Under the pieces are notes generated by a model that made no database searches, was not told where the DNA came from, and saw nothing but the letters and a program-made list of their open reading frames with translations. From sequence record PQ850617.1: a stretch of DNA of 64,000 nucleotides. One strand, written 5' to 3'. Source of the DNA: Escherichia phage ManiMatter_Bas94. How positions within the stretch are numbered: position 1 is the first letter of the stretch; the number at the start of each line of letters is the position of its first letter. Positions 1-64,000 of this stretch are shown here, piece by piece. The translations under genes and the position numbers were made by a program.

Positions 1-1542
1 ATGTCATTAGATAAACAAATTTATGAAGCTCTAACTGGTAACAACCTTAGTGTAGACGAAAAGAAAGCACTATTGAATATGTTGAAAGAGCGTGACCAAT
101 GGAGGAAGTATAATAAGATTTTGTCTTTCAAGGCGTATGACTTCCAAAAGAAATTTTATGCAGCAGGATTGAAGCATCGCTTCAGATTCTTGTGTGCAGC
201 GAACCGTGTTGGTAAATCTTATAGCGAGGCATACGAGTTTGCTTGTCATGTCACAGGTCGCTACCCAACTTGGTGGACAGGGTATAAATTTAAAAGACCT
301 ATCTTAGCATGGGCAGTTGGTATTACAGGGGATTCAACAAGGAAGGTATTGCAAAAGGAGTTGTTTGGTACACCTATCGGAAAGGATACAAATTTATTAG
401 GGACAGGTGTCATTCCTCGTGATGCTATCGTCATTGATACGATAGAACGAGATGGTAACAAACTTCAAATCGTACAAATCAAACATCAAAATGAGAGAGG
501 AGAATTTGACGGTTTAAGTACATTAGAATTCCGTTCAACCCAACAGGGTGAACACACATTGATGGGTGCAACAGTTGACTACATTTGGTTAGACGAGGAA
601 GACCCATACGAGTCTATGGCTATATTCGCACAGTGCGTCACACGTACACTCACAACTAAAGGTCTAGTTACAATTACAGCTACACCAGAGAATGGTTTAA
701 CTGAACTGGTAGATAAATTTATGAAAGGTGAAGGGGATGAGAGCACAGGTTCTCTATATTTCCAGAATGCTTCTTGGTGGGATGCTCATGTAGACCTAGG
801 TGGACACATCACTGACCAAGATATAAAAGATATGACTGAAGGTATTCCAGCGTGGCAGTTAGAGATGCGTTCAAAAGGTATGCCATTGTTAGGAAGTGGT
901 TTGATTTATGATATATCGGATGACATAATTAAATGTGAACCATTCGAAATTCCTGATACGTGGAAACGTGTCTGTGCAATTGATATTGGTATTGATCACC
1001 CAACTGCTGCTGTTTGGACAGCTTACGACGCAAACACGGATACTATCTATGTCTACGACTCATATAAAGAAGGTGGCTTTACTCCAGTGTATCATGCTCC
1101 AGCTATTAATGGTCGTGGTCAGTGGATTCCTGTCATCCTGCCGCATGATGCGGACAATATTGAGAAAGGTAGTGGTTCATCTGTTGCTCAATTCTATAAG
1201 AATGCAGGGGTTAATGTACAGAGTGAGACCTTCTACAACAAAATTGGAATGGATGGTAAAAAGAACTTCTTTGTAGAACCGGGAATCACAGATATCCGAG
1301 AAAGAATGATGAGTGGACGCTTTAAAATCTTTAACACAGCCGCTAACGCTAAGCTATTCGAAGAGAAAGCTAGATATCACCGTAAGGTTGGTAAGATTAT
1401 TAAAGAACACGATGACTTAATGGATGCAATGCGCTATTCAGCGTGTTCCGTTACACATCGTGGTCGCTCTAAGCATGATGCTAGCTACGGAAGCGCTTCT
1501 TTGTATGAGGCAAACGTAAGCAGATGGAATCAGAGCTACTAA
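1..1542 (+). CDS. terL: Terminase large subunit
   Basis: 513-aa ORF starting at window position 1 (may be N-terminally incomplete); Walker A-like RVGKSYS; first gene of late block, followed by portal-sized gene. Confidence 0.85.
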   Translation: MSLDKQIYEALTGNNLSVDEKKALLNMLKERDQWRKYNKILSFKAYDFQKKFYAAGLKHRFRFLCAANRVGKSYSEAYEFACHVTGRYPTWWTGYKFKRPILAWAVGITGDSTRKVLQKELFGTPIGKDTNLLGTGVIPRDAIVIDTIERDGNKLQIVQIKHQNERGEFDGLSTLEFRSTQQGEHTLMGATVDYIWLDEEDPYESMAIFAQCVTRTLTTKGLVTITATPENGLTELVDKFMKGEGDESTGSLYFQNASWWDAHVDLGGHITDQDIKDMTEGIPAWQLEMRSKGMPLLGSGLIYDISDDIIKCEPFEIPDTWKRVCAIDIGIDHPTAAVWTAYDANTDTIYVYDSYKEGGFTPVYHAPAINGRGQWIPVILPHDADNIEKGSGSSVAQFYKNAGVNVQSETFYNKIGMDGKKNFFVEPGITDIRERMMSGRFKIFNTAANAKLFEEKARYHRKVGKIIKEHDDLMDAMRYSACSVTHRGRSKHDASYGSASLYEANVSRWNQSY

Positions 1543-1545
1543 AGT

Positions 1546-1575
1546 AAGGGGAGGTTTGTCCTCCCTTCTTTTATT
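1546..1575 (+). terminator. Stem-loop plus T-run between terL and portal (possible attenuator)
   Basis: GGGGAGG-TTTGT-CCTCCC hairpin followed by TTCTTTTATTT. Confidence 0.4.
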
Positions 1576-1602
1576 TAAGCTATCAACCGAGGGAGAGAAT
1601 AG

Positions 1603-3846
1603 ATGGCTAAGCAAAAATATAGTGAAGAGGTGTTGGACGAGTTACGTGTTGACCTTCAACGTCGTTTTAATTACGCTCAAGGTTACGTTGACATGGCTGT
1701 TAAGGGCTATGCTCGTGAAGCTTGGGAATATTTCTATGGTAACTTACCTGCACCAGTAACTGCTGGCAGCTCTAGTTGGGTAGATCGTACTGTTTGGGAG
1801 TCTGTTAACGGTACACTGCAAGATATTATTAACGTATTCTGTTCTGGTGATGAAGCAGTTATTTTCGTAGCTGATAACCAACAGGATTCTGATGCTGCTG
1901 ACGTAGCAACTAAATTAGTTAATCAAATTCTTCTGCGTGATAATCCGGGATACAACATTATCTCTTCTGCTGCACAAGAATGTCTGGTTACTCGTAACTC
2001 TTTTATCAAATATTATTGGGATGAGCACACTTCTACTCAAACTGAAGAAGCTGAAGGTGTACCACCGGAGGCATTGGCTGCATATGTTCAGGGATTAGAA
2101 GCTGGTGGACTCAAGAATCTGGAAATCTTCACTGAAGAAAATGAAGATGGTACAGTTGATGTTAAAGTTACTTATGAACAAACTGTTAAACGTGTGAAAG
2201 TTGAATATGTTCCTTCAGAGCAAATCTTTGTTGACGAACATGCTACCTCTTTTGCAGATGCACAATACTTCTGTCATCGTGTACGTCGTTCTAAAGAAGA
2301 TCTGGTTGCTATGGGCTTCCCTAAAGATGAGATTGAAGCATTCAACGACTGGACAGATACGATGGATACTACTCAATCTACAGTTGCTTGGTCTCGTACT
2401 GACTGGCGTCAGGATATTGATGCTGACATTGGTACAGATACCGAAGATATCGCTTCTATGGTTTGGGTTTATGAGCACTACATCCGTACTGGTGTTCTAG
2501 ATAAGAATAAAGAGTCTAAACTCTATCAGGTTATTCAAGCTGGTGAGCATATTCTTCACACTGAAGAAGTAACTCATATTCCGTTTGTAACCTTCTGCCC
2601 ATATCCGATTCCGGGTTCCTTCTATGGTCAGTCAGTCTATGACATTACGAAAGATATTCAGGATTTACGTACCGCGTTAGTTCGTGGTTATATTGATAAC
2701 GTCAACAATGCTAACTATGGTCGATACAAAGCACTCGTTGGTGCATACGATCGTCGCTCTCTGCTTGATAATCGTCCCGGTGGAGTGGTTGAAATGGAAC
2801 GTCAGGACGCTATTGACCTGTTCCCATACCATAACCTACCTCAAGGTATTGATGGCCTCCTAGGTATGTCTGAGGAGCTTAAAGAGACACGTACTGGTGT
2901 AACTAAACTTGGCATGGGTATTAACCCTGATGTGTTTAAGAATGATAACGCTTATGCAACCGTAGGCTTGATGATGAATGCTGCACAGAACCGTCTCCGT
3001 ATGGTATGTCGTAATATTGCTCACAACGGCATGGTTGAATTGATGCGTGGTATTTACAACCTTGTCAGAGAAAACGGTGAAGTTCCTATTGAGGTACAAA
3101 CCCCTCGCGGTATGGTTCAGGTAAATCCGAAACAATTACCAGCTCGTCACAATCTTCAAGTTGTTGTAGCTATCTCTCCTAATGAGAAAGCAGAACGTGC
3201 ACAGAAACTGATTAGCTTGAAACAGCTGATTGCAGCAGATGCACAGTTAGCACCTCTCTTTGGTTTGGAGCAAGACCGTTACATGACTGCACAGATCTTT
3301 GAGTTGATGGGTATTAAGGACACTCATAAGTACTTACTGCCTCTGGAACAGTATCAGCCTCCTGAGCCGTCTCCGATGGAAATCCTCCAGCTCGAGATGA
3401 CTAAAGCACAGGTTGAGAATGTACAGGCTTCCTCTCAGAAAATGATTGCTGATGCATTCGACCAACGTGAACGTACTACATTTGAACAGCAGAGAGCTGC
3501 GGATGAGTTAAGTCTGCGTCAGGAAGAGTTGCAGTTCAAGCAAGAAAATGCAGCAGATGCTATGACTCTGGAAAACCGTAAAGAAGATAACAATGCAACT
3601 CTGGAACAAGCTAAGCACAAGTTAGCTCTTATGCAACAGCAGGTCCGTCAGTATGAGTCTGTACTGAAAGAATTGCAGATGGTTATGGAGCATCAGGTAG
3701 ACCAAGAGAAGATTGTTCAGCAATTTCGTGTTCAGGATAAAACTCTGGAACTCCAAAAGAAAGAAGCTAATGTAACTAAGAAAGAGCAACAAGCCTCTCT
3801 CAAAGATTCACGGATTCCAGGCAAACGTCTTGGAAGTAAAAAGTAA
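1603..3846 (+). CDS. Portal protein (putative)
   Basis: 747 aa, directly downstream of terL, RBS GAGGGAGAG; long coiled-coil-like C-terminus; call by size and synteny. Confidence 0.7.
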   Translation: MAKQKYSEEVLDELRVDLQRRFNYAQGYVDMAVKGYAREAWEYFYGNLPAPVTAGSSSWVDRTVWESVNGTLQDIINVFCSGDEAVIFVADNQQDSDAADVATKLVNQILLRDNPGYNIISSAAQECLVTRNSFIKYYWDEHTSTQTEEAEGVPPEALAAYVQGLEAGGLKNLEIFTEENEDGTVDVKVTYEQTVKRVKVEYVPSEQIFVDEHATSFADAQYFCHRVRRSKEDLVAMGFPKDEIEAFNDWTDTMDTTQSTVAWSRTDWRQDIDADIGTDTEDIASMVWVYEHYIRTGVLDKNKESKLYQVIQAGEHILHTEEVTHIPFVTFCPYPIPGSFYGQSVYDITKDIQDLRTALVRGYIDNVNNANYGRYKALVGAYDRRSLLDNRPGGVVEMERQDAIDLFPYHNLPQGIDGLLGMSEELKETRTGVTKLGMGINPDVFKNDNAYATVGLMMNAAQNRLRMVCRNIAHNGMVELMRGIYNLVRENGEVPIEVQTPRGMVQVNPKQLPARHNLQVVVAISPNEKAERAQKLISLKQLIAADAQLAPLFGLEQDRYMTAQIFELMGIKDTHKYLLPLEQYQPPEPSPMEILQLEMTKAQVENVQASSQKMIADAFDQRERTTFEQQRAADELSLRQEELQFKQENAADAMTLENRKEDNNATLEQAKHKLALMQQQVRQYESVLKELQMVMEHQVDQEKIVQQFRVQDKTLELQKKEANVTKKEQQASLKDSRIPGKRLGSKK

Positions 3847-3855
3847 GGACGTCGA

Positions 3856-4092
3856 ATGAACATTAGGCATCAATTCAATAAAGAGCACGCCGCCGCTTTG
3901 GCGGCTCTCAACCTTAACGGCAGTCTTGACGCAGCATTAGAGGCATTGAAAGAGAGACTCATGACAGAAATAGTTCAAACTGAACCTCATGAGAATAAGA
4001 AACGCGAAGATTGTTATCAAAAGTATAAAATGGTGGGTAGCTTAAAAGAGGTCATAAAAGCTGCTATCAATAGTGCAGGAGATGTTTCATAA
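3856..4092 (+). CDS. Hypothetical protein
   Basis: 78-aa ORF in operon between portal and scaffold; stop overlaps next start. Confidence 0.4.
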   Translation: MNIRHQFNKEHAAALAALNLNGSLDAALEALKERLMTEIVQTEPHENKKREDCYQKYKMVGSLKEVIKAAINSAGDVS

Positions 4093-5177
4093 TGCCACAA
4101 GATAATTATATTGACCCGAACGATTTTAAATCTTTCCTCCAACTGGATGACCTGAAGGGTTCTTTCAAAGAAGAACTTGGTCGATTAGAATCTGAACAAG
4201 AACCAGAAGTGGACATTGACGATGAGTTCCCGGAAAAAGACGGTGACGATTTCGACTTTGATACCGACCTTCTCGGTGAAAGCAATGAGCTTAAGTTCGA
4301 AGATGAAGATGGTTGGGAAGATCGTGATGAGGAAGGCGAAGTCGAAGAAGATGGGGACAACTCTGACGAAGGTGATGAAAACACTGAAGTAGAAGAGGAA
4401 GACTCAAGCGATGCAGGATATGAAGATGATTCTGCTGACGGTGAAGGTGAAGTCTTTGATGTAGACTATGAAACCGTTATCACCCTTCCTGATGGACGTG
4501 AGATGACTATTGAAGAACTCTCCAATGGCTATCTTACTGGTGCTGATATGGCTGAACGTGAAACTACTCTTCAGCGTCACATGGAAGCATTTGAGGAACG
4601 TGTAGTAGGTTTGAAGGATGTATTAGAATTAGCGTCTTTAGAAGCAGACCGAGTAATTGAAGATTACAACGGTTTTGATTGGGACAAGCTTGCAGTAGAA
4701 GATCCTCAAGCATATGTTGAAAACAAACGTTTCCTAGAGAAGTATACAGCTCGTCGTAACCAGCTTGAACAGGCTCAGATCCGTATTAAGCAGGAAGCAG
4801 CAGCTAAAGAGCAGGAAGCTTTCCAAGCCAAGAGCATTGAATGTGTTAATATTCTGAAACGTGAGATTCCAAATTGGGATGAAAACTTATATCAAAACTT
4901 AATGCAATACGCAATTGACTTAGGTGCTACTGAAGAAGAAGTATTGAAGGAAAACCGTCCGTCTATTTTCCTAGCCCTTCACAAAGCATACCAATTTGAT
5001 AAAGGTAAGCAGCAGGTGATGGCTAAGATTAAACGTCCCGGTGCTCCACGCAAGGTTGTGAAGTCTGATGCTGCAAAGTCTCGCACTTCCAATAAGCCAG
5101 ACAACGCTAAGGTTGCCAAGGCATTCGCAGAGGGTCGCGTTAGTCACGAAGACGCATTCAAATTCCTCGTAGATTAA
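4092..5177 (+). CDS. Scaffolding protein (putative)
   Basis: 361 aa, extremely acidic D/E-rich N-terminal half, helical C-terminal half, immediately upstream of capsid gene. Confidence 0.55.
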   Translation: MPQDNYIDPNDFKSFLQLDDLKGSFKEELGRLESEQEPEVDIDDEFPEKDGDDFDFDTDLLGESNELKFEDEDGWEDRDEEGEVEEDGDNSDEGDENTEVEEEDSSDAGYEDDSADGEGEVFDVDYETVITLPDGREMTIEELSNGYLTGADMAERETTLQRHMEAFEERVVGLKDVLELASLEADRVIEDYNGFDWDKLAVEDPQAYVENKRFLEKYTARRNQLEQAQIRIKQEAAAKEQEAFQAKSIECVNILKREIPNWDENLYQNLMQYAIDLGATEEEVLKENRPSIFLALHKAYQFDKGKQQVMAKIKRPGAPRKVVKSDAAKSRTSNKPDNAKVAKAFAEGRVSHEDAFKFLVD

Positions 5178-5218
5178 TCGACAAATTAATTATTTAATAG
5201 TATAGGAGCTAACATAAC

Positions 5219-6280
5219 ATGGCTAATCCAACTTTATTTGTATCGTATGACCAGAATGGTAAAAAACTTTCTTTTGCTAACTGGATTTCTGTTCTGTCCC
5301 CTCAGGATACCCCGTTCGTATCTATGACCGGTAAAGAGTCTATCAACCAGACTATCTTTAGCTGGCAGACCGATGCATTGGCAAGCGTTGACGCTAATAA
5401 CGCACACGTTGAAGGTTCTCGTGCGGTTGATGGTGAAATGCAACCTACCGTAATTAAATCCAACGTTACTCAGATTCTGCGTAAGGTTGTTAAAGTTTCT
5501 GATACCGCTAACACCACCGCTAACTACGGTCGTGGTCGTGAACTGATGTATCAGCTGGAGAAGAAAGGTAAAGAGATCAAGCGTGACCTCGAGAAAATCC
5601 TTCTGTCCGGTCAGGCTCGTACCGACGTGCTGGCTGACCAGTACTTGACTAACTCTGCAACTGATCCTACAGCTGTTGGTCTGAACGACACCCACGCAGC
5701 TCGTAAGACTGGTGCATTCCAGTTCCTGTGTGCACACAACGGTGTTTCTGCTGGTGTTGTTAAGAAAGAAAATGGCCCTGCTGATCCGGATACTGGTGCA
5801 GTAACTGTTAAAGTTGCACAGAACGCTTCTAACCCGACCACTAACGTTGGTTTTGATGAAGCTGATATCTTTGATATGACTCTGCAACTGTACACCGCTG
5901 GTTCTGAAGCAGACATCATCATGATTAACCCGGCTCATGCTAAGATCTTCGCTGGTCTGCAAGAAAACACTCAGGGTTCACGTAAGCGTATCTTTGAGAA
6001 CACCAAGCAGTTCATCTACGAAGTTAACAGCATCACTGACCCGCTGGGCCAGAACTACAAAATCATCGTTAACCGTTGGATGCCTACCGATGCAGTTTAC
6101 TTCTTCCGTAGCGCTGACTGGACTCAGATGGTCCTGCGTGCTCCGAAACGTACTGAACTGGCAAAAGATGGTTCTTATGAGAAGTGGATGATTGAAATGG
6201 AAGTTGGTCTGCGTCACCGCAACCCTTATGCTTCCGGAGTTCTGTTCACTGCTGCGGGAAAGTTGGATCCGCAACAGTAG
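5219..6280 (+). CDS. Major capsid protein
   Basis: 353 aa, AGGAG RBS, canonical position after scaffold; followed by frameshift-linked Ig-like ORF. Confidence 0.7.
   Translation: MANPTLFVSYDQNGKKLSFANWISVLSPQDTPFVSMTGKESINQTIFSWQTDALASVDANNAHVEGSRAVDGEMQPTVIKSNVTQILRKVVKVSDTANTTANYGRGRELMYQLEKKGKEIKRDLEKILLSGQARTDVLADQYLTNSATDPTAVGLNDTHAARKTGAFQFLCAHNGVSAGVVKKENGPADPDTGAVTVKVAQNASNPTTNVGFDEADIFDMTLQLYTAGSEADIIMINPAHAKIFAGLQENTQGSRKRIFENTKQFIYEVNSITDPLGQNYKIIVNRWMPTDAVYFFRSADWTQMVLRAPKRTELAKDGSYEKWMIEMEVGLRHRNPYASGVLFTAAGKLDPQQ
6256..6262 (+). promoter_or_regulatory. Candidate -1 ribosomal frameshift slippery heptamer G_GGA_AAG
   Basis: Heptamer read as GGA AAG in capsid frame, 19 nt before capsid stop; the -1 frame is open from here through the Ig-like ORF. 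Confidence 0.5.
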
Positions 6281-6285
6281 ACAGT

Positions 6286-6798
6286 GTGACTGTTAGCCCT
6301 GCGTCTGTAGAAAGTCTAGAGACAGGGGCTACTCAGCAGTTTACTGCAAGCGCTGAGAAGAGTGACGGCTCTACCGAAACAACTGGCTTTACTTGGTCAG
6401 TAACAGGAGGCGGTTCTATCACTCAGTCTGGTTTGTATACTGCTCCGAGTGCGGCTCAATCCACTGATGTATCCATTACTGCGACTTTAGAGGGTGTTTC
6501 TGGTACAGCAACCATTTCTGAAATTGTTGATCCTGCCCCTACTATTGTAGCTAAGGGTCCAATTACAGGTAAAACTGGTGGTTCTTCCACTAACTTCACT
6601 ACCATGTTTACTGTAACTAATTCTACTGCTGCGGATTACACGTTTGTTGTAACCCCTACAGAAGCTGGTACAGTAAGCGCCGCTGGTGCGTTAACCTTAG
6701 ATGATGCTGCAAGTGGCGAAGTTACTGTTCAAGCAAGTTTGACAGCTGACCCGTCCATCAATGCAACATGCACTTTTACTGGTGTAACACCTGCTTAA
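6286..6798 (+). CDS. Ig-like (Big_2-type) domain; probable C-terminal extension of capsid protein
   Basis: 170-aa ORF in -1 frame relative to capsid gene, GTG as first possible start with no SD; Thr/Ser-rich beta-sandwich-like sequence (TGATQQFTASAEKSDGS...GLYTA). Confidence 0.6.
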   Translation: MTVSPASVESLETGATQQFTASAEKSDGSTETTGFTWSVTGGGSITQSGLYTAPSAAQSTDVSITATLEGVSGTATISEIVDPAPTIVAKGPITGKTGGSSTNFTTMFTVTNSTAADYTFVVTPTEAGTVSAAGALTLDDAASGEVTVQASLTADPSINATCTFTGVTPA

Positions 6799-6805
6799 AA
6801 TTAGA

Positions 6806-6835
6806 CCCTGCCTTCGGGCGGGGTTTTTTCGTTTT
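6806..6835 (+). terminator. Rho-independent terminator after capsid/Ig unit
   Basis: CCCTGCC-TTCG-GGCGGGG hairpin followed by TTTTTTCGTTTT. Confidence 0.7.
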
Positions 6836-6857
6836 AAGACCTATACAAGCCAGCGTG

Positions 6858-6866
6858 TAATGTATA
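6858..6866 (+). promoter_or_regulatory. TAATGTATA promoter motif (phage sigma-dependent, putative)
   Basis: Exact TAATGTATA 34 nt upstream of ATG at 6900; same motif recurs at similar spacing before other genes. Confidence 0.55.
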
Positions 6867-6899
6867 TTCTTTGTCTACATATAACAAGGAGGACAACCT

Positions 6900-7652
6900 A
6901 TGGCAATGCCAGATGTTCAATACCCCATCAATACCTATGGGTGGCTAAAGAAGGCCGTGGCCCTCTGGGCAGATAGGGACGATGATGAATTTGTTAATCA
7001 AATTCCAAACTTTATTAACTTTGCAGAGAAAGAGATTTATCGTAACTTACGTATCCCTCCTCTGGAAAAAGAAGTGTATTTAGATATTAAAGATGGAGTA
7101 GCTTACATTCCTCCTGATTACTTAGAAGCTCAATGGATGATGAGAGCCAAAGATGGTACAATCTTCCAAGTAACATCTCCTGAAGAGATTAGCTATCGTA
7201 GACAGCACGGAACAATTAATCCATCTCATTGGAATAACCAACCTGTTAACTTTGCTCGTTTCGGTAGTCGTTTCATTTTCTACCCTAGCATCGAAGCAGA
7301 TACTCCGTACTACCCTGATGATGGAAGCCCTTTGATTCCAGCAGAAAACTCAGTGATTCTTAGTTATTATGCAGACCCACCGGAGTTCCATGAAGATACA
7401 GACACTAGTGCTATTCTTACTATCGCACCAGAGCTTCTTCTGTATTTCACCCTACGTCATGCTTGTCTGTTTGTTCAAGATGATAACGGTGTTCAGAAAT
7501 GGTCAGCATTAGGAAAAGCTATCCTTGATGAAATGGTAGAACAGAATAAGAAACAAGAGTACTCAGGTTCACCTATCGCAATTCCGAATAACATGACCCG
7601 ACTTCAGAGCAGCTTGCCTGATATTTATGGTATTCGTACTTCTCGTGTATAA
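6900..7652 (+). CDS. Virion structural protein (head-tail adaptor candidate)
   Basis: 250-aa ORF, GGAGG RBS, first gene after capsid terminator/promoter. Confidence 0.4.
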   Translation: MAMPDVQYPINTYGWLKKAVALWADRDDDEFVNQIPNFINFAEKEIYRNLRIPPLEKEVYLDIKDGVAYIPPDYLEAQWMMRAKDGTIFQVTSPEEISYRRQHGTINPSHWNNQPVNFARFGSRFIFYPSIEADTPYYPDDGSPLIPAENSVILSYYADPPEFHEDTDTSAILTIAPELLLYFTLRHACLFVQDDNGVQKWSALGKAILDEMVEQNKKQEYSGSPIAIPNNMTRLQSSLPDIYGIRTSRV

Positions 7653-7661
7653 GGAGATAAT

Positions 7662-10310
7662 ATGATCGTTTATAATAACCAAGCACCTGATGCAGTGAAT
7701 AACGTTGGGCAGTTTGGTGCTACTGAAGGCTCTATCGGAGCTTACAAGCAAGCGGCAGAATATGCAGCTGATTCTAAGTATTGGTCACTGTTGGCAGAGG
7801 CTAAGTTTGGTACAGTTGATGACTTGATTGCTCAGGTTGAGATTCTATACAAACAAGGTGTTCTATTAAGAGAAGATATTGAAGACTTAAAACAAGACTT
7901 CATTGCACAAGATGCTCGTTTGATGAACCTCATTGCTCAAACTAACGCAGCTGTAGCTGATGCAAATAATGCAGTTGCTCTGATTAATCAGAAACTTGTA
8001 GAAGTTCAGAATCAACTCGACGTTCTGTTGGGAATGTCTGTTGACGTAACTACACTTCCTCCGGGAACTCCGGCTACTGGCTCTTTTAATCCGAACACTG
8101 GTGTAATCTCTCTGGGTATCCCAGAAGGTGATCCCGGAAAGGATGGTTCTGTTACTGACCTATCTGCTGCTCCTACCGGTACACCGGAGCTGGGGGACAT
8201 CGGTTTCTATGTTGACAAAGATGATAACATTGTTCACAAAACAACTCTCGAAGATATTGCAAACCTGATCCCATCTGTTCGTTCTGTTTCAGTTAACGAT
8301 GGCCCTGCGCTTGACGGAGAAGTTGCTCTAACGCTTAACAAAGAGACGGTAGGTTTAGGGAATGTTCTGAACGTGGCTCAGTACAGCCGCCAAGAGATTA
8401 ATGATAAGTTTGACAAAACAACTAAAACCTACCAATCGAAAGCCGAAGCTGATGCGGATGCTCAATACCGACAGGTAGGAGAAAAGGTTTTGGTGTGGGA
8501 CTCAACGAAGTATGAATTCTATACTGTTGCAGCGAATAAAACCCTTACTCCGGTTAAAACAGAAGGTCGTATCCTAACTGTTAACTCCCGTTCTCCTGAT
8601 TCAACTGGTAACATCGATATCGTAATCCCAACAGGAAACCCATCTTTGTATTTAGGGGAGATGGTAATGTTCCCTTATGACCCAGCTAAAGCTGTCTCCT
8701 ATCCGGGCATTCTTCCTGCGGACGGTCGTTTGGTGTCAAAAGAATCTGCTTTGGATTTAGGCCCATCCCTTATCAGTGGACAACTCCCTGTTGTTTCTGA
8801 AACAGAGTGGCAAGCTGGTGCTAAGCAATATTTCTCTTGGGGTAAATTAGCCGATGGCATCACTGATGCAGATTCTACTAACTATATCAATATCCGTCTT
8901 CCTGATTGGACAGGCGGTGAGGCTATTCGATCCCCTGATTCTGTAAAAGATAGTGCATATAAAGGTAATGTTCAAAGTCAGGTCCCTTATGTAGTCACTG
9001 TAAATAACCAAGCTCCTGATGAGATTACAGGTAACGTCAATATCTCCAGATCTATCTTAGGTGCTGCTGCTGCTGGTGCAAACTCTGATATAACATCTCT
9101 CGCAGGGCTTACAACAGCGCTTTCTGTCACTCAGGGTGGAACAGGTGCAAAGAATTCCAATGATGCTAAGGTAAATTTAGATTTAGACAGAATAGAGCAA
9201 GGTTCTGGAGAGACTAAGATCCTATCTCCAAATAAAGAAACCTACATGTTTGTTGATAATGACGGGTGGGGTTGTTACCGTACCACGGCTGGGTTGGTCG
9301 GTACTGTAGCTTTGTCAGTTGAGAGAGGGGGCACTGGAGCAACAGATGTTGCTAGTGCAAGAGATAATCTAGGACTTAAATCTCTTTCTACATTAGATAC
9401 TGTTCCAGTAACAAAAGGTGGGACAGGTGCTATCACTGCTGCGGAGGCTAGGTCTAATTTAGGTCTTGGTTCTGTTGCTACTCTTAGTAACGTACCAATC
9501 GCTAGTGGTGGTACAGGTGCTAGTGATGCTGCCGGTGCAAGGTTTAATTTGGGGTTGGGAAATGTTTCTACTCTGGACAACGTACCAGTTGCTAGTGGTG
9601 GTACAGGTGCTAGTGATGCTGCCGGTGCCCGAAGCAACCTCGGAGCGCTGAGTAACACTCCAGCAAACACAGGTGCAGGTAATACTGGTGCGCGAGTCCA
9701 ACATGCCACCGGAAGAGGTCTGTTTACTTTAGACATGTTTAACTGCTACTGGTATATGCAGCCAGAGGATACTAACTTCTGGGTTGCCCACGGTGTGTCA
9801 TATGCAGGGCCTAATGGCGAAGCCTCAGAGTATGGTCGTATATCTTACGCAATAAAGATTGCAGATGGAACAACAAAATATGTCCATTGTCTTACAAACA
9901 AAAACACCATCATTGATACAGGCGGATTTATCAAAGCGGCATCTCCGGTAGTTAACATTTATGCCAACGGTCGGTATGAAACGAACGATGAGTCTGAGGG
10001 GGTTAGTGTCATCCGGCAGGGTATTGGTGAATATCTGATTACCGGTTGCCTCGGTCTTAACTCTGATGCAAGATGGGGTGGGGTGGATGGGGGGTTTGAA
10101 ATCCCAACAGATCGCAACAAGCAACCTAGGATTTGGCTGGACTATGAGGTTAAAGAAGATGGTTCTATTTTAGTTAAAACCTATCACAGAACTCACCCAA
10201 CCTCTCCAGTTTTTGCTAGAAACGAGATAGAAGGTTTTTCTGATGGGGACCCTATTGATATTCCAAGTGATGCTTTTATCTCAGTTCGTGTAGAGATGCC
10301 AGCTGAGTAA
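7662..10310 (+). CDS. Tail fibre-like protein with tandem Gly-rich repeats
   Basis: 882 aa; repeated units ...VP(V/I)(A/T)(S/K)GGTGA(S/I)(D/T)AA(G/E)AR(S/F)NLGLG...; typical fibre repeat architecture. Confidence 0.6.
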   Translation: MIVYNNQAPDAVNNVGQFGATEGSIGAYKQAAEYAADSKYWSLLAEAKFGTVDDLIAQVEILYKQGVLLREDIEDLKQDFIAQDARLMNLIAQTNAAVADANNAVALINQKLVEVQNQLDVLLGMSVDVTTLPPGTPATGSFNPNTGVISLGIPEGDPGKDGSVTDLSAAPTGTPELGDIGFYVDKDDNIVHKTTLEDIANLIPSVRSVSVNDGPALDGEVALTLNKETVGLGNVLNVAQYSRQEINDKFDKTTKTYQSKAEADADAQYRQVGEKVLVWDSTKYEFYTVAANKTLTPVKTEGRILTVNSRSPDSTGNIDIVIPTGNPSLYLGEMVMFPYDPAKAVSYPGILPADGRLVSKESALDLGPSLISGQLPVVSETEWQAGAKQYFSWGKLADGITDADSTNYINIRLPDWTGGEAIRSPDSVKDSAYKGNVQSQVPYVVTVNNQAPDEITGNVNISRSILGAAAAGANSDITSLAGLTTALSVTQGGTGAKNSNDAKVNLDLDRIEQGSGETKILSPNKETYMFVDNDGWGCYRTTAGLVGTVALSVERGGTGATDVASARDNLGLKSLSTLDTVPVTKGGTGAITAAEARSNLGLGSVATLSNVPIASGGTGASDAAGARFNLGLGNVSTLDNVPVASGGTGASDAAGARSNLGALSNTPANTGAGNTGARVQHATGRGLFTLDMFNCYWYMQPEDTNFWVAHGVSYAGPNGEASEYGRISYAIKIADGTTKYVHCLTNKNTIIDTGGFIKAASPVVNIYANGRYETNDESEGVSVIRQGIGEYLITGCLGLNSDARWGGVDGGFEIPTDRNKQPRIWLDYEVKEDGSILVKTYHRTHPTSPVFARNEIEGFSDGDPIDIPSDAFISVRVEMPAE
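9491..9628 (+). repeat. Direct repeat (about 48 bp, period 90 bp) inside tail fibre gene
   Basis: cgtacca..gctagtggtggtacaggtgctagtgatgctgccggtgc occurs at 9491-9538 and 9581-9628, 38 bp identical. Confidence 0.6.
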
Positions 10311-10319
10311 ATAAAACAT

Positions 10320-10340
10320 GCTCCCTTCGGGGAGCTTTAT
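10320..10340 (+). terminator. Stem-loop (weak terminator/attenuator)
   Basis: GCTCCC-TTCG-GGGAGC followed by TTTAT, just upstream of RBS of next gene. Confidence 0.4.
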
Positions 10341-10352
10341 GGAGGATTATAA

Positions 10353-12497
10353 ATGTCTAGAGAATTAATGCCCAAATCTGGGATAATGATGCCTCATGTG
10401 GTAGTTACTAGAGATGCCGCAGTTGTGGGTGTGTCTACAGTTGATGGCGTGGCAGGTGCTGTTAATTTAACAGATAAATATCTACAAAAGTCTGATGCTG
10501 AAGCAACATATCAAACGAAAGCAGAAGGGGCTACTAAGCAATATGTAACCGATGCTATTAACCCTATTATGACAAATGCTCTGTTTAAAGATGACCCTTT
10601 TGTCAATAATGATACACCTATCCGCTCTGGTGGTGGTAATGGTGTTGAATCAGTGGATATGATTAAAGTTACCCCCGAGAACTCTATCAAACTAGGGAGT
10701 TATGCTTCTTCTGTTCAGGGGGTTGAGATTCACTCTGCTGGTCGTGTTCAGGTTGTTGATCAGAATGATGGTGGGGTAGAAACTAAATACCCTATCTATT
10801 CTAAGCGTTTCCGTCCTGAGATTGAAGATTTACCTTTTGCTGCAATCGGTTCTTATGTTAAGGATTCTCAAGGTCGTACTGTTGGTGTAACCCGTACTGG
10901 TATTAACTCTGATATCAAACAACTCACACAGAAGGTGACTTTCACTCAACCAGTTACTGTTCCTGATGCGGTTGGTGACTATGATGCAGTTACTTTGAGA
11001 CAGCTTCGTAACAGTGGTGGCTCTGGCGGTCCTACCATGAGTGGTATCTCTAACTTTGGTATTGGTGATTTCCACTTACGTGATAGTCGAGCTTTCATCC
11101 CAGCTTTTGAAGTTCCCTCAGATGGTCAGCTTTTAAATCGTGCTGATTATCCTGACCTGTGGGCTTATGCTCAACTATTAACCCCTATTAGTGATTCTCT
11201 TTGGGTAGGAGATATTACCCAAAGAGGTAGATACTCCACAGGCGATGGCACCACCACTTTCCGTGTCCCTGACCGAAATGGTATTCAGCTTAACTCCCTT
11301 GCAGCTCTTTATGGACGAGGTGATGGGGGTGCTTCCGCAGCTAATGGTATGGTTTTTGACTCTGCCGCTCCTAACATCTACGGTGACATTGGTGGTGTTG
11401 TAGCCTATGGTCAGACTGGTGCTATTATGCGAGGTCAGGAAGAAACTGCACTAGCTCCACAACCAGTTACAGGAAACGGTGTATTAAGGGTAAGCTTGGA
11501 TGCTTCCAAATCAAGTCCGATATACGGTCGCAGTAACTCAGAAATCATGGGTCGTAACTTTGTAGGTGTTTGGACTATTCGTGCTCATGGTGGTTTTACT
11601 GCTGCTAACACATCTTGGTCAGTTATTAATAGTGATGCAAACCGTCCTGCTGGTGGAACTCGAGCAACTAGTGGTTCTGTTGTTGCTGAATATAAAATAG
11701 GTTCAGAAGTAGAAGCCTCTACTACGCTCCAAACTGATGCTTATATCGACGGAGCTTATTATGGGATTATCAATGTTTATAATAAAACCAAAGGAGTTAC
11801 CAAGCAATTAGCTTTTGATGATTCTGGAACCCTGAACTCTGATAGGTATGCTGCTCGGTTTGGGACAATGATGGCTTGGAGCCAAACAGGAAGTCGCAGA
11901 GGGACGTTTTCTACAGACAACCAAGGGATCGGTGCTAACTACTCTTTTAACTCTATACTGAGTGCTTCCCAAGCATCCCAAGGTGGATACAAAACTACTA
12001 CCCATGTAGGGATGATTCACAACGATGCTGGAACTTTTGCTGATTCTTGTTGGCACGTAGCTGGGGATGAAGACAACAAATATGGTTGTCGTTTAACTCT
12101 TCGACCAAACAGAAATGAGCTTTTCTATTACACTTGGCAGCCTGGCGCATCAGGAGTTTACACTCTTGCTATGAATCCTGTGTCAGATGAAAGGTTGAAA
12201 CACAACATTCAAGATCTCTCGCCTGATGAAGCAATTCGTGCGATTAAAGGTTTGGATTTCAAATCGTTTGTATATAACAACGACGAACAAGGAAGAACTC
12301 GTCGTGGTGTTATCGCACAGCAAGCAGAAAAGGTAGAACCTCTTTATGTTAAGACTCGTAGGTTCCATGACAACGACGGCGTAGAGCAAGAACAGAAAGA
12401 GCTGGACTCAGCTCCTATGCTCCTCGATACTATGCAAGTTGTTCAAGACCTGTTGAAACGTATTGAAGTTCTAGAAGCGAAGTTAGCAGAGAAGTGA
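10353..12497 (+). CDS. Tail fibre/spike with C-terminal intramolecular chaperone (peptidase S74-like) domain
   Basis: 714 aa; fibre motif DAVTLRQL; C-terminal ...SDERLKHNIQDL...coiled coil, resembling self-cleaving chaperone domains of fibres/endosialidases. Confidence 0.65.
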   Translation: MSRELMPKSGIMMPHVVVTRDAAVVGVSTVDGVAGAVNLTDKYLQKSDAEATYQTKAEGATKQYVTDAINPIMTNALFKDDPFVNNDTPIRSGGGNGVESVDMIKVTPENSIKLGSYASSVQGVEIHSAGRVQVVDQNDGGVETKYPIYSKRFRPEIEDLPFAAIGSYVKDSQGRTVGVTRTGINSDIKQLTQKVTFTQPVTVPDAVGDYDAVTLRQLRNSGGSGGPTMSGISNFGIGDFHLRDSRAFIPAFEVPSDGQLLNRADYPDLWAYAQLLTPISDSLWVGDITQRGRYSTGDGTTTFRVPDRNGIQLNSLAALYGRGDGGASAANGMVFDSAAPNIYGDIGGVVAYGQTGAIMRGQEETALAPQPVTGNGVLRVSLDASKSSPIYGRSNSEIMGRNFVGVWTIRAHGGFTAANTSWSVINSDANRPAGGTRATSGSVVAEYKIGSEVEASTTLQTDAYIDGAYYGIINVYNKTKGVTKQLAFDDSGTLNSDRYAARFGTMMAWSQTGSRRGTFSTDNQGIGANYSFNSILSASQASQGGYKTTTHVGMIHNDAGTFADSCWHVAGDEDNKYGCRLTLRPNRNELFYYTWQPGASGVYTLAMNPVSDERLKHNIQDLSPDEAIRAIKGLDFKSFVYNNDEQGRTRRGVIAQQAEKVEPLYVKTRRFHDNDGVEQEQKELDSAPMLLDTMQVVQDLLKRIEVLEAKLAEK

Positions 12498-12500
12498 GAT

Positions 12501-12520
12501 AAGCCCCTTCGGGGGCTTTA
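12501..12520 (+). terminator. Stem-loop after tail fibre gene
   Basis: AAGCCCC-TTCG-GGGGCTT hairpin; weak U-tract. Confidence 0.4.
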
Positions 12521-12589
12521 GTAGTAAGTACCCTTAGTAAGTAATGAAACTAATATATCCCAAGAGGTTAATATATAGGAGACACTCAA

Positions 12590-12808
12590 ATGAAAATGAT
12601 GAAACAAGCTGCATATGGTTTAGTTTGTTTAGGTGCAGGTGTTGTGGTGTCAACCGCAGTTCCTGTAGGCGCAGTTCTTCCATTAGTAACTGTCCCTGCT
12701 CCAGTAGAGAAACTTAGTTCTCAATGTAAGCAGCGAACCATTCAAAATAATCTAGTTGTTATTTGTCCTGATGCTGAATCTAACGCTCTGAGAAAGATAC
12801 TACCTTAA
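12590..12808 (+). CDS. Small membrane/secreted protein (holin candidate)
   Basis: 72 aa, basic N-terminus then about 30 hydrophobic residues; directly upstream of endolysin. Confidence 0.3.
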   Translation: MKMMKQAAYGLVCLGAGVVVSTAVPVGAVLPLVTVPAPVEKLSSQCKQRTIQNNLVVICPDAESNALRKILP

Positions 12809-12837
12809 TTTAAAGGGACCACAAAAGGAGGTTAGAA

Positions 12838-13329
12838 ATGGATAACGCCGCATTGCCACCTGTACAACTAAACTTAAGTCCAGCTGGAATGGAATTCATC
12901 ATGAAGCATGAGGGTATGAGAACCAAGGCTTATAAAGATTCCGCAGGTATCTGGACGATATGTGTAGGGGCTACGCGCGATATGAATGGTTATCCGGTTA
13001 GACAAGGATTAACGTATTCTATAGAGGATTGTCTAGCTCTGCTAGATAGAGACACACAAGACTCTGTTCGTGCTACTCAGAAGAACATAAAGGTTCCTTT
13101 ACTAGTTCATGAGTTTGATGCACTCACTTCTTTCAGCTTCAATGTTGGCAGTGGTGCTTTGAGCACATCTAAGTTAAGGAAGGTTATCAATGGAGAGGTC
13201 AAAGGTGATGTATACTCAGAGTTTCTTCGTTGGGATAAAATTACGGTGAATGGAGAGAAGCAGAGGAGTCAGGGTCTTCATAACAGAAGGGTTGCAGAAG
13301 CTGATCTTTACACCGAAGGTAAATATTAA
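12838..13329 (+). CDS. Endolysin, T4-type lysozyme (GH24)
   Basis: 163 aa; MKHEGMRTKAYKDSAGIWTICVGAT matches the E...D...T lysozyme N-terminal signature. Confidence 0.8.
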   Translation: MDNAALPPVQLNLSPAGMEFIMKHEGMRTKAYKDSAGIWTICVGATRDMNGYPVRQGLTYSIEDCLALLDRDTQDSVRATQKNIKVPLLVHEFDALTSFSFNVGSGALSTSKLRKVINGEVKGDVYSEFLRWDKITVNGEKQRSQGLHNRRVAEADLYTEGKY

Positions 13330-13341
13330 TGGAGGTGCCTT

Positions 13342-14145
13342 TTGGCTATCGAAACTAATGCGGTAGTTGTTACCGATTTAAACCCGCTCTATCCTAGAGA
13401 CAGGGATTACATCTACGAAGGGGCGGCTCAAATCCGCCTCATTAAACAAACATTACAGAACACATTCCCAAATGTTACAGAGCCAGTTCAGTTGGACTCA
13501 GATTCTCTCAATATTCTGGCTAGCAAAGTTACCTTTACTGGTGACTCTATGGATGTTGGTGGGTTGATGATCAAGAATGCCACTCCGGGTACAGGTGATA
13601 GCGATGTTGTCACTAAAGGCCAGATGGAAGCTTTCATGCAGAACTGGATGGCTAATAAACTTTACAGGATTGGCTCTTACTATATCACTGAAGAAGATAT
13701 TAACCCCGGTGATAGTTCTTCTCTTGGTTTTGGCTCTTGGGCTAAAGTGACTGGTGTTATCATGGGTACTGGTGTAGTAAACCCTGATGGCTCTGTTCCT
13801 AATGCTCAGAGGGTTGAATTCCAAGCAGGTGGTACTGGTGGTCGTGTATTCAATACCATTCGTACAGAGAACATACCTTTGATGACAGTTAATGGCTCCA
13901 GCTTCTCTTTATCCAGCAACACCCACAGTCACAACATGGTATTTGGTCGTGGAGATGCTAGCGGTCATAACAGCTCACCTAATTGGTATAGTCCGGGTGG
14001 TGGTTACAGTCAGAGAACGGAGAATGATACACACTCTCATACAATCTCTGGTAGTGTGAGTCTTGGTCGTGACGATATCTCTCGTCAACCTATCAACACT
14101 TTGCCACCATTCAGAGCGGCTCACATTTGGAGACGTATTAGCTAA
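13342..14145 (+). CDS. Tail fibre protein (TTG start)
   Basis: 267 aa; GGAGGTG RBS 5 nt before TTG; fibre-like motif DSDVVTKGQM. Confidence 0.5.
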   Translation: MAIETNAVVVTDLNPLYPRDRDYIYEGAAQIRLIKQTLQNTFPNVTEPVQLDSDSLNILASKVTFTGDSMDVGGLMIKNATPGTGDSDVVTKGQMEAFMQNWMANKLYRIGSYYITEEDINPGDSSSLGFGSWAKVTGVIMGTGVVNPDGSVPNAQRVEFQAGGTGGRVFNTIRTENIPLMTVNGSSFSLSSNTHSHNMVFGRGDASGHNSSPNWYSPGGGYSQRTENDTHSHTISGSVSLGRDDISRQPINTLPPFRAAHIWRRIS

Positions 14146-14154
14146 GGAGGAATT

Positions 14155-17100
14155 ATGGCGCTGTATCCAATAAAGTCACTAGGTGCTGTAGGCGTTATCG
14201 CTGATCAGGCTCCGACAGACTTAGCTCCTAATGCTTTCACTAATGCTATAAATGCTCGATTTGTTGAGCAGAGAGTGTTTAAGACGGGGGGCAATGCCCC
14301 TCTTTCTTATGTAGATGAAGATAAGGATTTAACCCCTCTGTCTTTCGTGTCTATGCCTTTCGATTATTATAGCGCAGGTAATAGCTTTCTTGTTGTAGGT
14401 ACGAATAAGAAGTTATATAAACTGACAGATGAAAGCTTGACTGACATTAGCCGTAAGGTTGCTACAGTCACTAAGAAGGCTTCTGCCTCAATTAAGATCT
14501 ATCCAGTTGTTTCTCAAATCGTTCCTAAAGAATCAACTATTTCAATGAACTTCAATCAGACTAAGAATCTAGAAGTTTCTCTTCTTCCTGCTGATGCTAA
14601 CAATACCGACCTTGTTTGGGAGGTTAGTAATTCAACCTATGGAAGTATTGCAGTAGACCCTAATGATTCTAAACTTGCTACTCTAACATCTTTTGAGAGA
14701 GAGGGGAATCTTGTAGTAACCATCTCTACTGCTGATGATTCTGTAGTGGCTCAGATTGCTGTGAACATTATAGATGGTGATTCGGGAATCTTCTTGAGTC
14801 AGGACACTGTTACTATCCGTAAAGGAGGGACTACCACTCTTACGGCTGTTACTGGTAAAACCCCTGTTACTTGGTCTAGCAGTAATGCTTCTATTGTATC
14901 CGTAACCCCTAACGCTAATTCTCTAACTGCTGTTATTACTGCTAATGGTGAGGGCAACGTAACAATCACTGCCGATAATGGAACGAAGACTGCTTCTTGT
15001 GAGGTTGTTTCTATACCTCAGATTGATAGCATCTCTTTAAGCCAGTCGGATGTTATTGTAAGCAGAGGTTCTCAGTACATCTTAACTGCTACCCTTTCTC
15101 CTGCTGATGCCCCTAATCAAAACATTACTTGGACCTCTTCTAATCCAAATATTGCAACAGTATCAGGGACTAGTACACAAGGGACGATCAATGCCTTACT
15201 TGCTGGATTTACTGAGATTACGGCTACCACTGAAGAAGGTAACAGAGTTGCTGTCTGTACTGTACGAGTAGATTTAGCTGGAAGGGCGATGAGAACAAGT
15301 GCTATGGCATTTGCTGCACCTGCATCAGAACCAATTGAATCACAAGAGGAAGAAGTAGTAACTTCTCCTGAAAGTGAAGAGACGGTTTATTTTGCTGATC
15401 CTGTGTCTGGTATCGATACGTCAGGGATGTATGAAGGTAATAACTTCTACGACTACTCTAACGTGAACGACATTGAAGGTTTTGCAAGAGCTTCTTTACT
15501 AGAAACCCCTTTGTCATCCGTAACCTTGGATGTTGTCAGTGCTTCTCTTGATGTTGGTGAGGAAATAGTTATTACAGCTACAGCTTCTCCAGAAGGTGAG
15601 TATTCCTATCAGTGGTCTGTCGATAAGACTGGTTATGTTTCTACAACTTCAGTTACTGGTAAATCTATCAAACTGGTTGCTCTTCGTAAAGGAGAGATTA
15701 ACGTAACATGTACTGTCAGTCAGATGACTCAGAAAGATTACGATGCTTTTGATGATTACCCTTGGTATCACGCTGTTATCTCTAACTGTGCAGTTGCTAC
15801 AACTCACTATGAAACTCCTCAGGTAAAAGAGTTCGAATCAGAATACTTTGTAGACCTTCCGGGGTGGGGTGAGCAAACAGTTGTTGATAGTGATGGAAAC
15901 CCTTCAGTCAAAAAGTTTAACTGGAAATGTGAGAGAGTAAGATCTTTTAACAACCGTCTTTTTGCTCTGAATATGAGAGAGGCTAATGCTTCTGGTGTTA
16001 CCACTAACTACCCTCTTCGTCTTCGTTGGTCTAATTTTGCCAACGAGAACAAAGCTCCTACTTTATGGGATGACTTTGCCTATGATCGAGTTGTGTCTTC
16101 GGACTTGGCTTCTAACATCGTAGGACAGACTCAGGCTTTAGAAAATGGATATGCTGGTTACATCGACTTAGCTGACTCTAACGGCAGCTTGATTGATATC
16201 CTACCTCTTAAAGATTACTTGTTCGTTTATACAGAGTTTGAAACGTACATTGGTTCTCCAACTAATAACACGTACCAACCTCTGATGTTCAAGAAACTCT
16301 TTAACGATTCCGGTATCCTTGCTCCTGAGTGTGTAGTAGAAGTTGAAGGTAGTCATTTCGTAGTTACTCAGAACGATGTAATCTTACACAATGGTGCAAC
16401 TAAGAAGTCAATCGCTTCTAACCGTGTTAAGAATATGCTAATTAATGAAATATGTCTGGTTAACCCTTTAGCTACTCGAGTACATTTGCATCAGGATAAG
16501 AAAGAAGTTTGGATTCTGTACGTAGGTCCGGGAGAACCAAAAGAAAGCTTCGCTTGTACTAAAGCTGCTGTATGGAACTACGAGTTTGATACTTGGTCCT
16601 TCCGTACTATTCCTTATGCTCAGTGTATCGGTCTAGTTGACCCTCCTGTTTTAGAGAGAGGTCCAATCTGGTCTGACTTCCAAGAGATCACTTGGGATGA
16701 CCAATCTATCAAAGAACTCGTTTGGAGAAAGGATGCAACAAACTTTAGACAGAGGGTTACGATAGTAGGTTCGTTCTTGAGGGGGTTCTATCAAGTGGAT
16801 GTAGGTGCTCTTGATTATTTCTATGATAGGCTTAATGATAAGATTATAGAAAAACCACTGGAGATGAGGTTAGAGAGAACTGGCATTGATTTTGATAACA
16901 TCACTAATGAGTGGAATCAAAAGCATATCAATAGGTTCAGACCTCAGACGACAGGTTCTGGTACGTATACTTTTGAGGCGGGTGGTAGTCAATTCTCTAA
17001 CGAGTATGGTCATCCACATACATCCAAGACGTATACGATTGGTGTTGATAGGCATGTCTCGGTGAGACTGAACCATCCATACCTTTTCTATAATGTTATA

Positions 17101-17172
17101 GATAATGATGTTAACAGCAATGCTGCTATCAATGGATTAACGATAGAGTTTGCTGTTGGCGGGCGGAGATAA
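14155..17172 (+). CDS. Large tail protein with Ig-like (Big_2) repeats
   Basis: 1005 aa; several Thr/Ser-rich Ig-like segments (VTWSSSNASIVSVTP..., ITWTSSNPNIATVSG...) and a large C-terminal domain. Confidence 0.55.
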   Translation: MALYPIKSLGAVGVIADQAPTDLAPNAFTNAINARFVEQRVFKTGGNAPLSYVDEDKDLTPLSFVSMPFDYYSAGNSFLVVGTNKKLYKLTDESLTDISRKVATVTKKASASIKIYPVVSQIVPKESTISMNFNQTKNLEVSLLPADANNTDLVWEVSNSTYGSIAVDPNDSKLATLTSFEREGNLVVTISTADDSVVAQIAVNIIDGDSGIFLSQDTVTIRKGGTTTLTAVTGKTPVTWSSSNASIVSVTPNANSLTAVITANGEGNVTITADNGTKTASCEVVSIPQIDSISLSQSDVIVSRGSQYILTATLSPADAPNQNITWTSSNPNIATVSGTSTQGTINALLAGFTEITATTEEGNRVAVCTVRVDLAGRAMRTSAMAFAAPASEPIESQEEEVVTSPESEETVYFADPVSGIDTSGMYEGNNFYDYSNVNDIEGFARASLLETPLSSVTLDVVSASLDVGEEIVITATASPEGEYSYQWSVDKTGYVSTTSVTGKSIKLVALRKGEINVTCTVSQMTQKDYDAFDDYPWYHAVISNCAVATTHYETPQVKEFESEYFVDLPGWGEQTVVDSDGNPSVKKFNWKCERVRSFNNRLFALNMREANASGVTTNYPLRLRWSNFANENKAPTLWDDFAYDRVVSSDLASNIVGQTQALENGYAGYIDLADSNGSLIDILPLKDYLFVYTEFETYIGSPTNNTYQPLMFKKLFNDSGILAPECVVEVEGSHFVVTQNDVILHNGATKKSIASNRVKNMLINEICLVNPLATRVHLHQDKKEVWILYVGPGEPKESFACTKAAVWNYEFDTWSFRTIPYAQCIGLVDPPVLERGPIWSDFQEITWDDQSIKELVWRKDATNFRQRVTIVGSFLRGFYQVDVGALDYFYDRLNDKIIEKPLEMRLERTGIDFDNITNEWNQKHINRFRPQTTGSGTYTFEAGGSQFSNEYGHPHTSKTYTIGVDRHVSVRLNHPYLFYNVIDNDVNSNAAINGLTIEFAVGGRR

Positions 17173-17176
17173 CAAC

Positions 17177-17206
17177 AAGGGGCTTCGTGCCCCTTTTATT
17201 GTTTTT
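17177..17206 (+). terminator. Rho-independent terminator
   Basis: GGGGC-TTCGT-GCCCC hairpin followed by TTTTATTGTTTTT. Confidence 0.6.
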
Positions 17207-17216
17207 GGAGGAACTT

Positions 17217-18185
17217 ATGGGTGCAGGTGGTTTTCGTAAGAACACTGGTCGCAATAACACCACACTCCCGTACAACGTTGGGTTTCTCAATAATGTACAG
17301 GACACAGAAACTTATAACGTAGCTGTTTATGATGAACTACAGAAAGTCAGCACAGCTACTAACCAAATGTTCCAAGCTATAGATGAAATTCACGAAGAGA
17401 TTGACGTTCGTATCAAAGCTCTTCATGCGATGAATCTACAATTTGATGAGCTTGAGAATAGAATTACTACAGAGATAGAGACAGCTATTGCCGATATCCA
17501 AACACAGATGGGGAATCTCTCCACTGAAGATATTTGGGATAATTCTGTTCAACCTCCTGTAAAATTAGAAAGCACTGTATCTGGCTTTAAGACGAGTATT
17601 GAAGGTAACACGACTAAGATTCAAACGGTAGAAGGTATTGTCAACGACCAAGGTCAAGAGATTGCTTTAGTTCAGACAGAGATTCAAAACATTAATGGAA
17701 GCCTATCTCAGTATATGAAGCTCTCTGAGTATGAAGCTACGTGGGGTGTTAACTCTTCTGTTAATGGTCAGTACGCTGGAGTTAAGCTAACTAACAATGG
17801 AACAAACAGTCAATTCCAAGTAACCGCTAACAAGTTTGTTGTCGGTGATGGTACGACAGGGAATACACCATTTGTGTTTGAGAATGGAAGAGCTAGGATG
17901 GAGTTCGCTGATATAAAGAACGTCAACATCACAACAGCTCAGGTTGCCAACGCTAGGATTCAGTGGGCACAGATTGATAACGTATCCATCTCCAACGCCC
18001 AAATTCAGAACTTGTCAGCGGATAAAATCACTGCTGGTTCTATGTGGGGTTCTAACTGGAGACTTACTGTTGGGGGTGACTTTGTTATGGGCGGCACAGG
18101 TGGGGCACAATTGTGGATGAATGGGAACAGGATAGACTTCTATGATGGAAGTGGTGCTCTGAGAATTAGGATAGGGAGTTGGTGA
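17217..18185 (+). CDS. Tail fibre-like protein
   Basis: Start moved to ATG 17217 (GGAGG RBS, downstream of terminator) instead of track start 17187; repeats of NxxIxNAQI type. Confidence 0.45.
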   Translation: MGAGGFRKNTGRNNTTLPYNVGFLNNVQDTETYNVAVYDELQKVSTATNQMFQAIDEIHEEIDVRIKALHAMNLQFDELENRITTEIETAIADIQTQMGNLSTEDIWDNSVQPPVKLESTVSGFKTSIEGNTTKIQTVEGIVNDQGQEIALVQTEIQNINGSLSQYMKLSEYEATWGVNSSVNGQYAGVKLTNNGTNSQFQVTANKFVVGDGTTGNTPFVFENGRARMEFADIKNVNITTAQVANARIQWAQIDNVSISNAQIQNLSADKITAGSMWGSNWRLTVGGDFVMGGTGGAQLWMNGNRIDFYDGSGALRIRIGSW

Positions 18186-18186
18186 T

Positions 18187-19206
18187 ATGGCATATGGAAT
18201 ATGGTGTCAACCGGTAGGTCCGGGGCCAGCCGCCCCTGCCTCTCTTTTTATAGATAGTAATTTAACATTTCCACAATATCTAGGAGCATACAATATATCT
18301 CCTTCGTGGAGTGCTAGAAATGCTTCTTTTAACGTAGGCTCTTTTGATGGTCAAGGTGAGTTATTAATTGTCCCGACTAGTAGACTTATTCAAGATTATT
18401 ATGTAGGGACAGATTTAATGCCTAGTTTTAGTTATGTAACAGGTATAGGGACTTCTGGACAAACAGTAAATATTAACATAGAGCCTGCTGGAGCTAGTGG
18501 TAACAATAACAGAAACTTCCCAATGTCTTTCCAAGCATATAAACTCTGGCCTAGAGGTAATAGAAGCTACGGAATAACTTTCTCAAACTCAGCAGATTTC
18601 TTTTCTATCTCTGATAGTGGGGTTGTTGGTCAGTGTGTTTGGGCGTACAGAGGGGCTGTAGGAGACGGTTTTACTGTCCCTAATGCTGGCCCCAACGCTC
18701 TAGTATTTGCCAACTGGAATCAGGGTGGGGTGTGTGCTTCTTACAACGCAAGCAACGGTCAAATGATCATAACCCACGATAGATCAAACCAGTCTGGCAG
18801 TAACAGAGGTGCAGTAATATATGATATGAGAATTGCTGTTTTTGCTAGTGGTGTGGGTGTACCAGAACATAATGGAGGTCTGAATATATACTCTCCCGGA
18901 ACTACAACTTGTGTATTCTCTACTTACAGGACTCCGTTTGCTATCAGCAGGTTCTTCCCATCTAGTGGGGGTTATACAGGTCTAGGCATTCCTATGATGT
19001 GTATGAATGTCACTAATGGAGCCATAACAGCGCAAGGTGGTGGATGGATGTGGGTTCATGAAAGATCTCATACAATGAGTGGTACGTCAGTAGGAACAGG
19101 CTTTGGCCCACTCGTGGCTAACTGGACTGACCGATACCCAATCAACGTTAACATAAACCTAGGATTCAATTACCCAATGTTGGAAGGTTCTTTAATTTAT
19201 GCATAA
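18187..19206 (+). CDS. Virion protein (hypothetical)
   Basis: 339-aa ORF translationally coupled to previous gene. Confidence 0.35.
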   Translation: MAYGIWCQPVGPGPAAPASLFIDSNLTFPQYLGAYNISPSWSARNASFNVGSFDGQGELLIVPTSRLIQDYYVGTDLMPSFSYVTGIGTSGQTVNINIEPAGASGNNNRNFPMSFQAYKLWPRGNRSYGITFSNSADFFSISDSGVVGQCVWAYRGAVGDGFTVPNAGPNALVFANWNQGGVCASYNASNGQMIITHDRSNQSGSNRGAVIYDMRIAVFASGVGVPEHNGGLNIYSPGTTTCVFSTYRTPFAISRFFPSSGGYTGLGIPMMCMNVTNGAITAQGGGWMWVHERSHTMSGTSVGTGFGPLVANWTDRYPINVNINLGFNYPMLEGSLIYA

Positions 19207-19215
19207 GGAGATATT

Positions 19216-19998
19216 ATGGCAATTAGAATGGGTATCGAAGAACTAGACCCAATGGTGCAACAGGCTTCAAAGAAGTATGGAATACCAGCTGCTTTGATTC
19301 ATGCTGTAATCCAAAGGGAGTCTAGCGGTCGTCCTACGGTGGCCTCCGGAACTGGTCCTGTAGGTTTAATGCAGATCAGTAAAGGAGTAGCCAAAGATTA
19401 TGGTTACAAACTAGAAGATAGACTTGACCCGGCAAAGAACATTGATATGGGTGCTCGTTACATCAGAGACAATCTGAAAGCTTTTAATGGTGATGTTAAG
19501 AAAGCGATGGTTGGTTATTCAGAAGGTATTAGTGGTGCTAAGCAGATGTTCGCTGGTAAAAGAGGTTTTACTTCTCAGGCTCTTGACTCAATGAATAACA
19601 AACACTTTCTCCCTTTCTATGGTGACGCATCTTCTCAGATTGCTAACCCTATTGGAGCTTTACAAGCTGTTCAGCCCGTCAACCAGTTCAGTTCGGACTA
19701 TTTAGACAGAGAGAAGGCTGCACAAGCTCCAACTCAGGCAGAGATTGCTGTTTCTAAGACAGGTGCTTTAGGTGGTAATCCTGTAGAGTTTTACTCTGAT
19801 GAAGTGCAGGAAGGTGAAGACCAGAAGCCCCAACAGAACTTTGGTAATGCAGTATTAGGGGTGGCTGCTATGCTTGCTGGTAAACCTCCTACCTCTCAAA
19901 CAGTTCAGAGGGCAAGTGCACCTCATGCAGCAGGTTCTCAGTACAGCCCACAAACACAAGCAGTGCTTAGACGTCTGGCTAGCATTGGTGTTAAGTAA
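19216..19998 (+). CDS. Lytic transglycosylase (SLT domain) virion protein
   Basis: 260 aa; QRESSGRPTVASGTGPVGLMQI matches the SLT catalytic-Glu motif. Confidence 0.75.
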   Translation: MAIRMGIEELDPMVQQASKKYGIPAALIHAVIQRESSGRPTVASGTGPVGLMQISKGVAKDYGYKLEDRLDPAKNIDMGARYIRDNLKAFNGDVKKAMVGYSEGISGAKQMFAGKRGFTSQALDSMNNKHFLPFYGDASSQIANPIGALQAVQPVNQFSSDYLDREKAAQAPTQAEIAVSKTGALGGNPVEFYSDEVQEGEDQKPQQNFGNAVLGVAAMLAGKPPTSQTVQRASAPHAAGSQYSPQTQAVLRRLASIGVK

Positions 19999-20017
19999 TA
20001 ATCGTTAAGGAGGACTT

Positions 20018-21070
20018 ATGTCTTTATTTGGAAAATCAGCTTCTAGCAAAACCACAGTGGCTCCTTCCTCTCAGGTTGATGCCCTGCTGAAGCAGATTGT
20101 TGCTAATGCTCAGAATATGCAGAACAACGATCAGGGATTCATTTCCCAACAGCTGGCTGGGTTTAATGGCAACCAACAAGGTGCTCTGAACAACTTAGCA
20201 GCTTCTACTACTCAAAAGCAATTGGCTGATATGTACACACCTCGTACACAGCAAGGGCTAGACCAACTGAATTCTCTTGCCCAGCAGTATCAGAATATTG
20301 TTAATGGTGGTGGCCTGACTGCTGACGGTGTTAATAACTTTAGTAGAGGTTTAAACAACTCAGCTCTTGCTCAAGCTACCAGTAAAGCAGCTTCCAATGT
20401 ATCTCTTGGAAATGGTTCTGACTCAGGCTCTCTTCGTAGAGCTGCTGCTCAGGGTGCTGCTCTTAATGGTGCTAATACAAACCTCTCTCGTACCATCAAT
20501 GGTAAGAACATGGGAATTAGTGCTCTTCAACAAGATCAAAACTTCCAGAGGGGTTTGCTTGGTGCTCAGTCTGGTTTAGCTGGACAGAACCTCAATCTCG
20601 GTGCACAAGGTGTTCAGGCAACTCAGCAAGCTATCCAGAATCAACTCATGGCTGGTAATTTACAACAGCAACAAGCTCAAGCTCAAGCAGATATCAATTG
20701 GCAGAATGCTATTGGTTCTCGGCAGTATGGGTGGAATCAGCTTAACAATCAGCTTAATGTACTAAACAGTGTAAGCCCGATGGCTGGATATACGATTAAG
20801 AATGCTGCTCCGGGTATTAGTACAGGACAACAGCTCCTAGGTGCTGGTATTACTGGTTTAGGTATTGCAGGTCGTTTGGGTGCTTTCTCTCCTGACCAAC
20901 AGACTCAGAATGCTTGGAGTTCCTATAACAATTCAGGCGGGCAATCTGGAATGGCTGGTCCTATGATTGGGGGTTCTAATCTTTCTCAACAGAAAGGTCA
21001 GTCTAACTGGTTATCCACAATGGGTAATAATATCTTAGGTGGTGTCTTAGGGGCATTCGGAGCAAACTAA
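20018..21070 (+). CDS. Gln/Asn/Gly-rich internal virion protein
   Basis: 350 aa, low complexity Q/N-rich with C-terminal Gly-zipper-like hydrophobic tail. Confidence 0.45.
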   Translation: MSLFGKSASSKTTVAPSSQVDALLKQIVANAQNMQNNDQGFISQQLAGFNGNQQGALNNLAASTTQKQLADMYTPRTQQGLDQLNSLAQQYQNIVNGGGLTADGVNNFSRGLNNSALAQATSKAASNVSLGNGSDSGSLRRAAAQGAALNGANTNLSRTINGKNMGISALQQDQNFQRGLLGAQSGLAGQNLNLGAQGVQATQQAIQNQLMAGNLQQQQAQAQADINWQNAIGSRQYGWNQLNNQLNVLNSVSPMAGYTIKNAAPGISTGQQLLGAGITGLGIAGRLGAFSPDQQTQNAWSSYNNSGGQSGMAGPMIGGSNLSQQKGQSNWLSTMGNNILGGVLGAFGAN

Positions 21071-21082
21071 AGGAGATTTGAT

Positions 21083-22051
21083 ATGGCTTTATTTGGAGGA
21101 GGGAATAGTAAAACTACTTCCCAAATGATTCGCCCTGAATACATTCAACAGTATATTGACCAGCTTAGCCAACAGATTGGTAATACTAGTTCAGGGGATT
21201 ATGTTTATCGTGACAACGTAGGGTTTAATAATAACCAGATAGAAGCTCTTAACAACTTAGCACAATCTGGTGCTCTAGGGACTCTCTCGCAGCAATATAT
21301 GGATGCAGCAGGTCAAGGGTTAGGTTATCTAGATAATGCCTATAAAGGTTATCAGAGCCTTTCTGGACAGGGTGGGATTACTGGGGAGCAGATTGGTGCT
21401 CTTGCTGGTCAACTATATGATAACGATGCTGTGCAAGCAGCTATTACAGCTAATAATGAACAAGTTCAACAAAACCTAGCACGTAATGCTCTTCCTCAGC
21501 TAGCTCAACAGTATGCTGGTCAGCAGGGTTCAGGTGCTCGTATGGCTAAATCTTTTGCTCAAGGCGATGCTCTGAATCAGATGCAAGGACAAGCAACAGA
21601 TATTACCAACAGTGCCTATAATTCGGCTATCAGTCAAGCTGAAAGCATTCTCTCTGGTAATAGACAGAATCAGGCAGCTGCTCTCTCAGGTCTTTCCAAT
21701 ATTGGTTCTAACCTTTCTAACTTAGGTCAGCAAGGTGCTAATTTGTCTCAACAGCAAATGTTGAATCAATGGAATGCAGGGTTGCAGCAACAACAGCAAC
21801 AACAGAATGAATATGATAATGCCTACCAGAATGCCCAGAATGCAGCTAACTGGGGATGGCAGGATATCAATAACCAACTCGGTGCAGCAGGTGTACTTAA
21901 CGGTGCTCTTGGACAAACTACAACTACCAAAACATCTGGTGGTGGCGGTGGCTTCTTAGGTGGAGCTATGAGTGGTGCAGCGGCAGGTTCTTCCTTTGGA
22001 CCTTGGGGTGCATTGGCAGGGGGCGTAATCGGTGGGTTGGCTAGTAATTAA
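21083..22051 (+). CDS. Gln/Asn/Gly-rich internal virion protein (paralogue of previous gene)
   Basis: 322 aa; similar N-terminus (MALFGGGNSKTTSQ vs MSLFGKSASSKTTVAPSSQ) and composition. Confidence 0.45.
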   Translation: MALFGGGNSKTTSQMIRPEYIQQYIDQLSQQIGNTSSGDYVYRDNVGFNNNQIEALNNLAQSGALGTLSQQYMDAAGQGLGYLDNAYKGYQSLSGQGGITGEQIGALAGQLYDNDAVQAAITANNEQVQQNLARNALPQLAQQYAGQQGSGARMAKSFAQGDALNQMQGQATDITNSAYNSAISQAESILSGNRQNQAAALSGLSNIGSNLSNLGQQGANLSQQQMLNQWNAGLQQQQQQQNEYDNAYQNAQNAANWGWQDINNQLGAAGVLNGALGQTTTTKTSGGGGGFLGGAMSGAAAGSSFGPWGALAGGVIGGLASN

Positions 22052-22064
22052 TTAGGAGACAAAT

Positions 22065-23720
22065 ATGCAACAGACAACTTACGCTCAGGTCAGAAGTCGT
22101 GACCCGAGAAATACTTTCTATGGTGTTAATCCGGGAGCGGCTTCGGCCTCTCCTTATATGGCTAGACCTATTCAGACAGCAGATGTTTCTATGTACCGAC
22201 GTCCTTCTGTACCTCCATCTCTCGCAGGTCTTATCTCTCAGGCAGAAGAAGATCAGAATGCTATGGTGAATCCGGGATTTCAGCAACGTCTTATGGAACA
22301 ACAGAATCGAGGAACCCCAACAAGTCTTCAGGGTATTGATATTGGAGCACCAGCCCCTGTAGCAGCTAATCCTGATTTATCCACTGATCAGGGTTTACAA
22401 GATGCTGGACTTATGCCTAGCGACCCTCTTCCGGTAACGCCTCCTACTAAACCGCTAGAAGATGGCCCTATGGAGTTTACTCCTTCTCAAGTGGAACAGG
22501 CACAAGGTGTTGTTACTACTCTTGCTCAAGGTCAGGACACTGGAGACGGAATGGCTGGGGCTACTCGTATTAAAGATCAGGAACGTGTTAATAATGATAT
22601 CATGCAAATTGCTAAAGCTAAAGACCCTTCCGAAGCTTGGAATAAACTACAGAAAGAACCTTTCTATCAGAATTCCAGTTTCTATACAGGTTTGATGGGT
22701 GTAGGTCTTTCTATCATGTCAGGTAAATCTCCTATCGAAGCATTCCAAATTGGTCAGGGAATGGCTAATCAAGATGAGACTAAGAAGCAACTAGAAGCTA
22801 ACCGTGATGCTCTGATTGAACAAGGTTTCTCTCAAGACTCAATTGCAGCTGCTATTGCTAACGGAGATCCATCTCTTCTGAAGATGAAAACTATAGACCC
22901 TGCTCAAAAAGAAGCATGGTATGAGGAGCGTGAAAGACGTCAGAATGCGGAGTGGGATAGACGTCAACAGATTCAAGAGAAATCTATGCGTGAGCGTGCT
23001 GAGGAAACTCGTCGTGCTGCTGAAGAGAGGACTAACATGAACCTTGAACGTCAGAAAAAGTTGATTGACTATCGTGATAAGGTTAAGGCTGAACGTGCCG
23101 AACAAGCTGCTCAGAGTTTTAACTTCTCCCCTAAAGAGACTCGTAACGCTCAGAATACAGCTGAAGGTAAAGTTGCCACTCAGTGGGCAGAGAAAGGTGG
23201 CCTGTTTAACCAATCCAATAAAGACTTGGACTTGGCTGATAAAGCTATTAAGGACAAGGATTACCAGACGGCCCGTTCTGCTTACATGCAGGCTATCATG
23301 AACTCCGCAAGGGCTGAAATCGGTTCTACTCGTTCTCTTACTGAAGAAGACTTGGGACATTTTGCAGAAGATCCATCAATCTTCATCCGTGTAGGTAACA
23401 AGTTCGCTCTGAAGTCGGGATGGCGTCCTACTGATTCTGCTCTTGCTTATGCTCGTAAACAAGCGAACGTCGGTTACACCTCTGCTATGAAGGGTGTTGC
23501 TGATGCTAAGAAAGCTGTTATCGAAGCGTACATCGGCTCTAAGATGGATAAGAAGAGAGCTACTGCATTGGTTAACCGTGCAATCCCTTCTGGCGGTTTC
23601 TATGATCCTCTCGGTGTTTTCTCTGAGGAAGCAGAAGAGTCAGTTGGTGGTGCAGCAACCAATCCTAAACTGAATGGTGCTTTATCTGGTTCTTCAGATA
23701 CTAGCTGGTTCACTGAGTAA
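22065..23720 (+). CDS. Internal virion protein (hypothetical)
   Basis: 551-aa ORF in the internal-protein operon. Confidence 0.4.
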   Translation: MQQTTYAQVRSRDPRNTFYGVNPGAASASPYMARPIQTADVSMYRRPSVPPSLAGLISQAEEDQNAMVNPGFQQRLMEQQNRGTPTSLQGIDIGAPAPVAANPDLSTDQGLQDAGLMPSDPLPVTPPTKPLEDGPMEFTPSQVEQAQGVVTTLAQGQDTGDGMAGATRIKDQERVNNDIMQIAKAKDPSEAWNKLQKEPFYQNSSFYTGLMGVGLSIMSGKSPIEAFQIGQGMANQDETKKQLEANRDALIEQGFSQDSIAAAIANGDPSLLKMKTIDPAQKEAWYEERERRQNAEWDRRQQIQEKSMRERAEETRRAAEERTNMNLERQKKLIDYRDKVKAERAEQAAQSFNFSPKETRNAQNTAEGKVATQWAEKGGLFNQSNKDLDLADKAIKDKDYQTARSAYMQAIMNSARAEIGSTRSLTEEDLGHFAEDPSIFIRVGNKFALKSGWRPTDSALAYARKQANVGYTSAMKGVADAKKAVIEAYIGSKMDKKRATALVNRAIPSGGFYDPLGVFSEEAEESVGGAATNPKLNGALSGSSDTSWFTE

Positions 23721-23740
23721 GACCTAAGTCCTGCCTTCCA

Positions 23741-23749
23741 TAATGTATA
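23741..23749 (+). promoter_or_regulatory. TAATGTATA promoter motif
   Basis: Exact motif 38 nt upstream of ATG 23787. Confidence 0.5.
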
Positions 23750-23786
23750 TAGGAGGTAGGACATTTTATTTATAAAAGGAGACGTT

Positions 23787-26700
23787 ATGGCTAACATTAA
23801 ACCGTGGGAAGAAGCTTCCAAAGCTCCTGCGTATCTGAATGCCTCTCCGGAGCAACAGGCTCAAATGAGAGAACAATATAAGGCAGCAGGTGGCTTTATT
23901 CCTGAGGAACAACCAGTAGCACAACCACAACAAGAAGAACGTGGTGTTATAGGTGAGGTTGCTCAAGGTGTGTCAAATGCTCTTCAATCTGGTGGTGCAA
24001 ACATTGCAGCTAGTGCTGCTAAAGGTATTGGTGGTTTAGTTGAGATTGGTGAAGATCTAATTGGAGCACAAACTAGTTATGGTAAGCGTATCCAAGAGAA
24101 CTCTCAGAACCTTCTGAAAGAACGTATGGATAAGATTGAGGATGGGATTGGTAAAACTGCTGGTCAGTATGCTGGCGTTGTTGGTGATATTGGTTTGACA
24201 GTTACTAACCCGTTAGCTGCCGCTGCTATCATCGCAGGTCGTGAGACAGGTCGTGCATATGCAGACCAAACCCCTAAAGAGGGAGAAGACAAGTCTGTTC
24301 TGGATGCAGCCTTAGTTGGTGGTGCTAACTATGCAGCTCAGAGAATTCTTCCGGGTGCTGTTGGTACAGCTGAATCTACACTTGGTCGTATCGGTCAGAA
24401 CGTTGTTACTAACGCAGTGGCTGGTGCTAAAGGCGGTGCTCTTGTAGGTGCTGCTGAAGCTCAGAACAAATATGGTGATGACACAACCTTTGCTAATGTC
24501 TTAGAAGGCGCTATTGAAGAAGGTGCTATTGGTGCTGCATTCGGTGGTGCAGTTGGTGGTGTTCATGGCTTAATTAGCCGTCCAGATTCTGCTGTCTTCA
24601 AGAATACTCCAGAATATGCAAAGACTGACATTGCTGCTGACGATGAGCTGATTCGTAGTGCTAAGACTGTTGATGAACTGAAAGAAGCCTACTCTAAAGC
24701 TGAAACTGCTAACGCCGCTTCCGCTCTTAATCTTCTGGATGAGAATGGATTCCGTATTACTGATGCTGTTGCTTTAGATTCTCCTGCTGCTCAGCGTATT
24801 CTTAATACAGACCAAGCCAGTGCTGAGAAAGCTGCTTCTGCTCAGAAAGAGCATTCTAACATTCCGGGCCTCAATCCTTTGGCTCCTCCTGCTAAGACTC
24901 GTGGTAAAGCATTCGCTGATAACGAGCACAACCAGAAGAAAGCTGTCGCTATGAAAGATGCAATGGCTGACTACACCAAGGATAACACGAAAGTTCTTAC
25001 AGATGTTCTAGATAACCTAGACCGTGAATTAACTGCTTACCGAGCTGCTGATGATTTTACTGGCAATCCACTTGATGTCAAGAATCGCACACAAGCTGAC
25101 CGTGACTTCGTTGATGCTTATAAGACTTTCTATAATGAAGCAAATCGATTCAAAGCTCGTGATGGTGAAGACTTTAACAACTTTGTAGAGAAAGCTACTG
25201 AGCTACGGAAGATGGCTGATAACGTTTCTCCAGAGATGAAGAAAGCTATTAGTGGGTTGAAGAAACTGAAAGGTATGCCTGAAGGTTTTAACCCTATTCA
25301 AGATGCTTATACTCTGAACAATGCAGCTAAGTTCATGAGCAACCAAGACCGTGGTTGGACTTCCCTGACCGATGATGGATTCCGTGAGGCTTCTTCTCCT
25401 AGTCTGGTTATGAACACACTCGGTGCTGCTAAGTATGCTCTGAATCGCTTCTCTTCTCAGCGTGCTCGCTCTCAACGTGTTAAGCAACAAGAAGCTAACA
25501 GCGAAGCTATCCGCTCTCTGGCTCGTGGTGATTTGGAAGTTGCTCGTGCTAAATCTACTGCTGATGAAGCTCGTGCTAAAATGGAAGAAGAACCAGTTGT
25601 TGATGACATTAAATTTAAGACGCAAAATGACGTGGAAACCGAACCGGTTCGGGAGCCTTCTTCTAGTACTGTGACGGAAGAAAATCTTCCTTCTTCCACT
25701 CCTCAAGAAGCCCCTCTTACAGCTCGCGATTTAGTTGCTCAAAGACGTGCAGTTAAACAGGCAGAACAGCGTCGCGCTCAAGAAGAGGCCGCACAGGCTC
25801 CAGAACCCACTGTAGAGGAACCAACGGTTAAAGCTGAGCCATTACCTGCCCGTGCTCCTAAAGCTCCTAAGGAGTCTATACAGGACGTTAAACCGGCAAG
25901 TGGTGTAGAACGTTTAGCTGCCATGTCTAGTGCTGCTCGTCAGGCTACTATAGATCGTGCAGAACGTTTTGCTCGTTCTCTGTACTCTCAGACTGCTAAG
26001 GCTAAGGCCACTGCTGAAAACTTCTTGGCTTACAAGGGAAGTTATAGGGAGTTGATGCGTCGGATTCGTCAGGAAGATAATGCTATCAACACTGAGCGTC
26101 ATGAAGAGATGGCTCGTAATCAGCTAGCTTCTCAGCAAGGTATTGCTACTGCTAAGAACAACACTGTACGAACTAACTTTGCTGAATGGGTTAAGGAACG
26201 TGGTCTGCCAGAAGACATTGCTACTAAGGCATTACGTGCTGAAGAGAAGGGTTTAGGTGGGAACGTGACTAACTTAGATAGTCTGAAACGTCGTGCTGAA
26301 AGGTTGTATCAGAAGCAGCGTGAGGACGAGTTTGATAGACTGTATCAACAGGCTCTGGAAGAGAATAAAGCTTTTGATAAGAAGAATGCTCCTAAACTGG
26401 CTGACCAGAAGAAAGAACTTCAATCTGAGATTGATACTTTGATTGATTCAGAACCTTTACGTCCTGCTCAGAAAGATGCTATGCGTAAACTGATGAATGA
26501 CTTTGTAGATGAGAAGTTTAAATCTTCAGAGAAGGCTGGTAGGGAAGAAGCTTTGGAAGTAGGTCAGATGAAGGATATTTGGGATGGGTTTATTAACACC
26601 TATAACAGAGAAGTGAATGCCTTCAACAAAGCTAACAAGAACTCTCAGTACGAAGCTTTTGCTAAACACATACAGGCTCGTGAAGAACGTCTTGCTACTC

Positions 26701-28094
26701 TGAAAAATAAAGCTCAGGCTCGTGCTCAAGCGAAAGCTACAGCAGAAGCTGAACGTCAGTTACTCGAAGCTATTGCAGCTCAGAAGAGTGAGATTGAGAA
26801 GATGTTTGATGAGTTACCTAAACCTGTCCGCGAGGCTCAGGAAAGCCGTACTCTGAAACAGCTTGCAGCTCACCATGATAAGAACTCCCCTGTTCCTCCA
26901 GAACGTTTCCGTAGTATTATCGAACGTATCCACAACGCCGAGTCAGATTACCTTGATCGTCAGCGTCGTTTAACTGATGCAGAAGAAGATGCTCGTCAGG
27001 CTAAGTGGAACAAAATGTATGAGCAAGCGGAAGAGATGGACCGTAAGTTTGAGATAGACAAAAGGGTTAAGCGCAGTGAAGAGCTTAAAGCGGCTCAGAA
27101 GCGTGAGAATGACCTTATGGCGGTACAACGTCAACGTGACGACATCCATCGTCGCCTGATGCATACTTTGGAGGATAGGGGCATATCTAAAGAGGATGCT
27201 GAAGCATTTGCTGGTTCCTACATGGATAACCGTTATGCACTTCTTGATAAGCCTATGACTCCTACTGAACATCAGAATGCTCGTTCTCGTATTGAGGCTG
27301 ATGTTGAGAAGTTTGCTAAGAAGTACGAATCAATGACTCCTATTGAGAAAGAGATTGTTAAGGTTACTGGAGATACTGAAGGTAAGCTTGATAACTTGGA
27401 TTCGGATACTAGGAAGGCTATTGAAGAGGCTCGGAAGGTAGACTCTGATATTAAGAAACTGCAAGAGGAAGAGATGGAGATGGAGAAGATTCGTTCTGCT
27501 CTGCCTGATGATGAAAGATCTCAAGCAAATTCTGATATCTTGGAAAGCATTAAACAGCAGGAAGAAGCCTTTGCTGATAAAGCAGAGAAAGCTTTCTTGA
27601 ATGGGAAGAGCTTGGATGAGTTGGCTAGTGTGGCTGAAGTTTTAGACAGGGTTCATGGTGCAGACAAGGCTGGTAACAACCGTCGCTTTGTACGTGCATT
27701 GCAGACTGCTGCTGAAAACAAGAAGAAGTATGGTGATAATCCGGTAGCTTGGTTTAGTGCTGATGATTATTCTGCTATTGCTAAACTTGGTGCTTCTTCC
27801 GCAGGTGGTAACAAATCTAGAGCACTGGAGAAAATCTTTGGTTCTACAGCTGAACAAGCTAAGAGTAAGTTGCTTGGCAGGGATGATGTAGCGAAGATGA
27901 GACGTGTAATTGAAGAGAACCCTGATATTAAGATTCCTTCTTACAAGACAACGAATCGTACTGAGTACTTGCAGTTCTTGGAGAAGTTTAATGACGAAGG
28001 GAAGCCGAAGATTAAACGTGGCTCATTGTCAGAGAAGCTTGAACGCAGTAAGCGTCAATCGAGACTCCGTGTAAGAGTTCGATCTAAGGAGTGA
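23787..28094 (+). CDS. Large internal virion / DNA-ejection protein (putative)
   Basis: 1435 aa; N-terminal Gly/Ala-rich glycine-zipper segments followed by long charged coiled-coil region. Confidence 0.5.
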   Translation: MANIKPWEEASKAPAYLNASPEQQAQMREQYKAAGGFIPEEQPVAQPQQEERGVIGEVAQGVSNALQSGGANIAASAAKGIGGLVEIGEDLIGAQTSYGKRIQENSQNLLKERMDKIEDGIGKTAGQYAGVVGDIGLTVTNPLAAAAIIAGRETGRAYADQTPKEGEDKSVLDAALVGGANYAAQRILPGAVGTAESTLGRIGQNVVTNAVAGAKGGALVGAAEAQNKYGDDTTFANVLEGAIEEGAIGAAFGGAVGGVHGLISRPDSAVFKNTPEYAKTDIAADDELIRSAKTVDELKEAYSKAETANAASALNLLDENGFRITDAVALDSPAAQRILNTDQASAEKAASAQKEHSNIPGLNPLAPPAKTRGKAFADNEHNQKKAVAMKDAMADYTKDNTKVLTDVLDNLDRELTAYRAADDFTGNPLDVKNRTQADRDFVDAYKTFYNEANRFKARDGEDFNNFVEKATELRKMADNVSPEMKKAISGLKKLKGMPEGFNPIQDAYTLNNAAKFMSNQDRGWTSLTDDGFREASSPSLVMNTLGAAKYALNRFSSQRARSQRVKQQEANSEAIRSLARGDLEVARAKSTADEARAKMEEEPVVDDIKFKTQNDVETEPVREPSSSTVTEENLPSSTPQEAPLTARDLVAQRRAVKQAEQRRAQEEAAQAPEPTVEEPTVKAEPLPARAPKAPKESIQDVKPASGVERLAAMSSAARQATIDRAERFARSLYSQTAKAKATAENFLAYKGSYRELMRRIRQEDNAINTERHEEMARNQLASQQGIATAKNNTVRTNFAEWVKERGLPEDIATKALRAEEKGLGGNVTNLDSLKRRAERLYQKQREDEFDRLYQQALEENKAFDKKNAPKLADQKKELQSEIDTLIDSEPLRPAQKDAMRKLMNDFVDEKFKSSEKAGREEALEVGQMKDIWDGFINTYNREVNAFNKANKNSQYEAFAKHIQAREERLATLKNKAQARAQAKATAEAERQLLEAIAAQKSEIEKMFDELPKPVREAQESRTLKQLAAHHDKNSPVPPERFRSIIERIHNAESDYLDRQRRLTDAEEDARQAKWNKMYEQAEEMDRKFEIDKRVKRSEELKAAQKRENDLMAVQRQRDDIHRRLMHTLEDRGISKEDAEAFAGSYMDNRYALLDKPMTPTEHQNARSRIEADVEKFAKKYESMTPIEKEIVKVTGDTEGKLDNLDSDTRKAIEEARKVDSDIKKLQEEEMEMEKIRSALPDDERSQANSDILESIKQQEEAFADKAEKAFLNGKSLDELASVAEVLDRVHGADKAGNNRRFVRALQTAAENKKKYGDNPVAWFSADDYSAIAKLGASSAGGNKSRALEKIFGSTAEQAKSKLLGRDDVAKMRRVIEENPDIKIPSYKTTNRTEYLQFLEKFNDEGKPKIKRGSLSEKLERSKRQSRLRVRVRSKE

Positions 28095-28105
28095 TAAAAG
28101 AAAAG

Positions 28106-28145
28106 CCCTCAAGGAGAAAACCTCTTTGAGGGCTTTATTTGTTTT
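28106..28145. terminator. Terminator at convergence of late (+) and early/middle (-) blocks
   Basis: 12-bp stem GCCCTCAAGGAG/CTCTTTGAGGGC followed by TTTATTTGTTTTT on + strand; A-run on the other side. Confidence 0.7.
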
Positions 28146-28314
28146 TAGAGGTTATTGATGAAATTAATCAGACGTTCTTCACTATCATCAAAAGCTTTTC
28201 CAGCTGCTTCCATGTCCCAAGTATTGGCATTGTCAATAAAGCTCTGAGCTTCTAATAGATCGTGGATTAAGTCGAAGAGTTTATTTTTATCTGATTGTGT
28301 GATCATGTAAGTTC

Positions 28315-28542
28315 CTAGATTAAATCGTAATATTGAATAATGTCAGAGAGTTTGAACTCTCGAATCTCGTCTTTCTCTACATCTATCGCTGTCATAATCC
28401 AACAAGGTTTGCCACAGTTATGAAAACGGGAGCTAGCAACGGAGGTTCGGAGTGGAATAACGGACCGGTCAGCAACCTCGCCTCTCCAATTGCGATAGCG
28501 AAAGCGAAGCACTTGTTGCGTAGATTTTTGATCATCACTCAT
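28315..28542 (-). CDS. Hypothetical protein
   Basis: 75 aa from ATG 28542 (AAAGGAA RBS), immediately after HNH stop; track ORF 28315..28683 trimmed. Confidence 0.35.
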   Translation of the reverse strand: MSDDQKSTQQVLRFRYRNWRGEVADRSVIPLRTSVASSRFHNCGKPCWIMTAIDVEKDEIREFKLSDIIQYYDLI

Positions 28543-28936
28543 TTCCTTTTTTGAATTGTTTTCTTGCATCATTCTCTTCTTTTGTTTTAATCTTATGACA
28601 AGGATCTTTACACAGAACCTGAAAACCTTCTTTCTCACACAGAGCACGAGAGATGATTTCATCCCAAGTAGCTTCATGGTCAAGAGGTACTATAGGCTCT
28701 ATGTGGTCAATAGCCATATCTTTTACAGGGTGGTCAGAACCACACATGGCACACTTAAAGTGCATTGCCAGTCTACCTGTCTTTGGATTAATCTTCTGTT
28801 CTGTCTTGGCTTCTGCTAGTGCATCGAACATGGGCTTCCACTTTCTAGTCAGAGAACGAATCCCTGACTTGATGAAAGAGTTGTAACGAGCTTCAGTCCA
28901 AGTTCCACTACATCGTGTCTTCTCAGACTTCGCCAT
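28535..28936 (-). CDS. HNH endonuclease
   Basis: 133 aa; CAMCG...AIDHIEPIV...CKDPCHKIK matches HNH Cys/His motif. Confidence 0.7.
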   Translation of the reverse strand: MAKSEKTRCSGTWTEARYNSFIKSGIRSLTRKWKPMFDALAEAKTEQKINPKTGRLAMHFKCAMCGSDHPVKDMAIDHIEPIVPLDHEATWDEIISRALCEKEGFQVLCKDPCHKIKTKEENDARKQFKKGNE

Positions 28937-29102
28937 AATCAGCTTCTTCCCAAACTCGTTTGTTTACACGATGACTCACTTTGCCCTCACGAGGAATACG
29001 ACCTGTCCGCTGATCAAACAGTTGATGTTTAATCTTTTGATCTTTACGAGATTCACGATTGGAAGAGTTTTCATCATATGAACGATAATCAAATTTACCC
29101 AT
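28923..29102 (-). CDS. Small basic protein (hypothetical)
   Basis: 59 aa from ATG 29102 with AAGGA RBS; track ORF trimmed. Confidence 0.3.
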   Translation of the reverse strand: MGKFDYRSYDENSSNRESRKDQKIKHQLFDQRTGRIPREGKVSHRVNKRVWEEADYGEV

Positions 29103-29115
29103 TATAATATCCTTA

Positions 29116-29934
29116 TCACCAAATTTTTTCGAGCCACGACCAATCAAATAGGTCTTCCGGAGCCTGACCAACAAAGAGCAGCCGAGCATTCTCAAGCATT
29201 TTCTCTTCATCTTCAGTATCGAACTTCTTATAATATTCCATTCGTACTATATGATACATGGTCCACTTATCTGTAACCCCAGCCAACAACTTAGCTGCTG
29301 CTTTCTTCCCTATTCCTTGACGTCGAAGCTGGAGCTTACCGCCCCACATCACTTCTTTACGTTCACCACATCCGGGAATATTATCTGTTCCATCTCCAAT
29401 CAGCATCTGATAGAAGAAATTTTGCCATGAAACTAAATCAGATACGTAGTGAGGAGGAACCTCTTTTTGTCTTTCTCCACAAGCCCAACGGTAATGCCAT
29501 CCGGGAGTTATTAACAAATCTTTGTCTCTAGTACAGATGATAGTGTTCTTATCTCTACGTTGCCTTTCAGCTAGTGCATCATCAGCCTCTCTCCCAAATA
29601 CATCTATGTATTCATACTTACCTTTAATATAATCACCGACATTTTGCCAGTGAAAAGGTCTTTCTCCGGGAGGTCTGTTTGCTTTGTAGTCTTGCTGCTT
29701 AGCAACATCGAAACGGAAGTTACCGCCTTCGCTGAAGTAGAACACAACCTTGCTGCAACCTGAGCGAGCAATGATAGTATCTATCTTGTACTGAAGTCGT
29801 TCAATCATGAAATTATAATCAACTGGAACACGTCCTGTGTCAAGAAAGGGATGCTCCTGAGTAAGAGCACCCACTTCATATCGAAGAACGTCAGCATCCA
29901 CTATAGCTACTTCAGGGAGCTTAACGTCTTCCAT
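29116..29934 (-). CDS. 5'-3' exonuclease / flap endonuclease (T7 gp6-like)
   Basis: 272 aa; ...DYKANRPPGE... resembles T7 gene 6 PNYKANR region; PIN-like acidic motifs. Confidence 0.7.
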   Translation of the reverse strand: MEDVKLPEVAIVDADVLRYEVGALTQEHPFLDTGRVPVDYNFMIERLQYKIDTIIARSGCSKVVFYFSEGGNFRFDVAKQQDYKANRPPGERPFHWQNVGDYIKGKYEYIDVFGREADDALAERQRRDKNTIICTRDKDLLITPGWHYRWACGERQKEVPPHYVSDLVSWQNFFYQMLIGDGTDNIPGCGERKEVMWGGKLQLRRQGIGKKAAAKLLAGVTDKWTMYHIVRMEYYKKFDTEDEEKMLENARLLFVGQAPEDLFDWSWLEKIW

Positions 29935-29935
29935 A

Positions 29936-31106
<1,171 letters not shown>

Positions 31107-31353
31107 AATGCATCTCTTTATAAATAGTTTCCGTGTTCTTCTTCCAGTTAGATAAACCGGTAAGAACTCTCTGAGCAACTTCATCAGCTGCCTTGCTTCT
31201 TTCAATCTCTAACTCTTGTTGATGCTTTTCTTTATCCAGATTGTTACTATCTGTTCTGTACTCATTAAACTTCATTCCGCCAAAGAACACCAGAGCAGAG
31301 AAGATAACAAATCCTAGATTATCACTTAAAGTGCTTTGCATATTGACCCCAAC

Positions 31354-31378
31354 GAAAAAAGCCACCCGAAGGTGGCTA
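31354..31378 (-). terminator. Rho-independent terminator after SSB gene
   Basis: On - strand AGCCACC-TTCG-GGTGGCT followed by TTTTTTCG. Confidence 0.75.
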
Positions 31379-31398
31379 AGCTATAACAAGGAGAGTTA

Positions 31399-32145
31399 TT
31401 AGAATGGGCTGTCGTTGTCGTCTTCGTAGGTAGAAGCAGGCTCTTTATCAATCGTAGGGATTGAAGGAGTAGCTTCTTTCTGTTCTGTTTCAGAAGCACG
31501 AGTAATTTCACGACCAGCCAGAGGTATGTTCTTAGCGTCATTAGCTTGAGTAAGCAGGTTGCGCTGGAACGGGAACATCAGTTGATAAGATGCTACGTTC
31601 TCATCGGTTTCAGCATACGGTTCGAAGAATACCAGAGGACTACGAGCTTCACCAACTGCTGCACGATATTTGGTTGGGATTGGAGAAATGGTTTTGATGG
31701 AGTTTTTAACTTCACCAGCTTTGTTAGTGTAGGAGTTAACCAGAATGTTAACAGGCTGACCTAACAGCACATCCTTAAACCAAGACAGATCACCTTTCAG
31801 TGCTTGAATGCTTGGGTCAATCATCTTGCAAAGATCAAGGATACCAGAGTTCTTAGCTCGTGGGTTTACATCATAACTCTTGAACTGGCAAGCAGGACGT
31901 GGTTCTAATGCCTTACCATCGGAATCTTTACCCGTAGCATCAACACCAATCAGCTCGAAAGCCAAATCCATACGGAAAGCTGGATTCTTAGGAGTTACTG
32001 CTTTGGTCTTCGGGTCAATCCAAGGGTCACGATTGTGAACACCCAAACCTACTACACGAACAATACGTGCTTCGTATTCACCATCAGGGATTACATCGTA
32101 GTTGGATTTACGAGAAGAAGTTGCGATAGTTGGAATCATAGACAT
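31399..32145 (-). CDS. Single-stranded DNA-binding protein (T7 gp2.5-like)
   Basis: 248 aa; acidic C-terminal tail ending ...YEDDNDSPF (terminal Phe as in gp2.5). Confidence 0.6.
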   Translation of the reverse strand: MSMIPTIATSSRKSNYDVIPDGEYEARIVRVVGLGVHNRDPWIDPKTKAVTPKNPAFRMDLAFELIGVDATGKDSDGKALEPRPACQFKSYDVNPRAKNSGILDLCKMIDPSIQALKGDLSWFKDVLLGQPVNILVNSYTNKAGEVKNSIKTISPIPTKYRAAVGEARSPLVFFEPYAETDENVASYQLMFPFQRNLLTQANDAKNIPLAGREITRASETEQKEATPSIPTIDKEPASTYEDDNDSPF

Positions 32146-32204
32146 ATTTTAATTTCCTTATTTAATTTGAAAGATTGTTGCTCTCTTTGAGCGGTTATGT
32201 ATAA

Positions 32205-32213
32205 TATACATTA
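32205..32213 (-). promoter_or_regulatory. TAATGTATA promoter motif upstream of SSB gene
   Basis: rc of tatacatta; CGTAATGTATATT closely matches the 6855 copy. Confidence 0.5.
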
Positions 32214-32276
32214 CGCTTATACCGATAAGAGTACTATATAATATAAGTGTCTTTGGTAGTAGATATAACACACTAG

Positions 32277-32285
32277 TAATGTATA
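32277..32285 (+). promoter_or_regulatory. Orphan + strand TAATGTATA motif in 420-bp intergenic region
   Basis: Exact motif on + strand with no + strand ORF downstream. Confidence 0.35.
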
Positions 32286-32384
32286 TATTGTATAGCTGAT
32301 AAAGTTATTGCAGGCTTGTATATTGGGCAATTCATAGAATCCCTTGCAAGTACCGAAGGGCAGGAGCCACCTGCGAGATAAAAA

Positions 32385-32445
32385 TAGAGAATTAAGGAAT
32401 CCTTGATTTAGGTTGTAGGGACTCCTAGGGACTTTGATTCTCTAT
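32385..32445. repeat. Inverted repeat ATAGAGAAT/ATTCTCTAT flanking direct repeats TAGGGACT
   Basis: 9-bp perfect inverted repeat separated by about 44 bp containing TAGGGACTCCTAGGGACTTT. Confidence 0.45.
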
Positions 32446-32566
32446 TTAAAAGAATAAATAATTACTATATCTAATACTAAACAGACTGAAACAAAGATAA
32501 GAAACTTCTTATAAATACTCATTACTTATCATCTAAATAGTTAACTAATCTCTGATATAAAGAAGT

Positions 32567-32755
32567 TTAAATCAAGCATCCATCACAAACATAGTCTCCA
32601 CTAAGAGACTCTTGTAACAAACGATTTTGTTCCTCTGAATATAGAGAATTTACTAATTCTTTTAACTCTGAAAGAGTGATGAAATCAATAGTATTTCCAT
32701 TATCTAAAATAGAAGAGTTAAGTAAATATTCATTGTCTTTAATTTTATTAATCAT
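32567..32755 (-). CDS. Hypothetical protein
   Basis: 62-aa ORF; start overlaps stop of upstream small ORF (ATGA). Confidence 0.4.
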   Translation of the reverse strand: MINKIKDNEYLLNSSILDNGNTIDFITLSELKELVNSLYSEEQNRLLQESLSGDYVCDGCLI

Positions 32756-32892
32756 TCTTCATTTCCTTTTACTTCAGCGTAGACTTTGATAATGCCCTTA
32801 AGAACTTCCTTAGAAGCAATAGCACTTTCTTCAGAGGTGTGAATAGTAGAAAACTCTTTCTTTCCAATCTTGTAAGTGTGAACCCAAATCAT
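32752..32892 (-). CDS. Small hypothetical protein (46 aa)
   Basis: Found by manual translation; stop overlaps next start. Confidence 0.3.
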   Translation of the reverse strand: MIWVHTYKIGKKEFSTIHTSEESAIASKEVLKGIIKVYAEVKGNEE

Positions 32893-32894
32893 AC

Positions 32895-33056
32895 TTATTC
32901 CTCGTATTCCCAATTTCTTTCATAATATCCAGAGTTATAATTTAGAGCGCATCTCTCAGCCTCTTCTATGTCATCAGTGTTTAGGATATTTACCCACCCA
33001 CCAACTTCATCAAAACCTTCTTCCTCTTCGTTAAACCATACACTATACTTTTTCAT
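32895..33056 (-). CDS. Small acidic hypothetical protein (53 aa)
   Basis: Found by manual translation; ATG overlaps stop of HAD-like gene. Confidence 0.3.
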   Translation of the reverse strand: MKKYSVWFNEEEEGFDEVGGWVNILNTDDIEEAERCALNYNSGYYERNWEYEE

Positions 33057-33445
33057 CGAATCACCAAAGGCTCTTCAGAGTACACAGGAGCGGCTATTTC
33101 TACAGGAGGTGCTGCCCTAAGGTCATTAAGTCTTACACCCTTCAGCATCCCATCTAGGTGGTCCTTTTTGGGTATTCCAACAGGGAAGTCGTCAATCCAG
33201 ATATCTACAAAGAAACCTAACTGGCGACATACGTCATCTTTCTGAACACCATTGCAAAAGATGATAGGAATCTGCAAACGCTCTGCATCAATCTTAATGT
33301 CGTGATTATCATACCCATTAGGCTCTGCAAAGCGGTAAGTTACAAAACGTACATCATAACCTTTGGCTTGCATTAATGCCACCACAGATCGCCACAGCTC
33401 TTTATCTGAGGTGTAAGTATCATCGTAATCTAAACCAATATTCAT
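33053..33445 (-). CDS. HAD-superfamily phosphatase (possible nucleotidase)
   Basis: 130 aa; N-terminal LDYDDT (DxD motif) and C-terminal VDIWIDD. Confidence 0.5.
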   Translation of the reverse strand: MNIGLDYDDTYTSDKELWRSVVALMQAKGYDVRFVTYRFAEPNGYDNHDIKIDAERLQIPIIFCNGVQKDDVCRQLGFFVDIWIDDFPVGIPKKDHLDGMLKGVRLNDLRAAPPVEIAAPVYSEEPLVIR

Positions 33446-33492
33446 GTTGAATCCTTTTAGACAAGAAAAGCCGCCCTAAGGCAGCTTCTTAT

Positions 33493-33669
33493 TTAACTAT
33501 TCACTTTAGCTTCAAGTGTTTCATTTTCAATACTCAAGTCAATCACTACGCCAGTAAGCTCAACGACTGCTTGGCGAAGGGCGTCTTTACCCATAGAATG
33601 TACTTGAGATAAGAAGAAAGCTTTACCTTCTTCCGTGGATAGGGTTTCTTTTAATTCAGAAGCAGTCAT
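33493..33669 (-). CDS. Small hypothetical protein (58 aa)
   Basis: Manual translation, helical. Confidence 0.3.
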   Translation of the reverse strand: MTASELKETLSTEEGKAFFLSQVHSMGKDALRQAVVELTGVVIDLSIENETLEAKVNS

Positions 33670-33683
33670 TGATATTCCTTATT

Positions 33684-33875
33684 TTACATTGTATAAATTC
33701 GCATGATTGTACCACCATCAGCTTCAATAGCAGAAACAACTTCATCTCGTTCTTCATCCGTGTACACTAGTACGCTTTTAAACGAGCCAGTCACATCTGT
33801 GTACAAAATGTTGTACTTGGGAGGTGGTTTACGGTAAATACCTTCCATCATTCTTTCTCCTCTCGTTCTTTCCAC
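33684..33875 (-). CDS. Hypothetical protein
   Basis: 63-aa ORF. Confidence 0.35.
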   Translation of the reverse strand: MERTRGERMMEGIYRKPPPKYNILYTDVTGSFKSVLVYTDEERDEVVSAIEADGGTIMRIYTM

Positions 33876-34045
33876 AGTTCAGCAAGCTCTAGGTAGAACT
33901 CAGCTTCATCAGGACGTCCTTGTTCATTACAGATGGCGCTTTGACGATAACACCAATCTGATGGCATCTCTTCCACTTCAATCTCCTTATTATGAACTAA
34001 TCAATAAGACTAGTTCATTTGTATTTCAATCTTTCAGTTCTGAAT

Positions 34046-34540
34046 TTAGTGTGTATGCATCCAGTTTAACCCAATCTGACAATCAGAAGCCAGAGGACAC
34101 TCCATGTTCAAGTACTCACCAGCCTTCTTAACACAAAGCTCGGTGTACTCTTTGAGTTTCTGTACATCATTACGGTTCACTGAGAACTGGCCCTCATCGT
34201 GCATATCAATTACCTTAGCACAACGAACTCCATCTTTCTCAATCCACTTGTTAAGGAACATCATAGCATATTTCATAACAACAGCACCAGCACATTGCAG
34301 GAGTGTGTTAAGGGCTTTATGAACCATAACCTTACCAGTGGCATCCCGTCTCATTGTAATCTTACGACCATCAACGCCAATCAAATACCCTTGAGCAGCT
34401 TTCTCTGTCATACGATCAATGAGGATTGCAATACATGGGTTCTCTGCCAAGAAGCGTGCTCGCATCACTGAACCTTCGTCAGCTCCACCACCTACGATTG
34501 AACCAAGCTTAGCATCACCAGCACCATAGTTAAACGCATC
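34046..34540 (-). CDS. DNA polymerase (family A, T7 gp5-like), C-terminal exon
   Basis: Frame open from 34540: ...FNYGAGDAKLGSIVGG...VDGRKITMRR...ALNTLLQCAGA...IDMHDEGQF... (motif B remainder and motif C HDE); close to T7 gp5 C-terminus. Confidence 0.75.
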   Translation of the reverse strand, partial: DAFNYGAGDAKLGSIVGGGADEGSVMRARFLAENPCIAILIDRMTEKAAQGYLIGVDGRKITMRRDATGKVMVHKALNTLLQCAGAVVMKYAMMFLNKWIEKDGVRCAKVIDMHDEGQFSVNRNDVQKLKEYTELCVKKAGEYLNMECPLASDCQIGLNWMHTH

Positions 34541-35243
34541 TCATATATTCGACAAGAGCCGCAACACTCTCGCCCGTTCTCTTATGAACTGCTACATGTC
34601 GCCATGTAGGATAGACTATATCATCACCCTCTGTCGAGGGGTTGGGCGCTTCCACCGGCATTAGCTTCCGGTGTACTCCTTTCGGATAGTCGTTGCACCT
34701 TCAAGTATTCTATAGCTGTTTCTAATCGGCTAACATCATCTTTCAATAGCCCTAAAGCTCTGTTGCAGTTGTGACACAACAGACCGCGTATTACTCCGGA
34801 TTCATGGCAATGATCAACCACAAGTTTAATTCTGTGATGTGTTGCCATTGCAAACCCTTCGCCCTTACAGATAGCACACTTCCCATCCTGATCAGCGTAC
34901 ATCTTTTCGTAATCGCTGGCTGTGATTCCATAAATTCGTTTGAAGTAGGAATTTCTCCAGCCCCTATCTTTGCATTCATCAGAGCAATAATGTTCAGATG
35001 GTGCATTTGGTTGAAAATCTTTTGAGCAATTACGACAAGGTTTTGGATTGAACCGACCTTGAGGGTATTTACTTGCCTCAGCAGTCTGTTCTTCTTTAGT
35101 TTTAGTTACAGTTGTATATTCCATAAGCACCTCCATGTTGAGTTGCTATAGAATACTTGCTTGGCTCAGGATTGTCTACTAGAGAGTTTCCCTGAGTTCA
35201 CCCAATTTAATCGACGAGATTACTCTCGAAGTATCCATTTACG
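34541..35243 (-). mobile_element. Intervening sequence in polymerase gene (probable group I intron carrying an HNH homing endonuclease)
   Basis: About 700 nt between polymerase motif B halves (exon 1 ends ...PTRDNAKTFI-stop); contains free-standing HNH ORF with own start; exon 2 has no in-frame AUG before conserved residues. Confidence 0.55.
34624..35136 (-). CDS. HNH homing endonuclease (intron-encoded, putative)
   Basis: 170 aa; DHCHESGVIRGLLCHNCNRALG HNH motif plus Cys-rich zinc-binding segments. Confidence 0.75.
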   Translation of the reverse strand: MEVLMEYTTVTKTKEEQTAEASKYPQGRFNPKPCRNCSKDFQPNAPSEHYCSDECKDRGWRNSYFKRIYGITASDYEKMYADQDGKCAICKGEGFAMATHHRIKLVVDHCHESGVIRGLLCHNCNRALGLLKDDVSRLETAIEYLKVQRLSERSTPEANAGGSAQPLDRG

Positions 35244-36596
35244 TCAGATAAACGTTTTAGCGTTGTCACGAGTAGGAAGACCAGCAAGTTTCTGGTTGTG
35301 GGAGTGGATATCACCTTCAAGAAGGATATCACGATACATAATAGCAGAAGCTAAACCACGTTCTGCCAGAGCTTTCTTAGCTGGATTATTCTCTTCGATT
35401 GCTTCAGCAAGCATATCCCTACATTCTTTAATGAGGTAGTGAGCGAGCATACGAAGTTCAAGTCCAGAACCATCATACCCTAAGAATACTTCTTTACCAG
35501 CGGGTATGTAATATTTGTAAGCACCTACAGGCTTATCTTTCTTCCCCGGCTTACCTTTCTCGTAAATTACGTTAGTACCTTTTCGTATATAACAACCATC
35601 AGGAACAACGTTAGTAATAACGAAAGGACGAGAGTGATCACTGTCTGAATTATAGTCAGACTCAAACAAACTGCGACACTCATGACCAAACAAACCACGG
35701 GAGGGAATATTAACCACGATACGATGTTTGAATCGAAAAGTTGGCGTAGCGCAGCTGTTAGCTTCTGCCGAAAGTTTACCATCTTCGCGTTCCTTTGCTA
35801 TGAGTCCACTGATAAGACCTAGCCTGTGAGCCGCTACAACGCGCCTCTTAAGCAAACTTCCAACACTCCCTAGCTCGCCCCCTAACCCTTCTTCAAGAGT
35901 CTCCTCGAGGTTTGTAGGAGCTGTAGGCCACTTGTTTGAGGTAGCTAGTGCTATCTTAATCTCATCAAACGTGATAGGTCTACGTCGGTTAGGGTTTAAA
36001 CCTAAACCAAACACATAAGCCTTCATATAGTTCTTAGTCTTAAACCTAAAATGCTTCTCTAAGAACCTCCTAATATCTGCGTCAACCATCTCGGCTGTCT
36101 GCTTCTGTTTAGCATTACCTCGAATCCAAGCTGAATACCACGCTTGGTATGTTCCATACTTTCGTATATCTTTCTTGATTTCAAAAGTATTCCAAGGTTT
36201 CTTTGATACGTTAAACTCTGGAGGAAGAAAACCCTCATCCATAAGGGCTTCTTTAACTCGTGCATCTTTCGATGGGTCAAAGTCCACGTATTCAACACAG
36301 GTGAATGCTCCACCAATGTCTTCTCTCTTAAGGCCAACTCTATCACAATAGGCTTGAGGCCACTTCTGTAAAGCTCCAGACTTCTTAAATGGCTTCATAT
36401 AAGTAGAGCCATCTAATCTCATCTTAGGTAAGAGAGGGATCAGTTCTTTGTCGATATTAACAATAATCTCTTTAAGGAGGTGAACATACCACCGAGCATT
36501 TCTTCGGTTGAAACTCACTCCGTGCTTCGCTTGCTTAGAGATTATATCAGCGACAGTCATCTCTGTCAAAAATGGGAGAGCGTCCGGGTTGCTCAC
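35244..36596 (-). CDS. DNA polymerase (family A, T7 gp5-like), exon 1 (polymerase domain, N-terminal part)
   Basis: 450 aa; motif A GYDGSGLELRMLAHY; ends in motif B ...GDIHSHNQKLAGLPTRDNAKTFI, nearly identical to T7 ...GDIHTKNQIAAELPTRDNAKTFI. Confidence 0.8.
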   Translation of the reverse strand: MSNPDALPFLTEMTVADIISKQAKHGVSFNRRNARWYVHLLKEIIVNIDKELIPLLPKMRLDGSTYMKPFKKSGALQKWPQAYCDRVGLKREDIGGAFTCVEYVDFDPSKDARVKEALMDEGFLPPEFNVSKKPWNTFEIKKDIRKYGTYQAWYSAWIRGNAKQKQTAEMVDADIRRFLEKHFRFKTKNYMKAYVFGLGLNPNRRRPITFDEIKIALATSNKWPTAPTNLEETLEEGLGGELGSVGSLLKRRVVAAHRLGLISGLIAKEREDGKLSAEANSCATPTFRFKHRIVVNIPSRGLFGHECRSLFESDYNSDSDHSRPFVITNVVPDGCYIRKGTNVIYEKGKPGKKDKPVGAYKYYIPAGKEVFLGYDGSGLELRMLAHYLIKECRDMLAEAIEENNPAKKALAERGLASAIMYRDILLEGDIHSHNQKLAGLPTRDNAKTFI

Positions 36597-36612
36597 TTTA
36601 TACTCCTTTAAA

Positions 36613-37035
36613 TTATTGGTAAAGTAAATCTGTAAATGCTTGGTTGTCTTCTACTACATCTAGCAAGGTTGCTTCGTTACTATAAGACCTAACCGTCCCG
36701 TTGACAACTGTCCGAGTAGGAGAGGGAGGTGGTGTATGGTTAGCTCTAGCTTCGCGAGGTTGCTCTCGTACTAAATGAGCCATAGCCATTTGGTTAGCGA
36801 CTTCTTCTCTTTCTCGAATAGCTCTCTGAATATAAGCTAGCTTCATGCCCCAAGCTTCTTCAAATTCTTGAGGATGTTTGTCACTGATAACCACATATTG
36901 ACGTTCAGGGATACCAGAGCGAATCTCTGATAAGAGTTCACAGAACAAATCCAGTTCGTGTTCAGTGAGATTCATTTCGATATCATCCCACTTGAGAACT
37001 AGGAAACGGTTTTGATATCTAGTCGGTAATGGCAT
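36613..37035 (-). CDS. Hypothetical protein
   Basis: 140-aa ORF upstream of polymerase. Confidence 0.4.
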   Translation of the reverse strand: MPLPTRYQNRFLVLKWDDIEMNLTEHELDLFCELLSEIRSGIPERQYVVISDKHPQEFEEAWGMKLAYIQRAIREREEVANQMAMAHLVREQPREARANHTPPPSPTRTVVNGTVRSYSNEATLLDVVEDNQAFTDLLYQ

Positions 37036-37038
37036 AGC

Positions 37039-37293
37039 TTAACCTTTAGGGAATGGGATGAGGTTTTCTACTGCAACACGGAATTCTTTCTCTACATCTT
37101 TATTCTTATAAGAAATGAATTTCCCATCAGCACCACGGAGGATTACGTTAGTGCGAGCTGTTTTTGGGTTATGACTGATTTGGTTTGCAATGAGACTAAT
37201 GTTGAGTTTAGTGTTGTGGTTATTGGTGAATTTCCACTTAGCCAGACGATTAGTCATTACATCAATGATAGTTACAGTTTTTACAATAGACAT
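37039..37293 (-). CDS. Hypothetical protein
   Basis: 84-aa ORF. Confidence 0.4.
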   Translation of the reverse strand: MSIVKTVTIIDVMTNRLAKWKFTNNHNTKLNISLIANQISHNPKTARTNVILRGADGKFISYKNKDVEKEFRVAVENLIPFPKG

Positions 37294-37326
37294 AGTTATT
37301 ACCTAAGAAGTTTAGTTTGGTTTATA

Positions 37327-37356
37327 TAAAAGAAAAGGCCACCCATTTGGGTAGCC
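37327..37356 (-). terminator. Rho-independent terminator
   Basis: On - strand GGCTACCC-AAAT-GGGTGGCC followed by TTTTCTTTTATATAAA. Confidence 0.6.
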
Positions 37357-37361
37357 TCATA

Positions 37362-37679
37362 TTACGATGAGCTTAAAGCTCCTTTGCGTGCTCCAGCTGC
37401 CTTCCCAGTTCGATCTCCACTTTTGCCGCCAGCTGAACGATTTCCGCTGACTGTTTCAACACGTAAGTTGCTTGACGCATTAGAGCCTCCTGACTTGATA
37501 GCTCGTTTGTGTCCAACGTCTTTACCTCTGACAGCAGCTTTTCCATCGCGCTTTTCAACGATGCGACGTGCACGGTGGCGCTGAGCATCTCCGCTCTTGC
37601 TACCAATTCCCGTTTCACCCCTTGCGATGGCGGTACGTCTTTCTTGTGCATAATCTCTCTTTCCTACATGGTCTGCCAT
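37362..37679 (-). CDS. Gly/Arg/Lys-rich disordered protein (KGG-repeat stress-protein-like)
   Basis: 105 aa; strong AAGGAG RBS 8 nt upstream; composition like YciG/KGG stress proteins; own promoter motif and terminator. Confidence 0.45.
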   Translation of the reverse strand: MADHVGKRDYAQERRTAIARGETGIGSKSGDAQRHRARRIVEKRDGKAAVRGKDVGHKRAIKSGGSNASSNLRVETVSGNRSAGGKSGDRTGKAAGARKGALSSS

Positions 37680-37715
37680 TTAGAACTCCTTAATATATCA
37701 GTGTACACTAAGGAG

Positions 37716-37724
37716 TATACATTA
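37716..37724 (-). promoter_or_regulatory. TAATGTATA promoter motif
   Basis: rc of tatacatta 37 nt upstream of ATG 37679. Confidence 0.5.
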
Positions 37725-37914
37725 TGAATGATGTTAAAACTCTGCTAAGTATTTAATATCAGAGGCATATACCTCATCAAAGGAAATAATTTCTCCATTG
37801 TAAAGAAGTTCTATCTTCAATATACCAGAGCATTTGGTGTCTTTAGAATCAACCCTGATAGAGAGCTTATCAACTATCTAAGCTTTAATCTCTTCTATCA
37901 TTAACTCTTGAGTG

Positions 37915-38100
37915 TTATTCACTCCACCCTCCCGGTGGTACAAAATCATCAGGAACGTCAATGATAGTAGGTTCTCCATTATTCATGCAGGTGTCTTCAT
38001 TGAACTCTTCACACTCAAAGCATGCTCGTTCGATATTTTTGTAGAAGTCGATGGTTGCTGAACCATCACCACAATCTCGGATAACTAGAGCTACTTTCAT
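37915..38100 (-). CDS. Small Cys-containing hypothetical protein
   Basis: 61-aa ORF overlapping phoH start. Confidence 0.35.
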   Translation of the reverse strand: MKVALVIRDCGDGSATIDFYKNIERACFECEEFNEDTCMNNGEPTIIDVPDDFVPPGGWSE

Positions 38101-38840
38101 TTCTCTTGTCCTTTTTCCATTGCTTTAACAATAGCTTTACAGAAACCAGAACGAACAATGTCATCTGATTCACCATCTACAATCTCAGCGAACTCATACA
38201 GATCATGTTCATCAATAAAGTTAGTAGCCCAAGTAAGACCACTCTCACGACCACGCATGTCATGCTGGTTAGTATCACCCATGCAGAACAGTTGAGAGGT
38301 TTCTCCCAATCGAGTCATGATTGAGAAGGCTTCATCTTTAGTGGTGTTCTGGAATTCATCAACAATAACAACAGCATCATTGAAAGAACGACCACGGAGA
38401 TATTCCAGAGGTACAAATTCAATGTTCCCATTACCAAGCTGGCATTCATAAAAACCCTTACCGTATCGCTGAGTGATTACGTCAACAATAGGCATCAGAT
38501 ATGGTTCGAACTTATCACGAAGCCCACCCGGAAGTAATCCGAGAGAATTACCCATGCCAACAGAAGGTCGGCTAATGATAATCTTTTGAATCTTACCACT
38601 CTTCAGTGCATCAATGACAGTAGAGGTGATGACGAACGTCTTACCACAGCCCGCAGGAGCGTCTGTGAACACCACTTGTTTAGTCTTGATAGCATTGAGT
38701 AGCTCAGATTGAAACTGATTCTGAGGGACCACTGGCTTCGCTAAAACAACCTCTTCATACTCACGCTTACCTTTCTTAGTGACCAAGGCTTCACGACGTA
38801 AATCTTTACGAGATTCTCTACGGGACTGTCTACGGCTCAT
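38097..38840 (-). CDS. phoH: PhoH-like ATPase
   Basis: 247 aa; Walker A DAPAGCGKTF, LGLLPGG, VIVDEFQN motifs typical of PhoH. Confidence 0.85.
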   Translation of the reverse strand: MSRRQSRRESRKDLRREALVTKKGKREYEEVVLAKPVVPQNQFQSELLNAIKTKQVVFTDAPAGCGKTFVITSTVIDALKSGKIQKIIISRPSVGMGNSLGLLPGGLRDKFEPYLMPIVDVITQRYGKGFYECQLGNGNIEFVPLEYLRGRSFNDAVVIVDEFQNTTKDEAFSIMTRLGETSQLFCMGDTNQHDMRGRESGLTWATNFIDEHDLYEFAEIVDGESDDIVRSGFCKAIVKAMEKGQEK

Positions 38841-39022
38841 TTGCGCTCTCCTAGCTCTTCGTAATTAAATACAGAGGTTCGACAATCTTTACATGTTGTT
38901 GTATAGACTCGAACATTAATGTACTTCTTGTTCTTCCCTTTGGTGGGTGAGCCTTTAGCAAGCTCACTGATAACTTTAGAACTTAAGTTTAGGTTTGTGC
39001 CTTCGCATTTAGAGCACTTCAC
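38837..39022 (-). CDS. Small zinc-ribbon protein
   Basis: 61 aa; CxxC...CxxC (CSKCEG...CKDCR). Confidence 0.4.
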   Translation of the reverse strand: MKCSKCEGTNLNLSSKVISELAKGSPTKGKNKKYINVRVYTTTCKDCRTSVFNYEELGERK

Positions 39023-39243
39023 TCAGGCTCACCAACAGTAACTTCCCATACAACTTGAGAGATGATATTGTTGATCTGTTTGATTTGCTCGTAAGTCAGT
39101 TGCATACCTTTCATCTTCCGAGAGGCATTGCTTCGTGCTCTTCGCTGACGATAGAAGTTATTCTTTTTAGTAGAGTGTAATCTACTCATTTCACAAGCTC
39201 CACTTCTTCAATACTGTACCCTTCAAAATACTCACCATCTTGA

Positions 39244-39600
39244 TCATACTGGTTGATTGCTCTTGTTAGTACCCACACTTTCATTATTCTTCTCTTTATG
39301 AAGTCTATAAACAGCTGTCGCCATGCAAGCAACAGCTTCATTGTGTGGGAGATGCATCCCTGTAGAACCATCCCAATCTTTGAACTCATTGTCAAAGACT
39401 CCGGTAGGCTCTGGATACAGAGCTTGCAGCTCAACCAAATCATTAGCAACTTGTTGCCATTTATCATCAGACCAGATAGGGTCATCCAACCAGTAATACA
39501 AATAGGAATGGATGATTAATTGCCTTCTGTGCCGATTAATTACTTCAGCGGGACTTATCTCACTTCCATTTGAAGTCCTAAATGTATTACTGTCAATCAT
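39244..39600 (-). CDS. Hypothetical protein
   Basis: 118-aa ORF. Confidence 0.4.
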   Translation of the reverse strand: MIDSNTFRTSNGSEISPAEVINRHRRQLIIHSYLYYWLDDPIWSDDKWQQVANDLVELQALYPEPTGVFDNEFKDWDGSTGMHLPHNEAVACMATAVYRLHKEKNNESVGTNKSNQPV

Positions 39601-39602
39601 GA

Positions 39603-40259
39603 TTAATTATTCCAAGTAGTTGATAAGGCTTTCCAAGAGATAGGATAAAGTTTCTTCATTTCTTCATCAATAGTTTGTGCAAACAGTCGGACCTCATACT
39701 GAGCGTGCTCTGACAGACGTTGACGGCACACATCTGACCAGCCATATAGAGAGCCAGTCCACACCCACTCAGTGATCATCCCCTGAGGAAGAACAAATCG
39801 AGCTTGCTCTGGTGCAACAAATTCAATCAACTTATCATATGCTGCTAGAGAGGATTCATATGCATCGTTAATCAGCATTAATGCTTCAGCTCGTTCTCCA
39901 TCGATGAGTTGAACCCCTGAACCTGCATGGAGGTCCGAAGGTCTCGCAAAAATCTCTTTAGGGATGAAGACTTCAACTGCTCCATCTTTATACCGACGGG
40001 ACATTTCGTTCCACGAGAATCCAACCTGATGCTTGCCCAGCTGTCTCGCAATTGCGATAGGTGCTTTGCATCGGAAACTGACTTGTGGGTGTCGGAATGG
40101 AGTAACATGCTTTTCTCTTGCGAGGAAGTTGATGAGACGTTCATCACGTTCATTTAAATCACCTTCACGGGTTACGCCAAAGGAAACTCGAGCTGCGTTT
40201 ACTACGCTACGATCGCTTCCCATAGCTTCGATTAATGTTGCTTGTAGTTGTTCATTCAT
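39603..40259 (-). CDS. thyX: ThyX-family (flavin-dependent thymidylate synthase-like) protein
   Basis: 218 aa; ERLINFLAREKHVTPFRHPQVSF...MSRRY resembles ThyX core; signature region appears divergent. Confidence 0.6.
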   Translation of the reverse strand: MNEQLQATLIEAMGSDRSVVNAARVSFGVTREGDLNERDERLINFLAREKHVTPFRHPQVSFRCKAPIAIARQLGKHQVGFSWNEMSRRYKDGAVEVFIPKEIFARPSDLHAGSGVQLIDGERAEALMLINDAYESSLAAYDKLIEFVAPEQARFVLPQGMITEWVWTGSLYGWSDVCRQRLSEHAQYEVRLFAQTIDEEMKKLYPISWKALSTTWNN

Positions 40260-40274
40260 CCGTGAATATCCTTA

Positions 40275-40550
40275 TTATTTATTGCTCAGTGCTGTGTCCA
40301 AAAATGCTTTCAGGTTTGCTTCAGTCTGCATACCAGAGAGGCTGTAATGTGCGCCACTATTCCGGTCAGGCACAACGAAAGCAGGAATGCTTCGTACACC
40401 ATACTTAACAGCTTGTTCACGACCGTCACCCTCAAGGATATTAATCTCTTCCACTTCTACATCGAACTCCTTAACAACCTTCTCAAAGATAGGAGCCATT
40501 GCTTTACATGGAGCACACTGATCACTATAAAACTTAATTACTTTAGACAT
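40275..40550 (-). CDS. Thioredoxin
   Basis: 91 aa; active site CAPC in thioredoxin-fold context. Confidence 0.8.
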   Translation of the reverse strand: MSKVIKFYSDQCAPCKAMAPIFEKVVKEFDVEVEEINILEGDGREQAVKYGVRSIPAFVVPDRNSGAHYSLSGMQTEANLKAFLDTALSNK

Positions 40551-40558
40551 GTAAATCC

Positions 40559-40738
40559 TTATGCAGTCAGGAGGTGAAGCAGGAATGGGATAACAACAGC
40601 TACGACAACCATGATAGTTGATGCTGTTTGAATCTCACCTTTCTTGTCAGGGGTTTCTTCGATAAGCTTACCAGAAGCCCAATAGATACCACCACCAATA
40701 AAGATAGCCCAAATACCCCATACGATAGCTGATAACAT
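40559..40738 (-). CDS. Small two-TM membrane protein (59 aa)
   Basis: Manual translation MLSAIVWGIWAIFIGGGIYW...VVVAVVIPFLLHLL; AAGGA RBS. Confidence 0.35.
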   Translation of the reverse strand: MLSAIVWGIWAIFIGGGIYWASGKLIEETPDKKGEIQTASTIMVVVAVVIPFLLHLLTA

Positions 40739-40764
40739 ATATCTATATCCTTATAAAGAGAAAA

Positions 40765-40786
40765 CCCCGTCTATTCCTAGACAGGG
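40765..40786 (-). terminator. Terminator after Dps-like gene
   Basis: On - strand CCCTGTCTA-GGAA-TAGACGGGG followed by TTTTCTCTTT. Confidence 0.5.
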
Positions 40787-40796
40787 CTTGAGTTTT

Positions 40797-41360
40797 TTAG
40801 TAAGACACATCACCACTTGAGTGGGACATGTTGCTCTTGACAAAGTAGCAATACTTGCCAAGACCTTCATTAATTTCTTGAAGCATACTTTGATCGACTG
40901 GATAAGTGGCTAAATCGCCATCAAACTCATCCATCTTCTCAATAATACACAACAAGGTCATGCACATATCAGAGAGCATACCGTCCATGTCTAGATCAGC
41001 GTTACCCTCTGAGAACCAAGCATGAGAGAGGTAGTTAGCTGCTGTAGCATCCACTTTAACACAGTGGTAACGCATACGTTCAGCAATACGATCTCCTACT
41101 TGTCGTGCGTAATCTTCCAGCTCGTCAAACATACCATGAACACCCTGAAATCCTGCACCAGAGACGTTCCAGTGGTAGTTTTTAGCTTTGATGTGCAAGA
41201 GTTCCATATTAGCTTGTAAGCAGCTCAGGATGTGTTCTAGGCTGTTTCCACTAATCATACCCTGCATCGTTTCAAGGCGAGAGATTGATAGGTCGGACCG
41301 GTCTAACATGCTATAACTGTCACGACCAATATCAGGTAAATCAAAGACATTCTTATGCAT
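40797..41360 (-). CDS. Dps/ferritin-like protein
   Basis: 187 aa; HWNVSGAGFQGVHGMFDELEDYARQVGDRIAERM matches Dps ferroxidase-site pattern. Confidence 0.6.
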   Translation of the reverse strand: MHKNVFDLPDIGRDSYSMLDRSDLSISRLETMQGMISGNSLEHILSCLQANMELLHIKAKNYHWNVSGAGFQGVHGMFDELEDYARQVGDRIAERMRYHCVKVDATAANYLSHAWFSEGNADLDMDGMLSDMCMTLLCIIEKMDEFDGDLATYPVDQSMLQEINEGLGKYCYFVKSNMSHSSGDVSY

Positions 41361-50021: not shown

Positions 50022-52052
50022 TTAACCTCTATTCAATGAACATTTAGGAGAATTACAATAAACTTGATTCATAGAACCAAGCGTACAACTTTCAGCATCG
50101 CGCCACGGAATCTGCTTAAAACACCCTGAGCAGTAGCCGAGGGTTGACCACATTGCTTTGGTGAAGTCAGTGCTTCGGTTTCCGTCGAAGCTGACAACAG
50201 TTTTGCGGAGAGCTGTTCGTGATTCAGGAAACACACCTGCTTTCTCAGCAGGTTCCTCCTTTTTTGGCTTAGTTGAGATTGCAAAAATACTGTTGCTACG
50301 TTTCTCAACATAAGCATCAACAACATCCTCCAGAGTAATGCCTGTCTGTTTCGCTGAGGAAGGTAATACAGTCATACGACCAATCATATCTTCAGTTACA
50401 CGTAAAGCAAATTCAGGACGACGGGCGTTTGTTGTATCTGTTGCTTTAATCCAGACATAACCATCTTTGATCGTAGCATTAGATACTTTCTTCTTTATAT
50501 CTACAGCGCAGACTTTACAGATATCTTCACCACGAAGACGACTGAGTTCATCATCAAACTCGTTCTCTGTTTTAACTTCACCACAGATTTCACAAACACC
50601 AATAGGAGTTTCCTCCTCTTCTTCATCTTTAGGCTTAGTCAAACCTTCCAGACATTCAGGGTGCCAGTAGCATTGATATGCGAAGACTGCTTTAGGTGCA
50701 TCCTTCCAATCAATGTGTTTATCACAACCGCCACAATCACCATGAGAATGTGCTTCCCAGAATTTACGAGTGATAGTAACGCCATTCTTGTTGACGAAAC
50801 TATCATTCATATCAAAAGGGATATCATCATCAAAGTCAGCAGTAGTTGACTCAGGCTCCTTTTTCTCCAGAGATGGGTCAACAAAACGACCTGCTGTGAT
50901 CACTAAACGAACCATAGCATTAACTTCGGAGATACAGGATACTGTCCCACGGTAAACAATTTTAGGGTCTTTCAGGGCATCCTGATAAGCCTTAATGTCT
51001 ACGTTATGAACATCACCTTCGATATACTCTTGAGATTTCTCATCGTAGATATAACCAATCATCTTACCACGAGAAGGAACAGCACCAGCAGTTGCATAAG
51101 GGACAAACTCATGTGGTGTGATCTCCACAGTCATGTCGCGGCGAATGTCAATGTTTCGATCGCTTGCGATTTTGTTTTGACTTACCACTGCGTTTCTTCG
51201 ACGAACGTCTGCCGCTGTCACTCCCGGCTTCGTGTCGTAAGGATTGCTTGTACTGCTTTTTGAGGAACTTTGATAGTTGCTTTGGCTGTAGTTGTTCGAG
51301 TAGTAATTGCCCCAACGATTGATTACCGTAAAAACCGGAAGCTCGTGGGCGACCTCTTCAACTAGAGTCATGCTGTTGTTTGACACATCAAAGATGTATT
51401 CTGTACCAACTTTACATTCAAAGTGCTCATCAATGCGATTCTTGTGAGACCTAGAACGCTTCAGAATCCACATCAACATATCTTCTTCAGAAGCACCAAA
51501 CCAATCTCTGTTACAACGTGCAAGATGGAAAGGACGCTCTTCATTACGGATGATATGAAGACGATTATCAGAAGCATCATGCCAGATTAAGGTGAAAGCA
51601 CCATCCAGCTTTTGAATAGTCTCTGCTGCACCAATAGTGTTAATAGAGTGGCAGATGTTTTCACTGTCTACCTCGAAGTTTTTACTGTCAGGTAACAGGT
51701 CTTGGTTCATCAAGGTTCCGTTATGAACCAGAGTGATGTTACCGTGTTGGAAAGGATGGGCGTTCTTGGCGTTAACTGCACCTTTCGTTGCATGACGGCT
51801 GTGACCAACAATCCATGAAGGTGCTACAGTGTAAGCTGTTTCACCAGTGGTGTGCTTCTTGTACTCATCTTGAAGGATGAATGCGAAAGAAGGAAGTGCC
51901 TCTTTATAAGTGAAGACTTCTTTAGTGCTTTTACGCTGACCAAAGATACCAGAGGAGTGCTGTCCTCGGAATACTCCAGCATAAAAGAGTTGGTTAAATA
52001 TATCTAAATCAGTGCTTGACAGATTACCGCCAGCTAATACGATGCCACAAAT
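50022..52052 (-). CDS. Class II (Ntn) glutamine amidotransferase with C-terminal Cys-rich modules; apparent AUU start
   Basis: Conserved N-terminus CGIVLAGG...RGQHSSGIF...HSRHATKG...NAHPF...VHNGTL lies upstream of the first ATG (51713); frame opens at TAG-AAA-ATT-TGT with AGGTGG 8 nt upstream; C-terminus has two CxxC...W...C...C modules. Confidence 0.7.
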   Translation of the reverse strand: MCGIVLAGGNLSSTDLDIFNQLFYAGVFRGQHSSGIFGQRKSTKEVFTYKEALPSFAFILQDEYKKHTTGETAYTVAPSWIVGHSRHATKGAVNAKNAHPFQHGNITLVHNGTLMNQDLLPDSKNFEVDSENICHSINTIGAAETIQKLDGAFTLIWHDASDNRLHIIRNEERPFHLARCNRDWFGASEEDMLMWILKRSRSHKNRIDEHFECKVGTEYIFDVSNNSMTLVEEVAHELPVFTVINRWGNYYSNNYSQSNYQSSSKSSTSNPYDTKPGVTAADVRRRNAVVSQNKIASDRNIDIRRDMTVEITPHEFVPYATAGAVPSRGKMIGYIYDEKSQEYIEGDVHNVDIKAYQDALKDPKIVYRGTVSCISEVNAMVRLVITAGRFVDPSLEKKEPESTTADFDDDIPFDMNDSFVNKNGVTITRKFWEAHSHGDCGGCDKHIDWKDAPKAVFAYQCYWHPECLEGLTKPKDEEEEETPIGVCEICGEVKTENEFDDELSRLRGEDICKVCAVDIKKKVSNATIKDGYVWIKATDTTNARRPEFALRVTEDMIGRMTVLPSSAKQTGITLEDVVDAYVEKRSNSIFAISTKPKKEEPAEKAGVFPESRTALRKTVVSFDGNRSTDFTKAMWSTLGYCSGCFKQIPWRDAESCTLGSMNQVYCNSPKCSLNRG

Positions 52053-52131
52053 TTTCTAATCCACCTGAAGGGTAAACCCTTTCATCTAATTAACCTTTAA
52101 ATTGTGCCCCTTCGTCAGAGGCACCCATTGA

Positions 52132-53235
52132 TTACAGCGCTTGCTCTAACTGATTTTCCAGATGATCTGGAATATATTCTGTGATGTTGTTATCACTGTG
52201 TCCTGACTCACGTAGCAAGTCAAAAATAGCACGGATACGCTGTTCTGATGCAGATCGTACAGTAGATAGGTCAGTTGTACGAAGCATAACCAGAATTTCT
52301 TGGTACAAGTTGTTAGCGTTCCCTCGAATATACCCAAGGAATCCATAGAAGTCTGGAATAAGACGTAAGTCAACAAGAACTTCTCCGTTGGAGTTGGTTC
52401 GACGTAAACGAATACGACCAGACTGCTCTACTTCATGAGAACGACAATACAAAACATCACGGGCCATACAATACCCTGAATGCAAATCCGATTCGTCCAG
52501 ATTGTAATCCAGAGGAAGATAAGGAAGCATTGGGGCAAATCGTACAGTATTTAAATGCTCAATAAACTGGTCATTGCTCATCTCTGCGTTATCTAAAGCC
52601 AGCTTCTTCAACATTAAGAAGCGGTTAACCAGATTGAGAAGTTGACCACGTTTCCACTTAGGCTCGCTGATACGAAACTCAATTGAGCCGTATTGGGCAA
52701 GTGGCAGAAGGTTCAGAGATGTATACTTATCCCATGAACGAACCAGACGGTTGAAGAACTCTTCACCGTCGTAGTTAAATGCGTCAGAGGCGTTCATTAC
52801 CTGTGCTTGTACCACTGCGAAAGCAGGGCAGAAGTTGCTACGGTAACGATGATAGCCTGAACACTTGAACAACATTTTTTCATAGAAGGTCCAAGCGAGG
52901 ATGGTTTTCTTGAGGATATTACTATCAGCATCCCTCATATCCATATGAACGTGAGTAGAGCAACGCCAAGTCCCCTCGGCGTGCGATTCAGCTACTGCTT
53001 CACTCAGGTTGTTGATAGCGTCTAACAACTCCTGTCCATTGTAAGGTCGTGAACATACCATTTCACAACCATTACGCAGGGAACCATCCTCTGTACAATC
53101 CCACATATCTGCTTCAATATGGTCGGAACCTTCGAGTTCTAGTTCGATACCGATACCGCACTGAAGTGCAATTGAACTATGCGCCTCAGTTAAACGACCT
53201 TCTCGGTATCCAAAAGTTTGCGCTACAGTTGTCAT
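52132..53235 (-). CDS. Amidoligase (glutamine synthetase/GCS-like COOH-NH2 ligase family)
   Basis: 367 aa; GIGIELELEG...DGSLRNGCEM pattern recalled for Amidoligase_2-type proteins. Confidence 0.55.
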   Translation of the reverse strand: MTTVAQTFGYREGRLTEAHSSIALQCGIGIELELEGSDHIEADMWDCTEDGSLRNGCEMVCSRPYNGQELLDAINNLSEAVAESHAEGTWRCSTHVHMDMRDADSNILKKTILAWTFYEKMLFKCSGYHRYRSNFCPAFAVVQAQVMNASDAFNYDGEEFFNRLVRSWDKYTSLNLLPLAQYGSIEFRISEPKWKRGQLLNLVNRFLMLKKLALDNAEMSNDQFIEHLNTVRFAPMLPYLPLDYNLDESDLHSGYCMARDVLYCRSHEVEQSGRIRLRRTNSNGEVLVDLRLIPDFYGFLGYIRGNANNLYQEILVMLRTTDLSTVRSASEQRIRAIFDLLRESGHSDNNITEYIPDHLENQLEQAL

Positions 53236-53849
53236 AACGAATCCACCAACGTAATATTATAATTGCTAAGATTTTCAGAGATGTGATGAAAATGTTCCAG
53301 AAGTCGCATCGGTTGCTGACCATAAGAGTCACGAGATGCTTCCAGATCTACTTGCCCTACCAGTGCACCTTTATAATGCACTTTACCATCTGTAGGGTTG
53401 ATGTAAATGTAACGAGTGACCAATCCATCAAACTCTGGATTGAACAAACTGTAAACCATCTCCCCAGAGATAGAACGACCAATCCCAGGAGCATTTCGAA
53501 TCTTATTACCCATTAAACCCTTTGCTCTCTGACGAACAGGGTTAATGTGAGTCCAGCTCACAGTGTTACCGTTATGGAACAGATAACCAACATCAGGTGA
53601 TTCAAGAATCAAGGTTGGGTCGAACACTGGAATATTCATCACAGTGTTTCGAAGATTCCCATGCTCGTTCTTGTACCACTGCTCTACAACAAAATACAGA
53701 GCCTGCTCTGCTTCGTGAGAGAAGTCATCGCTGCGGAAGTTACCGCTCTGCTCAACACCAATCACAAAACATGGAAGGTTGATATTACCTGCTCGTTTAG
53801 CAATCCATGTACCGTTATAGTAATGAGAAAAATCAGATACTAAGCTCAC
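53232..53849 (-). CDS. Hypothetical protein (cluster member)
   Basis: 205-aa ORF translationally coupled within ligase cluster. Confidence 0.4.
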   Translation of the reverse strand: MSLVSDFSHYYNGTWIAKRAGNINLPCFVIGVEQSGNFRSDDFSHEAEQALYFVVEQWYKNEHGNLRNTVMNIPVFDPTLILESPDVGYLFHNGNTVSWTHINPVRQRAKGLMGNKIRNAPGIGRSISGEMVYSLFNPEFDGLVTRYIYINPTDGKVHYKGALVGQVDLEASRDSYGQQPMRLLEHFHHISENLSNYNITLVDSL

Positions 53850-53858
53850 GATAACCTC

Positions 53859-54665
53859 TTATGCTACCTGAAGGCGTTTAATCTGCTGGTCCGCTTCTTT
53901 AACGTTATTACCGTTAATGATTTCATGAAGCTTCTCAATCGGAAGGCGAGAGTGCAATGCCATCAGAGTGGACATGTCACACTGCTGAACAACCTTGTCA
54001 ACCTGATCATAAACAAACTTACGGTTTTCACGATCGCTAATCCAGAAGTTAGACAGGGAACGATATTCAATACCATAGTCCTTGTAGCGGATTGCAGATG
54101 CTTTACCGTAGAGTTCTTTACGGCGAGTGTCTTTATCCATAATAACTGCTGGGAGGGATAGGAAGTAGTCACACAGCACACCCAGCATCATCTGAGTTTG
54201 CAGGGTGATATCCAAAGCACCAACTACGCCAAGATGTACGTGACCACCGGCAGTACGAAGCCCCTTATTTTGAGAAGTCGGGGATGGGTTCTTCTGACCA
54301 GTGAAAGCGTTGAAATCAGGAGTACATCCAAAGATGAACGCTGATTCATTGAAAGTCTTCATCTCTTCTTCAGTGAAGATGTGAGAGCTAACACCCGGAG
54401 CTGTTTCCATGTCCAGTTTGTTCAGGACATTATTGGTGAGATCGATACCACGTTGCATGTTGTCATTAAACGCTTCAAAACCACTCTGTGGGTCAATATC
54501 AAACTCAGCCAGTACGTTGTCCTCTTGAAGACGAACATCCTTAGCCAGAGCGATCTTATCGTCCTTAGAACAACCTAACAGACCAGCTACAGAGGTGATG
54601 ATTCCTTTGCTGGTACGAACGAACATTTCCGGATCCGATCCTATTAAGAATTTGCGCTTAGTCAT
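53859..54665 (-). CDS. Second COOH-NH2 ligase-like protein (putative)
   Basis: 268 aa; N-terminal FLIGSDPEMFV; assignment from memory of phage ligase families, unverified. Confidence 0.4.
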   Translation of the reverse strand: MTKRKFLIGSDPEMFVRTSKGIITSVAGLLGCSKDDKIALAKDVRLQEDNVLAEFDIDPQSGFEAFNDNMQRGIDLTNNVLNKLDMETAPGVSSHIFTEEEMKTFNESAFIFGCTPDFNAFTGQKNPSPTSQNKGLRTAGGHVHLGVVGALDITLQTQMMLGVLCDYFLSLPAVIMDKDTRRKELYGKASAIRYKDYGIEYRSLSNFWISDRENRKFVYDQVDKVVQQCDMSTLMALHSRLPIEKLHEIINGNNVKEADQQIKRLQVA

Positions 54666-55629
54666 TGTAATACTCCACTAGTTCAGAAAAGAGAGATGAG
54701 ATTGTGTTACCGATTTCTTCAGGATTAAGACCAGAATCTATTCCAGTACGCTGAATTATTCGTGCTGTAAAGTTTTGTACTGTAATGTTTTCCAACTTAT
54801 TGTCTATTGCTTCACGTTTGTGACCATAACAGTTGGACCAGAGTTTTAACCACTCTGACATTGTTTCATACTCATCCGGATCTTGATCTTTAGCACGAGC
54901 AAATCTTCGTAAGACATCTGTGTTGTGGTTACGAACATAACCATTCTCGTTGTCACCAACACCGAAGGGGTTTTGAACCCATACTTGCTTCGTGTATTCA
55001 TCAGAGTCAACAACCAAAGGAAGGAATGCTGCTGCTGACATATTGTTGTCAATAACAACAGACGTGCTTTCACTACTCCCATTGGAAGCTCCTCGTTGAG
55101 ACCACCTACCAAAGAAGTCACGACCCAACCCAGCTAACAATAGAGCGATGCCAATGCGTTTACGCTTCAGCCACTCTTCCCTGTCTTCAATTCCTTCTGC
55201 TAGGAAATCCATTCCACGATACTGCCCTTCCAAAATGCTACGGAAGAGCATAAGTCCTGTGAAGATTTGATCTGCTGGATGCTCACGGAGGTTGACAGCT
55301 ACGCTATTCGCTGAAGTGATTGTGAATACATCGCGATAGCAAGACATGGAGTTCATAATATCTGCTGTTTCAACCAAGTTCTTTTCAATATAAGATGCAT
55401 CATGACCGTGAAAAGAGTGAGTCCAGTAATTCAGCATCTCCAGTTGCAAGTTGATATCACGGTTGAAGCGTCTATAACGCCCCTCTTCCATGATAACTTC
55501 GCCATTAATATCGCTTACGCATTGGCCTTGCATGTAGTTGTGAATACCGAAGCACCCACGACCTAAGAACTTCTGTTCCCCTAAATCTTGTTGAAGATTC
55601 AGAGGTACGATCGTTGTGGAGATTGACAT
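54658..55629 (-). CDS. Hypothetical protein (cluster member)
   Basis: 323-aa ORF overlapping neighbours. Confidence 0.4.
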   Translation of the reverse strand: MSISTTIVPLNLQQDLGEQKFLGRGCFGIHNYMQGQCVSDINGEVIMEEGRYRRFNRDINLQLEMLNYWTHSFHGHDASYIEKNLVETADIMNSMSCYRDVFTITSANSVAVNLREHPADQIFTGLMLFRSILEGQYRGMDFLAEGIEDREEWLKRKRIGIALLLAGLGRDFFGRWSQRGASNGSSESTSVVIDNNMSAAAFLPLVVDSDEYTKQVWVQNPFGVGDNENGYVRNHNTDVLRRFARAKDQDPDEYETMSEWLKLWSNCYGHKREAIDNKLENITVQNFTARIIQRTGIDSGLNPEEIGNTISSLFSELVEYYND

Positions 55630-55639
55630 AACTAACCTT

Positions 55640-56836
55640 TTATTTTCCTAAAAATAATCCGCTCATAATACCATCCCACTCAGAGGATGGGATCACTGAA
55701 TACTCCGAACTTTGGTCCAGAGTTCCACTACTAAATCGCTGAACAATGTTATAGATGTTGAACAGGTCTTTAGCCTCAGTACGGATACCGTAGACTAATT
55801 TATCAGATGTTCTTTCATCTTTAGATACCCGACGAGCAAAATTAACCAGAAGGTTGTCACATTTAAGCGTTTCTGACCCACTCTCTACCAAATCAGGGTG
55901 CATCACAGGCAAGAACATCGAGTTATTGACTCGCAACTCTGCTGTTTCGTCATTCTCATAATGAATCCACTTAAAGTCTTCATCACGGAAGTGACCACAA
56001 CCATCTCTGTACGACTGCTGACGCCAAGGCACTTGAAATGCTTCAGCGTATTTATCAGCCATGCCGACTGTAAACAGCGACGCTGGGAAGATACAAGCAT
56101 CCCAATCATTACCAACCAGAGTTGCTTTAGTTTCCCCCAAGAGGTTAGTGTAAGTGCTAACCATTCGGGAGTAAATGTAAGCCTGAAGAATTGTCCAGCC
56201 TTCAATCAACCATTTATGAAGGAAGGTTTCAACTTGACTCTCTTCGTCTTCGCAATAGAAGGTTCGGTCTAGCATTAAATAGAACAGACAACGATCAGCA
56301 GGGATGTTCTCAGTTGCTACACCCATAAAACCTTTCTCGTGCCAGCGTAAACAGGAGGGACGATCTTTGTCCACAAATGCTTCCATAGCTTCCAGTACAG
56401 CACGAGGTGAGGTTTGGTATTCAGGGTTTTTACTATTCCAACGATCAATGTTGTTCTTAGGAGGTGTGTCTTCATCTTCATACGAACACCAACTTAAAGC
56501 TTCGGATACATGCTCTGCGTCATGCCAACGTCTAAAACCTAACATCTTCATGTGAGTTCCGGAGTTCCAGATATGCTTGATTTTACACATATCCATCTCT
56601 CGGCTTAACAGGAACTCTTCCCCATCAGCACTACGAACGTTAGCTTCTTCATGCCACACTCGAACGTGCATATTCCACCCATGAGTTGCCTCATACATAT
56701 TAGGGTCGAAGTATTCATATTCGTCGTCATCTTCATCAACGCCACCATTATAGTTGCGAAGCTGAAGGAATCCATAACAAGGAGGGTTAACCGTTAAAAC
56801 ATTACCTTCAGTATCTTCTAATGTTACTGGAAACAT
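55640..56836 (-). CDS. Hypothetical protein (cluster member)
   Basis: 398-aa ORF, acidic, Trp-rich. Confidence 0.4.
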   Translation of the reverse strand: MFPVTLEDTEGNVLTVNPPCYGFLQLRNYNGGVDEDDDEYEYFDPNMYEATHGWNMHVRVWHEEANVRSADGEEFLLSREMDMCKIKHIWNSGTHMKMLGFRRWHDAEHVSEALSWCSYEDEDTPPKNNIDRWNSKNPEYQTSPRAVLEAMEAFVDKDRPSCLRWHEKGFMGVATENIPADRCLFYLMLDRTFYCEDEESQVETFLHKWLIEGWTILQAYIYSRMVSTYTNLLGETKATLVGNDWDACIFPASLFTVGMADKYAEAFQVPWRQQSYRDGCGHFRDEDFKWIHYENDETAELRVNNSMFLPVMHPDLVESGSETLKCDNLLVNFARRVSKDERTSDKLVYGIRTEAKDLFNIYNIVQRFSSGTLDQSSEYSVIPSSEWDGIMSGLFLGK

Positions 56837-56847
56837 TATACCAACCT

Positions 56848-57210
56848 CTATTGGTTTTTAATCAACTCAATAGACTTACGGATATAAAGAATATCTCGGA
56901 AGTTTCTGTAGTTGTTCATAAATTGATGCTTCTGGAACTCAGCTTCTTCCAGAGCTTTCTTTGCGTCTGCGTAGTTTTTACGGGCAAGACATACAACCCG
57001 CTCTGGTAACATGTTTGCACGATGGATTAGATACTTGTGAGCTTTCATATTGCTTTGCTCACGAGCAATCTTACCTTTAGCAACTTTGATACCATTTGCA
57101 ATCCAAGCAAGTTCTTGCTCAAGCTCATCGTTGGACATTCCACCGAGGTTTGATGCAACCTTGTTCAGAGTTTCAATATTAACGTTGCCCTTAATGGGAC
57201 GTGTATTCAT
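56848..57210 (-). CDS. Hypothetical protein
   Basis: 120-aa ORF. Confidence 0.4.
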   Translation of the reverse strand: MNTRPIKGNVNIETLNKVASNLGGMSNDELEQELAWIANGIKVAKGKIAREQSNMKAHKYLIHRANMLPERVVCLARKNYADAKKALEEAEFQKHQFMNNYRNFRDILYIRKSIELIKNQ

Positions 57211-57212
57211 AC

Positions 57213-57365
57213 TTACTCCTGTTGTTTACACTCGTCAATAACCCACTGATAAGTGGATTGCCCAGAAAAGAAACACTGAATAAATCCAGATGTTCTCTGC
57301 GTTACCAGTGCTAGTGCACATATCACTACCGCTGCTGCTAGCAGTTTCATATCTAATTTAGACAT
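57213..57365 (-). CDS. Small secreted Cys-containing protein (50 aa)
   Basis: Manual translation MSKLDMKLLAAAVVICALALV... signal-like N-terminus. Confidence 0.3.
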   Translation of the reverse strand: MSKLDMKLLAAAVVICALALVTQRTSGFIQCFFSGQSTYQWVIDECKQQE

Positions 57366-57475
57366 ATTTCCTCTCTTTGAATTTAAAAAAGGACTCTCCG
57401 AAAAGAGCCAAACTTTAAATCCAAAAAAAGATATTACCCAATATCTGTGGATAACCTGCTCTTAAAATATCTATC

Positions 57476-57596
57476 CGACGGATGTTTGAGGAACACTCCT
57501 CGCCCTAGCATCGGCCCCATACGGGAAATAAATTAAGATTAGGTTAGTTGAGTCAGAATAACTCACATAGCCTTCTCCGGAAGAAGGCTATAGATG
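57476..57596 (-). repeat. Intergenic cassette, copy A (related to 60371-60485)
   Basis: Shares blocks cggatgtt(t/c)gag, c(g/t)ccctagc, gaggaacac, ctcacatagcc(t/c)tct + hairpin + ggctata with copy B; both immediately 3' of a - strand gene stop. Confidence 0.5.
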
Positions 57597-57830
57597 TTAC
57601 TCGCCTTTCTTAGCACGATCTTTGGCAGTTTTGCCAGTGCGGATGCGGTGTGAAACGTTAACCAGAGTGCCACCATCAACTACGGTAACGCTCTTGTTTT
57701 TAGCCAGATCAAACACAGCCTTCTCTGTGCCACCCAAGCGAATTTGCTTAGGTTCACTGAAGGTTTGGGTTGATTTAGATTGGAACTGGAACGGTTGACG
57801 GATTGCATCAATTGCACTTACTTTAGACAT
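57597..57830 (-). CDS. Hypothetical protein
   Basis: 77-aa ORF, AAGGA RBS. Confidence 0.4.
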   Translation of the reverse strand: MSKVSAIDAIRQPFQFQSKSTQTFSEPKQIRLGGTEKAVFDLAKNKSVTVVDGGTLVNVSHRIRTGKTAKDRAKKGE

Positions 57831-57848
57831 AGGGGAAATTCCTTAAAA

Positions 57849-57880
57849 AATCATGGCTGCGTAGAGGGAATTCCCTACGC
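57849..57880 (-). terminator. Stem-loop terminator
   Basis: GCGTAGGGAATTCCCTCTACGC palindrome followed on - strand by ...GATTTTTTAAGG. Confidence 0.45.
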
Positions 57881-57902
57881 AAATTAGGCCGCCTAAAAAG
57901 AG

Positions 57903-57920
57903 GCGTCATAGTACTAAAAG
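57903..57920. repeat. 18-bp motif GCGTCATAGTACTAAAAG (copy 1 of 2)
   Basis: Identical 18-mer at 63104-63121; both between a - strand stop codon and a terminator hairpin. Confidence 0.5.
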
Positions 57921-58056
57921 GAGGAGAGAAGAGGGCTTATTTAGCTACCTTTTTCTGTCCGTTTACGAACCAGATAATTGTTCCATCAGGTTGTCGTTGA
58001 CCAAAGCCTTTCTGGTTAATCATATCGTCATAAGAATATGCTTTACGTCTCATCTG

Positions 58057-58302
58057 TCACTCCTGAACAACTGACATACGAATCATTTCTACCGGAGTGT
58101 CACCTTTCATAACACCCAGCACACCAGTCAGAAGATTAACTGTAGTAATCCAGTCTTTTTCTACAGAGATTTTGCTGGATACATTGGCAACACGCATATG
58201 ATACTGAGGTGATGCTGTTCCTCTCTGAACTACGAAAGGGTTTCCGGGAATAATTGTAGCCAGCGAAACTGTGTTATCTTTAATCTTTGGGATGATTTTC
58301 AT
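58057..58302 (-). CDS. Hypothetical protein
   Basis: 81-aa ORF. Confidence 0.35.
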   Translation of the reverse strand: MKIIPKIKDNTVSLATIIPGNPFVVQRGTASPQYHMRVANVSSKISVEKDWITTVNLLTGVLGVMKGDTPVEMIRMSVVQE

Positions 58303-58310
58303 CTTGATTC

Positions 58311-58622
58311 CTATTTAAGTTTAAGGCTAACATTAAGGTGCATACACGCCCTGTTCTGTACAGCGGCATAACTTCTACCGAGCATGTCTGCCATTCTCTG
58401 AATAGGCATGAACCCAGCATTACGAATAACAAACTGATCTTCTTCTTCCGTCCACTTGACACGTAGAGAAGCCCTTGATATACCAAACTTGGTACAGGCT
58501 GTGTTAACAGCATTCTCTGTAACATTCATAATCTGAGCAACTTCTTGAACCGAATACTCTTTGATTAGTCTCCGAAGATTTTCAATCTGCATCGGAGTCC
58601 ATATAGTTCTTCGTGCTTTCAT
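58311..58622 (-). CDS. Hypothetical protein (possible DNA-binding, two W/E-rich helical repeats)
   Basis: 103 aa; repeats WTPMQIENLRRL... / WTEEEDQFVIRN... Confidence 0.35.
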   Translation of the reverse strand: MKARRTIWTPMQIENLRRLIKEYSVQEVAQIMNVTENAVNTACTKFGISRASLRVKWTEEEDQFVIRNAGFMPIQRMADMLGRSYAAVQNRACMHLNVSLKLK

Positions 58623-58917
58623 ATACCCTCCAATTAAACATTTATATAAGACTTGCTTAGATAAAGATTCAATAAAATAGGGGGAGGGGACGAATCCTCC
58701 CTTATCCTATTAATTAGTATTGCATGTAAGATCTAACAATCGGTTTCCTTTGTAGGAATAAGCGTTATGCTCATCCAGCACTAAACTCCCGCCCCCTTAG
58801 TGGGCTGGGTTATTAAAGGGTAACGCCCTTATGGGCTAGTTACGTGAATGTTAGTTTGATAGGAGATCTGAAGTCCTATCTCAAAGGACTCTCGTAAGAA
58901 TCCTTCACGATAAGCTC

Positions 58918-59205
58918 TTAATATACTAATCCGTGTAAGAGAAACACTCTATTAGTTAACTCTGCTTTAGCTCTGTAATAAGCCTTAGAACCTAACAGGC
59001 GGCTCTTAACAAAGAACTTGATGTCATTGCTTACGTCTTGTATTAAACGCTCCTGTACAGCTTCTGAGGAGCTATTAATTGAATCAATTAACACCTTTGT
59101 AGATGTGTAATTCACATCACCACTCCTTACCGGTTGTAGTTGTAGAGCCACCACACCACTGTGCATCAGATAAGGTTTTAGTCTCCTCATCCATTGCTGC
59201 ACCAT
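58918..59205 (-). CDS. Hypothetical protein
   Basis: 95-aa ORF; 5' end overlaps previous gene, true start uncertain. Confidence 0.3.
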   Translation of the reverse strand: MVQQWMRRLKPYLMHSGVVALQLQPVRSGDVNYTSTKVLIDSINSSSEAVQERLIQDVSNDIKFFVKSRLLGSKAYYRAKAELTNRVFLLHGLVY

Positions 59206-59398
59206 TCATGCATGAGATACCATTGTAACGCATATCAATTTCGCCAGAAGGAACCTTCTCACCTTTATGCCAGCGAGATACACAAATACCTTCCACTGCT
59301 ACTGCACACCATCCATCAGGACGGCTCTGTACGCAGCCTGTAAGGGCCACACAGACAATGAAGATACAGATTAAGGATATTACACCACTCCAACTCAT
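59117..59398 (-). CDS. Small Cys-rich lipoprotein
   Basis: Start set to ATG 59398 (GGAGGTG RBS); signal MSWSGVISLICIFIVCVALTGC with lipobox LTGC; mature part about 70 aa with 5 Cys. Confidence 0.5.
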   Translation of the reverse strand: MSWSGVISLICIFIVCVALTGCVQSRPDGWCAVAVEGICVSRWHKGEKVPSGEIDMRYNGISCMNGAAMDEETKTLSDAQWCGGSTTTTGKEW

Positions 59399-59421
59399 AA
59401 CACACCTCCAAGAGCTTCTAG

Positions 59422-59500
59422 TGAGGATGACAGGATTTGAACCTGCATACTCCAATTACTTCTTTAACGACCGCTTAGAAGGCGGGGAAGATACATCCTC
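59422..59500 (-). tRNA. tRNA-like element, possibly atypical tRNA-Arg(UCU)
   Basis: Perfect 7-bp acceptor stem GAGGATG/CATCCTC, canonical T-arm GCAGG-TTCAAAT-CCTGT, hairpin CCGC-CUUCUAA-GCGG with anticodon-loop-like UCU; no canonical D-arm found, 23-nt extra segment. Confidence 0.45.
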
Positions 59501-59541
59501 ATTAAGAATTCTCGTTAAAGCTGGTTTAAATCACATCAACC

Positions 59542-59793
59542 TCAAGCACAAGCAGGGAGAGTGATGATTTTATACTTGCCATCAAATTCTCCAAACAAAC
59601 CTAAGAATGTAGGACTATAAGTACCAGTACAAACAAACTCATCAAACAGTTCGTTATAGCTAGGCTTAATCTTCCAAGCCCATACATAACCCATCTTGTC
59701 AATTGCAATGTAACGAGTGTTTAGAGGAACAGTCATCATCACACCATCAACTTCGACCACTTTAGTGATTGGTGCAGCTTGGAAGTTTTTCAT
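59542..59793 (-). CDS. Hypothetical protein
   Basis: 83-aa ORF. Confidence 0.4.
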   Translation of the reverse strand: MKNFQAAPITKVVEVDGVMMTVPLNTRYIAIDKMGYVWAWKIKPSYNELFDEFVCTGTYSPTFLGLFGEFDGKYKIITLPACA

Positions 59794-59845
59794 ACTTTAC
59801 CTTTAATTAAAACAACAAAGGCCACCCAATCGGGCAGCCTTTCTT

Positions 59846-60055
59846 TTATTGACTCACACCACGAATCAAATGATTCTGTAGCATTTCATCTTCTGCATTA
59901 TAAAGGAATGCGAACATCAATTCCTTAGCCACATCTCTTGAGCAGTTAAGACACTTAGAGATTTGAGCTAGTTGCATATTACGTTCGGTGTGCTCCACTA
60001 AGGCAATGCGAATGATCTCTCGCATACCTATTACATGGGCTGTTTTAACCGGCAT
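59846..60055 (-). CDS. Small helical protein (possible regulator)
   Basis: Start at internal ATG 60055 overlapping stop of a 46-aa upstream ORF; track ORF 59846..60097 trimmed. Confidence 0.3.
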   Translation of the reverse strand: MPVKTAHVIGMREIIRIALVEHTERNMQLAQISKCLNCSRDVAKELMFAFLYNAEDEMLQNHLIRGVSQ

Positions 60056-60370
60056 AGGTCCAATTACCTTGCTTGTCACGGATAGTGGACATTGCATGAA
60101 CCCAGAAGCCTTCCAGTTTCAGAGCACCATTAGTTACTGCATCCATACGTTCAGGGCGGTTCATACGTTTGGTTGATACTTTCATACCTATCTCTCTTTG
60201 TTAGTGAAGGCATTATTGCCAGTTGATATAGCAGATAGCCCTATTAAAAAGGACTACCGACTATCTAAACTGGTGAAGACTCCCTACCCCTAGGAAGTCT
60301 CCTGAATCCCAAACCAATATGTACCCCTACATATCGGAAAGTCTACCGAAAATTAACAGGTTTTAGTCTA

Positions 60371-60485
60371 ACACCGGATGTTCGAGCAAGCTCTCCCTAG
60401 CGGTGTGGCATATGCCTGATTTAATAAGTTAATGAGGAACACCCTCACATAGCCCTCTGATAAGCACAAGGGCTATAAGTCGGTG
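60371..60485 (-). repeat. Intergenic cassette, copy B (related to 57476-57596)
   Basis: Same ordered sequence blocks and hairpin ATAGCCCT...AGGGCTAT as copy A, immediately 3' of gene 60486-60782. Confidence 0.5.
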
Positions 60486-60782
60486 TTACTTGTCGGCTTC
60501 AATCTCTTGATGCTTAGCTATAGCTACTCGCAAGTCCTCATTAGCACGAGTAAGGCGTAATACTTCATGGTTGAGATTCTGAAGACGCTTGTTTCTATCT
60601 TCAACTTGCGTAATAAGATCATTAAGAGTTGCTTTAACTTTCTCATTATACATCTCATCCACTCGGACTAGAGATTTGTACATTCTCTCCCAGCTTGCTG
60701 CTTTGTTCCTAAGGATAATAAATCCTATAACGCTGATAGTTAAACAGCTTACAAAAAGGAATTTATATATCTCTAAAGTCAT
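60486..60782 (-). CDS. Membrane-anchored coiled-coil protein
   Basis: 98 aa; N-terminal TM FLFVSCLTISVIGFIIL then heptad-rich helix. Confidence 0.4.
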   Translation of the reverse strand: MTLEIYKFLFVSCLTISVIGFIILRNKAASWERMYKSLVRVDEMYNEKVKATLNDLITQVEDRNKRLQNLNHEVLRLTRANEDLRVAIAKHQEIEADK

Positions 60783-60981
60783 ATTATTTACCCTTTATCA
60801 GAGATTAAAAGTAATATTATTTAAGTAAGTTATATTTAGTAAACTTATTTTCTAAGAAATTTTCAAAGGGTCTATATACAGAGCATTACCCATAGTCCCA
60901 GAACACTACCATCTTTTTCAATAAATTTACTAAGTGGTTGGTTTATAAAGGAATTTAGTTTGTCAAATCTGGCACTAGTGA

Positions 60982-61371
60982 TTATTCCCTAGAGCTATTA
61001 TCGAACACTAAATCACCACAATACATAGGATTGGCATACCATTTTGGCACCCCTTCGCTCTTACTCTGAAAGTAAGTCCCACTGTACAGCGGAACATAAT
61101 TCTTCTTAAGGGCACGTTTAGCAAGTCTCTCGCTTTCTCCAATGGCTTGCTTAGTCATCGGATTTTTATCACGAATCAGCTTTACATAACGTTTATAAGG
61201 TTTCTCCTGTTTTAATAGTACCGGAATCCACTCAAACTGGTTCTTTTGTCTTATCACCTGTTCAGCGGTCAGTTTTCGTTGGGCCATTCTATTTATCACG
61301 GTATCCGCAACCATAGCCTTACATGCGGTTGGCTGATTCCCTGCCTCATAATAAATAGTCAATGTCAACAT
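60982..61371 (-). CDS. Cell-wall hydrolase (SleB/CwlJ-like, putative)
   Basis: 129 aa; LTIYYEAGNQPTACKAMVADTVINRM resembles Hydrolase_2 N-terminal motif. Confidence 0.45.
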   Translation of the reverse strand: MLTLTIYYEAGNQPTACKAMVADTVINRMAQRKLTAEQVIRQKNQFEWIPVLLKQEKPYKRYVKLIRDKNPMTKQAIGESERLAKRALKKNYVPLYSGTYFQSKSEGVPKWYANPMYCGDLVFDNSSRE

Positions 61372-61625
61372 TAGCTGGGCCGTTGTTATCAGAACTTGCT
61401 ACCTCCTCTCAGGATAAAACACCTTTCATGTATGCCTTACTCGAAGCCCTCCTTGTGGCTTTTAGTATGGATTGCTTAGCCTTATTCTTAGCTTCTTCTG
61501 TCATTCCATCAAAAACACCGAGCTTAGTTAGCTCCTTACTAGGAGGCTTATAGGAAGGGTTTAAAGCATTAGATAAATTATGACCATAGGCATGACCACG
61601 GCACAATAAAGAAGAAAGATTAAGC

Positions 61626-61991
61626 CTATGGATTTACACATTGACCGTTACCGGATGCGATTTCATTCATTGACTCATCAAACAAGGTTAGGGATGAGCG
61701 CATCAAGTGATCGACCGTGATTTGTTTACCGGTAGTTTCATTTACCAGTTGAATAGTTTTATCATATGATTGCACATGATCGAAATCATTTACATGCAAA
61801 ATAATAACTTTAGGTGACTTTTTACCAGTCGAATAGTTTTCTATCAAATAGGTGCACTGTAAACCTTCCACCGTATCAGGGGAAAATGTTGCAGCCTTTA
61901 CACTACCCATAGCCGATAGGAGAACGCCCAGCAGTAGAACGACCAGAAAAAAACCTACAACCATTTTAATGATGAATTTAATAAACCACAT
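61626..61991 (-). CDS. Membrane/secreted protein
   Basis: 121 aa; N-terminal hydrophobic MVVGFFLVVLLLGVLLSAMGSVKA. Confidence 0.35.
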   Translation of the reverse strand: MWFIKFIIKMVVGFFLVVLLLGVLLSAMGSVKAATFSPDTVEGLQCTYLIENYSTGKKSPKVIILHVNDFDHVQSYDKTIQLVNETTGKQITVDHLMRSSLTLFDESMNEIASGNGQCVNP

Positions 61992-62093
61992 AACTATAAA
62001 CCTTTTAATCAGAGGATGTAAGAATAAAGCATATCAGCGACGAATAACGCCACTGTAACGACGAATAAGCAACGCCAGAAAAATCATTAAGCA

Positions 62094-62339
62094 TCATTTT
62101 AATCCGTGATTCAGTAGGTTCGCCAGTGATAGCCCACCGTCAAAATAAATTGAACGGAAGTCATCGCGGGTAATTTCAATCCCTACAGCAGATAACCAAT
62201 CTTTGGCCTTTTTAAAATCCATGACGCAGAAAGTAACGGTCGGGATTATTACATCACCAGCTTGCAAGCTAAACGCAATAAAAGTATCACACACAAAACA
62301 AGAAAAGCCGCTAGACAATTTAACTTCTTTGATAGCCAT
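62094..62339 (-). CDS. Hypothetical protein
   Basis: 81-aa ORF. Confidence 0.3.
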   Translation of the reverse strand: MAIKEVKLSSGFSCFVCDTFIAFSLQAGDVIIPTVTFCVMDFKKAKDWLSAVGIEITRDDFRSIYFDGGLSLANLLNHGLK

Positions 62340-62353
62340 AATTCTAACCCTTA

Positions 62354-62842
62354 TTATTTAGCACTGATGCAATTAGCTAGGTTGATGTGTACGGTATAAA
62401 CCGCATTATTCTCACTATTGTAAACCGTGGTGGCAAGCATTGATTCGTTTATCGGGCCATAACTGACTAGATTTGTAACAGCTTTCGCATGTTTGTAACG
62501 TTGTACAGTGCCAAATGTAACTAGTTCGGGATCGTTATCAGTGCGCTTTAATAGCAAATCATCATTGCCCTGATTATCTAGTGTTTTGGTACTAACGACC
62601 AGACCATCACGGGAAACGTTACTAAATTTAACCTTTAAGACGATTTGATTGGTGTCACTATCCGCACCGTTACAGATTAACCATTTGTTAGGTGCATCCT
62701 TCACGAACAAACTAGCGGCATTATTAGCAGAAGCAGAACTAGCGATAGCGTTGTCAGAAAAAGAAGTTACCAGTGCACTGACACCGATGGCTGTAACCAG
62801 TGCATAACTTGCCAGATTAATAGTCTGCATTACTTTCGCCAT
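62354..62842 (-). CDS. Secreted protein with signal peptide
   Basis: 162 aa; signal MAKVMQTINLASYALVTAIGVSALVTSFSDNAIA, two Cys in mature part. Confidence 0.45.
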   Translation of the reverse strand: MAKVMQTINLASYALVTAIGVSALVTSFSDNAIASSASANNAASLFVKDAPNKWLICNGADSDTNQIVLKVKFSNVSRDGLVVSTKTLDNQGNDDLLLKRTDNDPELVTFGTVQRYKHAKAVTNLVSYGPINESMLATTVYNSENNAVYTVHINLANCISAK

Positions 62843-63103
62843 TTTTGCTACCCCTTAGATAGAATCAATTAACTATTGCCACTTCTATAATACAAAGACG
62901 GTATTCAAGGTTACTACTCATACTTATACCTCCTGTTTTACGGGCATAAAAAAGCCCCAGCCGTAGCCGGGGCAAACCTGAAAGCAACGCATGACCGTTG
63001 CTATAAATACACTCGCAAATGCACTTACAGCAACGCAAAAAGCCGCTCAAAGGCGGCTATGTGGAAGCTTCAAATGGGGAGAGGGCACGACGCGGCAGAA
63101 AGA

Positions 63104-63121
63104 GCGTCATAGTACTAAAAG
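63104..63121. repeat. 18-bp motif GCGTCATAGTACTAAAAG (copy 2 of 2)
   Basis: Identical to 57903-57920; followed on - strand by hairpin AGCCGCC-TTTGAG-CGGCT + TTTTTGCG. Confidence 0.5.
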
Positions 63122-63138
63122 AGGGGGCTGCATTCCTA

Positions 63139-63582
63139 CTACTTAACCCTTGCTTCTTTGATGGGGTCAATATATTTTTCAACTCCCCACTTATGTTTGC
63201 TGTCTGCGTAGAATACATCAGGTGCGCATTGGCTTGTTTTAGGGAAGGCTTGCGGATCTTTGGTGCTCCCTTTAAACTTCTGTTTACCACGGGTGCGACC
63301 ATTACAGAAGATTTCTAGTTTCTTCTCCTCTTCTGTTTTAGCTCCCCCGCTCTTTAATAGTGAACGTTTATGATCAGCTAACAGCAACGCATCAGCACGA
63401 TGGGTACGATGGCCTACACGCTTGGGCACACTAGAAGGAATATGAGATTCAGCCTCAGCCCTTGCAGCACGACGCTTTAAACTACGCTTGCTAACATGAT
63501 TAGTTGCCTTTGGTTTCTCTTTCTCCAATTCAGAAATAGAAAAACAACGCCCGCCCTTCATGCTGATTTTAGATTTAGCCAC
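63139..63582 (-). CDS. Basic hypothetical protein
   Basis: 147-aa Lys/Arg-rich ORF. Confidence 0.35.
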   Translation of the reverse strand: MAKSKISMKGGRCFSISELEKEKPKATNHVSKRSLKRRAARAEAESHIPSSVPKRVGHRTHRADALLLADHKRSLLKSGGAKTEEEKKLEIFCNGRTRGKQKFKGSTKDPQAFPKTSQCAPDVFYADSKHKWGVEKYIDPIKEARVK

Positions 63583-63651
63583 TATCTTATTCCTTTCAGT
63601 GATAAGTTATATCGGGCAAGCCCATCAAGGCGATAGGCTTGAACAAATAAC

Positions 63652-63861
63652 TCAACCAAGTAAACCAAATGATTTCCAACTACGCAGTAAGATCGTACCA
63701 TCATCCATAGTTACGCATAATTTTAGTAGTCGCTTACTGGTACTGCTCACCGTTGTGATTCGTCCGGTTGTACATTTACCTTTATTGCTATAAAGATATA
63801 TAACACGATGGCCTAACAAACGAGATGGCGCTTTCTTAAATTCTGAAATGTTAGTGATCAT
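63652..63861 (-). CDS. Hypothetical protein
   Basis: 69-aa ORF. Confidence 0.3.
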   Translation of the reverse strand: MITNISEFKKAPSRLLGHRVIYLYSNKGKCTTGRITTVSSTSKRLLKLCVTMDDGTILLRSWKSFGLLG

Positions 63862-64000
63862 TATCCATATACCTTAACATGATTGATTCGACGTGAATGA
63901 TGATAAGAAGACTCAACAGCCATTGCCTTTAATTCTTCTTTTCGTTGGTTAGTGTGTACAATATCCCAATGATTATGATCGTGTTGGCGCTGTAATATCT

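Follow-up and report, generated by a model that had tools for sequence, protein, structure and literature searches.

In Escherichia phage ManiMatter_Bas94, the end of the major capsid gene raises the question of whether the Ig-like open reading frame (ORF) that follows it is a gene in its own right, or whether it is reached by ribosomes that change frame shortly before the capsid stop codon and so extend the capsid protein. A sequence-only reading of the 64,000-nt stretch analyzed here (sequence record PQ850617.1; the whole stretch is referred to as the window) had proposed the latter, i.e., a -1 frameshift fusing the capsid protein to the Ig-like extension, and this proposal is supported by the register of the slip site, the open frame, conservation, the absence of an independent start and the literature. 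We consider it highly probable that the capsid gene ends in a -1 programmed ribosomal frameshift site, which gives rise to a minor capsid-Ig fusion protein. A GGGAAAG capsid frameshift that adds Ig-like domains has been published before for phages of this group; what is left is to correct the annotation, since two genes are entered separately in the closest GenBank records.

The capsid ORF (5219-6280, plus strand, as are all features below unless stated otherwise) encodes, as its short, zero-frame form, a protein of 353 aa and 39.0 kDa, and ends in TAG (6278-6280). It matches Pfam PF17236 (SU10_MCP) with 262.8 bits and the solved SU10 head protein (7z45) with E=3e-224, and the order of the portal, scaffold, capsid and adaptor genes is that of SU10 and YF01. 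Judged by these matches, ManiMatter_Bas94 is a phiEco32/SU10-like podophage with its capsid gene placed within a conserved module. With the Kuravirus-like phages it shares the full order of portal, small ORF, scaffold, capsid, extension, terminator and adaptor. The -1 frame is open, as claimed earlier, from position 6196, following its last upstream stop codon (TGA, 6193-6195), through the Ig-like ORF to TAA at 6796-6798; the part that lies 5' of the slip site (6196-6261) overlaps the capsid ORF and is not expected to be translated. Across the relatives, the overlap of the -1 frame with the capsid ORF is 7 to 154 nt long.

Near the end of the capsid ORF, at 6256-6262, lies the heptamer G_GGA_AAG, a tandem-slippage site for -1 frameshifting. 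The capsid frame reads GCG GGA AAG, hence the register is G_GGA_AAG, as the sequence-only reading had it; among its sequence statements, only the distance to the stop codon was wrong, which is not 19 but 15 nt, counted from the last heptamer base to the first stop base. It is the sole in-register X_XXY_YYZ heptamer of the capsid ORF, and its codons are rare there (GCG, 2 of 35 Ala codons; GGA, 2 of 23 Gly codons). Within the window GGGAAAG is under-represented, with two copies observed against 7.0 +/- 2.5 expected, and the other copy (42505-42511, minus strand) is out of register with every long ORF.

The heptamer is unchanged in eight distinct Kuravirus-like sequences and in two Privateervirus genomes, while nearby third-codon positions differ. 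Of the 13 Kuravirus-like sequences fetched, 12 have it together with an open -1 extension, the exception being SU10; the same holds for the Proteus phages P59 and Privateer, in which the flanking codons and the extension domains are not those of ManiMatter_Bas94. Its distance to the stop codon moves with that codon among lineages, from 0 to 15 nt upstream: the heptamer ends 9-12 nt before the stop in the other Kuravirus-like phages and 15 nt before it in ManiMatter_Bas94, where the sequence following the heptamer is TTGGATCCGCAACAG TAG as compared with GGTGGCGGCG TAA in the Kuravirus-like group. Owing to this difference, the zero-frame stop stands at 15 nt and the short form ends in KLDPQQ instead of KVAA or similar. 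One might suppose that the heptamer lies beside an open -1 frame by coincidence, with no functional link, and some X_XXY_YYZ heptamer would indeed be expected in register within the 82-nt overlap with a chance of roughly 10%. Yet the exact heptamer is kept at a capsid identity of 57% while its place follows that of the stop codon, the rest of the window is depleted of it, and two relatives that possess neither the extension nor a fused capsid paralogue (L010 and L015) also lack an A_AAG site. We give such a coincidence next to no credence; the comparative data effectively refute it, and the site is more than a product of chance.

In the downstream ORF, no start-type codon comes before GTG at 6286-6288, from which 170 aa would be encoded; in GenBank records of close relatives it is the start of a separate 'Ig-like protein' gene. 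That assignment would imply a free 170-aa, non-covalent decoration protein, made perhaps by reinitiation, and several observations are in line with it. The GTG lies only 5 nt past the capsid stop, making termination-reinitiation coupling conceivable, a start there retains nearly all of the first Ig domain, two genes are annotated in most database records (including those of LAMP, Bas92, Bas93 and phiEco32), and gp10 was regarded as a possible low-affinity decoration protein in the SU10 structure paper. The codon itself, however, does not look like an initiation site. As had been noted from the sequence, the ORF has only a GTG and no Shine-Dalgarno (SD) sequence of its own; the SD duplex at 6286 reaches -0.5 kcal/mol, as compared with -6.5 to -11.4 kcal/mol for the neighboring genes. 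Moreover, the GTG is lost in six of eight distinct relatives, being ATA or GTA in five of them (172-1, ECBP2, YF01, SGF2 and EK010) and out of frame in SU10. In those five phages the next start codon is found 35-128 nt past the capsid stop, within the first domain, and gene callers scatter the starts of the Ig-like ORF, with products of 110-254 aa. A free Ig-like decoration protein of the T4 Hoc or N4 gp17 type, by contrast, would be expected to have its own start and ribosome-binding site. Judged from these features, use of GTG 6286 as a start is very unlikely. A separate gene would also provide no reason for a conserved heptamer and a -1 frame open up to the domain, yet both are kept; in Privateer the extension begins right at the heptamer, with an overlap of only 7 nt, and sister phages carry the domain fused in frame to a capsid paralogue. 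We thus regard expression from a separate gene as improbable, and favor a frameshifted capsid-Ig fusion.

For this fusion we propose the following course of events. Most ribosomes would read GCG GGA AAG TTG and continue to TAG, releasing the 353-aa capsid protein, while a minority would slip back by one base on G_GGA_AAG, the P-site tRNA-Gly moving from GGA to GGG and the A-site tRNA-Lys from AAG to AAA. The slipped ribosomes would then re-read G6262 and translate the 178 codons of the extension (6262-6798, ending in TAA at 6796-6798). The computed product is 526 aa long, with a mass of 55.7 kDa, and its junction (...FTAAGK-VGSATVDSV...) is an exact match to the one predicted before. The predicted tryptic peptide VGSATVDSVTVSPASVESLETGATQQFTASAEK of the fusion begins eight residues upstream of GTG 6286, and therefore only the frameshifted product could yield it. 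The long form would be taken up as a minor subunit during capsid assembly and would present two tandem C-terminal Ig-like domains on the head, where they would probably bind surface carbohydrates weakly. We infer from the site and its context that slippage probably takes place in ManiMatter_Bas94; its efficiency may be a few percent, as judged from lambda G/GT, where this heptamer is also used. Two other ways of joining the frames were rejected. An A-run of 3 nt, as present here, is too short for transcriptional slippage, and stop-codon readthrough in this phage is precluded because the extension and the capsid protein are encoded in different frames.

The extension was described earlier as a single Ig-like domain; the Ig-like fold stands, but the number does not, since the AF2 model and Foldseek give two domains in tandem. 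The AF2 model is that of a well-packed two-domain protein (pLDDT 96.6). Domain 1, a Big_2-type bacterial Ig-like domain comprising about aa 1-88 of the extension (6262-6525), has strands from E6 to E85 with pLDDT >95, and domain 2 (6526-6795), a second, Ig-like beta-sandwich, has strands from E94 to E176 with pLDDT about 97. Domain 1 scores 19.4 bits against Pfam Big_2, under the cutoff of 22.8, while the aligned domain of YF01 scores 36.9 bits; domain 2 has no Pfam match, and its module is present in several copies in the translations of the longer extensions of YF01, SGF2 and EK010. The model matches two-domain Ig tandems in Foldseek, the top match being the tandem Big domains of LigA (E=5e-11). 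Since comparison of the extension sequence with the PDB returned only a marginal match (2l0d, E=0.032), the fold assignment rests on AF2 and Foldseek. On these models we confidently describe the extension as two tandem Ig-like domains. Homologous extensions in relatives comprise 89-543 codons.

Stimulators of -1 frameshifting usually consist of a hairpin or pseudoknot about 5-9 nt downstream of the slippery site or of an SD-like sequence about 10-14 nt upstream of it. At this site there is no classical stimulator at the usual 5-9 nt spacing, and an Rfam scan of 6100-6900 (E<=1) returned no frameshift element, only sub-threshold sRNA matches on the terminator. Two downstream hairpins may nevertheless be considered as candidates. 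Hairpin 1 (6274-6293), with a 5-bp stem (ACAGU/ACUGU), starts 11 nt after the heptamer; it is weak, and among relatives its stem is invariant, its loop variable and its spacer 11 or 14 nt. Its pairs never vary and hence show no covariation. Hairpin 2 (6294-6331), a 12-bp stem-loop, starts 31 nt after the heptamer; folding of 6268-6330 gives z = -3.05, and in eight distinct sequences 97.9% of the cells are paired, with two covarying pairs, one of them seen as U-A, A-U and G-C. This conserved hairpin is possibly a frameshift stimulator. The upstream SD-like candidate GGAG (6236-6239) was rejected, since 16 nt separate it from the heptamer and relatives have GGCG or GGTG in its place. A stem-loop enclosing the heptamer was proposed for SU10 by Mirzaei et al., and a comparable fold exists here (6248-6278, z = -1.05); we did not take it as a stimulator because the ribosome would enclose its 5' arm during slippage. 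The transcription unit of the capsid gene is closed by an intrinsic terminator (6803-6836; 10-bp stem and T-run), which follows the extension and not the capsid stop; in relatives without the extension, the terminator is found directly 3' of the capsid stop.

It might still be argued that the slip signal is a relic, with slippage so infrequent that the long form is of no consequence and a head that is effectively uniform, as reported for SU10. That phage appears to manage without a long isoform: cryo-EM and SDS-PAGE revealed no extended capsid species (PMC9965538), which is explained by a 1-nt insertion that, in the SU10 record, closes the -1 frame after 11 codons; in that record the Ig ORF sits in the capsid frame behind TAA. 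In the mass spectrometry table of SU10, 275 aa are covered in gp9 as compared with about 265 aa in the fusion, which alone is no proof of extension peptides. The lack of a strong stimulator at canonical spacing in the window, and the spacer TTGGATCCGC, which departs from the GC-rich GGCGGCG of other Kuraviruses, would also suit a relic. Against this, the 178-codon extension ORF is intact, is the same or almost the same in LAMP, Bas92 and Bas93, and is modeled as well packed. Furthermore, a broken frame is reported for no group member other than SU10 (PMC9965538), so that purifying selection is implied for the others, and bare G_GGA_AAG yields a few percent frameshifting in E. coli, as in lambda G/GT (PMC9965538). 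A decayed signal is, in our view, highly improbable, and a functional frameshift remains the preferred reading.

This reading agrees with published work on related phages. The GGGAAAG capsid frameshift was described for phiEco32, SU10, Privateer, YF01 "and other group phages", the group including LAMP (PMC9965538), which is 98.8% identical to ManiMatter_Bas94; earlier, a capsid frameshift was predicted for SU10 (CDS9+10) and attributed to phiEco32 (PMC4281155). The long isoforms of the Kuravirus-like phages (phiEco32 gp11-12, the long form of YF01 gp8) share with ours the PF17236 capsid, the heptamer and its place, the -1 direction, and both modules of the extension, with Big_2 first, at a DNA identity of 94-99%; the extension has 178 codons here and in phiEco32 but 543 in YF01. 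In Privateer two capsid bands were observed and the long form was detected by mass spectrometry (PMC7881722), and its GenBank record (MT028297) contains a joined CDS with a mass spectrometry note. There, too, a GGGAAAG -1 frameshift ends a SU10-type capsid gene and adds Ig-like domains, although the capsid identity is about 57%, the heptamer directly adjoins the stop codon, and the extension consists of I-set and Big_2 domains instead of Big_2 and a second module.

Lambda G/GT, reportedly shown by Levin, Hendrix and Casjens in 1993 to use G_GGA_AAG, offers a match of the signal itself: the heptamer is identical, as the earlier reading stated, the direction is -1, the host is E. coli, and a minor long product is made at a fixed low ratio. 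The frameshift rate is about 3.5%, as cited in PMC9965538. The proteins are unrelated, however, the lambda product being an assembly chaperone absent from virions and not a structural capsid subunit. In T7 and T3 (10A/10B), ribosomes that shift to the -1 frame shortly before the major capsid gene ends make a longer, minor subunit, which is incorporated into heads (about 10%, as cited in PMC9965538), with another slippery sequence and a shorter extension; the sequence searches made with our capsid protein gave no detectable match to the T7 capsid.

Other relatives seem to arrive at a capsid-Ig protein differently. In one (L011), A_AAA_AAG takes the place of GGGAAAG; among Aeromonas and IMG/VR relatives the site reads GTA AAG, and three of them (L006-L008) show a GC hairpin starting 6 nt after it. 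A second capsid gene, fused in frame to Big_2, is present in Salmonella phage 7-11, Cronobacter phage A24 and Aeromonas phage BUCT695. As in our fusion, a SU10-type capsid domain is there covalently followed by at least one Big_2 domain, directly downstream of a plain capsid gene; unlike it, the duplicated gene has its own start and involves no recoding, and the plain capsid gene ends in a terminator and lacks a slippery site. We tentatively propose, at somewhat less than even confidence, that the prolate podophage clade (Gordonclarkvirinae, Grimontviridae, Lahexavirus) obtains a minor capsid-Ig subunit by four routes: slippage on G_GGA_AAG, dnaX-type slippage on A_AAA_AAG (L011), non-canonical slippage on G_GUA_AAG (Aeromonas 4_4572-like phages and L006-L009), in some cases with the GC hairpin, and an in-frame duplicated capsid gene (7-11, A24, BUCT695). 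As a further part of this proposal, hairpin 6294-6331 might serve as an unusually distant stimulator within the Kuravirus-like group. In a non-exhaustive search, we did not find the four-route comparison or the distant hairpin stimulator stated in the literature on these phages.

For the annotation of these genomes, our findings indicate that LAMP, Bas92, Bas93, phiEco32 and most other records would be correctly annotated with a joined CDS of the kind given for YF01 and Privateer. Comparing the phages of the clade opens no new question, but it would illustrate how evolution exchanges recoding and gene duplication for the same protein stoichiometry. A C-terminal capsid fusion at a fixed low ratio would constitute a natural display scaffold, as does T7 10B. 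Possibly, the Ig-like domains displayed in this way influence the adsorption of the phage to host surfaces or mucus, which may be of relevance to phages considered as candidates for therapy.

The window covers the left end of the genome of a prolate podophage of the phiEco32/SU10 type (Gordonclarkvirinae), and its 5219-6860 region shares 98.9% identity with Escherichia phage JacquesWildberger_Bas92, 98.8% with phage LAMP, and 94-95% with phiEco32, SU10 and many others. The 353-aa major capsid protein encoded at 5219-6280 (Pfam PF17236 SU10_MCP, 262.8 bits) matches the solved SU10 head protein 7z45 (E=3e-224). Within its gene, the codons GCG GGA AAG place the slippery heptamer GGGAAAG (6256-6262) in the register G_GGA_AAG; it is the sole in-register X_XXY_YYZ heptamer of the capsid ORF and the same heptamer as in lambda G/GT. 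The -1 frame is closed on the upstream side by TGA 6193-6195 and is open thereafter until TAA 6796-6798. According to the standard tandem-slippage model, a -1 slip on G_GGA_AAG would give, by conceptual translation, a product of 526 aa (55.7 kDa) with the junction ...FTAAGK-VGSATVDSV.... The sequence-only reading, which proposed a frameshift fusion of the capsid protein to an Ig-like ORF, was correct as to the position and register of the heptamer, the open -1 frame and the junction; only the distance from the heptamer to the capsid stop codon, claimed as 19 nt, has to be amended to 15 nt.

Two copies of GGGAAAG are present in the whole window of 64 kb, where shuffled sequences lead one to expect 7.0 +/- 2.5. 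The copy outside the capsid gene (42505-42511, minus strand) is in register with no long ORF, its in-register frame being open for 4 codons only; it is not a frameshift site and hence serves as a negative control. The heptamer codons are rare in the capsid gene (GCG, 2/35 Ala codons; GGA, 2/23 Gly codons), which otherwise strongly prefers GCT and GGT. Past the slip site, codon usage changes: ACA accounts for 11/37 Thr codons and GCG for 5/24 Ala codons in the extension (the -1 frame codons after the slip, 6262-6795), versus 1/29 and 2/35 in the capsid (5219-6277). This change fits a region that is either translated far less often or separately acquired.

The alternative, adopted in the LAMP annotation, is that an "Ig-like protein" starts independently at GTG 6286. 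The anti-Shine-Dalgarno duplex energy at this codon is -0.5 kcal/mol, whereas four genes nearby have values of -6.5 to -11.4; the earlier claim that the ORF has no Shine-Dalgarno of its own is borne out. The position reads ATA or GTA in five of eight distinct relatives. The gene-caller products in metagenomic relatives are fragments of 110-254 aa, in agreement with the absence of a real start. Moreover, a strong intrinsic terminator (6803-6826 plus a T-run) is located past the extension, not past the capsid stop.

We compared 11 IMG/VR loci and 14 GenBank regions, following the frames mechanically. GGGAAAG was in register, 9-15 nt ahead of the capsid stop, in every Kuravirus-like sequence fetched (the window; LAMP; the phiEco32-type L001, L005 and ShigP1; 172-1 and L002; ECBP2 and L003; KBNP1711 and L004; YF01, SGF2 and EK010; L-numbers denote loci and regions of this comparison), and in all of these the -1 extension runs to 178-543 codons, the only exception being SU10. 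Across eight distinct Kuravirus-like sequences, neither the heptamer nor the GCTGC before it varies, in contrast to nearby third-codon positions. The Proteus phages P59 and Privateer, with capsid identity of only ~57%, carry the same heptamer abutting the stop codon, followed by 169 codons encoding different Ig domains (I-set plus Big_2).

In the SU10 record (L012:2541-2600; KM044272 ~8390-8450), one nucleotide is inserted as compared with all relatives (gacactgtctactg versus gacagtgtgactg); it shuts the -1 frame after 11 codons, and the Ig ORF comes to follow the TAA in the same frame as the capsid. The insertion may be a genuine mutation, in keeping with the lack of a long isoform by cryo-EM, or a sequencing error; the SU10 cryo-EM study, in which gp10 was handled as a separate protein, found no extra density, in agreement with the broken -1 frame. 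SU10 mass spectrometry covered 78.1% of gp9 (~275 aa, 23 peptides) and 50.29% of the 526-aa fusion (~265 aa, 22 peptides; PMC4281155, Table 2). Shared capsid peptides alone could suffice for the "9+10" identification, hence these figures are not independent proof of fusion.

As to possible stimulators of slippage, an invariant 5-bp hairpin (6274-6293) lies 11 nt downstream of the heptamer (14 nt in some relatives), and a 12-bp hairpin (6294-6331; z-score -3.05) starts 31 nt downstream. The latter is 97.9% paired across eight distinct sequences, with one pair found as U-A, A-U and G-C, a structure derived from the very sequences scored; given this, its distance and its location inside coding sequence, we rank it as no more than a candidate. 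Upstream of the heptamer, a GGAG lacks conservation in relatives, and Rfam gave no match at the locus.

On the extension, Pfam found Big_2 only (residues 6-82), below threshold (19.4 bits versus a cutoff of 22.8). An AlphaFold2 model built from an alignment of 30 homologues (mean pLDDT 96.6) has two domains made wholly of beta strands (6-85 and 94-176), and Foldseek ranks the Big-domain tandem of LigA from Leptospira (8gyr, E=5e-11) first in the PDB, ahead of other two-domain Ig tandems. Hence, the ORF is Ig-like, as proposed, but comprises two tandem domains rather than one. The second module, which has no Pfam assignment, is the repeated unit in the longer extensions of YF01 (L013:4547-6178), SGF2 (L018:1663-2718) and EK010 (L019:1663-2775); such repeats, together with an extra C-terminal domain that YF01 and EK010 share (...TSEDTKVTxRTDPGSxVFxTYxVKSGA), account for a roughly three-fold spread of extension lengths in this genus, from 178 to 543 codons.

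In relatives with a -1 extension but without GGGAAAG, the final capsid codons include a different lysine slip motif that is in register. In L011 (IMG/VR, 56% capsid identity; 4921-5055) this is a dnaX-type A_AAA_AAG, separated from the capsid stop by 3 nt; the extension in this relative comprises just 42 codons, is rich in lysine and proline, and is not an Ig domain. In Aeromonas phage 4_4572 (L017:4407-4690) and the IMG/VR loci L006-L009 (4907-4960), the capsid gene ends CTG AAG GTA AAG GCG/CCC TAA, with no canonical heptamer, and the -1 frame leads straight to Big_2 or I-set domains (89-170 codons). Together with a GC-rich hairpin (GCGCCC/GGGCGU) that begins 6 nt past GGUAAAG in L006-L008, this points to a -1 slip on the non-canonical site G_GUA_AAG. 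The 4_4572 GenBank record labels part of the extension a 75-aa "tail protein". Vp_R1 and L010 have neither extension nor lysine slip motif, and a terminator lies immediately past the stop. Salmonella phage 7-11 (L023:1-2485), Cronobacter phage A24 (L024:712-2816) and Aeromonas phage BUCT695 (L016:3501-5781) have a plain capsid gene, with a terminator at its end and no slippery site, and immediately after it a second, paralogous capsid gene in which SU10_MCP (254-274 bits) and one or more Big_2 domains form a single in-frame fusion. In these three phages, gene duplication seems to replace frameshifting as the route to a capsid-Ig subunit. With recoding in some lineages and duplication in others, the covalent capsid-Ig protein would be a conserved product of the clade, a strong argument that the extension is not a free protein.

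The capsid -1 frameshift mechanism is already published for this phage group. For SU10, slippage on GGGAAAG was noted to join CDS9 to CDS10 "as in phage phiEco32" (Mirzaei et al., 2014; PMC4281155), and a frameshifted minor capsid protein was annotated and detected in Privateer (Corban et al., 2021; PMC7881722). For YF01 and other phages of the group, LAMP among them, two capsid forms arising through -1 slippage on GGGAAAG, with an Ig-like domain added, were reported, the long form being lost in SU10 alone (YF01 paper, 2023; PMC9965538). Taken with this literature, the conserved heptamer, the lack of an independent start and the fusions in sister lineages support the frameshift interpretation, and we consider it very probable that the window phage makes the capsid-Ig fusion in this way. 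What remains of value is that the two-gene annotation of its nearest relatives should be corrected. The alternative routes to the same fusion across the clade, like the candidate hairpin downstream of the heptamer, are modest leads rather than discoveries.

Follow-up and report, generated by a model that had tools for sequence, protein, structure and literature searches.

The window analysed here, a stretch of 64,000 nucleotides from Escherichia phage ManiMatter_Bas94 (PQ850617.1), comes from a phiEco32/SU10-like (Kuravirus-like) E. coli podophage, with 97% identity to phages Bas93 and LAMP and about 91.5% to phiEco32. It harbors two adjacent open reading frames, hereafter A and B, which encode proteins of 350 and 322 amino acids, are separated by 12 nt and each display an AGGAG-type ribosome-binding site 6-8 nt 5' of the gene (Table 1). 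An earlier reading, made from the DNA letters only, had delineated both frames, and they were found exactly where it had placed them. The extreme Q/N/G/A/S composition that it ascribed to the two products was likewise borne out: A consists of 62.3% of these residues (26.6% Q+N) with 7.1% D/E/K/R, and B of 62.7% (25.8% Q+N) with 8.1% charged residues, both being devoid of Cys and His and containing 9-10% Leu. For comparison, neighbouring virion proteins show 10-17% Q+N and, with the exception of the DUF6453 protein (8.6%), 18-33% charged residues.

Table 1. Genes and protein segments of the A/B locus (positions in the 64,000-nt window)
Feature	Position	Strand	Basis
SLT lytic transglycosylase, 260 aa, SU10 gp20 ortholog, upstream	19216..19998	+	Pfam SLT E=2e-23; phrog_12507
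Gene A, Q/N-rich ejection protein, 350 aa, SU10 gp21 / phiEco32 gp23 ortholog	20018..21070	+	ORF, ATG start; SU10_021 95%; phrog_4287; Bas93 annotation
A residues 1-255, conserved N-terminal motif (MxLFG..TT) and Q/N-rich, low-charge, predicted alpha-helical domain	20018..20782	+	alignments; AF2
A residues 262-292, uncharged G/A-rich segment (GQQLLGAGITGLGIAGRLGAF)	20801..20893	+	hydropathy maximum of A; G266/G270/G275/G288 nearly invariant
A residues 327-350, second uncharged Gly-rich C-terminal segment (..NILGGVLGAFGAN)	20996..21067	+	composition; kept in close A-type homologs
Gene B, Q/N-rich ejection protein, 322 aa, SU10 gp22 / phiEco32 gp24 ortholog	21083..22051	+	ORF, ATG start; SU10_022 97%; phrog_4287
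B residues 284-322, glycine-zipper tail	21932..22048	+	G-x3-G ladder 286-306, Pro307, ladder 309-317
551-aa protein, SU10 gp23 position, downstream, gp15-like size/position slot	22065..23720	+	phrog_12130; synteny
1435-aa protein, SU10 gp24 position, downstream, gp16-like size/position slot	23787..28094	+	phrog_14629

The sequence-only reading had further taken A and B for tandem paralogs with similar N-termini. The N-termini are indeed alike (A, MSLFGKSASSKTT; B, MALFGGGNSKTT), and pairwise alignment confirmed the paralogy: BLASTP with compositional adjustment gave 32% identity over 275 aa (E = 1e-11), while the Smith-Waterman score of 268 compares with 96±13 for 1000 global shuffles (z = 13), 114±15 for shuffles inside 20-aa windows (z = 10), and 103 for the reversed-sequence control. 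Both proteins match the phrog_4287 profile, A with E = 1e-115 over residues 1-350 and B with E = 1.6e-106 over residues 1-310. Judged by these alignments, A and B are true paralogs that have diverged within a single family of podophage ejection (internal virion) proteins, phrog_4287. They stem from a lineage-specific duplication, Grimontviridae carrying a single copy. A tblastn search of phage genomes with A returned only Gordonclarkvirinae-like records; low-complexity filtering kept it from finding even paralog B.

In the Kuravirus SU10, the counterparts of A and B are gp21 (95% identity) and gp22 (97%), which match them in length and lie in the same module of five genes. LC-MS/MS of SU10 virions recovered both (coverage 53% and 49%; PMC4281155), so that the earlier claim of virion proteins holds through these orthologs. 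SU10 particles lose gp20-24 when the genome is released, and these proteins, classed as ejection proteins, lie inside the head with their density not resolved (PMC9509320). Packaging in the prolate head and departure from the particle with genome release have thus been shown for SU10-type orthologs (95-97% identical), both virion presence and loss being SU10 results. That A and B are ejection proteins, as the earlier reading had suggested, is already known, since Bas93 carries the annotation "DNA ejection protein" for both genes, the B ortholog phiEco32 gp24 is labelled "putative DNA injection protein", and the orthologs have been assigned experimentally.

The genes follow one another as in SU10 (SLT, A, B, 551 aa, about 1400 aa), and this five-gene module, with its proteins of about 550 and about 1400 aa, persists in contigs whose A and B reach only 40-50% identity. 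In SU10, gp20 was assigned as an ejected transglycosylase (PMC9509320), and gp23 is present in the virion and ejected (PMC9509320, PMC4281155). Podophage ejection operons follow a rule whereby a small membrane protein precedes the tunnel protein and then a large inner-membrane protein (PMC8954989); set against this rule, A and B sit where the first small gene is expected, before those for the tunnel and the large inner-membrane protein. In this position they resemble T7 gp14, P22 gp7 and DEV gp73, which are small outer-membrane pore subunits of DNA ejectosomes and with which they also have in common ejection from the head, helical character and hydrophobic segments (PMC8954989). In contrast to that group, A and B are duplicated, exceed its members in size by a factor of about 1.6, and carry one or two Gly-rich tails (Kyte-Doolittle 0.94-1.26) instead of 4-5 predicted transmembrane helices. 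With single-sequence templates, which make for a weak test, hhalign detected no similarity to T7 gp14 (probability 0.07%) and gp15, and at most 1.1% probability (for gp7) among P22 gp7, gp20 and gp16; BLASTP of the 551- and 1435-aa proteins against LUZ24 gp51 and gp50 gave no similarity. The 1435-aa protein combines an N-terminal G/A-rich hydrophobic region, which contains the most hydrophobic single window of the module (Kyte-Doolittle maximum 1.58 at aa 131), with a highly charged remainder, and shows a weak Gly-zipper_YMGG match (aa 205-261, E = 0.025). The longest uncharged G/A/S-rich segments of the module are those of A and B.

The earlier reading had described the C-termini of A and B as GxxxG-rich and hydrophobic; the glycine ladders and the lack of charge stood, whereas the tails proved only moderately hydrophobic, with 19-residue Kyte-Doolittle maxima of 1.26 (A) and 0.94 (B) against the value of about 1.6 usual for transmembrane helices. 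The 39-residue tail of B contains no charged residue and 69% G/A/S, and displays an i+4 ladder (G286-G290-G294-G298-G302-G306, then P307, then G309-G313-G317) of which 7 glycines are nearly invariant in homologs down to about 40% identity (63-sequence alignment). Residues 262-292 of A show a small-xxx-small pattern that is less regular than this ladder. Their G-x3-G ladders and uncharged stretch of about 40 residues liken A and B to Pfam Gly-zipper_Omp, Gly-zipper_YMGG and Rick_17kDa_Anti. However, full-length A and B had no Pfam glycine-zipper match at E ≤ 0.1, and the isolated tails had none at cut-off among PF13488, PF13441 and PF05433, the best being Rick_17kDa_Anti (PF05433; E = 4, 7.9 bits versus a cut-off of 24.2); the likeness is therefore one of motif type and not of family membership. 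P0146, a distant member of the A/B family, gave sub-threshold Pfam glycine-zipper matches (E = 2e-4). A literature search retrieved no paper connecting glycine zippers to ejection proteins. We infer that A and B could insert into a membrane through their Gly-rich tails.

Upstream of the tails, the Q/N-rich part is predicted to be helical. AF2 monomers built from 57- and 63-sequence alignments were of low confidence (pLDDT 50 and 48), the model of A, at pLDDT 50, showing helices to residue 252, and the Q/N-rich part of B has an amphipathic periodicity of 3.5-3.7 residues. A Foldseek comparison of the B model with the PDB yielded only generic coiled-coil or long-helix matches, all with E > 1, which were disregarded, and PDB sequence searches with A, B and the family profile retrieved nothing relevant.

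At 50% identity, the large A/B family resolves into 622 clusters. Among 141 new representatives (P0113-P0253; 9 other rows, corresponding to proteins found already, were left out), about two-thirds carry a Gly-rich uncharged segment at about residues 260-330. Long fusion forms exist, with peptidoglycan hydrolase domains in 7 of the 47 long members scanned. In many relatives the Gly tail is followed by a Peptidase_S74 domain, an intramolecular chaperone that folds trimeric fibres; a Pfam scan found it absent from A and B. The phrog_4287 proteins of Grimontviridae and other prolate podophages (Cronobacter GAP52 gp094, Salmonella 7-11, Aeromonas and Proteus phages) share with A and B the N-terminal helical Q/N-rich domain and the Gly-rich segment (hhalign probability 99.4%, E = 4.6e-22) and, like them, are followed by proteins of about 550 and 1300 aa. 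They differ in being single-copy, about 400-410 aa long, and in having a C-terminal Peptidase_S74 domain (aa 328-382, at the Pfam cut-off), whereas both Kuravirus paralogs are without it.

A more remote relative lies in Bruynoghevirus, where LUZ24 gp53 (313 aa), which genus, length and synteny equate with Pa223 gp56, is a virion protein of similar size that heads the ejection operon and bears the same tail (..GGT..T.SGGGGG..LG.A.GA..G..FGGP.G..), but is single-copy and has another N-terminus. LUZ24 gp53 matches phrog_4287 (E = 2e-10), and its family profile aligns with that of A/B (hhalign 87.7%, E = 3.4e-6) over 114 columns of the C-terminal half only, a score that shared composition could inflate. 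A and B had no direct match to phrog_7477, the PHROG of the LUZ24 gp53/Pa223 gp56 family, while two bridging sequences, P0144 and P0156, match both PHROGs. Taken at the level of sequence, the A/B family is probably distantly related to LUZ24 gp53/Pa223 gp56. Pa223 gp56 is a virion protein proposed to be a gp14-like outer-membrane channel, with predicted transmembrane helices at 278-311 in a tail equivalent to those of A and B; its channel role is itself a prediction (MemBrain, AlphaFold3) and not experimental (bioRxiv 10.1101/2025.06.11.659172).

We favour, with a probability of roughly 60%, a reading in which A and B are paralogous ejection proteins acting as small membrane-active channel subunits, which would extend the nozzle and whose tails would anchor in or perforate a host membrane. 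After formation of the tail nozzle and loss of the needle, both proteins would thread through the portal and tail channel as extended chains, a passage that their Cys-free, low-charge, Q/N/G/A/S-rich composition would suit, and would then refold as amphipathic helical oligomers that lengthen the nozzle, the C-terminal glycine-zipper tails engaging the membrane. The two proteins would thereby occupy the slot of T7 gp14, DEV gp73 and Pa223 gp56, namely that of a small, membrane-active subunit encoded ahead of the 551-aa tunnel and the 1435-aa large inner-membrane protein, while the separate upstream SLT protein would cut peptidoglycan; A and B may form either one hetero-oligomer or act at two sites (e.g. 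outer versus inner membrane). Action in the cell envelope is supported by the hydrolase fusions, the recurrent Gly segment, the near-invariant ladder and the amphipathic periodicity of B. The S74 domains of relatives, on the other hand, hint at trimers rather than at 6-9-mer channels.

This last point also belongs to an alternative that we regard as unlikely, albeit one that retains some weight, namely that A and B are ejected but remain soluble, as part of a periplasmic conduit or as a nozzle-tip plug or adaptor forming a trimeric coiled-coil, needle-like extension, with the tails serving as packing or oligomerisation motifs or as linkers. The tail hydropathy, under the transmembrane threshold, the lack of a Pfam glycine-zipper match, the long amphipathic helices predicted for the bulk of both proteins and the S74 domain placed directly after the Gly segment in many relatives all favour this alternative; yet no part of B is better conserved than the glycine ladder, the equivalent Pa223 gp56 tail is predicted to be transmembrane, and the podophage ejectosome requires a membrane-active subunit, for which A and B offer the longest uncharged G/A/S-rich segments of the module. 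It is improbable that A and B serve chiefly inside the head, leaving with the DNA and building no channel, whether as a core or spacer organising or pressurising the packaged DNA or as co-injected host-takeover or anti-defence factors. Although the location of the orthologs inside the head, the unusual low-complexity-like composition and the lack of detectable homology to structurally defined channel subunits agree with this idea, the near absence of positive charge speaks against DNA binding, the genes lie in a conserved ejection operon adjoining a transglycosylase, family members are fused to cell-wall hydrolases, and a PHROGs search gave no defence or anti-defence match. Finally, the prion-like character noted earlier stood as regards Q/N richness (about 26%, with a QQQQQQQ run at residues 235-241 of B) but not as regards behaviour, and we dropped a prion-like or amyloid-forming domain acting through self-templating aggregation as extremely improbable, composition being its sole support, for the Q/N positions are aligned and conserved among homologs at 40-50% identity and do not drift as in a low-complexity domain, the region is predicted helical and amphipathic, Leu is abundant, and Q+N richness (about 11-29%, mostly 20% or more) is common to the ejection protein family, enzyme-fused members included.

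Extending the membrane-active channel reading to the whole family, we tentatively propose, as a possibility with less than even odds, that A/B proteins represent a single class of small ejectosome subunit that acts on membranes, is very widespread, has no sequence relationship to T7 gp14 and would unite Kuravirus, Grimontviridae, Bruynoghevirus and many uncultured podophages. Its unit would be the Q/N-rich helical domain plus the glycine-zipper tail, ancestrally folded and released by S74 or cut from a hydrolase-bearing polyprotein; in Kuraviruses the chaperone would have been lost and the gene duplicated, A and B forming a hetero-oligomeric membrane pore. We know of no structure or mechanism for any member of the family. 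The finding itself is of little weight and its residual value is comparative: the conserved glycine ladder, the lineage-specific duplication, the S74 domain of relatives and the cell-wall hydrolase fusions provide handles for mutagenesis, and could guide cryo-ET on nozzle extension across the envelope by prolate podophages, several of which are used in phage-therapy collections. A and B show no material difference from their SU10 and phiEco32 orthologs; the phage of the window itself falls within the shorter-genome (about 68.5 kb) LAMP/Bas93 sub-lineage.

Genes A and B, the tandem pair that the sequence-only reading had described as encoding proteins of 350 and 322 aa, were found as claimed; an AGGAG-type ribosome-binding site stands before each, and 12 nt separate the two. 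The region shares 97% DNA identity with Escherichia phages AidaStucki_Bas93 and LAMP, and about 91.5% with phiEco32 and the other Kuraviruses among the matches listed (Gordonclarkvirinae). The pair is already known and annotated: both counterparts in Bas93 are labelled "DNA ejection protein", those of phiEco32 are gp23 (hypothetical) and gp24 ("putative DNA injection protein"), and the PHROG family phrog_4287 ("DNA ejection protein") matches both A and B over their full length. Phage SU10 gp21 is 95% identical to A and gp22 97% identical to B; both were detected by LC-MS/MS in SU10 virions (gp21, 35.9 kDa, 53% coverage; gp22, 33.3 kDa, 49% coverage) (PMC4281155), in keeping with the earlier proposal that A and B are virion proteins. 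No density is assignable to gp21 or gp22 (PMC9509320), and the orthologs are packaged in the head and leave it with the genome (PMC4281155, PMC9509320). The upstream SLT lytic transglycosylase, A, B, and the downstream 551- and 1435-aa proteins are the five SU10 ejection proteins. The observation is confirmed, and published experiments on near-identical orthologs support its interpretation; we put the probability of A and B being ejection proteins at about 0.9. Our own additions are modest: the duplication is demonstrated, the family is shown to be broad and to include domain fusions, a tie to the Bruynoghevirus gp56 class is probable, and relatives carry a Peptidase_S74 domain.

Positions and properties of genes A and B, their neighbours and related loci (positions in the window unless a record is named)
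Feature	Position	Strand	Length (aa)	Q+N	Q/N/G/A/S	D/E/K/R	Cys/His	Remark
DUF6453 / phrog_1265 protein	18187-19206		339			8.6%		between tail-tip fibre and SLT gene
SLT lytic transglycosylase	19216..19998							Pfam SLT, E=2e-23
A	20018..21070	+	350	26.6%	62.3%	7.1%	none	ORF, ATG start
B	21083..22051	+	322	25.8%	62.7%	8.1%	none	ORF, ATG start
551-aa protein	22065..23720		551
1435-aa protein	23787..28094		1435
Neighbouring virion proteins				10-17%	32-43%	18-33%, sole exception DUF6453	varies
GAP52 gp094	L007:7947-9179 (Cronobacter phage GAP52)							Peptidase_S74
Split DNA polymerase I, Bas93	35161-37711 (Bas93)							endonuclease VII gene inside
Corresponding window region	about 34950-37500	minus						placed by offset from Bas93

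The extreme Gln/Asn/Gly/Ala/Ser content noticed earlier was borne out by the measured composition. The DUF6453 protein, also poor in charge, has 13% aromatic residues, and its phrog_1265 label, "membrane protein, moron", looks misleading for a gene lying inside the tail/ejection module. Because composition is so extreme, the similarity claimed for A and B was controlled by shuffling, both globally and within 20-residue windows. The two proteins begin with a common M-x-L-F-G..K-T-T and align with 32% identity across 275 residues (E=1e-11, with compositional adjustment); their Smith-Waterman score of 268 compares with 96+-13 for global shuffles (z=13) and 114+-15 for windowed shuffles (z=10), and similarity is significant separately in the N-terminal (z=13) and the central/C-terminal part (z=9). 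Real paralogy, and not composition, thus explains the match.

The sequence-only reading had described GxxxG-rich hydrophobic C-terminal segments. B ends in 39 uncharged residues (69% G/A/S) carrying a regular i+4 ladder (G286, G290, G294, G298, G302, G306, then Pro307, G309, G313 and G317), while in A a small-xxx-small segment at residues 262-292 is less regular, and a second Gly-rich end lies at 327-350. Since hydrophobicity is moderate (Kyte-Doolittle 19-residue maxima of 1.26 for A and 0.94 for B) and no Pfam glycine-zipper model matches either tail, the term "glycine-zipper" suits the motif without placing the tails in a family. Elsewhere in the module, hydrophobic stretches rich in G/A lie close to the N-terminus of the 1435-aa protein (residues about 58-78, 120-150 and 205-261), with a Kyte-Doolittle maximum of 1.58 at aa 131 and a weak Gly-zipper_YMGG match at 205-261 (E=0.025); the remainder of this protein is 33% charged and rich in Ala/Glu/Lys/Arg. 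One moderately hydrophobic G/A-containing segment also occurs in the SLT protein (aa about 208-230), and one in the 551-aa protein (aa 199-220).

On shared phage contigs, homologs extend down to 41% identity for the A type and 35% for the B type, and distant relatives keep the module (SLT, A, B, a ~500-aa protein and a 1100-1400-aa protein). In a neighbour-joining tree, built with no bootstrap values, A-type and B-type proteins split into two sister clades, and the GAP52-like single-copy proteins of ~400 aa branch outside them. GAP52 gp094 is clearly homologous to A and B (hhalign probability 99.4%, E=4.6e-22), unlike the gene that follows it. The duplication is therefore old and confined to the Kuravirus-like lineage. 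When 1.84 billion representative proteins were searched with a family profile, 622 matched at E<=1e-3, 86 of them at E<=1e-10; many are 700-1850 aa long and low in charge, with the A/B-type domain at the extreme N-terminus. Among 141 new representatives of that search (P0113-P0253), Q+N makes up about 11-29% of the first 300 residues (20% or more in most), and about two-thirds have a Gly-rich uncharged segment at about residues 260-330. Peptidoglycan hydrolase domains were identified by Pfam in 7 of 47 long members (SLT 3, Hydrolase_2 2, Phage_lysozyme2 1, Peptidase_M15_4 1), and Peptidase_S74 in 9 of the 47. In proteins of uncultured phages (P0152-P0253), the A/B-type domain heads chains of 700-1850 aa, some with hydrolase domains, so that small ejection subunit and cell-wall hydrolase form one polypeptide in some of these phages and separate genes in the window.

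Peptidase_S74 is an intramolecular chaperone that folds trimers and cleaves itself. By a local iterative search, about 28 members of the family have an S74-like domain directly behind the Gly-rich segment; Pfam recognizes it at gathering threshold in GAP52 gp094 and also in several ~380-aa proteins (bearers include proteins P0047, P0143, P0180, P0186 and P0152). Its presence on an internal ejection protein was unexpected. The arrangement hints that these relatives fold as trimers and that proteolysis frees a mature protein with a glycine-zipper end; the domain is absent from both A and B, having been lost from the two Kuravirus paralogs.

The structures closest to the tail parts of SU10 are those of the Bruynoghevirus Pa223. 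Its mapped ejection operon encodes gp56 (313 aa), put forward as a gp14-like outer-membrane channel, with transmembrane helices predicted at 278-291 and 296-311 and a hollow nonamer predicted by AlphaFold3, as well as gp54 (505 aa, periplasmic tunnel) and gp53 (1055 aa, inner-membrane complex) (bioRxiv 10.1101/2025.06.11.659172). LUZ24 gp53, gp51 and gp50 agree exactly with Pa223 gp56, gp54 and gp53 in length and order. LUZ24 gp53 matches phrog_4287 (E=2e-10), and its tail (..GGTNVTTSSGGGGGGGLGSALGALGGASLGALFGGPAGASVG..) resembles that of B; the profile of its family (five sequences) matches the A/B profile with 88% probability (E=3.4e-6, 114 columns), and sequences P0144 and P0156 each match both PHROGs (phrog_4287 and phrog_7477, the LUZ24 gp53 family). 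A/B and LUZ24 gp53 are thus probably distant homologs, short of proof because common composition may inflate the scores. BLASTP found no similarity between the larger Kuravirus ejection proteins and their LUZ24 counterparts, and by hhalign A and B show none to P22 gp7/gp20/gp16 or T7 gp14/gp15. No PDB relative was found by sequence or profile, and Foldseek matches for the B model were meaningless.

Operon order (PMC8954989), the likeness to Pa223, conservation of the glycine ladder and the fusions to hydrolases lead us to infer that A and B are the ejectosome's small membrane-active subunits. In this role the two would lengthen the nozzle and anchor in or perforate a host membrane, the SLT protein would cut peptidoglycan, and the 551- and 1435-aa proteins would build the tunnel and the inner-membrane part. 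Low charge, absence of Cys, Q/N/G/A/S richness and helix propensity fit threading through a narrow channel and subsequent refolding, with support from AF2 secondary structure (in low-confidence models) and from a significant periodicity of 3.5-3.7 residues in B. Insertion of the tails into a membrane, as part of a channel, is an even bet. One rival reading, favoured by the low tail hydropathy and the S74 chaperone of relatives, takes A and B as a soluble, perhaps trimeric, helical extension. A further rival takes them as passive internal head proteins or co-injected proteins. A third, prion-like aggregation, has nothing but the composition in its favour.

ARAGORN predicted no tRNA genes in the 64 kb. 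DNA polymerase I of Bas93 is annotated as a two-part join that encloses a gene for endonuclease VII, so that an intron carrying a homing endonuclease is likely; several HNH endonuclease genes lie nearby. In the window, the virion module occupies the + strand (1-28094), followed by replication/early genes on the minus strand, and the sign of the GC skew flips at this switch in gene orientation (about 28000-28300).

Follow-up and report, generated by a model that had tools for sequence, protein, structure and literature searches.

The stretch of DNA analysed here, hereafter the window, comprises 64,000 nucleotides of the genome of Escherichia phage ManiMatter_Bas94 (PQ850617.1), and the locus under study is a gap at positions 32146-32566 whose flanking genes all lie on the minus strand. 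The phage is a phiEco32-like coliphage. Over the 2.2 kb around this gap, its nearest relatives are Escherichia phage Bas92, with 99.6% identity, and LAMP, with 99%; the identity to about 90 podophages of the phiEco32 type (subfamily Gordonclarkvirinae, with Kuravirus and related genera) amounts to 94-96%. A ranking of the stretches free of minus-strand ORFs of at least 45 aa between 28.9 and 64 kb places the gap first with 421 bp, the next one measuring 300 bp, in agreement with the original prediction that it is the largest of this region. The gap had also been described as non-coding, which holds for 32146-32447 but not for its right end. There, a probable 26-aa ORF with conserved alleles (32442-32522, minus strand) would encode the hydrophobic peptide MSIYKKFLIFVSVCLVLDIVIIYSFK, and a deletion scar (32523-32566, minus strand) retains the 3' end (LVNYLDDK, then stop) of a phi32_41-like gene for a small membrane protein, of which phiEco32 has an intact copy. 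The rightmost 125 bp or so consist of this scar and of the probable ORF; positions 32467-32566 are common in full only to LAMP, Bas92 and Bas93. Because the right end is made of a gene remnant and of the 26-aa ORF, we consider 32146-32447 as the conserved non-coding unit of the locus. The AT-rich tracts reported earlier are present, with 20-28% GC, and the one at 32448-32566 is specific to LAMP-type genomes and absent from phiEco32-type relatives. Matches to host sigma-70 promoters within the gap are found at chance level only.

The gap contains two exact copies of TAATGTATA, the published promoter element (tAATGTAtA) of gp36, the sigma factor encoded by phiEco32 (PMC4331800; PMC8948821 Table S3), for which six promoters, P6, P13, P26, P40, P58 and P68, have been published (PMC8948821 Table S3; PMC4331800). 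This exact motif occurs five times in the 64 kb against 0.71 expected, a count reached by none of 100 shuffles, and its copies with one mismatch occur at chance level (18 vs 19.4 expected). Given this chance frequency, the near-copies at 32195 and 32286, which are not kept in relatives, carry no weight. The two exact copies in the gap are located at 32205-32213 on the minus strand and at 32277-32285 on the plus strand.

The minus-strand copy, invariant in 21 of 21 relatives, is the -10-like element of the published gp36-dependent middle promoter P40 and is therefore already known. It had been read as the promoter of an SSB gene, and it is indeed the published promoter of gene 40 (31399-32145, minus strand), the ortholog of phi32_40; the designation SSB, on the other hand, finds no support at the sequence level. 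A few GenBank records name the product of gene 40 an ssDNA-binding protein. Sequence searches in Pfam and PDB gave no match for it, its PHROG family is without assigned function, and its single-sequence AlphaFold2 model is unusable (pLDDT 36). The acidic C-terminus of the protein, ...DDNDSPF, is taken here to resemble the acidic tails of SSBs, and on the basis of this tail and of the GenBank names the identification of gene 40 as an SSB gene is plausible. According to the published geometry, with AATGTA centred at -11.5, the +1 of P40 is placed at about 32198, and positions -37 to -34 read AGTA, i.e. with an A at -37. The resulting 5' UTR of the gene-40 mRNA (32146-32198, minus strand) carries a GCUC-AAAGA-GAGC hairpin with a fold of -5.2 kcal/mol and the Shine-Dalgarno sequence AAGGAA (32154-32159). 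A match of this UTR to the DUF2815 RNA motif (RF03084) was rejected: it scores 15.2 bits against a threshold of 41.2, covers only the Shine-Dalgarno sequence and the ATG with the hairpin of the model deleted, and gene 40, being without Pfam hit, does not encode a Pfam DUF2815 protein.

The plus-strand copy is preceded, at a distance of 10 nt, by the 14-mer TTGGTAGTAGATAT (32253-32266, plus strand), and together they form a predicted promoter, which we call P_as, with its -37G at 32255, its -34A at 32258 and its +1 at 32292. The only other exact copy of TTGGTAGTAGATAT in the window (42229-42242, minus strand) stands 10 nt upstream of AAATGTATA and belongs to P68 (42203-42242, minus strand; TTGGTAGTAGATAT-N10-AAATGTATA); the same 14-nt block with the same spacing is found in the P68 of phiEco32 itself. 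P68, a middle promoter dependent on gp36/gp79, is the one present in the open complex with gp36 obtained by cryo-EM in 2025, in which -14A, -13A, -12T and -11G touch the N-terminal domain of gp36 while -37G and -34A touch its C-terminal domain, and mutation of these contact bases abolished or compromised transcription (NAR 2025, PMC12276001). P_as thus shares with P68 an identical -35 block, the 10-nt spacing and all six gp36 contact bases (-37G, -34A and -14AATG-11, in P68 numbering). Both promoters differ in their -10 element, AAATGTATA in P68 vs TAATGTATA in P_as, and in their orientation, since P68 drives the coding gene 68 in the sense direction whereas P_as faces against the gene cluster with no ORF behind it. 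Apart from antisense ORFs inside minus-strand genes, no plus-strand ORF of at least 30 aa lies behind P_as, and the first 160 nt of its predicted transcript are devoid of ATG. The earlier description of a plus-strand motif without a gene downstream is thereby borne out, with a full promoter architecture in addition.

The alignment of 25 distinct sequences, gathered from GenBank phages of three genera, IMG/VR and metagenomes, shows that the -35 core of P_as, TGGTAGTA, is invariant in all 25 and that its -10 block is invariant in 24, the exception being a -11G>A change in one metagenome contig. The 10-11 nt separating both blocks are free to vary, as is the spacer towards P40. Conserved blocks set between free spacers are the pattern of a promoter in use, and the plus-strand copy looks like a complete, conserved and working gp36 promoter. 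Contrary to the known gp36 promoters, P_as does not precede any middle or late gene lying in its own orientation. Furthermore, the published search for the gp36 motif was confined to intergenic regions read in the sense direction (PMC4331800), a design by which a copy on the opposite strand would be missed. A seventh gp36 promoter is absent from the published lists consulted, and no mention of an antisense promoter, a small RNA or an origin at this locus was found in the literature searched.

Downstream of P_as, about 155 nt are predicted to fold as a structured RNA on the plus strand, in the order of a 5' stem-loop, a central domain and a long hairpin. The 5'-terminal hairpin, AUAGCU-GAUAA-AGUUAU (32292-32308, plus strand), folds in the allele of the window with a free energy of -4.9 kcal/mol, against 0 for the minus strand. 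Two of its pairs change on both sides across relatives (UA>GC; CG>UA or AU) and a third is either G-C or G.U, the latter of which would turn into A.C in a minus-strand RNA. The covariation score of this hairpin exceeds those of all 500 shuffles, with two pairs doubly changed (7 cells), while the other 29 pairs of the RNA almost never vary; the helices other than this 5-6 bp hairpin are thus uninformative on covariation because they are invariant. In the minimum free energy structure, the central domain of the window (allele A, 32308-32376, plus strand) is closed by the pairing of UUGCAGG (32308-32314) with CCUGCGA (32370-32376), and an alternative local hairpin would pair GCAGG (32360-32364) with CCUGC (32370-32374). 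Allele B, present in MN05, ES17, ECBP2 and metagenome contigs, shows no sequence relationship to allele A and exceeds it by 26 nt. It nevertheless closes by the same helix with one bulged C, UUGCA(C)GG with CCUGCGA, and displays one compensatory UA>CG change. Over the whole element, the RNAalifold consensus reaches -40.6 kcal/mol on the plus strand vs -28.8 on the minus strand, and the minus strand would have A.C in place of four invariant G.U pairs and of one G-C/G.U pair. The MFE z-scores are modest, with -2.3 on the plus strand and -1.5 on the minus strand for allele A and -3.0 on the plus strand for allele B, and two singleton substitutions favour pairing on the minus strand.

The long imperfect hairpin (32382-32447) holds both repeats of the original prediction. 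The 9-bp inverted repeat is present, although it starts at 32384 and not at 32385 (32384-32392 / 32437-32445), and it grows to arms of 14 nt (32382-32395 / 32434-32447) with 93% complementarity. The tandem direct repeats described earlier are the two copies of TAGGGACT at 32416-32423 and 32426-32433, with a 10-nt spacing; they occupy the apical part of the hairpin, and the bases that both copies lose in some relatives come from a loop and a bulged G. The outer stem has, on the plus strand, 15-16 bp including one U.G and one G.U (-23.5 kcal/mol, z -3.2), and on the minus strand 11 bp and an AU-rich composition (-18.2 kcal/mol). Directly past the hairpin come UUUUUAU on the minus strand and UUUAAAAG on the plus strand. 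In all relatives, the hairpin starts at most 20 nt after the upstream gene has reached its stop codon. A scan for consensus terminators did not call it on either strand. This hairpin is most likely the terminator of the upstream minus-strand operon and is a candidate for the 3' end of the plus-strand RNA. As the plus-strand U-run counts only 2-3 U, termination in this direction might be inefficient, and transcription might then continue into a long antisense RNA. The arrangement, in which a single hairpin with an A-run on one side and a T-run on the other stands between two converging transcription units, is similar to bidirectional intrinsic terminators, from which it differs by its AU-rich stem, its structured interior of 34-44 nt and its plus-strand U-run of 2-3 nt.

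In an alternative explanation, the plus strand makes no functional RNA. The conserved block would then serve the minus strand or the duplex DNA, by terminating the upstream operon and stabilising or processing its 3' end, as an upstream regulatory region of P40 or as a protein-binding site, and the plus-strand promoter would be silent or a decoy, or would act only through the occupancy of RNA polymerase beside P40. This is consistent with the hairpin and minus-strand U5 found directly past the upstream stop codon in every relative, with the significant stability of the hairpin on the minus strand too (z -3.3), with the invariance of most helices, which prevents covariation from telling the strands apart, and with the existence of one natural variant with a mutated -10 block. 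We nevertheless regard it as unlikely. The covarying hairpin at 32292-32308 is unfolded on the minus strand in the commonest allele, the succession of -35 block, free spacer and -10 block is that of a promoter in use, and terminators normally do not need 90 nt of near-perfect conservation.

The extent of this conservation is best appreciated in the clade with a diverged gene-40 coding sequence (SU7, EP335, 4E8, MLP3, Bas87 and others), in which the nucleotide identity of gene 40 is 81-83%. In the same genomes, identity reaches 93-100% in the 3' part of the RNA (32358-32447) and 89-95% in its 5' part and central domain, and amounts to 64-69% in the inter-promoter spacer and 33-94% in the ORFs of the right flank. 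By these figures the RNA region is the best-conserved segment of the neighbourhood. Furthermore, GGGCAGGAGCCACCUGCGAGAU is invariant though located beyond the minus-strand U-run, where it would be missing from a terminated minus-strand RNA, so that a role as minus-strand terminator cannot by itself explain the conservation.

Part of the high conservation could stem from a recent recombinational spread of the module. A further explanation makes the invariant segments boundaries of module exchange, conserved through repeated homologous exchange and not for a function as RNA or promoter. The locus is strongly mosaic: the spacer alleles, the five alleles of the 5' hairpin, the two alleles of the central domain and the gene sets of the right flank assort independently, and the points where alleles meet coincide exactly with the conserved strings UUGCA and ACCGRAAGGGCAGG. 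Any functional element under strong conservation should, however, be bordered by mosaic junctions, and neither the complete gp36 promoter, with the -35 block of P68 at the exact spacing, nor the retained pairing among the 5' hairpin alleles would be explained, and we regard a recombination linker as very improbable.

The original prediction had put forward a transcription-primed replication origin. In such a case, the geneless promoter would open the DNA or provide a primer or an R-loop for the family A (T7-like) polymerase, the sequence of the RNA mattering only for hybrid formation. The position of P_as within the block of replication genes, beside the putative SSB gene and with the DNA polymerase gene 2 kb away, is favourable to this proposal, as are the divergence of two promoters around an AT-rich spacer and a GC skew locally positive on the plus strand (32240-32449), which would yield a G-rich RNA prone to R-loops. 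T7, with phi1.1A/1.1B and an AT-rich region, and T4, with oriF/oriG made of a middle promoter and an unwinding element, likewise have a geneless phage-specific promoter in an early or middle region, and the phage of the window shares with T7 a DNA polymerase of family A. Unlike these origins, P_as is not accompanied by a conserved AT-rich unwinding element, and the transcribed region is structured and constrained in sequence: the first 150 nt past P_as have 40-47% GC, the AT-rich tract further downstream is lineage-specific and the inter-promoter spacer is, with the identity given above, the least conserved part. This spacer (32214-32252) is variable and AT-rich, with at least four unrelated alleles. 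The repeats are just two short ones within a hairpin, changing in a structure-neutral way, and as the losses of TAGGGACT in a subset of relatives affect only unpaired positions, they are not iteron-like. Furthermore, an R-loop primer does not need an RNA that folds into a stable closed structure with a 5' hairpin. The turning point of the cumulative GC skew lies at 28-29 kb, together with the switch in gene orientation, and not at the gap; this is weak evidence, since the skew follows the direction of transcription. The proposal of an origin thus gained no support, and we hold it to be quite unlikely.

The other possibility raised at the outset, an antisense or small RNA, is backed by comparative evidence, namely the complete promoter, the structure specific to the plus strand and the extreme conservation. 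Consequently, the explanation that we favour and consider probable is an unannotated plus-strand transcription unit in which P_as would produce a structured non-coding RNA of about 155-160 nt. In the corresponding model, the known promoter P40 starts the gene-40 mRNA leftward at about 32198, and P_as, as a gp36 promoter of the P68 type, would start the plus-strand RNA rightward at 32292 ± 1. This RNA would comprise successively the 5' stem-loop, the central domain with its conserved closing helix and the long hairpin at 32382-32447, which, read on the minus strand and followed by U5, would end the upstream operon just before P40. We infer that P_as fires in vivo with the timing of middle genes and that the 3' end of the RNA lies at this hairpin. 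The most likely role of the RNA would be that of a cis-antisense insulator, which, together with the polymerase that synthesises it, would counteract read-through of the upstream operon and leave the expression of gene 40 to P40 alone. Since a cis-antisense RNA always matches its target, such a role would explain the wholesale swap of the central domain.

Nearly as likely as this insulator would be a trans-acting role of the invariant 3' half of the RNA. A more specific version, which we put forward only tentatively, is that a seventh promoter dependent on gp36/gp79 makes a new small RNA in Kuravirus, Suseptimavirus and Nieuwekanaalvirus, whose invariant 3' half would target a host or phage factor in trans, for instance as a protein sponge or an anti-defence RNA, or would serve as the primer of the replication origin of the phage. 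A search for trans targets in the window by short-word BLAST gave a best score of 22 bits, vs a mean of 25 for shuffled queries. A 15-nt match of the RNA inside the sigma-factor gene was rejected as a target, as it is in the same sense and does not allow pairing.

The predicted RNA can be compared with lambda OOP and P22 sar, which are also short RNAs with their own promoter, directed against the surrounding operon and ending at a hairpin, and it would adjoin replication genes as OOP adjoins O and P. It has no sequence or Rfam relationship to either of them and is about twice as long as OOP. Its predicted dependence on a phage sigma factor is a further difference, and the phiEco32-type RNA would overlap only non-coding DNA and a terminator, and no coding 3' end.

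phiEco32 is a reference system for phage-encoded sigma factors, whose map counts six gp36 promoters, one of which, P68, has been solved in the open complex. From its sequence features, the gap looks like an unannotated small RNA gene rather than mere spacer DNA. If so, the seventh promoter and its conserved structured RNA would add a non-coding player to the phiEco32 transcription map, and P_as would offer a natural second template for studies of gp36/gp79. This would also raise the questions of how the expression of gene 40 is insulated from the upstream operon and of whether this group of phages uses an RNA in replication or host takeover. Promoters of this kind can be missed by strand-restricted searches.

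As for the distribution of the element, the whole window gave no hit in Rfam 15 at gathering scores, and a permissive scan of the gap reached at best 15-16 bits against thresholds of 41-140. The element has no blastn match in 5,426 E. coli genomes and no match in 185,579 species genomes, and pattern scans of metagenome and IMG/VR collections returned only Kuravirus-like contigs. Distant relatives, in which the gene-40 protein is 68-70% identical, have an upstream region of 170 bp without the RNA unit.

Several small coding sequences were considered at the locus. A small protein encoded in the conserved block was rejected, as the longest ORFs of the gap have 37 aa and the block contains no conserved ORF. 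The ORFs annotated at the locus in 4E8, 101114UKE3 and ES17 are not open in the window, and a 15-codon ORF of allele B was discarded because its changes are mostly non-synonymous. Phages of the ES17 type carry about 145 additional bp in the inter-promoter spacer, with a 47-aa ORF. The 26-aa ORF at the right end of the gap is found only in LAMP-type genomes and in two metagenomic contigs, and its three alleles differ only by synonymous or I/V changes and show no frameshift.

Among the promoters in the window that are read by the phage sigma factor gp36, the -35 regions sort into classes. The two late promoters of the window (6820-6866 and 23703-23749, plus strand) have TAAGACCTA in common at positions -38 to -30, while P68 (42203-42242, minus strand) and the new plus-strand promoter P_as (32253-32285) have a common -35 region, TTGGTAGTAGATAT. 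The corresponding regions read TTAGCAG in P58 (37716, minus strand) and ATAGTAC in P40, and such classes might be a basis for the middle versus late timing of gp36 promoters. The P68 transcript, too, may start near a short candidate stem-loop, GUACAA-UAAGAGU-UUGUAU (42172-42203, minus strand), spotted by eye; such an element would match in kind the hairpin with which the RNA predicted downstream of P_as opens.

A single relative, L024 (a 68-kb LAMP-like metagenome contig from ERZ1034915), carries a changed P_as, which reads TAATATATA at about 8936-8946. The change, -11G>A, affects a base contacted by gp36; it could be natural variation that knocks the promoter down, or else a mistake in the assembly. 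Furthermore, about 145 additional bp separate the two divergent promoters in ES17-type relatives (982-1125 in ES17 itself, L014; also L004 and L024-L028), and this segment contains a minus-strand ORF of 47 aa that is frameshifted in one IMG/VR contig.

At the right end of the gap lies an unannotated, hydrophobic ORF of 26 aa (32442-32522, minus strand; MSIYKKFLIFVSVCLVLDIVIIYSFK), whose start overlaps the stop codon of the gene remnant (TAATG). Between its three alleles, all substitutions are either synonymous or exchange I and V. This ORF also contains an inverted near-copy of the P_as -35 block, TTAGTATTAGATAT, at 32467-32480.

The original prediction took gene 40 (31399-32145, minus strand) for the SSB gene, a label it bears in a few GenBank records. 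The acidic C-terminal tail of the product (...DDNDSPF) hints at this function and is the only pointer to it; on the other hand, Pfam and a PDB sequence search returned no match, and the PHROG family is one of unknown function.

The DNA polymerase gene (34046-36596, minus strand) is present as two separate ORFs, one at 35244-36596 and the other at 34046-34468. Between them, at 34624-35136, an ORF of 170 aa has a Cys/His-rich motif that resembles HNH. Because the polymerase CDS of the nearest relative, Bas92, is uninterrupted (1845 nt), it appears that some 0.7 kb, which may encode a homing endonuclease, has been inserted here recently. Finally, ARAGORN found no tRNA in the whole window, and Rfam called one at 59422-59500 (minus strand) with 33.4 bits, slightly over the gathering score of 29.

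Follow-up and report, generated by a model that had tools for sequence, protein, structure and literature searches.

Gene 58 and its reading frame

The DNA analysed here, a stretch of 64,000 nucleotides referred to below as the window, is that of a phiEco32-like Kuravirus, and the 2.3 kb at the locus of interest show 98% identity to Escherichia phages Bas92 and Bas93, against 88% to phiEco32. An open reading frame on the minus strand, running from 37679 to 37362, encodes a putative mini-HNH protein of 105 amino acids. It is the orthologue of phiEco32 gp58 (phi32_58), to which it is 94% identical and which is annotated as a "hypothetical protein", and it falls into PHROG 4590 (E = 3.3e-39), a protein family with no assigned function. 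A Gly/Lys/Arg-rich product of this length had been described in the initial annotation, and the composition bears this out, with 17 Gly, 15 Ala, 15 Arg, 12 Ser and 10 Lys residues and a net charge of +15.

An alternative frame of 92 amino acids, at 37373-37651, had been named as the other candidate for the expressed product. This frame exists, is open in close relatives, and is the one annotated for gene 58 in GenBank record PV018828.1 (phage YW01). Comparison of five close orthologues gave 29 variable columns, distributed 7/3/19 over codon positions 1, 2 and 3 of the 105-aa frame. The third positions of that frame are the second positions of the alternative one, where 19 of the 29 variable columns therefore fall. 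No PHROG matches the alternative frame, which carries 4-6 stops in the distant relatives L009, L020 and L024, whereas the 105-aa frame is kept down to ~45% identity. Because of the codon-position pattern of the substitutions, the missing PHROG match and the stops in distant relatives, the 105-aa frame is judged to be the gene, and gene 58 is, as far as its substitutions indicate, under purifying selection. An annotation ambiguity is thereby corrected, at least one GenBank record carrying the wrong frame.

The GC content of gene 58 (51%) is raised relative to the window (42%), and this is due to codon positions 1 and 2 only; GC3 is 0.34, against 0.33-0.37 for the neighbouring genes. Foreign origin on compositional grounds was considered and rejected on these values. 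A search of Rfam found no family in 37000-38100.

Transcription signals and a predicted hairpin over the ribosome-binding site

The sequence TAATGTATA, on the minus strand from 37724 to 37716, exactly matches the gp36 promoter element, gp36 being the phage's sigma factor, and corresponds to the phiEco32 middle promoter P58. Published work describes tAATGTAtA as a single-element promoter for host RNA polymerase carrying gp36 (PMC8948821, PMC4281155), places start sites 6-8 bp downstream of it (PMC8948821), centres AATGTA at -11.5 (PMC12276001), and lists phiEco32 genes 6, 13, 26, 40, 58 and 68 as the six whose gp36 promoter has been located by experiment (PMC8948821). Five exact copies of TAATGTATA occur in the window against 0.71 expected, a count reached in none of 100 shuffles, and when coordinates are mapped against the phiEco32 annotation four of the five sit at the positions of P13, P26, P40 and P58. 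The copy before gene 58 is orthologous to the phi32_58 promoter and invariant across all Kuravirus loci examined, and from this orthology we infer that it serves as a gp36 promoter here as well. Overlapping it is a weak sigma-70-like candidate, TTAGCA-16-CATAAT (37748-37721, minus strand), which is a consensus match only, at 9 of 12 positions. A sigma-70 promoter with a poor -35 has been placed at the equivalent position of SU10, between CDS 56 and 57 (PMC4281155).

The Shine-Dalgarno sequence AAGGAG (37691-37686, minus strand), read from the sequence and conserved, lies 6 nt before the ATG. Both this site and a sequence motif belonging to the gene, now recognizable as TAATGTATA, had been pointed out at the outset, as had a terminator directly after the stop. 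Folding places an intrinsic terminator at 37358-37325 on the minus strand, beginning 4 nt past the stop and hence below 37362, just outside the segment first delimited; it consists of a stem-loop (37358-37335) followed by the T-run TTTTCTTTT. Its 10-bp stem has a predicted energy of -18.1 kcal/mol (z = -4.2), and none of 200 shuffles was as stable. The Kuraviruses share one and the same stem and differ in the loop (AAAT, AATA, ATTT, ATTTC), and unrelated sequences forming a hairpin and T-run stand at the equivalent place in phage 7-11 and in L009. Phage 7-11 has an unrelated sigma factor and promoter sequence. Its gene 69, which is preceded by a mapped late promoter, lies directly upstream of the gene 58 homologue gp068, and gp068 is again followed by a hairpin and T-run, of different sequence.

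The promoter, ribosome-binding site and terminator of gene 58 are kept in every Kuravirus examined. These genomes show essentially no variation in the block ATAATGTATACTCCTTAGTGTACACTGATATATTAAGGAGTT, and in PAS59 too, where the polymerase is only ~80% identical, identity over the 42-nt block is 100%, though the upstream DNA and the first codons differ. In the model we propose, gp36, helped by gp79, would take over host RNA polymerase and direct a start about 7 nt downstream of TAATGTATA, near 37709 (37710-37708, minus strand), as predicted from the two published start-site rules. The product would be a short monocistronic mRNA of roughly 385 nt, ending at the terminator past the gene 58 stop.

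The predicted start falls inside an inverted repeat. On the minus strand, a 5' arm at 37716-37704 (ACUCCUUAGUGUA), a loop at 37703-37698 and a 3' arm at 37697-37685 (UAUAUUAAGGAGU) fold into a hairpin with a 13-bp stem, in which the Shine-Dalgarno is paired in the predicted read-through RNA. Folding energies were -14.9 kcal/mol in 61 nt (z -2.6) and -25.1 kcal/mol in 101 nt (z -3.3), the latter with none of 200 shuffles as stable; for RNA beginning at 37708, the predicted folding is only -1.3 kcal/mol. With a start at ~37709, the seven 5'-arm bases facing AAGGAGU are missing from the RNA. Read-through RNA begun further upstream would carry the full hairpin with the Shine-Dalgarno hidden. As the P58 start is predicted to lie within the 5' arm, the P58 transcript would present a free AAGGAG, and good translation would be expected from it. 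Folding and the published start-site rule together suggest a gate in which the gp36-initiated transcript alone would have a free ribosome-binding site. This points to a simple translational switch coupled to a phage sigma-factor promoter. The hairpin has only two variants among the Kuraviruses, one G·U-compatible and the other in the loop, and because it is otherwise invariant it draws no support from covariation. A pattern scan of viral contigs for further variants of the untranslated region returned mostly chance matches and the same five Kuravirus genomes.

A ribosome-binding-site hairpin combined with a later internal promoter has been described for the T4 genes I-TevI, I-TevII, I-TevIII, segB, soc, e and 49 and for the HNH gene mobE of phage Aeh1 (PMC2988022). 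The predicted arrangement at gene 58 resembles that of these genes in that the ribosome-binding site would be sequestered on read-through RNA and a later, phage-specific promoter would skip the inhibitory arm, and the regulated product is, as in the I-TevI type, a nuclease, here a putative one. Unlike those cases, gene 58 uses gp36 and a single-element promoter of the middle rather than the late class in phiEco32, and its gate is here predicted from sequence. No description of a gate on gene 58 was found in the literature searched, which did not include the primary phiEco32 transcription paper (Pavlova 2012), and the hairpin gate is apparently a new detail. The self-contained expression unit proposed in the initial annotation is upheld by the mapped gp36 promoter of phiEco32 gene 58 and by the conservation of the three signals, and as a reading it is largely already published. 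The locus combines a distinctive zinc-less HNH family with a probable translational gate in which the promoter is set inside the hairpin.

Relation of the gene 58 product to the HNH nucleases

The window protein has no Pfam match at E <= 1 and none in NCBIfam or PADLOC, and HMMER searches of the PDB sequences, with a profile and with the single sequence, gave only spurious matches (eL20, CaMK1D, EME2) and no HNH entry. As the PDB sequence searches found no HNH entry, the link to a known fold comes through Pfam matches in relatives and through Foldseek. Pfam HNH is matched at least weakly by 22 of 31 family members. One of them (P0045), at 22.7 bits, exceeds the gathering threshold of 21.4, and another (P0072) reaches 24.6 bits against HNH_3, 0.2 short of the threshold of 24.8. 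Two fusion proteins also exceed the Pfam HNH threshold (P0275, 24.9 bits; P0288, 26.3 bits), and in both the HNH segment is the very segment that matches the gp58 profile, over nearly its full length and with E ~1e-11. The fusion partners, in proteins of 350-960 aa, are without Pfam or PHROG annotation and therefore give no functional hint. Two relatives weakly match the HNH region of IscB in NCBIfam, and some family members already bear the labels "HNH endonuclease" or "McrA" in several sources. Since the window protein lies below every curated threshold and some relatives lie above, its membership among the HNH proteins is assigned by transitive homology.

Structure prediction agrees with this assignment. 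An AlphaFold2 model built from a 94-sequence alignment has a mean pLDDT of 73.4, rising to 81-85 over residues 31-80, with helices and a beta-hairpin; strands at 53-57 and 72-76 and a helix at 77-86 give a beta-beta-alpha topology. The protein had been taken for a disordered one, a view that the predicted fold contradicts. All 25 Foldseek matches in the PDB are nuclease domains, nearly all of them textbook HNH and none individually significant (best E 0.75 and 1.7), and they include the Gme HNH nickase (4H9D), colicins E7 and E9, pyocins, McrA and Cascade-HNH. The top match, 4H9D, aligns over 65 columns with an rmsd of 2.9 A and a TM of ~0.4; a first model had led to a similar set of PDB matches. 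Against BFVD, a library of viral structures, Foldseek returned significant matches to entries named 'HNHc domain containing protein', with E-values of 1.6e-4 and 3.5e-4.

The predicted beta-beta-alpha-Me (HNH) core spans residues 53-86 (37523-37422, minus strand), and its three signature residues are His57 (37511-37509), Asn71 (37469-37467) and Asn80 (37442-37440). Over 293 family sequences these are conserved in 292 of 292 aligned, 286 of 293 and 285 of 293, respectively, within the spacing DH-x6-GG-x5-NL-x8-N. The histidine is followed 14 residues on by the first asparagine and 9 residues further by the second, which we take to be the same spacing as in SpCas9 (H840/N854/N863). Cysteine is absent from the window protein, and the core lacks it in 270 of 293 members. 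The family is thus classed, on model and motif, as a zinc-less HNH (His-Me finger) family. It shares its predicted topology and His-Asn-Asn motif with the HNH/His-Me finger endonucleases (PF01844 HNH, PF13392 HNH_3, SMART HNHc) and differs from typical HNH proteins in a distinctive conserved N-terminal block, RDYxQERxTAxxRGETGxGSKSGDAxRHRARR, and from the zinc-finger type (McrA, Gme HNH, HK97 gp74) in having no CxxC/CxxH zinc pairs. Gme HNH is likewise a stand-alone, phage-associated protein of ~100 aa, and HK97 gp74 is a small stand-alone HNH protein associated with a phage terminase. Proteins of these two types bind zinc through cysteines and their genes adjoin terminase or portal genes, whereas the gene 58 family is zinc-less and adjoins the DNA polymerase.

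The C-terminal half of the protein would accordingly be a zinc-free HNH nuclease domain in which His57 acts as general base, Asn71 braces the hairpin and Asn80 is a metal ligand. The residue preceding the histidine complicates this picture. Asp (as in Cas9 and EndoVII) and His (as in the colicins) are the classical metal ligands just before the catalytic histidine, and family members have Asp at this position in 240 sequences, His in 12 and Gly in 26, the window protein being among the last (Gly56). The departure of the Kuravirus protein from the Asp of 240 of 292 relatives could have weakened or abolished activity; it could mean that the metal site has been lost and that the domain is a catalytically dead, HNH-like DNA binder or replication accessory factor. 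The strongly basic character of the protein, with its Arg-rich helix and Gly/Lys tail, would suit such a role, and the strong promoter of its own and perfect Shine-Dalgarno hint at an abundance that fits a structural DNA binder better than a nuclease. Yet the lineages with Gly56, at 33-55% identity to the window protein, keep His57 in 26 of 26, Asn71 in 25 of 26 and Asn80 in 25 of 26, which is hard to explain without catalysis. Most of them also have Asp or Glu three residues before the histidine, and this residue, Asp54 in the window protein, could act as a substitute. Moreover, I-PpoI and the Serratia nuclease use a single Asn as their only protein metal ligand. Loss of catalysis is therefore regarded as unlikely, though it deserves to be taken seriously. 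Given the retention of the three residues and the acidic residue at -3 in the Gly56 lineages, we lean towards nuclease activity having been retained in gp58 despite Gly56.

Distribution, genomic context and likely role

Within the genus the gene is universal. Searches returned 98 phage records for the gene 58 unit and likewise 98 for the neighbouring DNA polymerase fragment (at least 80% coverage), so that 98 of 98 Kuravirus records carry it. Published work points the same way, provided that CDS56 of SU10 is the gene 58 orthologue, as the placement of a middle promoter between CDS56 and 57 argues; this CDS is among those common to all five C3-morphotype phages compared (PMC4281155). Beyond the genus, the family occurs in ~246 phage records, covering Kuravirus, 7-11-like, Cronobacter, Proteus, Aeromonas, Vibrio and Pseudomonas LUZ24/tf-like phages, and always in the replication module. 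It is very large in metagenomes, comprising at least 7,690 clusters at 90% identity and at least 1,000 (1,004) at 50% identity.

The family-A DNA polymerase is the only neighbour common across lineages (13 of 21 loci). The order amidoligase, glutamine amidotransferase, γ-glutamyl cyclotransferase, primase-helicase, 3'-5' exonuclease, gene 58 and DNA polymerase is common to phiEco32 and tf. Among the LUZ24/tf-like phages the family gene (tf_29 in tf) has on one side the gene for the 3'-5' exonuclease ('DNA polymerase part I'), which it adjoins in every genome examined, and on the other that for the polymerase; elsewhere it lies near the polymerase. Universality, synteny, native GC3 and a promoter for the phage's own sigma factor together argue that gene 58 is a conserved core gene and not an insertion, in disagreement with the moron-like origin first proposed. 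It resembles the morons of temperate phages in being a single gene between its own promoter and terminator, and departs from them in being universal in its lineage and beyond, in its native codon-position composition, in its use of a virulent phage's own sigma factor and in its place in a syntenic module.

A probable reading of the locus is thus that gene 58 constitutes a gp36-driven, hairpin-gated unit for a zinc-free HNH nuclease of the replication module. The Arg-rich N-terminal helical part and the Gly/Lys tail would probably hold DNA, and the most likely chemistry is metal-dependent nicking or cutting of DNA within the replication and DNA-processing module. The gene has been passed down alongside the genes that phiEco32-like and LUZ24/tf-like podophages have in common for a split family-A DNA polymerase, a 3'-5' exonuclease and a primase-helicase, and from the gene neighbourhood the biological role of gp58 is inferred to be that of a replication-module nuclease. 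The best-supported statement of function is a metal-dependent protein of this module that would nick or cut DNA and whose production would have to wait for an active phage sigma factor. Its substrate could be host DNA or intermediates of phage replication or maturation. Both the fold and the probable chemistry are thereby proposed for a "hypothetical protein" that is core to the phiEco32-like and LUZ24-like podophages, both of which figure in phage therapy work.

The genomes of tf and Rembedalsseter carry strand-specific nicks, at TACT/RTGMC and WACTRTGAC respectively, and the responsible nickase has not been identified. It is conceivable, if quite improbable, that PHROG 4590 is a polymerase-associated nicking enzyme, which would introduce the TACT/RTGMC nicks in tf/LUZ24 phages and elsewhere make nicks for terminal-repeat duplication or recombination-dependent replication. 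Such a reading of PHROG 4590 would cover the short-terminal-repeat podophages generally, including the Kuraviruses, whose genome gives it no positive support.

Another possibility, to which we assign little weight, is that gene 58 encodes an HNH homing endonuclease of the free-standing kind, either active or domesticated only recently, aimed at the DNA polymerase region. Homing would account for a position between separately encoded exonuclease and polymerase genes, and a ribosome-binding-site hairpin with an internal promoter is the form of control typical of T4 homing endonuclease genes (PMC2988022). Against this, gene 58 is universal rather than sporadic, as the equal numbers of gene-unit and polymerase records and its presence in all five C3 phages attest (PMC4281155), and it is this universality that contradicts the homing reading. 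The purifying selection on the gene and its recurrence at the same syntenic place across phage families also speak against mobility, as does a length of ~100 aa with no separate DNA-recognition domain. A genuine homing gene at this locus looks different: 2 of the 98 records carry a separate HNH_3 gene of 164 aa, inserted into gene 58 at its 3' end.

The narrower proposal that the family supplies the site-specific nickase behind the strand-specific interruptions of tf/LUZ24-type phages, with similar action in the Kuraviruses, appears similarly doubtful. The constant presence of a family member beside the exonuclease gene of LUZ24/tf-like genomes speaks for it, as does the fact that the best structural neighbour in the PDB, 4H9D, is an HNH nicking enzyme. 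A domain of 100 aa, however, is unlikely to read 9 bp alone, and the window shows no enrichment of the tf motif, with 3 exact sites against 8.45 expected. Sites with one mismatch number 32 against 59.7 +/- 8.5; a depletion of the tf motif was nevertheless dropped as a candidate signal, the window falling in a 5.8% tail relative to permuted motifs of equal composition. A scan for strand-biased k-mers recovered the tf site (P = 5e-18), and neither in the window nor in phiEco32 did it turn up a word of similar strength. The best strand-biased word in the window is ATACCAGAG (8:0, P 4.5e-8, borderline after multiple testing), and a second borderline word is TTTAGACA (9:0). Most of the ATACCAGAG copies that phiEco32 has are orthologous to those of the window, two of whose sites are mutated in phiEco32, so they give no evidence of site-specific constraint. 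For the Kuraviruses the tf-nickase idea thus appears unsupported by the genome sequences, and for the tf-type phages the family is a candidate on weak present evidence.

There is next to no probability left for the gene's first description, as a disordered, KGG-type stress-like moron or with the 92-aa frame as its real product: the richness in Gly, Lys and Arg, the private promoter and terminator, and the open frame in close relatives fit it, and the folded HNH core, the core-gene status with native composition and the fate of the alternative frame outlined above do not. The string KGG is absent from the protein, Pfam KGG is not matched at E <= 1, and none of 31 relatives matches it either, so that the general stress proteins (PF10685; YciG, GsiB) share with gp58 a small size, richness in Gly and Lys and basic character, and differ from it in their KGG repeats and sequence, gp58 being predicted to be folded, with a catalytic motif and in a replication-module context. 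With no KGG match and a family that is HNH, a role as general stress protein is not borne out; binding to nucleic acid, the other function that had been suggested, is compatible with the findings.

Internal repeat of gp58 and gp58-like domains elsewhere

The 105-aa gp58 protein contains a quasi-repeat within its chain, reading G-S-K-S-G-D at residues 26-31 (window 37604-37587, minus strand) and G-G-K-S-G-D at residues 84-89 (37430-37413, minus strand). Across the gp58 family, hardly any variation is seen in either copy (G26, S29 and D31; G84, G85 and G88), and the two may be phosphate-contacting loops on either side of the predicted HNH core. Among the proteins matched by the family profile, P0192, P0205, P0208, P0225, P0268 and P0272 are 450-960 aa long and carry the gp58-like domain at their extreme C-terminus, while their N-terminal parts gave no match in Pfam or PHROGs. 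Comparison of the tf locus (L032) with the phiEco32 loci (L033/L034) revealed a long syntenic block common to phiEco32-like and tf/LUZ24-like podophages. The block holds genes for a COOH-NH2 ligase, an amidoligase, a glutamine amidotransferase, a gamma-glutamyl cyclotransferase, a primase-helicase, a 3'-5' exonuclease encoded separately, the gp58 family member and a DNA polymerase without exonuclease.

Variation at and upstream of gene 58

Two of the 98 phage records with the gene-58 unit, namely phage YW01 (PV018828.1; inserted gene at 649-1143 of locus L035, minus strand) and EK010 (NC_070981.1), carry an insertion at the gene-58 3' end: a gene that encodes an HNH_3-type homing endonuclease of 164 aa. 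The fine structure of the insertion was read in YW01 only, where the gene-58 stop is overlapped by the GTG start of the inserted gene (CAGTGA), the original gene 58 3' end is retained past the insertion, and the conserved terminator lies downstream of it. The GenBank annotation of PV018828.1 gives the alternative-frame ORF (MLKKEG...; L035 1148-1432, minus strand) rather than the conserved 105/106-aa gene-58 frame, which is likely a mis-annotation. Directly upstream of gene 58, the gp59 orthologue (window 37949-37734, minus strand) has CAG changed to TAG at about 37880 in comparison with both Bas92 and phiEco32, cutting the 71-aa ORF to 23 residues. The change could mark the gene as a pseudogene or the phage as an amber mutant, or it could stem from an error in sequencing.

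Strand-biased words and the P40 region

The scan for strand-biased k-mers yielded the 9-mer ATACCAGAG, with eight exact copies on the plus strand of the window (31629, 31841, 36911, 37822, 40330, 45698, 49456 and 51946) and none on the minus strand. The expectation is 0.48 for each strand, and the P value of 4.5e-8 is borderline once multiple testing is considered. The leftward-transcribed gene cluster holds all eight copies. In phiEco32 the word occurs six times on the plus strand and once on the minus strand; most of these copies are orthologous, and two window sites are mutated there. TTTAGACA is likewise biased 9:0 towards the plus strand (9182, 9728, 16744, 19701, 27641, 33456, 40542, 57357 and 57822, exact word), with copies in regions of both transcription directions (P ~1e-6, not significant after correction). 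The phiEco32 ratio is also 9:0, and the majority of these copies look orthologous by coordinate offset.

The intergenic region at window 32195-32294, expected to hold P40 (the gp36-sigma promoter of phiEco32 gene 40), contains exact TAATGTATA copies at 32205 (minus strand) and 32277 (plus strand), together with two one-mismatch copies on the plus strand (32195 and 32286). The plus-strand copies would be antisense relative to the adjoining genes.

Follow-up and report, generated by a model that had tools for sequence, protein, structure and literature searches.

A ThyX-family thymidylate synthase gene of Escherichia phage Bas94 carries a K-H-Q variant of the RHR signature shared by a mainly viral subfamily

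The thyX locus of Bas94

The window analyzed here, a stretch of 64,000 nucleotides from Escherichia phage ManiMatter_Bas94 (PQ850617.1), is, judged from its sequence, that of a small-genome Kuravirus-type podophage of the subfamily Gordonclarkvirinae. The 10 kb around thyX shares 98% identity with Escherichia phages Bas92 and Bas93, 97% with LAMP, and about 91% with phiEco32, and Bas92 differs from the window only by mobile-endonuclease insertions, which lie away from thyX. The genome is 58% A+T, and past ∼28 kb its genes are oriented on the minus strand and make up the early, replication, and nucleotide-metabolism module. The thyX gene (positions 39603 to 40259, minus strand) occupies the same place in this module as in phiEco32, Bas92, Bas93, and LAMP. 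The products of these Kuravirus/Gordonclarkvirinae orthologs are 91.7% to 99.5% identical in amino acid sequence to Bas94 ThyX, the upper value being that of the Bas92 “thymidylate synthase” and the lower that of phiEco32 thyX. The gene is already known: it is named thyX or thy1 in phiEco32, and over 100 deposited genomes of Escherichia phages carry it annotated as “thymidylate synthase.”

The reading frame is full length, starts with ATG, has a Shine-Dalgarno sequence (AAGGA) 9 nt upstream, and encodes a predicted flavin-dependent thymidylate synthase of 218 amino acids, here assigned to a K-H-Q/x8/SRRY subfamily. Its translation includes the strings quoted in the original prediction (...INFLAREKHVTPFRHPQVSFRCKAPIAIARQLGKHQVGFSWNEMSRRYKDG...), and the ThyX-family membership proposed there was confirmed in several ways. 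First, the protein matched the Pfam profile PF02511 (Thy1) with an E value of 8.8e-44 and 150 bits (cutoff 24.8), covering profile positions 1 to 190 of 191, and it scored 128.3 bits against the NCBIfam equivalog model TIGR02170 (thyX), the cutoff of which is 87.9. Second, phmmer matched it to solved ThyX enzymes with E values of 6e-30 (Thermus thermophilus) and 5e-25 (Thermotoga maritima). The nearest relatives in the PDB are canonical ThyX enzymes at 33% to 34% identity, and no solved structure within the K-H-Q/SRRY subfamily was found there by phmmer and Foldseek. Third, an AlphaFold2 model computed from a 62-sequence alignment (A1) had a pLDDT of 95.8 and a pTM of 0.89, and its best 50 Foldseek matches in the PDB were all T. 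maritima ThyX, with TM scores of 0.77 to 0.81.

The genes around thyX were also analyzed. A stand-alone Nlig-Ia domain protein (39244 to 39600, minus strand; Pfam PF22745, E value of 2.5e-35; phrog_6466), which corresponds to the NAD+-binding domain Ia of LigA-type ligases, begins 2 nt past the thyX stop. Immediately upstream of thyX is a gene for a thioredoxin-fold protein (40275 to 40550, minus strand; Pfam Thioredoxin, E value of 3.5e-13), with a Dps/ferritin-like gene beyond it. The dCTP deaminase gene (42861 to 43394, minus strand) lies 2.6 kb from thyX and is supported by Pfam DCD (E value of 3.6e-34), by TIGR02274 (106.3 bits versus a cutoff of 92.8), and by the annotation of its Bas92 counterpart as dCTP deaminase. 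The gene at 43404 to 44759, a “nucleotidyltransferase,” carries a GGAIRD...DIDIF motif and matches the PolyA_pol head domain weakly, with an E value of 0.011 that fails the cutoff; from these sequence features its product looks like a CCA-adding-type tRNA nucleotidyltransferase and not like a DNA-modifying enzyme. Farther away, a block on the minus strand (47262 to 56836) encodes an Amidoligase_2 protein, a phiEco32-type COOH-NH2 ligase, an ATP-grasp protein, a glutamine amidotransferase, and a GGACT protein, and no link between this block and thyX was found. Two of the three companions named in the original prediction, the dCTP deaminase-family gene and the ligase cluster, are therefore real, whereas the third, a HAD phosphatase gene, was not found by Pfam, PHROGs, NCBIfam, the Bas92 annotation, or a search for DxDxT. 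The annotation of the 98%-identical Bas92 also contains no ThyA, dihydrofolate reductase, ribonucleotide reductase, 5-hydroxymethyldeoxyuridine (5-hmdU) kinase, or glycosyltransferase. An 89-amino-acid reading frame at 29936 to 30205, called “deoxynucleoside monophosphate kinase” in Bas92, was considered as a pathway member and set aside, as no P-loop is visible in it.

None of these neighbors belongs to a conserved thyX module. At 165 other loci with a KHQ-type thyX, genes for dCTP deaminase, thioredoxin, Dps-like, nucleotidyltransferase, and Nlig-Ia proteins were each found nearby in 0 to 2 cases; for example, a thioredoxin gene occurred at a single locus (L071), and an Nlig-Ia gene occurred beside thyX at none. 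Only PhoH recurred near thyX, at 18 of the 165 loci. Outside this phage group, the KHQ motif is not linked to dCTP deaminase, nucleotidyltransferase, or amidoligase genes.

The signature segment and the residues around flavin and dUMP

The motif RHRx7S is regarded as the defining signature of ThyX (Myllykallio 2002, quoted in PMC2826268), and one ThyX phylogeny discarded sequences that departed from it by more than two dissimilar residues (PMC2826268). The corresponding segment of Bas94 ThyX, located by HMMER alignments to 1kq4 and 6j61 and by residue mapping, reads K76-H77-Q78-V-G-F-S-W-N-E-M-S87-R88-R89-Y90 (39990 to 40034, minus strand), the K-H-Q codons being AAG CAT CAG at 40034 to 40026. 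In the HMMER alignment, RQWFRHRIA-SYNELSGRY of T. maritima stands opposite RQLGKHQVGFSWNEMSRRY of Bas94. With the T. maritima residues numbered after subtraction of a 12-residue tag, R78 is replaced by K76, R80 by Q78, and G89 by R88, whereas H79, S88, R90, and Y91 are retained as H77, S87, R89, and Y90. The literal RHRx7S signature is thus replaced by K76-H77-Q78-x8-S87, the extra residue being F81, and the “SGRY” of canonical enzymes becomes “SRRY.” The original prediction had called the RHR...S signature divergent from an alignment made by eye and had asked for a profile and structure alignment; HMMER gave the same alignment, and no intact RHR...S was seen in place of KHQx8S. Outside the segment, R165 of T. 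maritima stands opposite Y172.

The one-residue insertion is not in itself aberrant because the x8 spacing also occurs together with an intact RHR in ThyX proteins encoded by actinophages, which share it with Bas94 ThyX (RHRIGFSYNEQSGRY versus KHQVGFSWNEMSRRY). Examples are gp91 of Mycobacterium phage Bxz1 (RHRSGWSYNEESGRY) and gp70 of Gordonia phage Untouchable (RHRIGFSYNEQSGRY). Unlike Bas94 ThyX, these actinophage enzymes keep both RHR and SGRY and are canonical at the flavin contacts. In the ThyX of Pseudomonas phage PAJD-1, the spacing is the classical x7.

The functions assigned to the altered positions concern the flavin above all. Through hydrogen bonds, the RHR motif of ThyX holds FAD at its AMP phosphate, ribityl, and FMN phosphate, and the first Arg of the motif also contacts the isoalloxazine and dUMP and is listed among the dUMP-stabilizing residues (PMC6514825). 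In structures of T. maritima ThyX in the reduced state, published in 2025, the guanidinium of R78 faces N1/C2=O of FADH- and stabilizes its negative charge (PMC11940539). In Bas94, a basic residue at the position facing N1/C2=O is present, with Lys76 for R78, but of the three arginines that hold the flavin phosphates in T. maritima, two are gone, Q78 and Y172 standing in the places of R80 and R165. As read from the residues themselves, Lys76 retains the charge, and Gln78 retains hydrogen-bonding capacity and drops one charge. Lys76 would therefore hold a positive charge facing flavin N1/C2=O, as R78 does, and Gln78 would stand in for Arg80, which binds phosphate. A lost flavin-phosphate Arg may be made good by Arg88, a residue specific to the subfamily.

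The remainder of the active site has counterparts throughout. H53, Q75, N85, E86, S88, R90, Y91, E144, R147, R174, and H178 of T. maritima are all represented in Bas94. The dUMP-binding residues S88, R90, Y91, R147, R174, Q75, and E86 correspond to S87, R89, Y90, R154, R181, Q73, and E85; in alignment A1 (62 sequences), the conservation of each is complete or no lower than 90%. The folate-site residues H53 and E144 correspond to H51 and E151, both invariant. In total, H51, N84, E85, S87, R89, Y90, E151, R154, and R181 are invariant in A1, the mean column identity of which is 24%. Several of these invariant sites are represented by T. maritima mutant structures in the PDB (H53A/D, S88A, R90A, Y91F, E144R, and R174A/K). 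The variant appears, then, to touch mainly the flavin cradle and to leave the rest of the substrate pocket unchanged, and the K-H-Q/x8/SRRY combination would represent a cradle for the flavin phosphates that has been remodeled around an unaltered pocket. The suggestion that substrate binding may be altered, made when the divergent signature was first noticed, is poorly supported because the changes lie mainly at flavin contacts, the one substrate-contacting position that differs is only an Arg-to-Lys change, and the other dUMP and folate residues are intact and invariant.

Comparison with canonical ThyX/FDTS enzymes (T. maritima TM0449, 1O26/4GT9; T. thermophilus, 6J61; Mycobacterium tuberculosis; Helicobacter pylori; PBCV-1 A674R) leads to the same picture. 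The expected reaction is the same, as are the fold (TM score of about 0.8) and the dUMP and folate residues H53, Q75, E86, S88, R90, Y91, E144, R147, R174, and H178. Bas94 ThyX differs from these enzymes in having KHQx8S for RHRx7S, SRRY for SGRY, and Tyr at the R165 position and in belonging to a subfamily that is almost entirely viral.

Conservation and distribution of the variant

Several trends were apparent when relatives of Bas94 ThyX were compared. First, the variant is nearly constant among close homologs. KHQ with the x8 spacing was detected by regular expression in 117 of the 120 closest homologs (55% to 88% identity), and the other three also have KHQ and deviate only at position 82. 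Second, it extends to distant ones. A non-Arg residue at the third position together with SRRY was present in 526 of the 535 relatives gathered, a sample that is biased toward the K-H-Q subfamily, and when 1.84 billion cluster representatives were searched with HMMER, 370 clusters were returned at an E value of ≤1e-30, most of the best 150 carrying (K/R)-H-(Q/K/T)-x8-S-R-R-Y. Third, the substitutions follow a pattern. Across 160 aligned sequences, K (85%) or R (14%) occupies position 76; Q, K, T, or H, but never R, occupies position 78; residue 80 is Gly in 95%; and Arg stands at position 88, a Gly in canonical enzymes, in 96%. That the KHQ variant is conserved in this manner across the homologs of Bas94 ThyX is a sign of purifying selection and points to design, not decay.

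A further indication comes from inteins, which typically occupy functionally critical sites. In several relatives, an intein is inserted exactly between F81 and S82 (...VVHN/SWNEMSRRY), which suggests that the signature segment is functionally central. That Bas94 ThyX might be a decaying or catalytically dead relic with a nonenzymatic role, an idea for which the departure from the RHR signature is the one argument, is thus extremely improbable. The frame is full length and has a Shine-Dalgarno sequence, the variant and the catalytic residues are strictly conserved over hundreds of diverged homologs, the fold is predicted with very high confidence, and it is the signature segment itself that the inteins target.

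The subfamily is widespread among phages. A tblastn search with a 32-amino-acid signature peptide matched 394 phage records, among them those of Kuravirus and its relatives, Salmonella phage 7-11, Erwinia phages Y2 and Faunus, the 52-kb Escherichia coli/Yersinia myoviruses, phages of Vibrio, Aeromonas, Pseudomonas, Acinetobacter, Xanthomonas, and Sinorhizobium, many roseophages, and Pelagibacter phage Mosig. Genomes were also scanned with a degenerate DNA pattern for KH[QK]xGxxWNExSRRY. It matched 45 loci in a collection of 185,579 prokaryotic species, each represented by one genome, and at least 120 in IMG/VR, numbers that are to be read with the estimate, made from the 160-sequence residue frequencies, that about one in four members of the subfamily is caught by the pattern. 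On these counts, the type is common in viruses and rare in cells. Moreover, many of the matches in prokaryotic genomes are phage-like (for instance, L007, L020, and L032) or are near-identical across unrelated metagenome-assembled genome (MAG) bins.

Three bacterial lineages nevertheless carry a KHQ-type thyX in what appear to be housekeeping contexts. In Spirochaetia, the gene adjoins pyrD, a pyrF/pyrE fusion, and pyrB, both in a complete chromosome and in a second spirochete contig. Among the Spirochaetia genomes with this type is OZ251568.1. For a gene that is fixed where pyrimidines are synthesized, the simplest explanation is a thymidylate synthase. A search with the spirochete ThyX returned only two close cellular relatives before the matches passed into the viral cloud, on metagenomic contigs of phage size, which suggests that this thyX was captured from a phage. 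In Chloroflexota, thyX adjoins a pyruvate dehydrogenase E2 gene in four MAGs, the ThyX proteins of which are 62% to 64% identical to one another and the E2 proteins 45% to 73%, a divergence that points to long vertical inheritance. In the Poribacteria-type lineage, synteny is conserved in three contigs, the flanking genes being 70% to 96% identical.

The “universally conserved” RHR signature is therefore absent from a large, mainly viral branch of ThyX and probably fails for most viral ThyX proteins. This is a modest new insight, and it concerns a signature that is used for filtering ThyX data sets and that figures in ThyX-targeted drug design. In the literature covered, no biochemical, genetic, or structural work on any K-H-Q/SRRY enzyme was found, and in its reference lists PBCV-1 ThyX was the only viral enzyme cited as characterized. 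A 2004 report by Liu & Yang on “distinctive ThyX motifs” possibly describes the same variant in Trichodesmium.

Function of Bas94 ThyX and restriction resistance

Bas94 ThyX is most likely a working dUMP-to-dTMP synthase from a virus-dominated subfamily with a remodeled flavin-phosphate site. An ordinary thymidylate synthase is favored because the same signature occurs in the chromosomal housekeeping contexts of the three bacterial lineages. By analogy with T. maritima ThyX, the enzyme would be a homotetramer with the flavin, presumably FAD, at the subunit interfaces. NAD(P)H would reduce the flavin, the CH2 of methylene-tetrahydrofolate would be passed to flavin N5 and then to C5 of dUMP, and a hydride from the reduced flavin would yield dTMP. 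A dCTP deaminase and ThyX together make up the classical route from dCTP to more dTTP. In Bas94, the deaminase probably provides dUTP, which host Dut would convert to dUMP for ThyX, and ThyX may in this manner boost the supply of dTTP for a 58% A+T genome without host ThyA and FolA. As it stands, thyX of Bas94 is an ordinary phage auxiliary gene of nucleotide metabolism.

The same product could also be made with the flavin held differently, that is, with a looser or exchangeable FAD, with FMN for FAD, or with another reductant or electron donor. Such altered cofactor handling, which we regard as rather unlikely, is in line with the changes R80 to Q78 and R165 to Y172, which take away charges found at the FAD pyrophosphate of canonical enzymes, with a putatively compensating Arg88 as a hallmark of the subfamily, with the overwhelmingly viral distribution, and with the thioredoxin and NAD+-binding Nlig-Ia genes that flank thyX in Bas94. 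However, the enzyme keeps His77 and has a basic residue at position 76, the two flanking genes are not conserved at other KHQ-type loci, and the R165 position varies in canonical ThyX too, being His in T. thermophilus. If it did apply, it would be a refinement of the dUMP-to-dTMP synthase described above, an adaptation to the infected cell, and not an exclusive alternative.

A more radical reading connects the enzyme to the DNA chemistry of the phage. The Gordonclarkvirinae are reported to be remarkably resistant to restriction-modification systems by no known mechanism, and it was speculated that deoxyuridine DNA is formed via the dCTP deaminase and the nucleotidyltransferase (PMC11990801). 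Thymidylate synthase-like enzymes have been repurposed for DNA modification elsewhere, namely, the ThyA-family dUMP/dCMP hydroxymethylases of SPO1, T4, ViI, and M6 (PMC8989533), although these belong to the classical thymidylate synthases with a Cys nucleophile and are unrelated to Bas94 ThyX in fold and mechanism. An example within the Thy1 fold family is PolB of polyoxin biosynthesis, a ThyX-like UMP/dUMP C5-methylase (PDB 4P5A) that shows a ThyX homolog in other pyrimidine chemistry; its match to Bas94 ThyX is much weaker than that of true ThyX (E value of 6.6e-15 versus 6e-30). In a repurposed enzyme, dUMP or another pyrimidine nucleotide would be turned into a noncanonical product that enters phage DNA and contributes to the restriction resistance. 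For instance, 5-hydroxymethyl-dUMP might arise via water capture of the exocyclic methylene intermediate. The chemistry is conceivable, as 5-hydroxymethyl-dUMP has been trapped as a derailed ThyX intermediate.

We consider it very unlikely that Bas94 ThyX has been repurposed. The absence of the canonical signature, the presence of EcoRV, EcoRI, and EcoKI sites in the window, and the unexplained amidoligase/ATP-grasp/glutamine amidotransferase cluster would fit such a role. On the other side, the uracil- and phosphate-binding residues are invariant, including Arg181 (R174 of T. maritima); the signature recurs in many unrelated phage groups and, in three bacterial lineages, at chromosomal housekeeping sites, including a locus for pyrimidine biosynthesis; the 165 loci reveal no conserved linkage to modification genes; and 5-hmdU kinase, aGPT-Pplase, and glycosyltransferase are not annotated in Bas92. 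There is also very little chance that the K-H-Q/x8/SRRY enzymes in general differ in chemistry, making 5-hydroxymethyl-dUMP or another C5-modified dUMP, and that this underlies the resistance of the Gordonclarkvirinae. We know of no ThyX-fold DNA-modification enzyme, and none was found in the literature covered on phage DNA modification. If a modified nucleotide were made after all, Bas94 ThyX would be the first such enzyme known to us.

The wider suggestion of noncanonical nucleotide metabolism, which the original prediction had drawn from the combination of genes, fared no better, since no modification module was identified, the HAD phosphatase was not found, and the dCTP deaminase and ThyX amount to dTTP supply. 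The established 5-hmdU hypermodification pathway consists of a ThyA-family dUMP hydroxymethylase, a 5-hmdU DNA kinase, and aGPT-Pplase or other tailoring enzymes (PMC8989533). Its enzymes are missing from the Bas92 annotation, and Pfam and PHROGs revealed none of them among the reading frames scanned. Replacement of dT by dU presupposes that dTMP synthesis is absent or inhibited. Here, the thymidylate synthase gene is conserved and apparently intact, which argues, though not conclusively, against the replacement suggested in PMC11990801. Nothing on Kuravirus DNA chemistry was found in the SU10, Durham-collection, E. coli HS phage, and carboxymethylcytosine reports, nor was any evidence seen for a role of ThyX in antirestriction.

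Given the restriction resistance of the group, unusual DNA chemistry somewhere in the Bas94 genome is nonetheless possible. The window contains 32 EcoRV, 12 EcoRI, 9 EcoKI, and 86 EcoP1 sites, and resistance to these specificities therefore does not come from missing sites. Other sites are strikingly and selectively avoided. CCWGG occurs 4 times compared to about 81 expected and GATC 131 times compared to 297 expected, and CTGCAG, GAGCTC, CCATGG, and GGTACC are absent compared to 19, 17, 10, and 10 expected, respectively. Avoidance of T-containing sites such as CTGCAG, GAGCTC, and CCWGG would be needless if thymine were broadly masked, and it implies that such enzymes do encounter the DNA, which speaks against thymine being masked in general.

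Restriction-site avoidance and candidate resistance genes

Across the whole window (1-64000), restriction-site avoidance was strong and selective. Expected site counts were calculated with an order-3 Markov model for 5- and 6-mers and an order-2 model for GATC. CCWGG was found only 4 times compared to ~81 expected, and GATC 131 times compared to 297. Several hexamers were missing altogether, including CTGCAG (19 expected), GAGCTC (17 expected), and CCATGG, GGTACC, and CACGTG (10 expected for each), and GCATGC was seen once against an expectation of 10. Other sites occurred near the expected frequency, for instance, GATATC (32), GAATTC (12), GTTAAC (27), and CAGCTG (25). The general trend was that 6-bp palindromes with two or fewer A/T positions were depleted twofold to tenfold, whereas AT-rich palindromes were undepleted.

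Because the restriction resistance of these phages is unexplained, a phiEco32-type gene block on the minus strand (47262-56836) is a candidate for its source, with no link to DNA found. The block combines an Amidoligase_2 protein and a COOH-NH2 ligase with a GGACT-like gamma-glutamyl cyclotransferase, a RimK-like ATP-grasp protein, and a glutamine amidotransferase; it also encodes three large proteins (323, 398, and 205 aa) that could not be assigned to a family. A DNA modification role was suspected by the BASEL-2 authors for the "nucleotidyltransferase" encoded at 43404-44759 on the minus strand (PMC11990801). Its GGAIRD...DIDIF motif, taken together with a sub-threshold match to the PolyA_pol head domain (E value of 0.011), suggests an enzyme of the CCA-adding or tRNA repair type. 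The C-terminal 250 residues of this protein showed no detectable homology, and the protein had no PDB sequence matches.

The thyX neighborhood and signature variants in relatives

The gene next to thyX, located on the minus strand at 39244-39600 and beginning 2 nt past the thyX stop codon, encodes a stand-alone Nlig-Ia protein of 118 aa (Pfam E value of 2.5e-35). In LigA-type ligases, Nlig-Ia serves as NAD+-binding domain Ia, and the remaining ligase parts are missing from this protein. Relatives carry the name "DNA ligase" for it, but 118 aa is far below ligase length. The Nlig-Ia gene was not conserved as a thyX neighbor elsewhere. The 89-aa ORF at 29936-30205 (minus strand) is named "deoxynucleoside monophosphate kinase" in the 98%-identical phage Bas92. 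This annotation looks unreliable: no P-loop is visible, and a dNMP kinase would need to be longer.

Among the representatives of the HMMER protein clusters, some long ThyX relatives, P0121 (480 aa) and P0134 (352 aa) among them, carry an intein exactly at F81|S82 of the signature segment. The C-extein of one of these is identical to this phage's SWNEMSRRYKDG. An even more divergent signature, of the W-K-Y type with a longer insertion (RQWWKYAVASSHLEDQTGWNESSRRY), was found in Streptomyces phage Wofford (locus L171) and Bacillus phage Riggi (locus L172); it retains SRRY, and the motif His is gone entirely.

Virus-type K-H-Q/SRRY thyX genes are also fixed in chromosomal housekeeping neighborhoods of three bacterial lineages. 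In the Spirochaetia chromosome OZ251568.1, thyX (L004, 3001-3657) adjoins pyrD, pyrF/E, and pyrB. Further loci are L045, four in Chloroflexota (L008, L019, L028, and L035), and three of the Poribacteria type (L006, L046, and L047). These genes probably represent a thymidylate synthase that cells captured from phage.

Insertions relative to Bas92

Compared to Bas92, the family-A DNA polymerase gene is interrupted by a 704-bp insertion (34538-35241), flanked by ORFs for an N-terminal part of 450 aa (35244-36596) and a C-terminal part of 140 aa (34046-34468; Pfam DNA_pol_A positions 242 to 380). Inside it lies an Endonuclease VII-family gene on the minus strand (34624-35136; Pfam E value of 1.2e-23), and the insertion is either an intron or a mobile homing endonuclease insertion. 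Two more insertions were found. The first (41362-41909) contains an HNH_3 endonuclease gene (41353-41847, minus strand) that separates the Dps-like gene from the ORF that follows it. The second, of ~410 bp (42454-42864), carries two small ORFs and lies directly upstream of the dCTP deaminase gene.
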